Source: Candidatus Methylomirabilota bacterium (GTDB lineage: Bacteria; Methylomirabilota; Methylomirabilia; Rokubacteriales; DATEAO01). Taken from it: 29,956 nt of DNA. Positions 1-29,956 of this stretch are shown here, piece by piece. The notes below the pieces were generated by a model. The model did not search any database, had not been told where the DNA came from, and saw only the letters and a program-made list of their open reading frames with translations. Positions within the stretch are counted from its first letter, which is position 1. The number at the start of each line of letters is the position of its first letter. The stretch covers positions 1 through 29,956 of the forward strand of contig DATEAO010000218.1 in the NCBI GenBank assembly GCA_035288345.1. The letters run 5' to 3'. The position numbers were made by a program, and so were the translations under genes.

Positions 1-141
1 AGGGATTTGATTTTTCCCCTTCGTTCCCTCAATGCTGGTTTGATAAGTGGAATGTCTATTAAGTGAACTGCGACGGTCATCAGTCATTCCGGCGGCCTAT
101 CCCGGACAGCTCTGGTGATCCGTTAAAGTGGAATTGCTCGC

Positions 142-170
142 AATATCTCTCGGTTGGGATAACCTGTCAA
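142..170 (-). promoter_or_regulatory. Candidate sigma70 promoter reading out of the window's left end
   Basis: Minus strand TTGACA (165-170), 17-nt spacer, GATATT (142-147); the -10 match is weak. Confidence 0.3.
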
Positions 171-204
171 GCGCTGTTTGATCGGGAAATACTGCCGGTT
201 TGGC

Positions 205-258
205 GGCCTCGAGTAGGTGCGCGGCAAAGGAGTGGCGCAGGATGTTCCAAGGAGACGT
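205..258 (-). pseudogene. Tyrosine recombinase (XerD/IntI-like) remnant
   Basis: Translates TSPWNILRHSFAAHLLEA, matching the box II HxLRHSFATHLLE motif; the downstream LLGH and catalytic Tyr motifs are absent and the upstream sequence is not recombinase-like. Confidence 0.65.
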
Positions 259-447
259 TCCTCTGCCACCCAGGAGAGATGACATTGGCGATGCATACTC
301 CCTCCCCTCAATGGACTGATGGACCCGGAAGATGCGCTGCCACGTCGTGGTGAGCCAATTCGACATCCGTCCTGCCTGTGTGAACAAGTGCCCGGTGTAG
401 CTAACTTGATGCGGGCCGAATCCTGGCCGATTGTTCCCGCGAATTCA

Positions 448-507
448 GCCTAACATGCTCAGCCGCGCGCCGCTTTTTTGCGCGTCGGCTGCATGCGCTT
501 ATTCGGC
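448..507 (-). mobile_element. Degenerate attC integron-cassette recombination site
   Basis: GCCGAAT-AAGCG-CATGCAGC-CGACGCGC...GCGCGCG-GCTGAGC-AT-GTTAGGC (60 bp). Terminal GTTRRRY core, paired AGCCG/CGGCT and CGCGC/GCGCG arms, PNKRMQPT translation signature. R'' ends AAT instead of AAC and the right arm is 4 nt short. Confidence 0.65.
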
Positions 508-809
508 GGCGCCTGAGCTCGGGCCGAGCGGACGTTAGTCCCTGCGGCGCTGGACCTTGGGCGATGCGCCGGCGCCCCATGAAGCATCCCTTCGATGCTG
601 ATGTCCTCATCAATGTCAGGCCAATGGATTCCTTGGCCAGTGCCGATGAGACGGAAGTTCGCTCGCTGCGCGGGCGTCGCCGCGGACAGCCGCCATGACC
701 AGGCGAGCGGCACACTGACCACTCGGCCGTCCACCAGATGCGCGATAATCTCATCTTCGGTGACGCGCACTTCTTGAATGCGAGGATCGGTTCTAGCCGC
801 AGTGGTCAT
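459..809 (-). CDS. DUF2442-family protein (predicted toxin-antitoxin component)
   Basis: L.DGR.VSVPLAW..RL..AT..QR.NF.LIG.G.GIHWPDIDEDISIEG pattern; overlaps its DUF4160 partner by 17 bp; the C-terminus reads into the attC. Confidence 0.85.
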   Translation of the reverse strand: MTTAARTDPRIQEVRVTEDEIIAHLVDGRVVSVPLAWSWRLSAATPAQRANFRLIGTGQGIHWPDIDEDISIEGMLHGAPAHRPRSSAAGTNVRSARAQAPPNKRMQPTRKKAARG

Positions 810-1029
810 ACCATGCCTCCAGAATGGCCGTAAGATGGGTCCGGATGGTTTGACGAATCACATTCAACTCCCGAGCTCTAAATCCGTGGTTGCGGGCAAG
901 CCCAAGCGGTTCGAGCCAGAACTTGCAGGTCTTGGTCTCGCGCTCCACGTGGACATGTGGTGGTTCATTGCAGTCAAAGCTCGTGAAGAAAAAGCGGTGG
1001 GGCCCGGGAATCCCCTTTATCCGTGGCAT
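793..1029 (-). CDS. DUF4160-family protein (predicted toxin-antitoxin component)
   Basis: 78 aa with RFFF.S.D.NEPPHVHV and KFWL motifs; GGAG upstream; paired with DUF2442. Confidence 0.85.
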   Translation of the reverse strand: MPRIKGIPGPHRFFFTSFDCNEPPHVHVERETKTCKFWLEPLGLARNHGFRARELNVIRQTIRTHLTAILEAWYDHCG

Positions 1030-1066
1030 TCAGAACATCGCTCCATTGAGCCGTCCCGTGGCCATT

Positions 1067-1097
1067 AGCATACCACGAGGGCCAAGGTTCGCTGCAA
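1067..1097 (-). promoter_or_regulatory. Candidate extended -10 promoter of the TA pair
   Basis: TG-G-TATGCT (1067-1075) with TTGCAG 19 nt upstream of the -10 hexamer. Confidence 0.35.
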
Positions 1098-1120
1098 ACG
1101 TACCCACTCGAATACTCCCC

Positions 1121-2473
1121 TCATTCGTGCGGCTGCCACACGTTGCGGCAGTGGGTTTCGGTGACGAGGCAGGCGAGGATCAGCGCAACGAGGGCAGTGC
1201 CGAAGCAGACTGTGAAGGCGGCACGATACGCCTCGGGCGGGTAGATTCTCGCGCCTGCCGAGATGAGGCCGGTCCAGCCGGCGTCGAGAATCACTCCCAT
1301 CACCCACTGGAGCAGAGCGAAGGCCAGGAACATTGGCAGGTTGCAGAAGCCGATGGTGATCCCTACGCGCTCGGGGTCGTTGACCTCCCGGACGCAGGAC
1401 CAGACGAGGACGACCCCCGCTGACGCGAGCCCCATGATGAAGAAGACGATGGCCAGTTGCTCCATAGGCAGTCTGAAATCCGGGGGAAGGACGAGCGGCG
1501 TCCAGCAGAGGGCATAGATTGCGATCAGCGTGACGAACGGCAGCCGGCGTCGCCGACGCCAGCGGTCGGAGATCCACCCGACAACCGGGGCCCCAACGCC
1601 GAGGCCGATCGCGAGAAGTGAGATCACGTTGGCCGCCTGAATCCGGCTCAGCCCGTAGACCTGGGTGAGATAGGGAACGCCCCAGAGACCGAAGAACGCG
1701 ATGTAGCCCGCGTAAACGCCCGCTGACGCGAGAACGGGCGGCCACGTCCTCGGGTTCGCCATGATCGGTGGGATGCCACGCAAGACCTCGGGGAGAGAGA
1801 TCCCGGCCCTCCCCTGCCGCTCGGGGTTGATCGCGGGCAACCCCATCGCCTCCGGCTTGTCACGAATGAAGAACAAGGCGGCAAGCCCAAGCCCAAGGGT
1901 GACGGCGCCGATCAGCACGAACGTCTCGCGCCAGCCGATGCTCTCGACGAGAAGTGCGAGCGGCGTCGAGGCGACAAGTGCGCCGATGCTCCCTACGGTC
2001 TGCGTGGACCCGCTGATCGTGGCGAACTCGTCCGGTCGGAACCACTCGGCACTGAGGCTGAGCCAGGAGATGAGGATCACAGACGCGCCGAGTCCGACCA
2101 AGAGCCGTCCTCCGTGGGCAACGCCGAAGGTGGGCGCCAGACCGAAGAGTGCTGCGCCGAGTCCCATCGTCGTGGCGCCCAGCGCAAGTGTCAGCCGAGG
2201 CCCCAACGTGTCCGCCAGACTTCCAGCCACGAGCGCCATCGCGGCGAAGACGTAAGGGTAGATCGCGATCAGATTGCCGAGTGAGGCCGCGGTAATGGAG
2301 AAGGCCCGCATCAGGTCCGTGGCGACAACAGAGGGCGCGACCCGGTGAAAGTACGAAAAACAGTAGATCGAGGCCGGAACCAGCAGGATGAGCCAGCGGA
2401 CGCGCAGCGCCCGCCGGAGCGCAGGCGCGGTTTCAGAAATGGCTTCTCTCCGAGACCATGGTGCGTACGTCAA
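1121..2473 (-). CDS. MFS transporter (UhpC/GlpT-like, substrate unknown); start uncertain (TTG 2473 or ATT 2440)
   Basis: About 12 hydrophobic segments; motif A-like GSLADTLGPR and GWISDRWRRRR; SYFHRVAPSVV in TM1. Confidence 0.85.
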   Translation of the reverse strand: MTYAPWSRREAISETAPALRRALRVRWLILLVPASIYCFSYFHRVAPSVVATDLMRAFSITAASLGNLIAIYPYVFAAMALVAGSLADTLGPRLTLALGATTMGLGAALFGLAPTFGVAHGGRLLVGLGASVILISWLSLSAEWFRPDEFATISGSTQTVGSIGALVASTPLALLVESIGWRETFVLIGAVTLGLGLAALFFIRDKPEAMGLPAINPERQGRAGISLPEVLRGIPPIMANPRTWPPVLASAGVYAGYIAFFGLWGVPYLTQVYGLSRIQAANVISLLAIGLGVGAPVVGWISDRWRRRRRLPFVTLIAIYALCWTPLVLPPDFRLPMEQLAIVFFIMGLASAGVVLVWSCVREVNDPERVGITIGFCNLPMFLAFALLQWVMGVILDAGWTGLISAGARIYPPEAYRAAFTVCFGTALVALILACLVTETHCRNVWQPHE

Positions 2474-2543
2474 AGCTAACGAGGTCGCGCTTCAGTGTTA
2501 GCCTTTCGCCATCAGCCTTCGGCAGCCCGAACACTCTGTAAGG

Positions 2544-2688
2544 CAGGCTGTTCAAAAAGGTCCAGATGCAAGGCGGCGCCGTGCCTGCCGGCAGGCAGGA
2601 GGAAGTGAGGAGTGAGACGTACTCAGATGTACGTTGCAACGACGAGCGACGAAGCCAACGCCGCAGATGGGCCTTTTTCAACAGCCTG
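2544..2688. mobile_element. 145-bp MITE-like element
   Basis: 26-bp terminal inverted repeats CAGGCTGTTCAAAAAGGTCCAGATGC / GCAGATGGGCCTTTTTCAACAGCCTG (22/26); internal 16-bp perfect palindrome TGCCTGCCGGCAGGCA (2582-2597); abuts the glpX stop codon. Confidence 0.7.
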
Positions 2689-3690
2689 TCAGAACCTCAC
2701 CTTCACGTCCGGTCTGGGATCTACGTGAATGCTGTCGATGAAGCGGACGCGGTGCGGGTGCGTCTGCATGATCAGCGAGCTGGTGCGGGTACCGTCGCCG
2801 AAGAACCGGACGCCTTTCAGCAGGGTGCCGTCAGTCACGCCGGACGCGGCGAAGATGATCGTTTCGCCCGACGCCAGATCGCGGGCGCGGTACACTCGCT
2901 TCGTGTCTTTGATGCCCATCGTGTGGCAGCGCTCTTCGTGCTCCGGGTTGCTGACCACCAGGCGCGCGAAGATTTCGCCGTTGAGACAGCGCATCGCCGC
3001 CGCTGTCAGCACCCCTTCGGGAGCGCCACCGGTGCCCATCACCGCGTGCACGCCGCTGCCGGCCACCGCCGCGGCGATCCCCGCCGAAAGGTCGCCGTCC
3101 GAGATGAGCCGGATGCGCGCGCCGGTCGCGCGAATGTCGGCCACGAGCTTCTCGTGCCTCGGCCGGTCCAGCACGATGACGACCAGATCTTCCACCTTGC
3201 GGTCCAGGCGACGCGCAATCGCCTGCAGGTTGTCGGCCACCGGGGCGTCGAGACTGACGACGTCTTTCGAGCTGGGTCCGACGACCAGTTTCTCCATGTA
3301 GAGATCGGGCGCGTGCAGCAGTCCGTCGCGCGGCGAGGCGGCGAGCACGGCGATCGCGTTGGGCGACCCCGTGGCGCACAGGTTCGTGCCCTCAAGCGGA
3401 TCAACCGCGATATCGACCTGCGGCAGCCGTCCCCAGCCCGGTCCGCTGCCGGCGCGCGAGTTGGCTAGCCCCACCCTTTCGCCGATATACAGCATCGGCG
3501 CCTCGTCGCGCTCCCCTTCGCCGATGACGATCGTGCCGTCGATCGCCACTGAGTCCATCTCGCGCCGCATGGCCTCGACCGCGACCTGGTCCGACTTGTG
3601 ACGGTCACCCTGGCCCATCGTGTGCGCGCACGCGATAGCCGCCTGTTCGACGACCCGCAGAAACTCGAGTGAGAGATCAGAATCAATCAC
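2689..3690 (-). CDS. glpX: Class II fructose-1,6-bisphosphatase (GlpX)
   Basis: [35 protein letters not shown] motifs; start placed at GTG 3690 behind AAGGGGG. Confidence 0.95.
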
Positions 3691-4007
3691 AGTGGCCCCC
3701 TTGTTTGATTCCCATAGGGCTTCCCCACCCCCATGAGCCATTCTGAGGTCAGGCTTGACTGTCAATTTATCGCTTACTCCGCCGAGACACAAGTGCGATT
3801 ACATTGGCGATCCATGCTCCTTCCCCTCGCCTACGGAGTTATGGACTCAGAAGAGGCGCTGCCACATCGCAGCGGGCTAATTTTGACTCAGGCTGTCTTG
3901 CCTGAACAAGTCCCCTCCTTTTGAATCAGAGTGCGGGGATGGCGTGGCAGGCCGCGCCGAGTGTAAGAAGTCAAAAGGGTGAGAGTACAATTCCGGGATT
4001 GCCGATG

Positions 4008-4292
4008 TTAAGGCGTCCCCTTCGCGACTTCTTCTGCAATAAAGATCTCGGGTTTCTCGGCCACTCCTGCTTTCTCCATTTCCCGGGCCAATTCTGAGGA
4101 CCCGAGAAACTCCTTTGCCTTCGCCACGCTCTGCCACTCGAAGAAGAGGCACAGGTTGTTGGGTTCGTCGGAAACAGTCGCGATCTTGAATGCCACCTCT
4201 CCCCCGGCTCGACGCTTCGCGGCGAACCCATCGAAGACTCGCCTCCAGCCGTCGTAGTCCTTGACCTTGTGCCGAACGAAAACGTGTACCAT
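4008..4292 (-). CDS. Small dimeric alpha-beta barrel ('cyclase'/ABM-like) protein
   Basis: 94 aa, VRHKVKDYD.W..VFD and A..F..S.EL...M..AGV...P pattern; strong AGGAG RBS. Confidence 0.75.
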   Translation of the reverse strand: MVHVFVRHKVKDYDGWRRVFDGFAAKRRAGGEVAFKIATVSDEPNNLCLFFEWQSVAKAKEFLGSSELAREMEKAGVAEKPEIFIAEEVAKGTP

Positions 4293-4423
4293 GGTTTCTC
4301 TCCTTTCGTTTCACTAAGAGTAACGGTGGGGGTCGGGCTTGCATTACGACATGTGTGATTGCAAACATCTGCCTCCGTTCCGTTTTCTGCTCATAGGGGT
4401 TGGGCGAGTCTCGAATGTGTCTC

Positions 4424-4810
4424 CTACGCCTGCGGCTTGTAGGCAACACAGTCGATCTCGATCGCCGCCCGCAGCGCGAGCTCTGCGCGTCCAACGGTGA
4501 TCCGCGCAGGGACATCCTCGCCGACCACGCTCACGTACGCCTCATTCATCTCCGGAAAGGTCTTCATGTCGCGCAGAAAGACGTTGACCTTGACGACGTC
4601 ATTGAACGAGGCTCCGCATTCGCGCAGTATCGCTTCAATGTTGCGCAGCGCCTGAACCGTCTCGGGCCCGGTGCCTCCCCGGACAAGCTCCATGGTGTTG
4701 CGCATCGTGCCGAGTGTTCCCGAGACGAAGATGAAATCTCCCGCTATGGTGGCGTGACAGAACGCGGGCAGCCTCGCGAGGCCTTCAGCAACGATCCTCT
4801 TGACGCTCAT
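4424..4810 (-). CDS. ridA: RidA/YjgF/UK114 family imine deaminase
   Basis: IFVSG, VVKVNVFL.DM..F..MNE.Y, PARITV (catalytic Arg present), IEID. Confidence 0.88.
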   Translation of the reverse strand: MSVKRIVAEGLARLPAFCHATIAGDFIFVSGTLGTMRNTMELVRGGTGPETVQALRNIEAILRECGASFNDVVKVNVFLRDMKTFPEMNEAYVSVVGEDVPARITVGRAELALRAAIEIDCVAYKPQA

Positions 4811-4967
4811 GATCCACCAAGGCGCAGCGATCGCCTAAGGCGCAGCGCTCCGCCATCTCCATCCCGCCTGTCGTCGAACGGCATCGCGGTCAGCCGGTGG
4901 CGTGCTTGCGGAAGCCGCAAGTCAGCGAAGACAGCGGGCCTCGACCGCGTGACGGGCATCACGCGCG

Positions 4968-5426
4968 TTAACGCAGCCACGGATACCGGGCAACATCCTT
5001 GCCGGCGTAGTCGGGATCCAGATAGATGAAACAACGCTGGATAAGCCAGTCGCGGATCTCGAATACGTCGCACCACCGTCCAGCCCCCCACTCCGGCACG
5101 CCGGCGCGCCACGGTCCACCAATATGCTCACCGTGGCTTGTACCTTCACAGACGACCAAGTCGCCGCTCGAGAAGATCCAATTAAAGTGCGAGTAATGAT
5201 GAACGATGGACTTGATCGTACCCCCGACATCGCCGAACAGTTTGCCGATCTGGTCTTTGCCGGTTGCGAGACCCCACTTCGGGAAATACACCTGGGCATC
5301 GGTCGCGAACAGATCGAGGATCGAGCCGCCCGAGGATGTGACGCCGCCGTTGTCAAATGCCTTGAGATACTCCAGGGCAACTGACTTGCGCTGCTCGTCG
5401 GTCATGGTCAGCTTGGTGAGTGCCAT
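4968..5426 (-). CDS. SnoaL-like/NTF2-fold protein
   Basis: 152 aa; LFA.DA.VYFP, GDLVVCEG...G, RWCDVFEIRD..I.R..IYLDPD pattern; strong GGAGG RBS. Confidence 0.75.
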   Translation of the reverse strand: MALTKLTMTDEQRKSVALEYLKAFDNGGVTSSGGSILDLFATDAQVYFPKWGLATGKDQIGKLFGDVGGTIKSIVHHYSHFNWIFSSGDLVVCEGTSHGEHIGGPWRAGVPEWGAGRWCDVFEIRDWLIQRCFIYLDPDYAGKDVARYPWLR

Positions 5427-5569
5427 AGGACCCTCCTTCCTCAGGTTTTAAGGAGTGGATTGGTCGAACTTGGGGGGTGGTGCCCTCGCGTTTGTGGACC
5501 CCCATTTCCTACTAGGTTTGTCGTCCGTAGTCAACCGGTAATAACGGCGTGACTCGCGTGATCTCTCGA

Positions 5570-6874
5570 TCAGGGCGCGCGGAGGGCGCGACGGGCCGCG
5601 TCGAGTGTCTGGTCGATCTCTGGGGGGGTGTGGGCAACGGAAAGGAACAACGCTTCGAACTGTGATGGCGGAAGGAAGACCCCTTGAGTCAGCATGCCGT
5701 GGAAGAATGTTGCATAGCGTTGAGTGTCGGAGTGCTTGGCTGACGCGAGATCGGTTACGGCAGTGTCGGTGAAGAACAGGGTGAGCATAGAGCCGACACG
5801 ATTAAGGGTTGCAGGGACCCCGATCTCTTTGCAGAGTGACTCGATGCCTGTTTGGAGCTGCTCCCCGGACTGTTCAAGTCTCTGGTAGATCTCTGATCCG
5901 CGAAGCGCGCCGAGGGTCGCGAGCCCCGCAGCGACAGCTAAGGGATTCCCTGATAGCGTGCCGGCTTGGTAGACCGGGCCGAGGGGGGCGACCTCTTTCA
6001 TGAGATCGCGTCTGCCCCCATACGCGCCAACAGGAAGTCCCCCGCCAATGATCTTCCCAAGGCACGTGAGATCCGGCTGAATGTTGTACAGCGATTGCGC
6101 GCCGCCGTATCCGACCCTGAAGCCCGTGATCACCTCGTCAAAGATCAGGAGCGCGCCGGACCGCGTACACTCCACGCGGAGCGTTTGGAGAAACCCTGGG
6201 AGTGGTGGCACCACCCCCATGTTTCCAGCAATGGGCTCCACGATGACTGCTGCAATCCGAGATCCTTCAGCGCGGAAGAGCTGTTTTACCGCGTCTGCAT
6301 CGTTGTATGGAAGGGGTATTGTGAGCTGCGCGAGTGCGGCAGGCACCCCGCGGCTGTCCGGCAGCGAGAACGTGACGCCCCCAGATCCAGCTTTCACGAG
6401 CAGGCTGTCCGCATGGCCGTGATAGCAGCCGTCGAACTTAACAATCACGTCACGGCCCGTCGCCCCACGAGCGAGCCTGATCGCGCTCATCGCGGCCTCG
6501 GTCCCTGAGTTGACTAAGCGGACCATCTCGATCGATGGGAACGCGTCCACCAACAGCTGAGCCAGCTTCACCTCGTCGGCCGTGGGTGCCCCATAGCTGG
6601 TTCCCTTCGCCGCCGCAGCAGCCACAGCCTCGACCACCTGGCGGGGCGCGTGGCCGAGAATCAGCGGGCCCCAGGAGCCCACGTAATCAACGTAGCTCCG
6701 CCCATCCTCATCCCAGATCCGACATCCCTCCGCCCGGCTCACGAAAAACGGAGTGCCGCCAACCGCGCGGAACGCCCGCACCGGGCTGTTCACTCCGCCG
6801 GGGATGAGACGTTGGGCCGCCGCGAAAAGGGAATCAGAAGAGGCCACCGCTGGAGTGCTCCGGAGTGGGTTCAA
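5570..6874 (-). CDS. hemL: Glutamate-1-semialdehyde 2,1-aminomutase
   Basis: [49 protein letters not shown] (PLP Lys); the TTG start overlaps the upstream stop. Confidence 0.97.
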
Positions 6875-7335
6875 CGGTTGTTACGAGTTCCCAAGGGGAC
6901 AGGCATAAAGTCGTGGACGGCCGGGTCCCAGCGAAACGCGTTTATCTCCAGGGCCTTGCCGTCCTGCACCGAGCAGACCACGTAAGTGGCCGTGGGATAG
7001 CTCGGCTCACCGTCAATAAGCGCATTACGCTTGTCGGTCTCTGAGAAATACGCGCCCGCCTCGATGTGGGAGTGGTAGATCACCTTGACCTCATACCCGT
7101 CCGACTCCATCCGAGCCAGCCTCAGGAGATCCTGGGGCGAGATCATGTATGCGGTGCGAGCGTCCCGTGGATGGGCCGCAGGGTCCTGGGCGTGGAGCTC
7201 ATTTTGAATATTGCGGCACGGCAGAATCATGCGACCGTTTCCAGCGGCAGAAAGGATGACTCCACAACACTCGGCGGGATATTCCGCCTCAGCTTGACGG
7301 CGAATCTGCTCGGTCTCCTCTTCGGTCAGGATCAT
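6871..7335 (-). CDS. mec: JAMM/MPN+ metalloprotease (Mec+/QbsD-like)
   Basis: EYPAECCG and YHSH...AYFSETD JAMM motif; adjacent to a sulfur-carrier gene; start could instead be GTG 7341. Confidence 0.88.
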
Positions 7336-7380
7336 CTCCACGAGACTCTTCTGTCAGACTTTATTGTTGACACCCCACTC

Positions 7381-7544
7381 GCGTCGTGGCGAGAAGCGAG
7401 CAGATCGAGGCCCGAGGGAGGAGGAACCCCGATGCGTATGCAGTATACGTTGAGGGGTTTCGACGACCGCTCTTCTCTGCTCGAGCGCCGGCTTTGCCGG
7501 CGCAAGCTCAAGAGCGCGGGCGTGGCGAAGCCCGGGTGCCCGCG
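7381..7544 (-). repeat. Composite REP-like element (family copy)
   Basis: Core 7431-7467 matches the reverse complement of 15313-15350 and resembles 2614-2652; 7482-7510 matches 27015-27043 at 27/29. Confidence 0.7.
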
Positions 7545-7562
7545 CTGCAATCAATGCGAAGC

Positions 7563-7856
7563 TTATCGCCACGGCGCGGAGCGTCCCCCGGCGATCGCCG
7601 GGATGATTGAGACCTCGTCGCCGTCCTTGAGCGGGGTGGCCAACCCCTGCAGCGCATCGATGGCTTCGTTGTTGACGTAGATGTTCACGTGATTGTGAAT
7701 CTCCCCGGCGTCATCTCTGACGAGCCCCTTCATCCCGCTGAAGCTCTTCTCCAGCTCATTCAAGAGCTGTTCCACGCTTGAGACATCCAGCTCCACCTTT
7801 GACTTGTCTTGTGTCACCCGCCGAAACGGGGTTGGGATATACACTGATACACCCAT
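7563..7856 (-). CDS. MoaD/ThiS/CysO-like ubiquitin-fold sulfur carrier with a C-terminal extension after GG
   Basis: V.VYIPTPFRR.T, NIYVN.E.I..LQGL.TPLKDGDEVSIIPAIAGG followed by RSAPWR; strong GGAGGAG RBS. Confidence 0.9.
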   Translation of the reverse strand: MGVSVYIPTPFRRVTQDKSKVELDVSSVEQLLNELEKSFSGMKGLVRDDAGEIHNHVNIYVNNEAIDALQGLATPLKDGDEVSIIPAIAGGRSAPWR

Positions 7857-7882
7857 CTTAGTTCTCCTCCTCTCTCAATGCT

Positions 7883-7950
7883 CCGGGGCCAGGGGCTAGG
7901 GGCCAGGGGTCCGCAGTCCTAGTCTCAGGCCCCTGGCCCCCGACCCCCGG
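7883..7950. repeat. 7-nt-period inverted-repeat hairpin (GGGGCCA type)
   Basis: ggggcca ggggcta ggggcca ggggtcc ... ggcccct ggccccc gaccccc; starts 2 nt after the cysK stop. Confidence 0.75.
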
Positions 7951-7951
7951 T

Positions 7952-8881
7952 TCAGAGATTCAGGCTCAGATACCGCTCGCCGGTATCCGGAAGCAGCGTG
8001 ACAACGGTTTTTCCCGGGCCGAGTCGCTCAGCCACCTGGAGCGCGGCCCAGACATTGGCCCCCGCCGAAATCCCGACCAGCAGCGCTTCCTCTCGGTTCA
8101 GACGCTTGGTGGTGGCGTACGCATCCTCGTCACGCACCTGGATGATCTCGTCATAGACGTCGCGATTCAACACCCCGGGAACAAACGAAGCGCCGATCCC
8201 CTGAATACCGTGAGGCCGACCCCTGCCACCAGAGAGGACGGGAGAGCGCGCGGGCTCGACCGCGATGATGAAGATGCGCTCCAGCTTCTCACGAAGCACT
8301 TCTCCAACGCCCGTGATGGTTCCTCCGGTCCCCACCCCGCTCACAAACGCGTTGAGGCGCCCCTCGGTGGCCTCGAGAATCTCTTGCGCCGTGGTGCGGC
8401 GATGGATATCAGGATTGGCCGGGTTCTGAAACTGCTGGGGCATGAAGTAGTCGGGGTGCTTTGCCTTCAGCTCCTCAGCCGCAAACACCGCGCCGGTCAT
8501 CCCCTCGATGGCGGAAGTGAGGATCAGCTCCGCGCCAAATCGTGAGAGCAGGCGTTGGCGCTCCACACTCATGTCATCCGGCATTGTCAGGATGAGCCGA
8601 TAGCCCTTCACTGCCGCAACCATGGCGAGACCGATCCCGGTGTTTCCGCTCGTGGCCTCAACGATGGTGCCGCCGGGCCTCAGGAGGCCCCGCCGCTCCG
8701 CATCCTCGACCATCGAGAGGGCAATGCGGTCCTTTACGCTCCCGGCCGGGTTCAGAGATTCCATCTTGGCGTAGATCGTGGCGGTCCCCGGCTTTGGCAA
8801 TCGGTTGAGACGGACCAGGGGCGTGTTCCCGATCAGATCAAGAACTGAGTCAACTCGGCTTGGGCGGTTTTGTGGGGCCAT
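7952..8881 (-). CDS. cysK: Cysteine synthase (O-acetylserine sulfhydrylase A type)
   Basis: NPAGSVKDRIA (PLP Lys), TSGNTGIGLA, QQF.NPANP, GVGTGGT, IQGIG, PDTGERYLS. Confidence 0.93.
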   Translation of the reverse strand: MAPQNRPSRVDSVLDLIGNTPLVRLNRLPKPGTATIYAKMESLNPAGSVKDRIALSMVEDAERRGLLRPGGTIVEATSGNTGIGLAMVAAVKGYRLILTMPDDMSVERQRLLSRFGAELILTSAIEGMTGAVFAAEELKAKHPDYFMPQQFQNPANPDIHRRTTAQEILEATEGRLNAFVSGVGTGGTITGVGEVLREKLERIFIIAVEPARSPVLSGGRGRPHGIQGIGASFVPGVLNRDVYDEIIQVRDEDAYATTKRLNREEALLVGISAGANVWAALQVAERLGPGKTVVTLLPDTGERYLSLNL

Positions 8882-8886
8882 TCGTT

Positions 8887-8911
8887 CTATCTCTATAAAG
8901 TAATCGGGAAT
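8887..8911 (-). promoter_or_regulatory. Candidate Rrf2-family operator upstream of cysK
   Basis: AT-rich ATTCCCGATTACTTTATAGAGATAG; 17/25 match to the IscR type-1 consensus as recalled; ends 5 nt before the cysK ATG. Confidence 0.35.
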
Positions 8912-8922
8912 ACGCGCAAAAT

Positions 8923-9360
8923 TCAGATGTGGTACATCGGCCTCGCAGTTGCCTTTCGCTCGTGAGCTCGCTTGACGAGATCAGCGAAGGTGACCCGATC
9001 AATCACGTTCGACACGGCTTCCGACACGTCCCGCCAGAGCTCGCTCAGCTCGTCGTTGGAGTCGCGCCGACCAGGGCGACGAGTCGAGTCGAACAGCGAG
9101 AGCGATCCTTCAACCGCCCGGATCACCTCTCCTATCGAGATCTCTTCCGGTGGCCTCACCAAGTGGTACCCGCCCGCTGCCCCGCGACGGGAGACGAGGA
9201 ACCCGGCACGCTTCAACAGCAACAGGACCTGCTCCAAATAGCGTTGCGGGATCCCTTGTCGCTCGGCGATTCCGTGGATCGGGATCAAGCCTTTGTCATA
9301 GTTCATGGCGAGATCGAGCAGGGCCTTGATCGCGTACTCGCCTTTTGCAGAGATCCGCAT
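8923..9360 (-). CDS. cymR: Cysteine-free Rrf2 family regulator, CymR-like
   Basis: ISAKGEYA, YLEQ, SRRG..GGY.L, IR.VEG; no Cys residues; C-terminal MYHI resembles CymR MFYI; adjacent to cysK. Confidence 0.8.
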   Translation of the reverse strand: MRISAKGEYAIKALLDLAMNYDKGLIPIHGIAERQGIPQRYLEQVLLLLKRAGFLVSRRGAAGGYHLVRPPEEISIGEVIRAVEGSLSLFDSTRRPGRRDSNDELSELWRDVSEAVSNVIDRVTFADLVKRAHERKATARPMYHI

Positions 9361-9391
9361 TGCTCACCACCTCAAGGAAGACGCGACCTTA

Positions 9392-9421
9392 ACGGTACTA
9401 TGCGATTCTGCAAGCTGTCAA
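9392..9421 (-). promoter_or_regulatory. Candidate sigma70 promoter of cymR-cysK
   Basis: TTGACA (9416-9421), 18-nt spacer, TACCGT (9392-9397). Confidence 0.4.
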
Positions 9422-9429
9422 GGTACGAC

Positions 9430-9520
9430 GTGAACGTGACGCGTGAAGAGTGAGCACAACGCGAGAGATTCTTCGCCGGCGTTCTTTTACGCTTCACTCT
9501 TCACATTTCACGCTTCACGT
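9430..9520. repeat. 7-nt-period inverted-repeat hairpin (TTCACGC type)
   Basis: tttacgc ttcactc ttcacat ttcacgc ttcacgt (9486-9520) opposite GTGA units at 9430, 9436, 9443 and 9450; starts right after the hemB stop. Confidence 0.75.
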
Positions 9521-9521
9521 T

Positions 9522-10505
9522 CTAGAAGCGGCCGCGCTCCAGGATCCTGGCCGCGTCTTTGGCGAAGTAGGTGATCACAAGATCGGCGCCGGCCCGACGG
9601 ATCGCCGTCAGGACTTCCATGACAGAGCGTTCCTCATCGAGCCATCCGAACTGGCCCGCGGCTTTCAGCATCGAGTACTCGCCAGAGACTGAATAGGCGG
9701 CTACCGGGAGGCCGAACTCCCCTTTTACGCGCGCGATGACGTCGAGATAAGGAAGCGCGGGCTTGACCATGACGATGTCCGCGCCCTCATCGATGTCCAG
9801 GCCGACCTCGCGAAGCGCCTCCATCGCGTTGGCGGGGTCCATTTGGTACGCTCGGCGGTCCCCGAATTGAGGCGCTGAGTCGGCCGCGTCACGGAACGGG
9901 CCGTAGAAGCTGGAGGCGTATTTTGCCGAGTAGGCCATGATCGGGGTCTCTTGAAACCCCGATTCATCGAGCGCTTCGCGAATCGCGGCCACCCGGCCGT
10001 CCATCATGTCCGACGGCGCGACCATGTCCGAGCCGGCCTCGACCTGAGAGAGCGCCACGCGCGCAAGCAGCTCGACTGACGGGTCGTTCTTCACCCGCCC
10101 ATCTTCAACGACCCCACAGTGGCCGTGACTCGTGTACTGACAGAGACAGACATCAGTGATCACCAGCAAATCAGGGATGGTCTCTTTCACCGCCCTGGCC
10201 GCCTGCTGGACAATGCCATCCTCCGCGTACGCCTCGGACCCTCGGGGATCTTTGGTGGCGGGAATGCCGAAGAGCAGGATCGCCGGGATCCCCATCCCCG
10301 CAATGTCCTTCGCCTCTTTGACCAGCTCGTCCACCGAGAGCCGGCACTGCCCAGGCATGGCGGGGATCGGTTCACGCACTCCCCGGCCATGGACGGCAAA
10401 GAGCGGAGCAATCAGGTCGTCAACGTCCAACCGCGCCTCGCGGACCATCCGCCGCAAGAGCGGAGATTCACGAAGGCGACGAGGACGGTAGAGCGGGTAC
10501 GGCAT
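9522..10505 (-). CDS. hemB: Porphobilinogen synthase
   Basis: [20 protein letters not shown] (Zn-binding Cys triad), [27 protein letters not shown]; AAGGAG RBS. Confidence 0.97.
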
Positions 10506-10560
10506 CACACACTCCTTTCAGAGAAGCGGCAGCCTCGCTTCGACACTGGGCACGCGTCGT

Positions 10561-12096
10561 TCATTTCGCTCTCTTGAAGTGGCTGACAATCGCTTCCACC
10601 AGCGCAGGGACTGTGGACTGCCCTGGCATAATCGCGGTCTCAAAGCCGAACTCACGCACTGTCTCCGCGGTGATCGGGCCGATGGCGGCTATGATAACAC
10701 CGTTGAGGCGCCGAGTCTCCTCATCGGAAAGGAGTGACATGAAATTCTTCACCGATGATGAGCTGGTGAACGTGACGAGATGTATGCGCCCCTCCTGGAG
10801 CTCCCGTCGAAGCGCGTCAGCCCCCTCTTTGACCGGACAGGTCTGATACGCTGGAACGGACACAACAGTGGCTCCCATTCGGGCGAGCTCGCGTGGTATG
10901 AGATCGCGGGCCTCCGCTGCCGCGGGAAGGAGAATTCTCGTGCCATGGGTGAGCCTTCCCTGGAACTCGGCCACCAACCCCTCTCCCCGAAACTCAGCGG
11001 GAATCAGGTCAGGCTCGAGGCCGTGACGGCGGAGGCTCTCAGCCGTCTCGGACCCGATCGCCGCCACTTTCGTTTGGGCGAGCGACCGAGCGTCGCGCTT
11101 CTGGTTGGTCAGACGCCTGAAGAATTGCTCAACGCCGTTTGCGCTTGTAAACACGACCCAGTGGAATGTGGCGAGGTCCCGAATGGTCTGATCAAGCGGC
11201 CCCCAAGACTCCGGCGGCTCGATCCTGATGGTCGGCAGGTGGTAAACCTCAGCGCCTTCCGCCTCGAGCAGGCGTCCCAGCCGGCCCGCTTGGTGCGGGG
11301 GGCGTGTCACGACGATCCGTTTCCCGAAGAGCGGAAGCTGTTCGTACCACTGGAGGTGATCACGAAGCCCGGCCACCCGGCCGATAACCACGACCACGGG
11401 AGGCGTGAGCTGCTCCGCTGTCACGATATCAGCGATCGTTGCGAGCGTTCCCGTGACGGTGCGCTGCTCTGCCGTAGTCCCCCGGTGGATCACGGCCACT
11501 GGCTCACTGGGTGGGCGGCCGTGTTTGATCAGCGCGCGCGCAATGGTCAGGAGGTTGGTCAGCCCCATCAGCACCACGATCGTGTCCCCGCTCTTGGCCA
11601 GCTCGGCCCAGCGGATTGTGGATTTCTTTGTCGGCGTATCCTTGTGCCCCGTGAGGAAAACGACATTCGATGCGAGGTCTCGATGAGTCAGCGGGATTCC
11701 CGCGTAGGCGGGGACTGCCACCGCGGAGGTCACCCCGGGCACAATCTCGAAGGGAATCCCGTGCTCAGCGAGATACTCGGCCTCCTCCCCTCCCCGCCCG
11801 AAAATAAACGGGTCCCCCCCCTTCAGCCTGACCACGCTGTTTCCAGCCTTGGCGCGATCAACAAGGAGCCGGTTGATCTCCTCCTGGTCAACCGGATGAG
11901 CGCCTGGCTCCTTCCCCACGTAGCAGCGCTCAGCCGAAAGAGGCGCGAGATCAAGCAGTGACGGATTGGTGAGACGATCGTACACCACGACGTCAGCCGA
12001 CTCGAGCGCGCGAAGCCCTTTCAGCGTCAGCAGCCCCGGGTCGCCTGGCCCGGCTCCGACCAGGTAAACTTTCCCGCGCTTCTCCAACGGCGTCAT
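10561..12096 (-). CDS. cobA-hemD: Uroporphyrinogen-III C-methyltransferase / uroporphyrinogen-III synthase fusion
   Basis: N-terminal VYLVGAGPGDP, RLKGGDP..FGRGGEE; C-terminal VVTRP, FTSANGV, FTSSSSV, IGPIT. Confidence 0.95.
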   Translation of the reverse strand: MTPLEKRGKVYLVGAGPGDPGLLTLKGLRALESADVVVYDRLTNPSLLDLAPLSAERCYVGKEPGAHPVDQEEINRLLVDRAKAGNSVVRLKGGDPFIFGRGGEEAEYLAEHGIPFEIVPGVTSAVAVPAYAGIPLTHRDLASNVVFLTGHKDTPTKKSTIRWAELAKSGDTIVVLMGLTNLLTIARALIKHGRPPSEPVAVIHRGTTAEQRTVTGTLATIADIVTAEQLTPPVVVVIGRVAGLRDHLQWYEQLPLFGKRIVVTRPPHQAGRLGRLLEAEGAEVYHLPTIRIEPPESWGPLDQTIRDLATFHWVVFTSANGVEQFFRRLTNQKRDARSLAQTKVAAIGSETAESLRRHGLEPDLIPAEFRGEGLVAEFQGRLTHGTRILLPAAAEARDLIPRELARMGATVVSVPAYQTCPVKEGADALRRELQEGRIHLVTFTSSSSVKNFMSLLSDEETRRLNGVIIAAIGPITAETVREFGFETAIMPGQSTVPALVEAIVSHFKRAK

Positions 12097-13013
12097 TGAG
12101 TGGCCTTCATCAACTTGTCGGCGCCCCGGCCCAAGAGCTGCTCAGCCAACTGCGCGCCAAGCGCAGCCGCTTGGTCGAGGGGCCCTGACACTTGGTCCCT
12201 CAGGAGCTGCTGCCCATCAAGGGTTCCGACCAAACCGGTCAATCGGAGTTCTTGTTCAACGACCCGGGCATGGCCGGCCAACGGGGTGTGGCAGCTTCCG
12301 CCAATCGCGCTGAGAAATGACCGCTCCGCGAGTGCTTCACAACGGGTCAGCGCGTGGTCCAGCGGCCCCAACAGCGCATTGACCCGCTTGTCCTCGGCCC
12401 GTGCTTCAATCGCGAGAATGCCCTGACCGATTGCGGGAACGAACTCGTCAGGGGAGAGCCAGTGAGCGGTTTCAGGGTCGAGACCGAGGCGCTTGAGGCC
12501 GGCTGCAGCCAGCACGATCGCGTCCAAAGAAAGATCGTTGAGCTTCCGGAGCCGTGTATCGATATTCCCGCGGAGCGGCTCGATCTGAAGGTCCGGGCGA
12601 ATCGAGAGGAGCTGCACGCGTCGCCTGAGGCTGGAGGTTCCCACCCTCGCGTTCGACGGAAGCGCCTTGAGGTCGCCTCGGGCGCGGCCGATCAGCACGT
12701 CACGCGGATCGTCGCGGGGTGGGAATGCTGAGAGCGTTAACGGCTCGGGAAGTGTGACGGGAAGGTCCTTGAGGCTATGGACCGCGCAATCCACCCCACC
12801 GCCCACAAGCGCTTCCTCGATCTCTTTGACAAAGAGCCCCTTGCCCCCGAGATCAGCCAGCGCGACCTGCGCCAGCCGGTCTCCTGACGTTTTGATGGGG
12901 ACGATCTCCAGTCTGAGCGACGGCCACGCAGAGCTGAGCAGCTCAGACACCAGCTCAGCTTGCCGAATCGCCAACGGGCTCCCGCGGCTTCCGATTCGGA
13001 GCCGCTCAGTCAT
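12093..13013 (-). CDS. hemC: Hydroxymethylbilane synthase
   Basis: IGSRGSPLA, TSGD, GKGLFVKE, VHSLKD, GTSSLRR, RGNIDTRL, GGSC; ATG 13013 overlaps the hemA end. Confidence 0.96.
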   Translation of the reverse strand: MTERLRIGSRGSPLAIRQAELVSELLSSAWPSLRLEIVPIKTSGDRLAQVALADLGGKGLFVKEIEEALVGGGVDCAVHSLKDLPVTLPEPLTLSAFPPRDDPRDVLIGRARGDLKALPSNARVGTSSLRRRVQLLSIRPDLQIEPLRGNIDTRLRKLNDLSLDAIVLAAAGLKRLGLDPETAHWLSPDEFVPAIGQGILAIEARAEDKRVNALLGPLDHALTRCEALAERSFLSAIGGSCHTPLAGHARVVEQELRLTGLVGTLDGQQLLRDQVSGPLDQAAALGAQLAEQLLGRGADKLMKATQ

Positions 13014-14289
13014 TTCCAGGGTCTCGGGGCGCCAGGCCGAACAGCTCCTGAACGGCCTCCACCCACGAGCGTTCGTGACCACTCCGGGATGATTGCCGCA
13101 GTTTGGTGATGGGCGTGTGGAGAATCTTGTTCACGATGGCATTCGACATCGCCTCAACCGCGGCTCGCGTCTCCTCCGGCGCGTGAGGCAGGCGGGAGAG
13201 TGTTTTCGCCACCTCGGCCTGACGGATTGACTCCAGCTTCTCTCTGAGCTGCACGATCGTGGGCACCACCTCAAGGTCTTTCAGCCGGGCTCCGAACCGA
13301 TCCACCTCTCGCTGAACCAGCAGCTCCGCCTGCTCGGCTTCTCTCAGCCGCTCCCTGATATTGGCGTCCACCACCTGGCGAAGGTCGTCGATGTCGTAGC
13401 AGAAGACGTTCTCGAGGTCATTCACCCCACGCTCCACATCACGAGGGACCGCGATGTCGATGAAGAAGATCGGGCGAGAGCGACGGGCATGCAGCGCTGC
13501 CCGAACCGCGTCAACGCTCACAATCGGCTCCGGAGCGCCCGTCGAGCTGATCACGATGTCGACGTCGGGAAGCACCGAGCGGAAATCCTCGAACCGGAGC
13601 GCCTGACCGTGGAGCGCGCGGGCCATCTCGTGGGCGCGCGCCCAGGTCCGGTTCGTCACGTAGATAGGGAACGCGCCGTGGTCCACGAGATTGCGCGCGG
13701 CCTGCTCGCTCATCTTCCCGGCGCCGATTAACAAAACCGATTTTCCCCTCAAGCTTCCAAAGATCTTCCGGGCCAGCTCCACGGCCGCCACGCTCGCCGA
13801 GACCGCATGGCGGGCCACTCCGGTTTCAGTCCTGACCTTCTTGGCCACAAAAAACGCTTGGGTCATGACCGTGTGAAGCATGGGGCCGATGGTCTGGCAC
13901 TCCTGGGCGACCTGAAACGCGTCCTTGACCTGTCCCAGGATTTGCGGTTCACCAAGGATCATCGAGTCGAGGCTCGCGGCGACTCTGAAACAGTGCTGGA
14001 CCGCCTCACTGCTGACTTTCGCGTAGAGAAACGGCTCGAGGGAGGAGATCTCCAGCCCCCGCTGACGGCAAAGCGCTCCCAGCCCCAGGAGTTGCGTCTC
14101 CTCGGCCGGGGCGCCGCTGCTGTAGATCTCGACCCGGTTGCACGTAGAGAGGATCATCACCTCGTCGAGGCGGCCGTCGTCATGCAGGTCCCGCAGGATC
14201 TCCCGGAGCTTCTCGGGATCGACCGCAAGCTGCTCTCTGACCGAGACCGGCGCGGTCTTATGGTTCAGCCCGACAACACAAAAATCCAT
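13006..14289 (-). CDS. hemA: Glutamyl-tRNA reductase
   Basis: GLNHKTAPV, STCNRVE, SLDSMILGEPQILGQVK, GAGKM, DIAVPRD. Confidence 0.97.
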   Translation of the reverse strand: MDFCVVGLNHKTAPVSVREQLAVDPEKLREILRDLHDDGRLDEVMILSTCNRVEIYSSGAPAEETQLLGLGALCRQRGLEISSLEPFLYAKVSSEAVQHCFRVAASLDSMILGEPQILGQVKDAFQVAQECQTIGPMLHTVMTQAFFVAKKVRTETGVARHAVSASVAAVELARKIFGSLRGKSVLLIGAGKMSEQAARNLVDHGAFPIYVTNRTWARAHEMARALHGQALRFEDFRSVLPDVDIVISSTGAPEPIVSVDAVRAALHARRSRPIFFIDIAVPRDVERGVNDLENVFCYDIDDLRQVVDANIRERLREAEQAELLVQREVDRFGARLKDLEVVPTIVQLREKLESIRQAEVAKTLSRLPHAPEETRAAVEAMSNAIVNKILHTPITKLRQSSRSGHERSWVEAVQELFGLAPRDPGND

Positions 14290-14302
14290 GCCTCACCCAG
14301 TA

Positions 14303-14406
14303 CGGATGTCGGATGTCAGGTCTCGGATGTCAGATAGCAGGGTCCGACCAAGTGACATCCGAGATCCAGCATCCATACTGACATCTGACATCCGTCATCC
14401 GTGACC
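14303..14406. repeat. 7-nt-period inverted-repeat hairpin (GGATGTC/GACATCC type)
   Basis: cggatgt cggatgt caggtct cggatgt cagatag ... tgacatc cgagatc cagcatc..tgacatc tgacatc cgtcatc; starts 2 nt after the ccsA stop. Confidence 0.75.
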
Positions 14407-14408
14407 CT

Positions 14409-15221
14409 TTAAAAGGTGATGTGGCGACCGGGAAGCAGCCAGCCAACGCCAAATGTGAGAAGCAGAACCGCGAATCCCACAATTGCCCCGTACGCGGCCC
14501 GGCGCCCGCGCCATCCCGCCACGGCGCGTCCTCCCAAGGTTGCGGCATAGATCAACCATGCCAGCAGAGAAAAGAGGGCAAGGGGATCCCACGCGAGCAA
14601 CGATCCCCACGCGCTTTTTGCCCAGACCACGCCGAGAATCAGGGAGACCGTGAGAAATGGGAATCCCAACGTGAGCGTCCGAAACGTGAGACGGTCGAGG
14701 GTCTCGAGTGACGGCAGCCGATAGTAGAAGGCGCCGAGCCGCTTCGATTTCAGCTCGCGTTCCTGAATCAGGTACATCAGGCTTCCGGCAAAGTTAAGGA
14801 CAAAGGCCGCGATCCCCAACATGGCCAGCGTCACGTGCACCCCGATCCACGCGCTGCGAAGCGCGGGAGGCAGGGCCCTGATCTCTCCCGGCAACGTTGC
14901 CGCAGAGAGGCCAAAGGCGAGCACCACGGGGAGCACGAACGCCCCGAGCACCGGCACCCGATACTGGCGCTCGGACCAGAGCTCGAAAAGGACCGCAACC
15001 CAGACAAGAAGCGACACTCCTTCCTGAAAATTCCCCATGGGGGGACGCCCGATCTCGATGCCCCAAATCACCAGCGAAAACGTGTGAAGGAGCCACCCGA
15101 CCTGGGTGGCTCCCCGCGCATAGCGCGCCACCCGCTCCTGCCTTTGAAGGAGGTAAAGCAGCGCCAGCCCGGTCCCCGCCAGGTAGGCGGCAAGCGCGAA
15201 AGAAAAGATAGATTGGCTCAC
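14409..15221 (-). CDS. ccsA: CcsA/HemX-like heme-handling membrane protein
   Basis: About 8 TM segments; LPSLE.LD, GFPFLT..LILG..WA..AWG...WDP; three His in or near TMs; GTG start at 15221. Confidence 0.85.
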   Translation of the reverse strand: MSQSIFSFALAAYLAGTGLALLYLLQRQERVARYARGATQVGWLLHTFSLVIWGIEIGRPPMGNFQEGVSLLVWVAVLFELWSERQYRVPVLGAFVLPVVLAFGLSAATLPGEIRALPPALRSAWIGVHVTLAMLGIAAFVLNFAGSLMYLIQERELKSKRLGAFYYRLPSLETLDRLTFRTLTLGFPFLTVSLILGVVWAKSAWGSLLAWDPLALFSLLAWLIYAATLGGRAVAGWRGRRAAYGAIVGFAVLLLTFGVGWLLPGRHITF

Positions 15222-15273
15222 AGTGCCTTCAGGATACCATGGTCTGACTTGGTGGGAACCCCCGCCCTTTCCG

Positions 15274-15451
15274 CGGTACTGGGTCAATTTGCTTCGCCAC
15301 ACTTCGTTCTCGGTCGTCGCCAGCCCTCAACGTAGAACCACGTACGCCTCGGGCTGGCCGCTTTCGCTTGTCTCCCAAGTTGCTCGCCTGCGGCTGCAGC
15401 TCGCTCTACAGTCCTCGGGCCTCGTCTGGCTCGCAACTTGGCCCAGTACCG
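15274..15451. mobile_element. 178-bp MITE/REP composite
   Basis: Terminal inverted repeats CGGTACTGGGTCAATTTGC / GCAACTTGGCCCAGTACCG (17/19); internal GCCAGCCC/GGGCTGGC stem; shares its core with 7431-7467 and AGTTGCTCGCCT with the 28.6-kb insert. Confidence 0.65.
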
Positions 15452-15576
15452 GGACCTAAACTGATCCAGCACCCTTTGCTCCCTCCCGAGGAGGAGAATC
15501 GGGCAAACTGGAGTCTTGGAACGTATCGGGCGTTGTGAGTGGAGAGGCAGGTGAGAGGCGGAACGGTCGGGCGCGG

Positions 15577-18549
15577 TTAGGGCCGTGCTGCCCTTTTTTC
15601 GGCGCGCAGCTCGATAGCGCGCCCCAGCGCCTGCAAGGCGTCGTCGACGCGAAACGGCTTGCTGAGCACAATGTCCACGGCGCTGTGAGCCGGATCAGGG
15701 TGCCCAATCTGCACCCCCCACCCTGTGACGAGCACCACCGGGGTCTCGGGGTTTTTGGCCTTCACCGCCTCAGCAACCTGCCAGCCGGAGATATCGGGCA
15801 TGCCCAGATCGGTAAAGACGATGTCAAAGTGGTCTCTGTCGAACGCGCAAAGCCCCTCTCTGGCGTTTCGACAGATCTCCACCTCGCTTCCGGTGGAGCG
15901 CAGCATATCGCGGAGCGCCTCTCGAACTCCATCCTCGTCGTCGATGACGAGGATTTTCATTTTTACTTGCGACGGCAACGCCACCGGTGAAGCAGGCGCT
16001 GCCATTTCTTCCTCGCCCACCGGGAGCCGGATCCTGAAAGTGGAGCCATGACCTTCCTTGCTCTCCACAAGGATCTCTCCGCTGTGCCGGTGAATGATGC
16101 CGTAGGCCACGCTCATCCCAAGGCCGGTGCTCCTCGGCCCCTTGGTGGTGAAGAATGGATCGAAGATCCTGTGGCGGATTTCCTCGGACATCCCAAGCCC
16201 GGTGTCGCTGATCGTGACTTCGACCTCCGATGCGGAGACCACGCCCGTCCCGATGCCAAGGCGACCGCCGTTCGGCATGGCGTCCAGCGCGTTGAGCACG
16301 ACATTGATCAGCACCTCCCGAAGCTCGGATGGGTTGCCGATAACCGGTGGGATTGTTCCCGCCTCTGCGTGCACATCGAAACGGATCCCTTTCGCCTGCG
16401 CGTCATCTTTCCAGCGGACCTCGGTGATCTTCACCACGTCGTCCACCAGCTCGTTCAGGTCCACGGCCTCCGGCTCCTCGTCGGAGTGCTGGCGCGTGAA
16501 CCCCTGGATCCGTCGCACGGTCTCCGCGCCATCCAGCGCCGCGCGCTCGATCACCCGCAGCCAATTCTTCACCTGCGGATCCTCCACCTGGCGGATCAAG
16601 AGTTGGGTGCGCCCGAGGATGGCGGCCAGGATGTTGTTGAAGTCGTGAGCCACGCCGCCCGCCATCTGCCCCAGCGCCGTGAGCTTCTCCGCCTGAATCA
16701 GCTGGCCTTGGGTCCGCTGAAGCTCCTCGTACGAGCGTTTCACCTCGACGAACAGTTGCGCATTCTGCACGGCGACCCCGATCATGTTGCCGATCGCGGT
16801 CAAGAGCTCGAGCTCTCGCGGCTTGAACGGAATCGACCGGCGCGTCGCCACGTTCATGATTCCCAGGACTTTTGCATTCGCCTTCAACGGAACGCAAGCG
16901 CACGCCTGAATCCCCTCTCTTGCTTCCATCTCCGTGAACTGCTCCCGGTCTGGGGGGTTCAAGGTCAGGGGGGCGCCGGTGGAGAGAACCTGGAGGCCCT
17001 CGGCTCCAAGGTGTCGCTGGCGTGACAGCCATTGAGCGTACGGCTCTGAGAGTCCGCGATGGGCTTTTAGCGTGACCTCATCCCCGTCCCCTTCCCTCAG
17101 CTTGATGGCGCCAAGCTCGCGTCCCATGATTTCAAGGACCCGGTCGAGCGTGATCTGTAAGAGTCGATCGAGCTCGAGCGACTGGCTGGTCGCTTCCGCG
17201 ATGGAGTTCAGAGCCGCCTCCGCCTCTGCGCGTTGCCGCGTCTCCTCGTAGAGTCGCGCATTCTGGATCGCGATCGCCGCCTGGTCCGCGAAGCTGAACA
17301 GGGTCTCCACCTCTCCCGGCGAAAAGACCTTCGGGGTCTTCTGCAGCAAAAAGAGCACGCCGAGCACGCTGTCTCCGACACGGGTGGGGACCCCGATGTA
17401 GGATCGGAACCCATGACTCAAGAATGCGTCTCTGTGCTCCGGGAGCAGCTGGTCATCGGTCGAGATGTCGCTGATCGCGAGGGGGCAGTTTTCCCTCACG
17501 ATCTTTCCTGAAAGGGTTTCTCCGATGAGCACACCTTCCGTGGCCTCCCCTGGCTCGTACCCATAGTAGCTGCCATAGACCAGCTCTTGCCCTTCCACCA
17601 CCCTGATGCCAGCGGCGTCCGCGTCCAGAAATTTGACCGCCTCTTTGACTATCCAGGAGAGGAGACGGCTGGGTTCGGTCAGGGCCGCGATCCGTTTCGT
17701 AATCTCGACCAGAGAGGTGAGTCGACTCGCCTTGTCCGTAATGGTCTGGTGAAGTCTGATGTTATCAATCGCGACAGCCAGTTGGGAGCTCACGCCCATC
17801 AGGAGATCTTGGTGCGCACGGGTCAAGCCGGGTTCACGTCGACGCCCCACGACCAAGACACCGACGAGGCGGTCTCGGACATTCAATGGGATGCCGATCA
17901 GCGAACGGATCTGCTCGGTCTGAGCCGTCCCGCCCTCTGCGCGATGGCCGTCAGCGACGTCGATCAGGATGGGCTCGCCGGTCGCAGCGACCTGGCCATG
18001 GAGGTGCGCGCCAGACTTGGCGACGGGGTACCGCTCAAGCACGCCTGGTAAGAGGTGTTTCCACGCCACCGGCGTCAGCGCGCTGGTCGGCTCGGACTGG
18101 AAGACCGCTCCGAAGTCAGCCTCGACGACCTCCAACACTTTCTCGAGCGCCACATGGAGCACCCCACTGGCTTGCAGTGGGGTGGCGAGAGCGCTTGAGA
18201 TGGCGTTGAACGCCGCCAAGCCGCGATTGGACTCTTCCCGCTCCTGGATGAGGTCCCAGACGAAGCGAACACTGAGTGCGCCGATCAGCTCCACGGCCGC
18301 GGGCTTCCTTGCCACGAGGCGCTCGAGCACGCGCGGATTGCCGGTCACCTCGATCACGATTTCCGCATTGTGCTCGTAGATGCCTGTGTCGTCGTGAATG
18401 ACCGGGATCCCCAGCACGCCCGCGCGAATCACTCCCGGGGCATCGGGTCGCGGATCCGCGACCACGACCACCTCGATCCCCGGGCGTTTCGCCAGGAGAT
18501 CGAGCATGGCGGCTCCCCCTTGGCCTGCGCCGACGATTCCGACTCGCAT
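15577..18549 (-). CDS. Hybrid sensor histidine kinase: Rossmann-like N-domain, 3 GAF, HisKA, HATPase, REC (990 aa)
   Basis: N-terminal VGIVGAGQGG; three GAF-like repeats ending in QLAVAIDN / QAAIAIQN / MIGVAVQN; GGVAHDFNN, NVVLNALDAM, DTGLGM, FDPFFTTK, DDED, TDLGMP, KPF; GGGAG RBS before ATG 18549. Confidence 0.92.
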   Translation of the reverse strand: MRVGIVGAGQGGAAMLDLLAKRPGIEVVVVADPRPDAPGVIRAGVLGIPVIHDDTGIYEHNAEIVIEVTGNPRVLERLVARKPAAVELIGALSVRFVWDLIQEREESNRGLAAFNAISSALATPLQASGVLHVALEKVLEVVEADFGAVFQSEPTSALTPVAWKHLLPGVLERYPVAKSGAHLHGQVAATGEPILIDVADGHRAEGGTAQTEQIRSLIGIPLNVRDRLVGVLVVGRRREPGLTRAHQDLLMGVSSQLAVAIDNIRLHQTITDKASRLTSLVEITKRIAALTEPSRLLSWIVKEAVKFLDADAAGIRVVEGQELVYGSYYGYEPGEATEGVLIGETLSGKIVRENCPLAISDISTDDQLLPEHRDAFLSHGFRSYIGVPTRVGDSVLGVLFLLQKTPKVFSPGEVETLFSFADQAAIAIQNARLYEETRQRAEAEAALNSIAEATSQSLELDRLLQITLDRVLEIMGRELGAIKLREGDGDEVTLKAHRGLSEPYAQWLSRQRHLGAEGLQVLSTGAPLTLNPPDREQFTEMEAREGIQACACVPLKANAKVLGIMNVATRRSIPFKPRELELLTAIGNMIGVAVQNAQLFVEVKRSYEELQRTQGQLIQAEKLTALGQMAGGVAHDFNNILAAILGRTQLLIRQVEDPQVKNWLRVIERAALDGAETVRRIQGFTRQHSDEEPEAVDLNELVDDVVKITEVRWKDDAQAKGIRFDVHAEAGTIPPVIGNPSELREVLINVVLNALDAMPNGGRLGIGTGVVSASEVEVTISDTGLGMSEEIRHRIFDPFFTTKGPRSTGLGMSVAYGIIHRHSGEILVESKEGHGSTFRIRLPVGEEEMAAPASPVALPSQVKMKILVIDDEDGVREALRDMLRSTGSEVEICRNAREGLCAFDRDHFDIVFTDLGMPDISGWQVAEAVKAKNPETPVVLVTGWGVQIGHPDPAHSAVDIVLSKPFRVDDALQALGRAIELRAEKRAARP

Positions 18550-18813
18550 TTGAGCTCCCCGCCCTCCGACTCGCGGCTGGCAATACAGGCAACGAACTGC
18601 ACAATCCGAAACAAACCGGCCGGAATCGGCAGACAACCGCGACGTTCGCCTTCCGGCCCTAACCACATTTTTCGGCAAATACGGAAGTGTTAGTGAGGCC
18701 TTTGACAGAGATGGCAGCCGGTGGCAGCGATCGAGCAAGGCTGGATTCGCGTTGGCTGACGCTCTCACTGGGGGCGCGGGAACGCCGGGAGAAGCGGGTG
18801 AAGATTGAAAACG

Positions 18814-19686
18814 TTACGACTCGACGTGGGCGAGTTGAATCAGGCAGGGCGTGGCCCGCCAGTAGCCTTTCCGCTGGGCGATGAGGTCGAGGTGAGGCGA
18901 TCCCCAATCTTCGATGATGGGAGAGCCGAGGTCCCATCGAAGCCGACGATCGACCCCTTTCAGATATCCTTTGCAGAGATCGCAGGCTTCGATGAGATAC
19001 CCTTCTTCTCCGCCTTCGGCCGCCAGTCGCACCAGGCTCTTCGGGTCGCGGTTGTCGCAATATGGGCAGCGCAACCTGCCGAGCGTCCACACCCCGCTAC
19101 AGAGGTGGCAGACCAGCCGGCGCTTTCCGTCATCACCAAACTCAATGAATGCAGGGAATGCTCCACAGAATGGGCAGTGTCCCTGGTCCCAGAATTCGGA
19201 GCCGAAGTGAGGGCGCGCCTCAAGGAAGTATTCCTCAAGCAGAGGACGCAAACTCCCGTACGTGACAAACGCCAAGAGATCTGTGGGACACGGGAGCGCG
19301 CTCGGCATTGCCCCGCGATCGGGGTTCCTCAGCCCCCGGAGCAGCGTGGAGACTGAGACGGGGTCCGTCGTCAACGCGAGCGCGAGCCGCTCGACTGCTT
19401 GAGCTTCCGCCTCTCCCAATCCGGCAACGAGCTCCAGCACAGAAACGAGCTGGTCTTCGATTTCGCTCAGGGGAATCTCCAGCGGGGCATCAACGATCAG
19501 CGGCTGAGATCGCTCCCAGCGCGCCCGGCACTCCGCTGACGACCATCGGAGCGGCATGAGGCGGGATTCAGGCCAGCGGACCCAGGCCTCGAGCAGTCCC
19601 TCATAGATCGACAACGAATCGCGCATTGCCGCTCGGCGACCCAGGAGCATCGCCCATTCCGACTGAAGGGGCTCGTAGCGGGACAT
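18814..19686 (-). CDS. fdhE: Formate dehydrogenase accessory protein FdhE
   Basis: CPFCG, CHLC, CPYC and CDLC motifs with GYLK and HLD; within the FDH cluster. Confidence 0.9.
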   Translation of the reverse strand: MSRYEPLQSEWAMLLGRRAAMRDSLSIYEGLLEAWVRWPESRLMPLRWSSAECRARWERSQPLIVDAPLEIPLSEIEDQLVSVLELVAGLGEAEAQAVERLALALTTDPVSVSTLLRGLRNPDRGAMPSALPCPTDLLAFVTYGSLRPLLEEYFLEARPHFGSEFWDQGHCPFCGAFPAFIEFGDDGKRRLVCHLCSGVWTLGRLRCPYCDNRDPKSLVRLAAEGGEEGYLIEACDLCKGYLKGVDRRLRWDLGSPIIEDWGSPHLDLIAQRKGYWRATPCLIQLAHVES

Positions 19687-19688
19687 GG

Positions 19689-20441
19689 TCAGGTGAGCTG
19701 GTCGAGGGCGTTGCCGCTGTAGAGGTTCAGGCTGCCGGGCCGCACGTAGCCGACCACCGTGATGCCGAGCTGCTCAGCCAGGCTCACGGCCATCTCCGTG
19801 GGGGACGTCCGCGAGGCCACCAATGGCACCTCCATCCGAGCCGCCTTCAGCAGCATCTCCGAAGAGATCCTGCCGGTGGAGAGCAGAATTCGGTCAAACG
19901 TCGGGATGCCCTTGAGCAACGCCTCGCCTTTGACCTTGTCCACCGCGTTGTGGCGCCCGACGTCCTCCGCCACAATCAGGAGCCGATCCCCATCGCTGAG
20001 CGCCGCGCCATGGATCCCGCGCGAGGCCTGATAGTTGACCGCCTCCACGAACAGCTCTTTCATCAGTTGAAAGAGCTGTTCGGCCCGGACCCTGAGGGAG
20101 GACTGGATCTTTGGAAAGAGTCGGGGGTCGATCCGAAATGTGATCCCTCCCCCGCACCCGGAGGTGAGAATGCGCTCAGAGGGAAGTTCCACCTCGCGCG
20201 TGAGTGTCACATCCGCCCTTCCGTCCACGTCCGACACCTGGATCTGCGCGATGTCGTCAAGAGACGCGATGACTTTCTCGAGCCAGAGATACCCGACAAC
20301 CAGGCAGTCGAGTTTGAATGGCGAGCAGAGCAGCGTGACGAATTTCTGGCCGTTCACGTAGATTACGAGTGGCTGCTCGCGCACCACCTCGCCCTTGACC
20401 TCTTCCAGACGCCTTTCCTTGAGCTGGAGAAATGTTCTCAT
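19689..20441 (-). CDS. fdhD: Formate dehydrogenase accessory sulfurtransferase FdhD
   Basis: TSGCG, GIHGAAL, EDVGRHNAVDK, STGRISSEM, SRTSPT. Confidence 0.93.
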   Translation of the reverse strand: MRTFLQLKERRLEEVKGEVVREQPLVIYVNGQKFVTLLCSPFKLDCLVVGYLWLEKVIASLDDIAQIQVSDVDGRADVTLTREVELPSERILTSGCGGGITFRIDPRLFPKIQSSLRVRAEQLFQLMKELFVEAVNYQASRGIHGAALSDGDRLLIVAEDVGRHNAVDKVKGEALLKGIPTFDRILLSTGRISSEMLLKAARMEVPLVASRTSPTEMAVSLAEQLGITVVGYVRPGSLNLYSGNALDQLT

Positions 20442-20466
20442 GGTCTTAATGGTGCGGCTGGGCCCC

Positions 20467-20501
20467 AAAATAATCAAGGGGCTCCCTCAGGAACCCCTTG
20501 A
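20467..20501 (-). terminator. Intrinsic terminator candidate between nrfD and fdhD
   Basis: TCAAGGGG...CCCCTTGA stem followed by TTATTTT on the minus strand. Confidence 0.5.
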
Positions 20502-20526
20502 CGGCATCGGCCCCGACCAAGAACCC

Positions 20527-21351
20527 TCAGGTCTGGATCGACATCAGGATGACGTAACGGAGGAAAAACCCTCCGACCAGCACCAGTACGGCGGAAAGGA
20601 GGGCAGCCGACTTGGCGCGGGGCCCTATAAAGTCAAGCGCCAACGGGACGAGAAGGCCGGCGATCACAAGCCCACCCCAGAAGGCCGGGGCAAACGCCCC
20701 GGTGGTGATCGGGGCTGCCGCGGACCCGAGCAGCCCGAGGAACAGGACGAGGATGACGAGCTCGATGATCATCGAGTAACGGTCAGCTCGCTTGACCTTC
20801 CCCCACCCCTCCCCGGCGGCCTCACCACTCACAAACAACAACAGGGAGACCGCAGCCATTCCCGTGGAGGCGCCTGAGGCGAGGAACAGAGCGCCCATGA
20901 GCCGCGCCTCACTCCAGAACGGCTGGGCCGTGACGCTCAGGAGCACACCGGTGTAACTGGCGAGGAAGAACCCGAAAATGATCCCGACCAGGCTCACTCG
21001 CCTGCGGAGGGAGATCATCGGTTCCGATTGGGAAAAAGCAAGGACCGAGGAGACAAACGAGAAGAGCCCGAACACGCCCAGCATCCACGCCCCGATCGAC
21101 ATAGGGTCCCAGAACTTGAACACCATGAGCATGTTGAGGAACCGCGTGGGAACGCCAAGGTCTGCAATCAGAAGCAGCCCGCAGATTATGACGAGCGGGA
21201 GGGACAAAAGATATCCCCACCTGACAACCTGCCGATCTTTCGCCCCTCCGAAATTGTCTGCGATCGCGGCGGTAAAGTACGACCCTCCTGCAATCCCGCC
21301 CAAAAAGAAGTAGAGGACGATCATCATTCCCCAGTCCGGGGTCTTAAACAT
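20527..21351 (-). CDS. nrfD: NrfD/PsrC-family membrane anchor
   Basis: P.W...IVLYFFLGGIAGG, DLG.P.RF.NML, S.MSIGAW, YTGVLL, LFLASGASTG, GGFFLRY; ATG 21351 overlaps the fdnH stop. Confidence 0.88.
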   Translation of the reverse strand: MFKTPDWGMMIVLYFFLGGIAGGSYFTAAIADNFGGAKDRQVVRWGYLLSLPLVIICGLLLIADLGVPTRFLNMLMVFKFWDPMSIGAWMLGVFGLFSFVSSVLAFSQSEPMISLRRRVSLVGIIFGFFLASYTGVLLSVTAQPFWSEARLMGALFLASGASTGMAAVSLLLFVSGEAAGEGWGKVKRADRYSMIIELVILVLFLGLLGSAAAPITTGAFAPAFWGGLVIAGLLVPLALDFIGPRAKSAALLSAVLVLVGGFFLRYVILMSIQT

Positions 21352-22129
21352 CGCCATCCCCTCCTTTGTCCTGGCCGCGCTCGCGAAATGCCAGCAGAGC
21401 CCCGACCCCGACCAGAAGAGCCGAGCCGACCGAGAGCAGCGAGTCCGCAAAGACGTTCCGCTGGGGGAGCTTCGGCTTGTCTGGCAGATTGTACGTGGCC
21501 GGCTTGTCAAGGAGCAGGAAGAACGCGTTCAGCCCGCCCAGAAAGTCATTCGGATCAGCGCCGTACAAGCTGGCGTCCTTCAACCCCATCTCTTTGAGCT
21601 TTGCCACCCGCTTCTGGGCTTTGGCGACGAGCTCTTCTCTGAAGCCGAACTGGATCGACTCAGTCGGACAGGCTTTAGCGCAGGCGGGCCCGAGCCCGTT
21701 GTGGATCCTGTCGTTGCAGAAGGTGCACTTGTTGGCCCGGCCGGTGTCATGGTTGAAGGCCACCACTCCGAACGGGCACGAGCTGACGCAATAGCGACAG
21801 CCGTTACAGGTGTCCTGGTTGATGTTCACCGTCCCGTACTCGGTCCGGTAGATCGCGCCGGTCGGGCAGGCATCGAGGCAGCCGGCCTGAGCGCAGTGTT
21901 TACAAACATCGGACATCAAATGCCACTGGAGCCCGCCGTCCGCCTGAGGCTTCTCCACGAAGCGCACCAAACGGTAGGTTTTGTCCGTAAAGTGCGCATG
22001 ATTCTGGTACGTCCCGGTCCACTCCGGCTGCTCAGCCGGAAGCTCGTTCCACTGCTTGCACGCCACCTGGCAGGCCCGACAGCCGATGCAGAGTGACGTG
22101 TCCGTGAACATCGCCAGCGTGCGGGCCAT
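21344..22129 (-). CDS. fdnH: Formate dehydrogenase beta subunit (4x[4Fe-4S], C-terminal TM helix)
   Basis: CIGCRACQVAC, CKHC...GCLDACP, CNGCRYCVSSCP, CTFC...PACAKACP; hydrophobic tail. Confidence 0.93.
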   Translation of the reverse strand: MARTLAMFTDTSLCIGCRACQVACKQWNELPAEQPEWTGTYQNHAHFTDKTYRLVRFVEKPQADGGLQWHLMSDVCKHCAQAGCLDACPTGAIYRTEYGTVNINQDTCNGCRYCVSSCPFGVVAFNHDTGRANKCTFCNDRIHNGLGPACAKACPTESIQFGFREELVAKAQKRVAKLKEMGLKDASLYGADPNDFLGGLNAFFLLLDKPATYNLPDKPKLPQRNVFADSLLSVGSALLVGVGALLAFRERGQDKGGDGDV

Positions 22130-22131
22130 GG

Positions 22132-25100
22132 CTACACCACCCCCTTCTTCACGTTGCAGAGGAACGCCTTCGTCTCTTGGATATAGACCGTCGGGTCCCC
22201 TACAGTGGCTGACAAGTCATTGGTGACGTCCCCTTTGGCAATCCCGTTGTATCCCCAGTGCCAGGGGACGCCGATCTGATGAGTCTTCTTGCCGTTGATG
22301 ATGAACGGCTTGAGCCGATTGGTCACCATGGCCTTCGCGTGGATCTTCCCCCGCGGGGTCATCACGGTGACCGTCTCGCCGTTGTTGATCCCGAGCTCCC
22401 CTGCCAGCTCGTGGCTGATCTCGGCAAAGTGGGACTCGAACAGCTCCGCGAGCATCGGCAGGTACCGTGACATGACGCCGGAGAGGTGGTGCTCCGTCAG
22501 CCGATACGTCGTGATGACGTAGGGGTAGTCGGGCGATCCCACCGCCGCAAGCTCATTCTTTCCGTCGGCCACCTGCCAGATCTTCGCGACAGGGTTATTC
22601 TGCTGCTTTGAGAGGAGGTTTTTCACCGGCGACTCGATCGGCTCGTAGTGCTCCGGGAACGGCCCATCGGCGAGCGGACCGAAGAACGCCCCCTTGCCGT
22701 CTGTCCGCATGATGTACGCATTGTCGCCGCCCTTGGCGTCGGGGGCCAGAAATGCGTTGAAGTCCGGCACGTCCAGCCCGACCCACTTGCCCTTCTTCTC
22801 TGGCGTGGCCCCGTCGGCGTTCGGGTCCCACCAGATGAGTTTCTTTTTCTCGCTATACGGCTTGCCGTTGACATCAGAGGCGGCGCGGTTGTACAGGATG
22901 CGGCGGTTGGCCGGCCACGCAAACCCCCAGCCGTGCGCCAAGTAGTCCTTGTCGTCAGCGGGCTTGCGCTGGTTGGCCTTGTTCACGAGCTTCCCGTCCG
23001 CCCCTTCGACCAACACCCCGGTGTAGATCCAGCACCCTCCCGCGGTCTTGCCATCGTCCGTCATATGAACAAAGGTGTTGAGCGGCTGGTCTTTCTTGTA
23101 CACCACCTTGCCGTCCTTGTCCTTGATTTCTTCCGTGGCGTAGCCGTTGACTTCCTTCAGCACCAGCTCCATGTTGGGCTCTTTGGGATCGTCACCGTAC
23201 TCGAAGCTCGCCGAAAGGAACCCCTTGTCTCGAGATTTCTTGGAGCCGGCGTAGAGCTTCTGAAGCCGCTTGGCAAGGCTCGTGACAAACTCCGCGTCGG
23301 AGGTCACATCGCCGGGCGGGTTGACGGCTTTCTCATGCCACTGAATCAGCCTCATGGTGTTCGTGAGAGAGCCGTCCTTCTCAGCGGCCGGCGCCGCTGG
23401 AAGGAAGAAGACCTCGGTCTTGGTGTTCTTCGTGTCCGCGGCCTCGCGGTGCGGCGGTGAGGCGGGCGCTTTCCAGAACTCTGAAGTCTCGGTGAGGAAG
23501 ATGTCCTTCACGACCAGCCAGTCGAGCTTGGCGAGAGCCGCGCGGGCCAGCTTCGCGTTGGGGCCACCCACAGCCGGGTTCTGGCCGACCGCGAAGAACC
23601 CCTTGATCTTCCCCTTGTACATGTCCGCGAAGATGTGCTGGTGGCTGTACCCATCTGCAGTGGCCCGCTTCGGCAGCCAGTCATAGCCGAAGTCATTTTC
23701 CTTGGTAGCTGCGTCGCCGTACCAGGCCTTCAGCAGGCTGATAAAGAACTTCGGGCGGTTCACCCAGAAGCTGGTCTTCGGTGTCTCCTTTTCCAAGTAA
23801 GTCTTCAGGTCCGGATGCGCGTCTCGCAGCGGCATTGGCAGATAGCCGGGCAAGTCCTGATAGAGCACCGCCAGGTCCGTGGCTCCCTGCACGTTGGCGT
23901 GGCCACGCAGGGCGACAACACCTCCGCCGGGGCGCCCCACGTTCCCAAGGAGAAGCTGGAGCATGCAGAGCGCCCGGATGTTCTGAACGCCGTTGGTGTG
24001 CTGAGTCAGGTTGAGGGCATAGGTGACCGATCCGGTCTTGTCCGGCCCCGATGTGCCGCAGAAGAGCTTGGCGGCCTCGATGAACTTCTCCTTGGGTATG
24101 CCGCAGACACGCTCCACCATCTCGGGGGTGTAGCGGCTGTAATGGCGGCGCAAGAGCTGGAAGACAGAGTTGGGGTCTTTCAGGGTGGGATCCCGCTTGG
24201 CGTTCCCTTCGCCGTCAAGCTGATACTTCCAGCTGCTCCGGTTGTAGGTCTGAGCGACGTGAGGGTCCGGTCCACCCTTGCCGGTCTGCTCCAGCCCCGT
24301 GAAGACACCGCCGAGGTCGGTGGGGGTCTTGAACGCCGGATCGATCAGGAACGAGGCGTTGGTGTGTGTCACGACGTAGTCGCGGAAGTAGAGGTTGTTC
24401 CGGATCGCGTAGCTGATCAGCCCGCCGAAGAACGCGATGTTCGTCCCGGAGCGGATCGGCACGTGGAGGTCGGCCACTGCGCTGGTGCGCGTGAACCGCG
24501 GGTCCACGTGGATGAACTTCGCCCCGCGCTCCTTGGCCTTCATCACCCACTGGAAGCCCACCGGGTGATTCTCAGCCATATTGCTGGTCGCCATGATGAC
24601 ATCCGAATTCTGGATGTCGATCAGGTTCGTCGTCATCGCCCCTCTGCCGAATGTGGTTCCCAAAGCTGGGACCGTGGCAGAGTGTCAGACTCGGGCCTGG
24701 TGTTCGAGGTAGACCACCCCCAGGGTCCGCATGAGCTTGGTGAGGACATAGCACTCTTCGTTGTCGATGCACGCGGATCCCAGGTTGGCGATCCCGTCGA
24801 CCCGATTCACAATGACGTCTTTCCCTTCTTTGTTCTTCTCGACCTCGACAAACGTCGTGTCTCGCGTTGCCTTCACACGCTTGGCGATCTCGTCGTACAT
24901 CCACTCCAGCGGCTTCTCTTCCCATTTGTCAGACCCTGGGGCGCGGTACAGCGCCTTCGTGGGCCTGAGCGGGTTATTGGAAAGCTCGATGGTCGCCGCG
25001 CCCTTCGGGCAGAGCCTGCCCAGTGTGTGGGGCGTGTCCGGATGCCCCTCGATGTCGATAATCTTGTTGTCCTTGGCATAGACGAGTTGGATGCAGCCCA

Positions 25101-25260
25101 CCGCGCAGTAGGGACAGACACTGGGGAAGACCTTCGTCTCCTTGATCTTCAGGCCGACTGCGGCGGCTTCAACTGGAGCGAGGTTCAGTCCTCGAGTGCC
25201 AACCGCGACCCCTGCGGCGGCACCCGATAACGTCAGGAAGTTGCGTCTCGAGAGATCCAT
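22132..25260 (-). CDS. fdnG: Formate dehydrogenase alpha subunit, Tat-exported, selenocysteine-containing (1042 aa; UGA at 24685-24687)
   Basis: SRRNFL Tat motif and CPYCAVGC cluster. The 191-aa and 843-aa ORFs are in frame across a single TGA reading HQARV-U-HS. RGHANVQG; C-terminal TTYRLTEH. Confidence 0.95.
24642..24684 (-). promoter_or_regulatory. Bacterial SECIS hairpin
   Basis: Immediately after UGA: CTCTGCC/GGCAGAG lower stem, GGTCCCA/TGGGA(A)CC upper stem, GCTT loop starting 18 nt past the UGA. Confidence 0.8.
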
Positions 25261-25264
25261 AGAG

Positions 25265-25297
25265 ACACTCCTTTCCGCTTATGGGTTGGAAGAGTGT
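25265..25297 (-). promoter_or_regulatory. Hairpin sequestering the fdnG Shine-Dalgarno
   Basis: ACACTC-TTCC ... GGAA-(AG)-GAGTGT pairs over AAGGAG. Confidence 0.4.
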
Positions 25298-25383
25298 ACA
25301 AGCCTTCGTTGGGAATGGGACGGATGCTGCCCCAGCCCTTCTACCCCTTGCATCTTCCACCGAGCCATTGCCGTGGCTCAGCG

Positions 25384-25662
25384 CTAGAATTCAGGGCTGG
25401 TCAGCTCGTCCCAGGCGCGGCGAACCACGATGACCCTCTCGGGACGGTCTATCGCGGGTTCCACCCTGATGATATCGCCGGGATTCAGGAGGTCGAGATC
25501 GCCGCGTGTCCCGTCATCAGCCACCACAACTGCTTCTCCGTGGCAGGTGAGGTCGCTGCACTGGCCTTCCTGCTGTTTGACCCGCAGACGACCGTTTTCT
25601 TTATCTATCGCCACGACGGTGAGGCGACTCTGCTGGAGCCAGTCCGTTAAGCTTTGTACCAT
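25384..25662 (-). CDS. Small hypothetical beta-rich protein
   Basis: 92 aa with AAGGGGG RBS and its own promoter candidate; L.PGDIIRVE suggests an OB/beta-barrel-like fold. Confidence 0.65.
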   Translation of the reverse strand: MVQSLTDWLQQSRLTVVAIDKENGRLRVKQQEGQCSDLTCHGEAVVVADDGTRGDLDLLNPGDIIRVEPAIDRPERVIVVRRAWDELTSPEF

Positions 25663-25763
25663 CGCTGAGTCCCCCTTTCTTGGAGCGTGAGGAGAACCTG
25701 GTCGGTACCGACTTACCGATAATCTTGTGAATCTTTTCCCGTACTTTGCCCTCTGCCAGCAAG

Positions 25764-25792
25764 AATGTACTCAGCCTGAAAAGGGGTGTCAA
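25764..25792 (-). promoter_or_regulatory. Sigma70 promoter upstream of the small gene and FDH operon
   Basis: TTGACA (25787-25792), 17-nt spacer, TACATT (25764-25769). Confidence 0.65.
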
Positions 25793-25855
25793 GGCAAAAT
25801 TTCTCGGCCCGCGCACCCCATCAAGGGGAACCGATCCCGGCGTGGGCTACTCCTC

Positions 25856-26161
25856 CTAATCGACCGATCGGTCAAATTTGGTGTATGCGGCAAGACGGGC
25901 GTCCAGTAATGCCCCGGCCTCGTCGAAGCGGCCTTCGCGGAGTAAGCCGACGATTTTCTGCCGAAGCGGGAGATCAACCAAGGTCCCACCGACCACAGGG
26001 TCGTAGAGCCTCCCCAGCTCGAGCAGGATGCGATCGACCCGAGTGACGTCCGAAAGGTTATTCCGAGCCTCCCGGAAAAGGTTTACCGCATGATCATCGC
26101 GTCTTCTGAACCTCAGGCCGGCTCGGTTGGAACGTGGGTCGCGATTCAGCTCTTCACTCAT
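25856..26161 (-). CDS. Hypothetical protein
   Basis: 101 aa, starts 5 nt after the truA stop, protein-like helical composition. Confidence 0.6.
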   Translation of the reverse strand: MSEELNRDPRSNRAGLRFRRRDDHAVNLFREARNNLSDVTRVDRILLELGRLYDPVVGGTLVDLPLRQKIVGLLREGRFDEAGALLDARLAAYTKFDRSVD

Positions 26162-26166
26162 AGCGT

Positions 26167-26952
26167 TCAGCGAGAATCCGCCAACCCTCTGACGGTCACG
26201 CGCGTTCCAGGTCCTCTCGGATAGAGAACCCGGAGGAGCACGAGCCCATGCGCGGGCGCCGTGGGACCGGCGAGGGTGCGGTCTTTGTTTAGCAGGAGCT
26301 CACCAATCCATTCGGGGGCGCGGCGGCCTTTCCCGATCTCCACCACGCTTCCGACAATGTTTCTCACCATGTGATGGAGAAAGCTATCAGCCGAAAAGAA
26401 GAGGCCAACAAACTGTCGTCGACTTCTGAGGTGAAGCGAGTGGATTCGACAGATCGGGCTTCGCCCTCGGCCGGGAGCGGCGCAGAATGCCGAGAAGTCG
26501 TGCTGGCCCCTGAGGAACGAGAGAGCCCGTGCCATTTGGCCGCGATCGAGCGGCTGGTTGACGTGCCAGCTCACGTGTCGAAAGAGGGGCGAACCTGTGG
26601 CATTGTTGTCGATCAAATAGAAGTAGCGCTTCGCCCTGGCCCATCGTCTCGCATCAAAGCCCTCCGCCGCCTCCTCCACCGTTGGAACACGTACGGTCGG
26701 GGGAAGAAGGCTGTTCAAGCCGGCGCGGATTGAGCGCAGAGGAAGAGCGCTGGCTGTCGTCACGCTAGCGACCTGCCCGAGCGCGTGGACACCGGCATCG
26801 GTTCGGCTCGCTCCTATCACTCTGACTGGCTCTTGAAGAACGCGCGTGAGGGATTCGGTGAGAACGCCTTGAACCGTGAGCTGATTCGACTGGCGCTGCC
26901 AGCCGCTGAACTCCCTGCCGTCGTACTGGATGACAAGCCGAAGGGTTCGCAT
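26167..26952 (-). CDS. truA: tRNA pseudouridine(38-40) synthase
   Basis: YDG..FSGWQ.Q, ASRTDAGVHA.GQ, HDFSAF, FLHHMVRNIVG, TAPAHGL.L. Confidence 0.96.
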   Translation of the reverse strand: MRTLRLVIQYDGREFSGWQRQSNQLTVQGVLTESLTRVLQEPVRVIGASRTDAGVHALGQVASVTTASALPLRSIRAGLNSLLPPTVRVPTVEEAAEGFDARRWARAKRYFYLIDNNATGSPLFRHVSWHVNQPLDRGQMARALSFLRGQHDFSAFCAAPGRGRSPICRIHSLHLRSRRQFVGLFFSADSFLHHMVRNIVGSVVEIGKGRRAPEWIGELLLNKDRTLAGPTAPAHGLVLLRVLYPRGPGTRVTVRGLADSR

Positions 26953-26958
26953 TGTTAC

Positions 26959-27070
26959 AGCACGGGCGCCCGGGCTTAAATCGAAGGGGGCACATCCCCC
27001 TCCGAGCCGTCCCCTGAGCTTGCGCGGGCAAAGCCCGCGCTCGGAATAGCAACGGTCGCCCGCCCGTGCT
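26959..27070. repeat. REP-like composite (family copy)
   Basis: TCGAAGGGGGCACATCCCCCTCCGA palindrome (26981-27005); GCGCGGGC-AAA-GCCCGCGC hairpin (27022-27040); 10-bp terminal inverted repeat AGCACGGGCG/CGCCCGTGCT. Confidence 0.7.
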
Positions 27071-27136
27071 CGCGTGCAGTCAAGCCCTTGTGCCTGCGGC
27101 TCGGCTTCGCCGCACTCGCGCGCACACAGGGTGGTG

Positions 27137-27478
27137 TCACCTTCTTGTGGTGCGGGGGCGTCCTTGGCGCCAAGATCCGGGGACCGTCACCATCCAGAGA
27201 ATCGCCACCAAGGCGAGTAAGAGGAGCTTCACAGTGGCCTGCCAGCTGAACTGGGTTTTGAGCTGAATCGGCGAGGTCGACTTCTGGAACTCCTCGCGGG
27301 CCTGATCTTTTGGCTCGTAGTGCGTGGAGCTGTAGCCCTGAAGCTTCGCCACGAAATCCGAGACCCACGGGACGGCGATGTAGGAAACGACCATCACCGT
27401 GAGGATCACATAGAGGTAAAACCACCCCCCACGATCCAACCAGTGCTTGAACCGGCGGTGGTGGCGGCGACTCCTCAT
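27137..27478 (-). CDS. Hypothetical membrane protein (2 TM)
   Basis: 113 aa with two hydrophobic segments; ATGA overlap with the asd stop. Confidence 0.7.
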   Translation of the reverse strand: MRSRRHHRRFKHWLDRGGWFYLYVILTVMVVSYIAVPWVSDFVAKLQGYSSTHYEPKDQAREEFQKSTSPIQLKTQFSWQATVKLLLLALVAILWMVTVPGSWRQGRPRTTRR

Positions 27479-28491
27479 GGGCGCGGTTCTTTCTGGATGA
27501 GCTGCTCAGCGATCTGGATCGCGTTGGTCGCAGCCCCTTTCCGAAGCTGGTCCCCGACGATCCAGAAGAGAAGGCCATGGTCGAGCGAGAGGTCTTCACG
27601 GATCCGTCCCACAAAGCAATCATCCTGTCCCTCGGCGAGGATCGGCATCGGATAGCGGTTCGCTCGAGGGTCGTCCCAGAGTCGGAGACCGGGGAAACCC
27701 TGGAAGAGCTCACGGGCCTTCGACGCGCTGACCTTTCGCTCGGTCTCGACGCGAACAGCAACGGAATGCGCGGTGAAGACCGGAACCCGAACCGTGGTCG
27801 GCGCAACCTGAATGGTCGGATCACCAAGGATCTTTCTCGTTTCATTCACGAGCTTCATCTCTTCTTTGGTGTACCCATTGTCAAGAAACGCGTCGATGTG
27901 AGGAAGGAGGTTGAAGGCGATCCGGTGAGGGAACACTCGGACTTCCATAGGCTCGCCTTTGGACCACGCCAACGTCTGACGGCGCAGCTCCTCAACCGCT
28001 TGGGCCCCGGCCCCTGAGACCGCCTGGTAGCTCGTCGCGACCACGCGCAGGATCCTGGCGTAGTTCTGGATCGGCTTCAGTCCCATGACCATCACGATCG
28101 TGGTGCAGTTCGGGTTCGCGATGATGCCACGATGCTGTCTGAGGTCGTGTGGGTTGATCTCCGGAACGACGAGCGGAACCTGTGGGTCCATGCGAAACGC
28201 GCTCGAGTTGTCGATGACGATCGCGCCGGCTCTCGCCGCCTTGGGAGCCCATTCTAGGCTTCGCGCCGCTCCTGCCGAGAAGAACGCGATCTCGACGCCT
28301 TGAAAGGTCTCTTCGCTGAGCGGCTCCACCCGGAGCGACTCGCCGGAAAAGGCGACCGATTTGCCGATCGAGCGCTCCGAAGCCACGCAGCGAAGCGCCT
28401 TGATCGGGAACTTCCGCTCTTCCAACAGCTTGAGCAAGGTCTGCCCCACCGCTCCGGTAGCGCCGACGATGGCGACGCGATAGTAGCTCAT
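27475..28491 (-). CDS. asd: Aspartate-semialdehyde dehydrogenase
   Basis: VGATGAVG, IDNSSAFR, PLVVPEIN, IANPNCTT, YQAVSGAG, RVPVFTAHS, DQLRKGAA. Confidence 0.97.
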   Translation of the reverse strand: MSYYRVAIVGATGAVGQTLLKLLEERKFPIKALRCVASERSIGKSVAFSGESLRVEPLSEETFQGVEIAFFSAGAARSLEWAPKAARAGAIVIDNSSAFRMDPQVPLVVPEINPHDLRQHRGIIANPNCTTIVMVMGLKPIQNYARILRVVATSYQAVSGAGAQAVEELRRQTLAWSKGEPMEVRVFPHRIAFNLLPHIDAFLDNGYTKEEMKLVNETRKILGDPTIQVAPTTVRVPVFTAHSVAVRVETERKVSASKARELFQGFPGLRLWDDPRANRYPMPILAEGQDDCFVGRIREDLSLDHGLLFWIVGDQLRKGAATNAIQIAEQLIQKEPRP

Positions 28492-28538
28492 TGCTGGAAG
28501 AGCACGTCAAGCTCTCTTACGATCAGGTCCCCCATCTG
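28486..28538 (-). repeat. Duplicate of the leuB 3' end (53 bp, copy of 28748-28800)
   Basis: 52/53 identical (A28519 vs G28781); encodes QMGDLIVRELDVLFQQ* and carries the ATGA overlap with asd. Confidence 0.95.
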
Positions 28539-28747
28539 CCTTCCTCGGAGGGGGGCACGCCCCCCTTCCGACCCTCCCCCAGGGTTGCGCGGGGCTCGCG
28601 TTCGCTCGCCCGTGCCATTGAGTTGCTCGCCTCGCCTCCGGCCGCAGCTCGCCCAACCACGCCCGCGCTCGAACGCGACAACGCATCCCAACGAGCCGAT
28701 GCCAAAACAACGCTGGAACTCATTACGTCAACTCAGATACGTAATAG
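28539..28747. mobile_element. 209-bp structured REP-containing insert between the two leuB-end copies
   Basis: TCGGAGGGGGGCACGCCCCCCTTCCGA (28545-28571), ATTACGT/ACGTAAT hairpin, AGTTGCTCGCCT module; no credible gene. Confidence 0.7.
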
Positions 28748-28749
28748 GC

Positions 28750-29838
28750 TCATTGCTGGAAGAGCACGTCAAGCTCTCTTGCGATCAGGTCCCCCATCTG
28801 ACTGGTTCCCACGAGGGTGGTGCCTTCCCGATAGAGATCCTTTGTGCGGTATCCTTTCTCCAACACTCTGACGACCGCGTGCTCCAGCCGCTCCGCCGCA
28901 TCCGGCATGCGAAAAGAATGGCGGAGCATCATCGCGCCGGAAAGAATCGCCGCGATCGGATTCGCGATCCCCTCTCCAGCAATGTCAGGCGCGGTGCCAT
29001 GCACCGGTTCATACAATGCGGTCGCACCTCCCAGGCTTGCCGACGGGAGCATCCCCATGGAGCCCGTCAGGACCGCTGCCTCATCGGAGAGAATGTCCCC
29101 GAACGTGTTTTCGGTGACGATCACGTCGAAGTCCCGGGGACGCGTGACCAGCTGCATGGCCGCGTTGTCCACGAGCAGATGCTGAAGCGCGACGTCCGGA
29201 TACCCCTTCCACACTTCCGTGATCACTTGACGCCAGAGCTGAGAGGTCACGAGCACGTTCTGCTTGTCGACAGAGGTCAGCCGTTTCTGCCGCTGACGCG
29301 CCACTTGAAAGGCCACGTGCGCCACGCGCTCGATCTCCTCAGTAGTGTAGCTCATCGTGTCCACCGCGCGCATCCCGGTTGCGGTCGGCTCGATTTTTTT
29401 TGGCTCGCCAAAATAGAGCCCCCCAGTCAGTTCTCTCACTACCAGGATGTCGGTGCCCTCGACCACGGATCGCTTGAGCGGCGAGGCGTCCACCAGCATG
29501 GGGAAACATTTGGCGGGGCGGAGGTTCGCATAGACATCAAGCGCCTTCCGAAGGCCCAAAAGGCCGCGCTCCGGTCGTTTGTCATTCGGCGCGTTGTCCC
29601 ACTTCGGGCCGCCCACGGCGCCGAAGAGCACGGCGTGGCTCTTCTGGCACAGCTTGAGCGTGGAATCCGGGAGTGGACTGCCGGTTCCGTCGATGGCAGC
29701 GCCCCCGACCAAGCCGTTCTCAAATTCAAACCCCACGCCCGCTTTCTTTGCAACCACCTTGAGCACCTTGACGGCCTCGCTGATGACCTCAGGGCCGATC
29801 CCGTCACCACCCAGCACCGCGATCTTATAGGTTGCCAT
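28750..29838 (-). CDS. leuB: 3-isopropylmalate dehydrogenase
   Basis: GDGIGPEV, GAVGGPKWD, ANLRP, RELTGGLYFG, DKQNVL, N.FGDILSDEA, EPVHGTAPDIAG. Confidence 0.97.
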   Translation of the reverse strand: MATYKIAVLGGDGIGPEVISEAVKVLKVVAKKAGVGFEFENGLVGGAAIDGTGSPLPDSTLKLCQKSHAVLFGAVGGPKWDNAPNDKRPERGLLGLRKALDVYANLRPAKCFPMLVDASPLKRSVVEGTDILVVRELTGGLYFGEPKKIEPTATGMRAVDTMSYTTEEIERVAHVAFQVARQRQKRLTSVDKQNVLVTSQLWRQVITEVWKGYPDVALQHLLVDNAAMQLVTRPRDFDVIVTENTFGDILSDEAAVLTGSMGMLPSASLGGATALYEPVHGTAPDIAGEGIANPIAAILSGAMMLRHSFRMPDAAERLEHAVVRVLEKGYRTKDLYREGTTLVGTSQMGDLIARELDVLFQQ

Positions 29839-29841
29839 CGG

Positions 29842-29907
29842 TCAGGACACCTTCAGGCCTTTCCTTTTGGCGACGTGTTTCGTCAGGCCGCCGGCTGCCA
29901 TGATCAA
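29842..29907 (-). pseudogene. leuD: 3' stub of an isopropylmalate isomerase small subunit (LeuD-like C-terminus) directly after a REP
   Basis: LIMAAGGLTKHVAKRKGLKVS* resembles the I..AGGL..Y end of LeuD/homoaconitase small subunits and sits upstream of leuB; the in-frame upstream sequence is REP DNA, not LeuD. Confidence 0.55.
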
Positions 29908-29949
29908 CCTCGGAGGGGGGCATGCCCCCCTTCCGAACTTCCCCCCCAG
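29908..29949. repeat. REP-like palindrome (family copy), possibly truncated by the window edge
   Basis: CCTCGGAGGGGGGCATGCCCCCCTTCCGA is 28/29 identical to 28543-28571, with a similar TCCCCC(CC)AG tail. Confidence 0.85.
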
Positions 29950-29956
29950 AAAGCTT

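Follow-up and report, generated by a model that had tools for sequence, protein, structure and literature searches.

Genes joined by an ATGA stop/start overlap are thought to be hard to separate without damage to one of them. In the window (the whole stretch of 29,956 nucleotides analysed here, a contig of a Candidatus Methylomirabilota bacterium from soil), a 209-bp insert nevertheless parts two such genes, leuB and asd, both of them essential and biosynthetic, and is flanked by two copies of the leuB 3' end. How could DNA enter this junction and leave both neighbours intact? The first-pass annotation proposed a small non-autonomous element whose insertion makes a long target duplication. Our analysis did not support this mechanism, and we regard the locus as an insertion-duplication allele of the leuB/asd junction for which recombination, rather than a transposase, is the most likely origin.

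The leuB/asd junction and its insert

Both genes lie on the reverse strand and have complete open reading frames, as previously claimed: leuB (28750-29838; 3-isopropylmalate dehydrogenase, Pfam Iso_dh) and asd (27475-28491, ATG at 28491-28489; aspartate-semialdehyde dehydrogenase). Asd is 64-76% identical to the Asd proteins of relatives, and the Pfam domains Semialdhyde_dh and Semialdhyde_dhC were found on the identical gene of another contig, L050. The leuC-leuD genes sit on contig C135, which is presumably adjacent to the leuB contig.

A repeat search of the window returned a direct repeat, 28486-28541 against 28748-28803, with 54 identical positions out of 56. Its core, the two arms 28486-28538 and 28748-28800, is identical at 52 of 53 positions, the sole mismatch being an A at 28519 against a G at 28781. 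By blastn the arm sequence has only these two copies in the whole genome, so that chance is excluded and the 53-bp duplication described by the first-pass annotation is confirmed. Each arm consists of the last 47 nt of leuB followed by ATGAGC, and the ATGA stop/start overlap is present in both. The leuB-proximal arm (28748-28800, reverse strand) is the real leuB 3' end, with the stop TGA at 28752-28750 and then ATGAGC; its G at 28781 encodes Ala (GCA), matching the allele that lacks the insert. The asd-proximal arm (28486-28538, reverse strand), hereafter the stub, precedes the real asd and carries its native upstream region, and its A at 28519 encodes Val (GTA), which 6 of 11 relatives also have at this position and which is the commonest residue there. 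The earlier reading, in which the stub keeps the ancestral overlap with asd and the other copy completes leuB, thus holds on the repeat search and the ORFs. The ancestral junction is compact, as had been supposed: this is how leuB and asd meet in relative G002 (acATGAGCTAC) and in the alleles without insert from three other samples.

The stub contains a mini-ORF of 15 codons (28535-28488, reverse strand; MGDLIVRELDVLFQQ and stop), the TGA of which overlaps the asd ATG, and a purine-rich GAGGAAGG is located at the junction, 3-10 nt ahead of the mini-ORF ATG. From this arrangement we infer that translation of the mini-ORF may be coupled to that of asd. Two copies of the upstream gene's end are preserved, of which one serves leuB as its 3' end and the other supplies asd with its translation start region along with a small ORF. 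The locus is a natural way to part ATGA-overlapped genes. It resembles the mycobacterial interspersed repetitive units (MIRU), short repeats between operon genes in which a small ORF ends 4 nt into the downstream gene start and preserves expression of that gene (PMC12548453). However, the coupling ORF of MIRU is inside the repeat, which inserts at start codons, whereas here it is in the duplicated stub of the upstream gene. In addition, our repeat is antisense to the operon and non-coding, and we saw neither tandem arrays of it nor sequence similarity to MIRU.

Three parts make up the insert (28539-28747): a REP-like repeat with two hairpins, a second repeat that lies inside it, and a unique segment of about 70 nt. 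The 5' part of the REP-like element (28539-28593, forward strand) includes hairpin 1 (28545-28571) and a CCTCCCCC box, as well as the opening half of the stem of hairpin 2, GCGCGGG (28587-28593). With blastn we found over 150 copies related to the segment 28541-28593. The element abuts the stub with its hairpin-1 end. In the loop of hairpin 2, where the canonical element has 3 nt (alignment of 70 copies), lies module 2 (about 28594-28662, forward strand), a second repeat family of about 20 copies by blastn. The closing half of hairpin 2, CCCGCGC, and the 3' terminus TCGAACG follow at 28662-28675 on the forward strand, the canonical terminus being GCCCGCGCTCGAAC. The remainder, U1 (about 28676-28747), is a segment of lower G+C with no other copy in the genome by blastn. 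The whole 209-bp insert is single-copy, although the 68-nt core of the repeat has 158 nhmmer matches in the genome.

The insert begins with CCTTCCTCGG and finishes with GATACGTAATAG, two sequences that bear no relation to each other; the repeat search detected no terminal inverted repeats, such as a MITE or other non-autonomous IS derivative would have, between 28539-28560 and 28725-28747, and the ORF list has no credible ORF within the insert. Its description as highly structured stands only for the hairpins of the repeat, which are supported by covariation (a GC/CG swap at one pair of the consensus two-hairpin structure, 41 against 21 copies); the whole 341-nt stretch folds no better than shuffled sequences (z = -0.13). 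In an Rfam scan of 27400-29956 the only match, to whalefall-1, scored 18 bits and fell below the cut-off of 37. Scanning 28300-29956, we observed no promoter-like site and three terminator-like matches, all of them outside the insert.

As far as the joints can be read from the filled product, at most CT is common to the two sides of the stub-to-repeat joint, after one mismatch; at the U1-to-arm joint the shared letters are ATAG, offset by 2 nt, and on contig C262 they are GGATAA. Illegitimate joints are described as having microhomology of 3-10 nt (PMC3240628). A match of 8 nt, CCCATCTG, connects the end of the stub with the left-hand flank of a larger, composite family of repeats, and no consistent junction model came from it. 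A tandem duplication followed by replacement was also considered and rejected, the insert having nothing of the asd 5' region apart from a similarity of 9 nt that is itself doubtful.

Filled and empty alleles of one strain

The genome is a metagenome bin of 549 contigs (89% complete, 3.9% contamination) and k=31 is too short to phase the 33 nt over which the arms match exactly; both points would favour an assembly artefact or a mixture of strains. This explanation is scarcely credible. Indeed, the independently assembled MEGAHIT contig L050 (k141) reproduces 5482 nt, the filled junction among them, at 100% identity, and the two assemblies, in both of which k exceeds the length of the arms, do not differ at a single base. 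In run X1, k=31 contigs span 28543-28673 and 28645-28777 at the depth of the flanks, and they contain the U1-to-arm junction at depth 7, again that of the flanks. Moreover, the arms can be told apart by one base, and the empty junction occurs only in samples without U1.

The empty form was found in X2, X3 and X5, three other soil metagenomes with the same strain, in which contigs run straight from 28485 to 28748 and match over as much as 913 nt without any mismatch. The first-pass annotation had proposed to look for the empty leuB-ATGA-asd junction in relatives; it exists, letter for letter, in the strain itself. Depth over 28672-28730 is 9.7 in X1, against 0.69, 0.92 and 0 in X2, X3 and X5, respectively, and the leuB and asd flanks are identical between filled and empty alleles. 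Since both alleles occur in the same strain, the locus is a discrete polymorphism, possibly a reversible one, at which gain, loss and effects on expression can be measured directly. The identity of the flanks implies that the donor of the insert was a very close relative or that the empty alleles are revertants.

U1 is foreign to the samples with the empty allele, being absent from all three and single-copy in the filled genome. A 22-mer from U1 has no exact match in either public contig collection (metagenome or genome), and no donor context was found in these collections or among Asd-bearing metagenome contigs; a search of metagenome contigs with Asd for close strains gave a best match of 69% identity and no further alleles. 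These results bear on the possibility of a replication error in situ, in which a stalled or broken fork would leave the leuB end, copy about 209 nt of a repeat-containing template and return 53 nt upstream. Microhomology-mediated template switching does yield templated insertions flanked by duplication, the GC-rich hairpins are plausible stall sites, arm lengths at the various loci (below) are variable with only 1-6 nt of similarity at the junctions, and the leuB/asd arms are near-identical. However, the required template, U1, is present neither elsewhere in the genome nor in the empty-allele samples, and we regard such an error as quite improbable.

Recurrence of arms at other loci

The first-pass annotation would have been refuted if no other copy of the repeat had a gene-end duplication beside it; five further copies have one. 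The nearest lies upstream of leuB, where a second stub (29854-29905, reverse strand), a 52-nt copy (47/52 identical) of the real leuD 3' end (C135, 71-122), lies upstream of the leuB ATG at a distance of 15 nt and still ends in the ancestral KVS and stop. It abuts the hairpin-1 end of a canonical copy of the REP-like element (29908-29956, forward strand), which is cut by the contig end, extended by 23 nt through hairpin 2 in L050, and answered on C135 by a contig start with the terminus motif TCGAAACG. Together with leuB/asd and leuD/leuB, loci on C47, C439, C134 and C492 make six arm-plus-repeat events. In all six the arm is 2-5 nt from the hairpin-1 end of the repeat, and the mirror arrangement occurs in none (6 to 0). 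Arms at the repeat junctions measure 33-68 nt. On the far side a different unique segment of 8-72 nt separates the repeat from the other arm in every event; no source copy of these segments was found in the genome, and those at leuD/leuB, C439, C134 and C492 are unique as U1 is.

Arms of 27-106 nt also flank inserts that have no repeat at the junction: a vapBC cassette (PIN plus RHH) behind an enoyl-CoA hydratase gene (106-nt arms), a hicBA cassette at the start of uvrA (50-nt arms), a CopG-type pair (48-nt arms) and a two-ORF insert before ureA (27-nt arms). The toxin-antitoxin cassettes between arms measure 420-1035 nt, which is long for the template switches considered above. At least ten different targets bear arms, including gene 5' ends and intergenic sites. 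The flank matches C77/C89, C61/C128, C209/C320 and C100/C140 proved to be paralogous or strain-variant genes and not arms.

Copies of the repeat are mostly behind gene ends and rare between divergent genes (28 convergent, 48 co-directional and 9 divergent contexts). Across four families the repeat is 81-93% identical, against about 70% for leuB/asd DNA. No more than 6 of the 158 copies have an arm at the junction, and none were seen at 30 repeat loci of four relatives; the one flank match there corresponds to two neighbouring tRNA-Ser genes. The flanking 7-10-mers of 78 full-length copies match no more often than shuffled pairs, giving no sign of a short target duplication, and apparent 15-nt flanking repeats on C495 and C526 are parts of another repeat module.

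Could the repeat itself be mobile? It would then be the defined end of an active non-autonomous unit: an enzyme would cut the foot of hairpin 1, and the repeat with its variable 3' flank would enter staggered nicks 30-100 nt apart, the fill-in producing a long duplication of variable length. The one-sided position of the arm in six events is what such a unit would give, the near-identical arms and polymorphic insert at leuB/asd look like the product of a recent insertion, the single mismatch could be a fill-in error, and the conservation of the repeat hints at a conserved partner protein or at spread. On the other hand, the far-side segments differ each time and have no source copy, nearly all copies of the repeat are without target duplication, terminal inverted repeats are lacking, and the repeat-free cassettes have arms just as long. 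We judge a mobile unit unlikely; it would be a new kind of mobile element. Somewhat less probable still is the specific form in which the hairpin 1 foot of this order-wide, unusually conserved repeat is the cut/join site of a strand-specific enzyme and thus bounds a one-ended mobile unit. If this were true, the unit would move the repeat and neighbouring DNA into gene ends, creating long duplications of variable length, without breaking tightly coupled operon genes.

The search for an enzyme does not favour such a unit. Three Y1_Tnp matches on C114 and C125 (one with an internal stop, two partial) leave no usable RAYT, and the contigs that bear them hold no copy of the repeat; five repeat-rich relatives, up to 98% complete, gave no match to a Y1 transposase or RAYT. 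No recombinase, RAYT or reverse transcriptase, for which the first-pass annotation had advised a search, was found linked to the insert. The element shares with REP/REPIN-RAYT systems its high-copy extragenic palindromic repeats, mostly behind gene ends, and their covarying hairpins, but not a repeat-flanked RAYT gene, and we know of no REP insertion that duplicates 50 nt of its target. IS1549 and IS1634 make target duplications of tens to hundreds of bases and of variable length; they are autonomous insertion sequences with a transposase and terminal inverted repeats, neither of which this insert possesses.

A nuclease of the small GIY-YIG type was sought as well. In Neisseria (NTS/SRM), where the dispersed hairpin repeats are oriented as ours are, Ssn cuts incoming single-stranded DNA a few bases upstream of a hairpin, on one strand, which changes where recombination can end and gives a precedent for a hairpin-defined end of recombining DNA (PMC11893778). 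The published motif, HGTCWY...RNCYNB, requires a GTC tag ahead of the hairpin; by eye we saw none upstream of hairpin 1 on either strand. In this genome and five relatives, whose assemblies break at repeats, we found no small single-domain GIY-YIG gene of the kind that such repeats usually flank. The sole match in the genome is within a 606-aa open frame, the size of UvrC, and of the matches in four relatives two are within frames of 668 and 675 aa and none is a small gene clear of a contig end; the matches look like UvrC.

The arms also call to mind the attL and attR of an integrase-mobilised island that targets the leuB 3' end, the insert being a remnant or miniature of it, and in such an island its own copy of the gene end would replace that of the host. 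As in islands at gene 3' ends (e14 in icd; cis-mobilisable elements), the 3' end is duplicated as direct repeats and the gene is reconstituted; allelic, synonymous differences between gene-end repeats are typical of att sites, toxin-antitoxin cassettes are typical survivors of decayed islands, and 11 tyrosine recombinase genes (Phage_integrase matches) are present in the genome. None of the 11 is on the 30-kb contig C218, however, so that the earlier analogy with e14 has no integrase to back it, and the insert has no island genes. At least ten targets, 5' ends and intergenic sites included, would call for one site-specific system each, the position of the joint beside hairpin 1 would be unexplained, and a decayed island is hard to square with identical flanks in filled and empty alleles. 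We therefore hold this origin to be very improbable.

Proposed recombination with the DNA of a relative

We rank recombination above a transposon-like origin with a long target duplication because the segment beyond the repeat is unique in every case and has no source copy in the genome, because most of the 158 repeat copies are without arms, because toxin-antitoxin cassettes without the repeat have equally long arms, and because the arms differ mainly by synonymous changes. The leuB/asd insert would be the scar of a part-homologous, part-illegitimate recombination with DNA from a relative, joined at the hairpin foot, an account to which we give about an even chance. Donor DNA from a related lineage would have comprised a leuB end, its own downstream flank of about 70 nt (U1) and the REP-like repeat. 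It would have paired homologously in or near the leuB end, and its other end, at the foot of hairpin 1, would have been joined illegitimately 47 nt before the resident leuB stop, either in a one-sided homologous plus illegitimate event or through one crossover by a fragment that had been trimmed and recircularised. The gene end of the recipient would persist as the 53-nt stub in front of asd, and the incoming copy would complete leuB. Selection would retain only such outcomes, since the stub holds the asd translation start region. Recombination from arm to arm could then delete the insert precisely, which would account for the presence of both alleles in one strain.

In this account the hairpin would act as a DNA end. 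The strict bias towards hairpin 1 (6 to 0) is just as compatible with an end of the element that an enzyme defines. End-joining capture has no support because no Ku gene was found in this genome, which is 89% complete; ComEC was not found in it either. If the recombination reading is true, stubs of gene ends beside repeats or toxin-antitoxin cassettes would be readable scars of gene flow between relatives, and the repeat hairpins would mark where incoming DNA ends.

The differences between arms point in the same direction. Of the 37 codons that differ between arms in eight events, 24 are synonymous; simulations of in-situ duplication with a neutral stub gave 12.0 ± 2.9, and none of 5,000 runs reached 24/37. 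The arms thus appear to differ mainly synonymously, as diverged alleles would, and this is not expected of a mobile unit nor, at the older events, of template switching. The allelic signal comes mainly from C439 (10 of 15 differences synonymous, arms 75% identical), C134 (5 of 5 synonymous, with a different N-terminus) and C502, and without C439 and C134 the bias is not significant (P = 0.12). At leuB/asd the single difference is non-synonymous; at leuD/leuB the changes of this type have the appearance of stub decay, which fits an in-situ duplication equally well.

The closest experimental counterpart is the integration in laboratory E. coli of degraded, recircularised DNA by a single crossover, with duplications of 109-950 bp of the homologous locus (PMC3240628). 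The events observed here are natural, with arms of only 27-106 nt, a putative donor and, in six of them, an illegitimate joint placed precisely where a repeat hairpin has its foot; homology-facilitated illegitimate recombination (HFIR) in the laboratory usually deleted recipient DNA (PMC3240628). As in insertion-duplication and HFIR, however, foreign DNA lies beside a homologous segment and is flanked by a direct duplication of part of it, the length of this duplication is variable, no enzyme of an element is needed and the insert can be lost via the repeats.

Anatomy of the leuB/asd junction

The window is one entire contig, C218, of the genome G000, a soil metagenome bin (549 contigs, 3.45 Mb, 61% G+C, 89% completeness, 3.9% contamination), and the nearest relatives used in our comparisons share only its order. 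In the window, leuB (29838..28750, minus strand) and asd (28491..27475, minus strand) are ORFs whose identical genes match Pfam Iso_dh and Semialdhyde_dh, respectively. Two direct-repeat copies, hereafter called arms, lie at 28486-28538 and 28748-28800. The 52/53 identity claimed for this duplication of the leuB 3' end was confirmed by a repeat search and extended to 54/56 with three added positions; a genome-wide search found the arm sequence in two copies in G000, namely this pair. Both arms hold the ATGA stop/start overlap, since each consists of the final 47 nt of leuB followed by ATGAGC. The ORF map agreed with the first-pass annotation that the arm at 28748 completes the real leuB and that the arm at 28486, here called the stub, precedes the real asd with this overlap.

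The 209-bp insert between the arms begins with a REP-like repeat of two hairpins, of about 68-75 nt, the core of which gives 158 nhmmer matches in G000. Its 5' part occupies 28539-28593; in the window copy, the loop of hairpin 2 harbours a member of a second repeat family, which has about 20 copies (~28594-28661), and up to 28675 there follow the closing half-stem of hairpin 2 and the usual terminus GCGCTCGAACG. The remaining ~70 nt (28676-28747), the U1 segment, are single copy in G000 according to a genome search. The insert had been described as highly structured; this holds for the repeat hairpins, with a GC/CG swap at one pair of hairpin 2 (41 versus 21 copies), but the overall fold of the insert is not better than that of shuffled sequences. 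No terminal inverted repeats were detected in the insert by the repeat search, no family by an Rfam scan and no promoter or terminator consensus by scanning.

A 113-aa ORF (27137-27478, minus strand) without Pfam match lies between asd and truA, its ATG overlapping the asd stop; two other assemblies annotate it as a gene. The closest relative of LeuB and LeuD is G005 (73% and 88%) and that of Asd is G002 (76%; loci L002-L012), which could hint that the junction's two sides have separate histories, or could reflect rate differences.

Filled and empty alleles of the junction

L050, a contig from an independent MEGAHIT k141 assembly, matches the window at every base over 5482 nt, including the filled junction. 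In the soil metagenome run X1, probably the sample of origin of the bin, k=31 contigs span 28543-28673 and 28645-28777 with 0 mismatches and a depth of 7, the flanks being at 6.5-8.4; these contigs end 30 nt inside each arm because a 33-nt exact repeat forces breaks. A mis-assembly, the concern raised by the first-pass annotation, is thus not borne out, and it is extremely improbable that the filled junction is an artefact.

In each of three other soil runs, X2, X3 and X5, one contig fuses 28485 to 28748, with exactly 262 nt missing and 0 mismatches over up to 286 + 627 nt. The depth of U1 is 0.69, 0.92 and 0 in these runs, respectively, so that it is essentially absent, versus 9.7 in X1. Therefore the same strain also has the exact empty leuB-ATGA-asd junction, and this filled/empty polymorphism within one strain is a new finding. 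Relatives from other families also have compact leuB/asd junctions, as had been looked for, and G002 (acATGAGCTAC) has the identical overlap; the filled state is consequently the derived one. At the position where the arms differ, the empty allele shares G (Ala) with the real leuB arm, and the stub has A (Val); Val is found there in 6/11 relatives. A recent gain of the insert within the strain would fit, and so would its precise loss via arm-by-arm recombination.

Recurrence at other gene ends

The leuD/leuB junction (window 29842-29956 and C135 1-122, L019) is built alike. Window positions 29854-29905 match the real leuD end (C135 71-122) at 47/52 bases; this 52-nt stub lies shortly ahead of the leuB ATG and adjoins a canonical repeat running from 29908 to the contig end, which L050 continues through hairpin 2. 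C135 opens with the repeat terminus motif, continues with about 62 unique nt and then has the real leuD end, whose new tail, LQGAKSG*, is encoded by the unique part of the insert; the stub retains the ancestral tail, KVS*. Runs X2 and X3 carry this event as well, so that it is older or fixed.

The first-pass annotation had suggested searching the genome for the repeat beside direct repeats of gene ends. A sensitive flank comparison of 103 repeat copies revealed such arms on C47 (35 nt, gene 5' end), C439 (68 nt, 75% identity, gene 3' end), C134 (33 nt, gene 5' end) and C492 (36 nt, ribosome-binding site and 5' end). The six repeat-junction events share one geometry: only 2-5 nt separate the hairpin-1 end of the repeat from one arm, and between the other end of the repeat and the second arm lies a unique segment (U segment) of 8-72 nt that differs from event to event. 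The reverse arrangement was looked for in a mirror search and did not turn up. Arms at the junction concern 6/158 repeat copies; long arms or a short target duplication are absent from the others.

The repeat is often part of a longer composite, some 190 nt in size, whose fixed flanks are GCAGGCTGCTGAAAAAGGCCCATCTGCGGCGAAGGCTTTC ... CGGAGAATGCGGTCGCTCGTCGTTGCAACGTACATCT (about 25 G000 loci, for example C437 3806-3913 and C316 1813-1919) and the left flank of which has the 8-mer CCCATCTG in common with the end of the leuB stub.

Origin of the arms

We give about an even chance to the leuB/asd allele being an insertion-duplication scar of recombination with a relative's DNA. The incoming DNA would carry a gene end, its own flank (the U segment) and, close by, a repeat or cassette. 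One side would be resolved through homology in or near the gene; on the other, an illegitimate joint would link the incoming DNA to the resident chromosome some tens of bases ahead of the end of the resident gene. The identical product would arise if a trimmed, recircularised fragment integrated by a single crossover; in E. coli, most expected illegitimate events proved to be single crossovers of partly degraded, recircularised DNA, by which 109-950 bp of the homologous locus were duplicated (PMC3240628). Since the joint is at the foot of hairpin 1 in 6/6 repeat-junction events, we infer that this 12-13-bp G/C hairpin defines a DNA end, either because exonuclease trimming halts there or because the hairpin is cut. 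In Neisseria, hairpin repeats of the Ssn/NTS system can set the cut site of incoming single-stranded DNA, hence the recombination end (PMC11893778); the repeat studied here did not pass the tests for that family, and no small GIY-YIG nuclease was found in G000 or the relatives searched.

At the ATGA junction, only products with a complete leuB and the native upstream region of asd would survive selection. In mRNA sense, the leuB stub reads GAGGAAGGCAG-ATG, 14 further codons and a TGA overlapping the asd ATG; the leuD/leuB stub reads GAGGTTGATC-ATG, with a stop 3 nt ahead of the leuB ATG. In both, the arm begins exactly one codon ahead of the in-frame ATG (chance ~0.02, a rough estimate), which suggests that selection has favoured a translated stub able to maintain coupling to the downstream gene. 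MIRUs meet the same coupling problem differently, by an ORF inside the repeat (PMC12548453).

Among eight events with coding arms, 24/37 differing codons are synonymous. We simulated an in-situ duplicate decaying neutrally while the real copy takes synonymous changes only and obtained 12.0 ± 2.9 synonymous codons, with 0/5,000 runs reaching 24. Judging from these codons, the arms have the look of two diverged functional alleles. The C502 arms show two synonymous codon differences and TAG versus TAA. The bias is uneven, being not significant without C439 (10/15 synonymous) and C134 (5/5, plus a different N-terminus) (P = 0.12); the non-synonymous changes of the leuD arms resemble stub decay, and the leuB arms have a single difference.

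The first-pass annotation had proposed a small non-autonomous element inserting at gene ends with long target duplication, an interpretation that is partly supported but not as a mechanism. What lies between the arms differs in each event and every U segment is unique, with no source copy in G000 by genome search, which speaks against a defined mobile unit and also against one-ended transduction within the genome. The absence of U1 elsewhere also weakens in-situ template switching, which we consider quite unlikely. The mostly synonymous arm differences, the small share of repeat copies with arms (6/158) and the lack of linked machinery likewise disfavour the proposed element: contig C218 has no recombinase or reverse transcriptase, the three Y1 transposase matches in G000 (one with an internal stop, two partial) are not flanked by the repeat, and no Y1 transposase was found in five repeat-rich relatives; searches of five repeat-bearing genomes revealed neither a RAYT nor an Ssn-type nuclease. 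A remnant of an integrase island, lacking an integrase and requiring too many different targets, is very unlikely. A one-ended element that is active and makes long staggered cuts is favoured by the six-to-zero preference for the hairpin-1 end and by the unusual conservation of the 68-nt repeat, 81-93% identical in four families of the order versus ~70% for leuB and asd DNA (G000 versus G002-G005, loci L020-L049). Such an element is unlikely, but testable and more novel than a recombination scar.

Arms of similar length also flank inserts without a junctional repeat, which further argues against the proposed element. One of these inserts, vapBC (PIN plus ribbon-helix-helix), follows an enoyl-CoA hydratase gene (arms of 106 nt; L018, C502 14586-15832). 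The others are a hicBA-like pair where uvrA starts (50 nt; L132, C262 216-733), a CopG-type pair at an intergenic site (48 nt; L133, C476 4240-4971), two ORFs without Pfam match in the leader just upstream of ureA (27 nt; L134, C285 13940-14487) and an intergenic insert (38 nt). From the four two-gene inserts with their 27-106-nt target repeats, toxin-antitoxin cassettes seem to enter G000 by the same insertion-duplication route. At a further locus, L135 (G000 C2 1-298), 95-nt arms of 98% identity surround a 108-nt hairpin-rich insert; these arms include a stretch that looks like the 3' end of a tRNA (GGTTCGAATCC, read in reverse complement), but ARAGORN calls no tRNA in them.

Follow-up and report, generated by a model that had tools for sequence, protein, structure and literature searches.

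At two adjacent junctions of the operon leuA-leuC-leuD-leuB-asd, a short repeat lies between two direct copies of the 3′ end of the upstream gene. The additional copy of the gene end (called the stub below) lies directly before the next gene. The explanation that we favour, and consider probable, is that the repeat was inserted independently at two junctions that were originally free of gaps, each time with duplication of the upstream gene end, and that the stubs constitute putative relay ORFs. The window (the whole stretch of DNA analysed, 29 956 nucleotides) is the entire contig C218 of a Candidatus Methylomirabilota bacterium and ends within the repeat. The source genome is a metagenome-assembled draft of 549 contigs, 89 per cent complete and with 3.9 per cent contamination.

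Architecture of the leuB–asd and leuD–leuB junctions

The leuB gene (3-isopropylmalate dehydrogenase, PF00180; 28750..29838, minus strand) is intact and codes for 362 amino acids. It is followed on the same strand by asd (aspartate-semialdehyde dehydrogenase, PF01118/PF02774; 27475..28491). A segment comprising the last 16 codons of leuB, its stop and the first two codons of asd completes leuB (28748..28800, minus strand), and a second copy of it forms the leuB 3′ stub (28486..28538, minus strand). The two copies, both inside one contig, are identical at 52 of 53 positions, the single difference being C/T on the mRNA strand. Because they include ATGAGC, the first two codons of asd, this is a true duplication across the gene junction.

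A non-coding insert of 209 bp (28539..28747) separates the duplicates, which are offset by 262 bp. It contains a palindrome (28543-28571) and a second hairpin that is interrupted by another, nested repeat module (about 28588-28657), as well as a spacer of about 75 nt with a small hairpin; the spacer is found nowhere else in the genome. The nested module also occurs near repeat cores on contigs C374, C47, C491, C231 and C526, in reverse orientation, and C316:3939 shows the same nesting as the leuB/asd core. Just past leuB, the duplicated ATGAGC of asd opens a frame of six codons (MSLLRI and a stop; 28727-28753, minus strand), which runs into a hairpin with a 7-bp stem (TTACGT...ACGTAA).

At the other end of leuB, an open frame (29842..29955, minus strand) translates as SFLGGKFGRGACPPPR-LIMAAGGLTKHVAKRKGLKVS followed by a stop, running off the window end. 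The initial 16 residues come from the repeat (palindrome 29908-29936 and core 29937-29956), and the rest matches the C-terminus of the sole full LeuD of the genome, encoded on contig C135 and ending in ...EIMAAGGLMKYVAKKKGLLQGAKSG. This leuD 3′ stub (29842..29907, minus strand) directly adjoins the 29-nt GC-rich palindrome (29908..29936), which is followed by the start of the remaining core of about 75 bp, namely a C-run and linker (29937..29956), cut by the contig end. The initial annotation, made from the window alone, had described a LeuD-like end immediately after a palindrome nearly identical to that preceding the leuB stub, and had taken the in-frame sequence upstream of it as repeat-derived. 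It was right on both points: the two palindromes have the same orientation and agree at 28 of 29 positions, differing at one loop base.

In a whole-genome search, positions 29854-29905 match C135:71-122 with 90 per cent DNA identity (E 1.8e-13), and a flank-based search of the same pair gives 48 bp at 91.7 per cent. C135:71-122 is the single non-repeat match to the window end genome-wide. The full leuD on C135 codes for 169 amino acids and has leuC upstream; the contig begins 46 bp downstream of the leuD stop. The genes leuC, leuD and leuB are each present once in the genome, leuD only on C135 and leuB only on C218.

Contigs of another assembly of the same population extend this picture. One (L022) carries leuA-leuC-leuD and continues for 96 bp beyond the leuD stop; another (L021) begins 141 bp before leuB and carries stub-leuB-asd. 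They overlap by 54 exact bases, which include variants specific to this repeat copy and present once in the genome. Placed on the merged sequence, C135 and C218 show one SNP and leave an unassembled gap of 19 bp, which corresponds exactly to the second hairpin of the leuD-side core. The merged order is leuD stop, spacer of about 42 nt, core of about 75 bp, 3 nt, stub, 3 nt and leuB ATG; a JGI contig (L023) agrees with it. The order of the whole operon is leuA-leuC-leuD-leuB-asd. Precomputed Pfam hits in other assemblies assign Iso_dh to leuB, Semialdhyde_dh/dhC to asd, Aconitase_C to leuD, Aconitase to leuC and HMGL-like/LeuA_dimer to leuA.

An intact leuD ending in nearly the same 65 bp or so had been predicted a few hundred base pairs beyond position 29956. 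These contigs do place a full leuD with a second copy of the stub sequence just past the contig end: the leuD-end duplicates (29854..29905 on the minus strand for the stub copy, compared with the 3′ end of intact leuD on C135/L022) are 192 bp apart, match at 47 of 52 positions and enclose an insert of about 141 bp. The predicted length was too generous, as the match covers about 52 bp and the last codons and the stop differ.

No single contig or read bridges leuD-repeat-stub-leuB, and the join depends on a 54-bp overlap within a repeat, though one that carries copy-specific variants. The stub-palindrome junction itself recurs unchanged in Logan contigs from three different soil metagenome runs, and six soil runs contain this locus. 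It is extremely unlikely that the arrangement is an assembly artefact or chimera, in which the repeat would merely interrupt leuD or C218 and C135 would not be neighbours. Such an error might be suspected in a metagenome-assembled draft with this number of contigs and degree of contamination, where every assembly breaks within the repeat and the Logan contigs also end at the palindrome; but the sequence on either side is the same in three independent assemblies, and the overlap holds genome-unique variants. Moreover, leuC, leuD and leuB are single, relatives keep the order leuD-leuB-asd, and the leuB/asd case, with the same architecture, sits within one contig.

The leuD duplicates part after ...KKGL, the full copy ending in LQGAKSG and the stub in KVS. 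The difference in the last codons means that either the event was not scarless or the copies have diverged since. Three of the five differences within the matching segment are nonsynonymous; all three changed the stub, at positions where relatives have conserved residues (M, Y, K). One synonymous change is in the full copy, and the fifth difference is assignable to neither copy. The stub frame is open, with no indel and no stop. Judging from these substitutions, the leuD stub is no longer constrained as LeuD; its frame is intact.

The repeat family and its position next to genes

The 29-nt palindrome has 70 copies in the genome (at most four mismatches allowed), compared with no matches to a reversed control, and is predicted to fold into an 11-bp stem with a tetraloop. 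All-against-all comparison of the copies defines a shared core of about 75 bp, composed of the palindrome, a C-run and the second hairpin (GCGCSGGC-GAA-GCCSGCGC). In sub-families the core is longer, by up to about 40 bp at one end and by about 170–200 bp at the other. Some 22 core copies lie within a unit of about 240 bp that has inverted ends (GCAGGCTGCTGAAAAAGG...) and, in many cases, TAG or CTAG on its flanks (for example C316:1790-2050 and C437:3660-3940). A long form with the same arm is also present in G002 (L319, L321), a genome of another family. The core of about 75 bp, which is the form found in the leu operon, has neither terminal inverted repeats nor TAG or CTAG flanks.

Beyond this genome, the core is present at 80–91 per cent identity in four or more further families of the order, the genomes of which each have tens to hundreds of candidate copies; the exact palindrome is almost limited to this genome and G002. 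No Rfam family matches the repeat (whalefall-1, with E 0.27, is below threshold). Many contigs end in the repeat, which makes it a main cause of the fragmented assembly, here and for these soil bacteria in general. The depth of words in four soil runs (X1–X4) is about 400–1500 over the palindrome and 3–7 over the unique flank (window 29900-29947), a difference that implies hundreds of palindrome copies, or of organisms carrying it, in these soil metagenomes.

The repeat is placed non-randomly with respect to genes. On the strand on which the palindrome ends in ...CCCCCCTCCGAGG, a long ORF often starts a few nucleotides further on: at 10 of 31 copies with unique flanks, the ATG of an ORF of at least 100 amino acids is located 2–10 nt behind CCGAGG/T, for a null rate of 2.6 per cent at random positions (P about 4e-9). 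The copies in relatives show the same start-codon pattern. At many copies in relatives, the stop codon of a convergent gene lies 3–8 nt from the palindrome end (CCGAGGATCTA...; L154, L159, L169 and L335), so the repeat adjoins both kinds of gene boundary and not starts only.

Two further observations concern the core and its surroundings. On its mRNA strand (for example window 28543-28590), an anti-Shine–Dalgarno-like CCUCC lies in the palindrome's 3′ arm, with two Shine–Dalgarno (SD)-like G-runs, GGGGGAGG and GGAAGGGGGG, upstream; it is therefore conceivable that the RNA can pair in alternative ways that mask or free SD-like sequence. In genome G005, the interval between two tRNA-Ser genes (anticodons CGA and GGA) is occupied by a core (L175, G005:C138:508-1624), the palindrome of which begins 4 nt past the CCA end of the first gene. 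This locus was ruled out as a stub, since the two tRNA-Ser genes flank the repeat.

Ancestral state, frequency of stubs and origin of the duplications

Relatives of the same order, named Candidatus Rokubacteria or Methylomirabilota in their records, are no closer than about 70 per cent in leuB DNA identity, and no LeuB above about 73 per cent identity was found among species-representative genomes, metagenome contigs and genome contigs. They keep leuD-leuB-asd with ATGA/TGATG overlaps or gaps of a few nucleotides at both junctions; the leuB/asd junction of G002 has ATGAGCTAC in common with this genome. Their tight junctions indicate that both inserts were gained in this lineage. The core gave no hits beside leuB at E ≤ 1e-4 in 160 fetched loci, and only G005 has a diverged repeat copy there, at leuD|leuB and free of any stub, with the repeat end touching the leuB ATG. 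A stub is thus not needed for insertion at this junction. A direct repeat was seen downstream of leuB in another relative, at L015 (G017:C70, about 3022-3074 and 3871-3922), where two 53-bp copies with 94 per cent identity are 796 bp apart.

The two inserts of the leu operon differ from each other. Their spacers are unrelated and absent elsewhere in the genome, only the leuB copy has a nested module in its core, and the duplicates are 90 per cent identical for leuD as against 98 per cent for leuB. Two separate insertion events are the simplest reading of these sequences, in agreement with the initial annotation, which had proposed a second, independent event in the adjacent gene. It had further supposed an active, recurrent process. 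Recurrence is borne out, if only as an exception (see below), but there is no sign of ongoing activity.

Stubs were sought in this genome by self-comparison for short-range direct repeats and by comparison of palindrome flanks with the whole genome. They are present only at the two leu junctions, i.e. at two of the approximately 31 copies with unique flanks. Hits on C77 and C297 proved to be paralogous gene starts, and the C24 flank hit is a 24-bp match. A sample of about 87 core copies from the relatives G002, G003, G004, G005 and G014 contains stubs at two loci, both in G004. At the first (L164), a 32-bp gene-end duplicate (...QRLFGRIK-Y/L before the stop) lies on either side of a bare core, and in the full gene CCGAGG is found exactly at the duplicate boundary. 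At the second (L171, G004:C29:28554-29681), the last 75 bp of a gene ending in ...SIEGGTTEIQRNIIAERVLGLPKD, a motif that we take to be typical of acyl-CoA dehydrogenases, are present in three copies: a unit composed of the 75-bp gene end, a 56-nt spacer and the core follows the intact gene in tandem. Unequal exchange between stubs can apparently amplify the unit. Neither G004 stub has an ATG at SD spacing, and downstream of the L164 stub the next gene has an SD sequence of its own at a distance of 30 nt.

Stubs are a rare, recurrent by-product of insertion, and their rarity argues against an obligatory product. Translatable stubs occur where the downstream gene is directly coupled, as selection on insertion outcomes would give; with four cases, this is a pattern and not a test.

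In the scenario that we favour, a REP-like core of about 75 bp (GC palindrome and second hairpin) would have entered the originally gap-free leuD|leuB and leuB|asd junctions separately, each insert being flanked by a direct duplication of some 52–53 bp of the 3′ end of the upstream gene. One duplicate would complete the upstream gene and the stub would remain joined to the downstream gene, which would thereby retain its native upstream sequence and stop/start arrangement.

Several features constrain how the duplications may have arisen. Their lengths are variable (32–75 bp), they are absent at most copies of the repeat, and they can straddle a gene junction. Not every locus has a spacer beyond the core, and where there is one its sequence is peculiar to that locus; in some cases the gene sequence beside the duplicate boundary looks like the end of the repeat. 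These constraints are not matched by a conventional transposase duplication, by an integrase attachment site or by a diversity-generating retroelement. Copy-choice or templated insertion fits them, as would an unusually wide staggered cut. Our preferred guess is templated insertion or template switching, i.e. copy-choice during replication or repair with return to the template upstream of the exit point; a long staggered-cut target duplication would be the alternative. Microhomology at the junction is clear in one event only (L164, CCGAGG). At the leuB junction, CAGATGGG is common to the junction and the arm of the long-form repeat, and at the leuD junction there is a CGAG..ATC resemblance; both resemblances to the repeat are suggestive only. 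A search of this genome, which is 89 per cent complete, revealed no locus that could have donated the spacers.

Duplication of the 3′ end of the target gene is typical of integrating elements, and direct repeats of 50–75 bp at gene 3′ ends are within their size range. The duplicates could on this ground be taken for attachment sites of a site-specific integrative element, decayed to 140–210 bp. We consider this very unlikely: the inserts (about 141 and 209 bp) consist of the high-copy core and short spacers and include no integrase or other cargo, one and the same core, identically oriented, is found at both adjacent junctions and at the G004 loci, and the leuB duplicate continues past the stop into asd.

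Candidate relay ORFs and comparison with known systems

The CCGAGG end of the palindrome, normally at SD distance from start codons, is positioned 6–7 nt before an in-frame ATG of each leu stub. On the mRNA strand, the leuB-side palindrome presents GAGG, 7 nt and ATG GGG GAC, the ATG being the methionine codon of LeuB ...SQMGDLI.... The resulting mini-ORF of 15 codons (MGDLIVRELDVLFQQ; 28488-28535, minus strand) ends in a TGA that overlaps the asd ATG (ATGA). On the leuD side, CCGAGG ends 6 nt before ATG GCA GCC, which starts at the methionine of LeuD ...EIMAAGG...; this mini-ORF of 19 codons (MAAGGLTKHVAKRKGLKVS; 29842-29901, minus strand) has its TGA 3 nt before the leuB ATG. Examination of the 15 nt before the asd ATG gave no SD-like sequence; leuB has one of its own, AAGGTG. 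Termination on the 15- and 19-codon stubs would hand ribosomes to asd through the ATGA overlap and to leuB across the 3-nt gap. Such overlaps and short gaps are reported to support termination–reinitiation coupling (PMC6728339 and PMC10666635). A translational relay through the putative stub ORFs is plausible on these grounds. The predicted hairpin pairs the CCGA of CCGAGG, half of it in the stem, so access to the SD-like sequence is uncertain, and the G004 stubs, with no ATG at SD spacing, indicate that a relay ORF is not a general property of stubs.

A possible, if on balance unlikely, alternative is that the stubs are neutral scars: insertion would occasionally duplicate 30–75 bp of target, and the leftover would be functionless, with the spacing of the ATG a coincidence or by-product. 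The rarity of stubs both here and in relatives agrees with this, as do the G004 stubs that have no suitably placed ATG, the free drift of the stub peptide and the tolerance by G005 of a stubless repeat at leuD|leuB. However, both operon stubs begin with an in-frame ATG 6–7 nt past GAGG, for which the chance in such a window is about 3.6 per cent each, asd has no SD-like sequence of its own and retains the ATGA overlap with the stub stop, and both stub frames are still open.

We return to independent insertion with duplication and its possible consequences. Overlapping or abutting gene pairs should exclude insertions, because the inserted DNA disrupts one of the genes or severs the coupling to the second. 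An accompanying duplication of about 50 bp would be a natural way round this, as it restores the upstream gene and keeps the start context of the downstream gene; selection would then favour insertions after which both genes are still whole. The stubs, if translated, are ready-made short ORFs whose sole job is ribosome delivery, which would explain how the repeat family spreads through compact operons. On the practical side, such stubs risk annotation as truncated genes or pseudogenes. A broader idea, which we regard as doubtful, is that this order-wide (Rokubacteria-type) repeat acts as a portable ribosome-binding module and that the duplication adds a host-derived relay ORF, making insertion into operons safe. 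If true, this would be a route for selfish repeats into overlapping gene pairs without polar damage, not described in the literature searched. Overall, as read from the sequences, the arrangement is a tidy, uncommon outcome of ordinary repeat insertion, and a translational consequence is plausible.

The repeat resembles the REP/BIME elements of proteobacteria, which are high-copy, GC-rich, imperfect extragenic palindromes, often located within a few nucleotides of coding sequence and forming mosaics with other modules (PMC3733652). REP palindromes have a conserved GTAG or CGTC tag at one end (PMC3733652); the present repeat has no such tag, its consensus ending in CCTCGG... and ...TTCCGAAC. 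Flanking duplications of 50 bp are not mentioned for REP elements in the literature searched. No repeat-flanked RAYT or Y1 (HUH) transposase was found in this genome, bearing in mind its 89 per cent completeness, and PF01797 homologues are present on C114 and C125. The best (49.6 bits) is a Y1 (IS200/IS605-type) homologue with an internal TAG (G000:C114:1512-1835), with a second fragment at the contig start; no repeated sequence surrounds the C114 homologue.

Some similarity to MITEs may be seen in the core copies, about 22, within the unit of about 240 bp with terminal inverted repeats, and in the direct repeats that flank the leu inserts. Target duplications made by transposases are usually 2–14 bp long. 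Unlike those of MITEs, the direct repeats here measure 32–75 bp and are present at about 3 per cent of copies only, and terminal inverted repeats are absent from the core of about 75 bp. A diversity-generating retroelement differs from the present case in that the duplicates show no adenine-specific differences (C/T in leuB, mixed in leuD) and that the repeats are about 52 bp long.

The ATGA overlap of the stub with asd and the 3-nt gap between stub and leuB are like the geometries of ATGA/TGATG coupling (PMC6728339 and PMC10666635), except that the upstream partner would be a remnant ORF of 15–19 codons and not a full gene. MIRUs are repeats between operon genes that contain a small ORF coupled to the downstream gene by a 4-nt overlap, which is thought to minimize the cost of insertion (PMC12548453, a review that cites Supply et al. 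1997). The leu inserts share with them a short, mobile-looking repeat between operon genes and a small ORF placed for coupling to the downstream gene. They differ in that the repeat is a GC palindrome, most copies of which have no ORF, whereas the MIRU is a tandem unit of 40–100 bp, and in that the small ORF derives from the upstream host gene, of which it is a duplicated part, and not from the repeat, which supplies only the GAGG in front.
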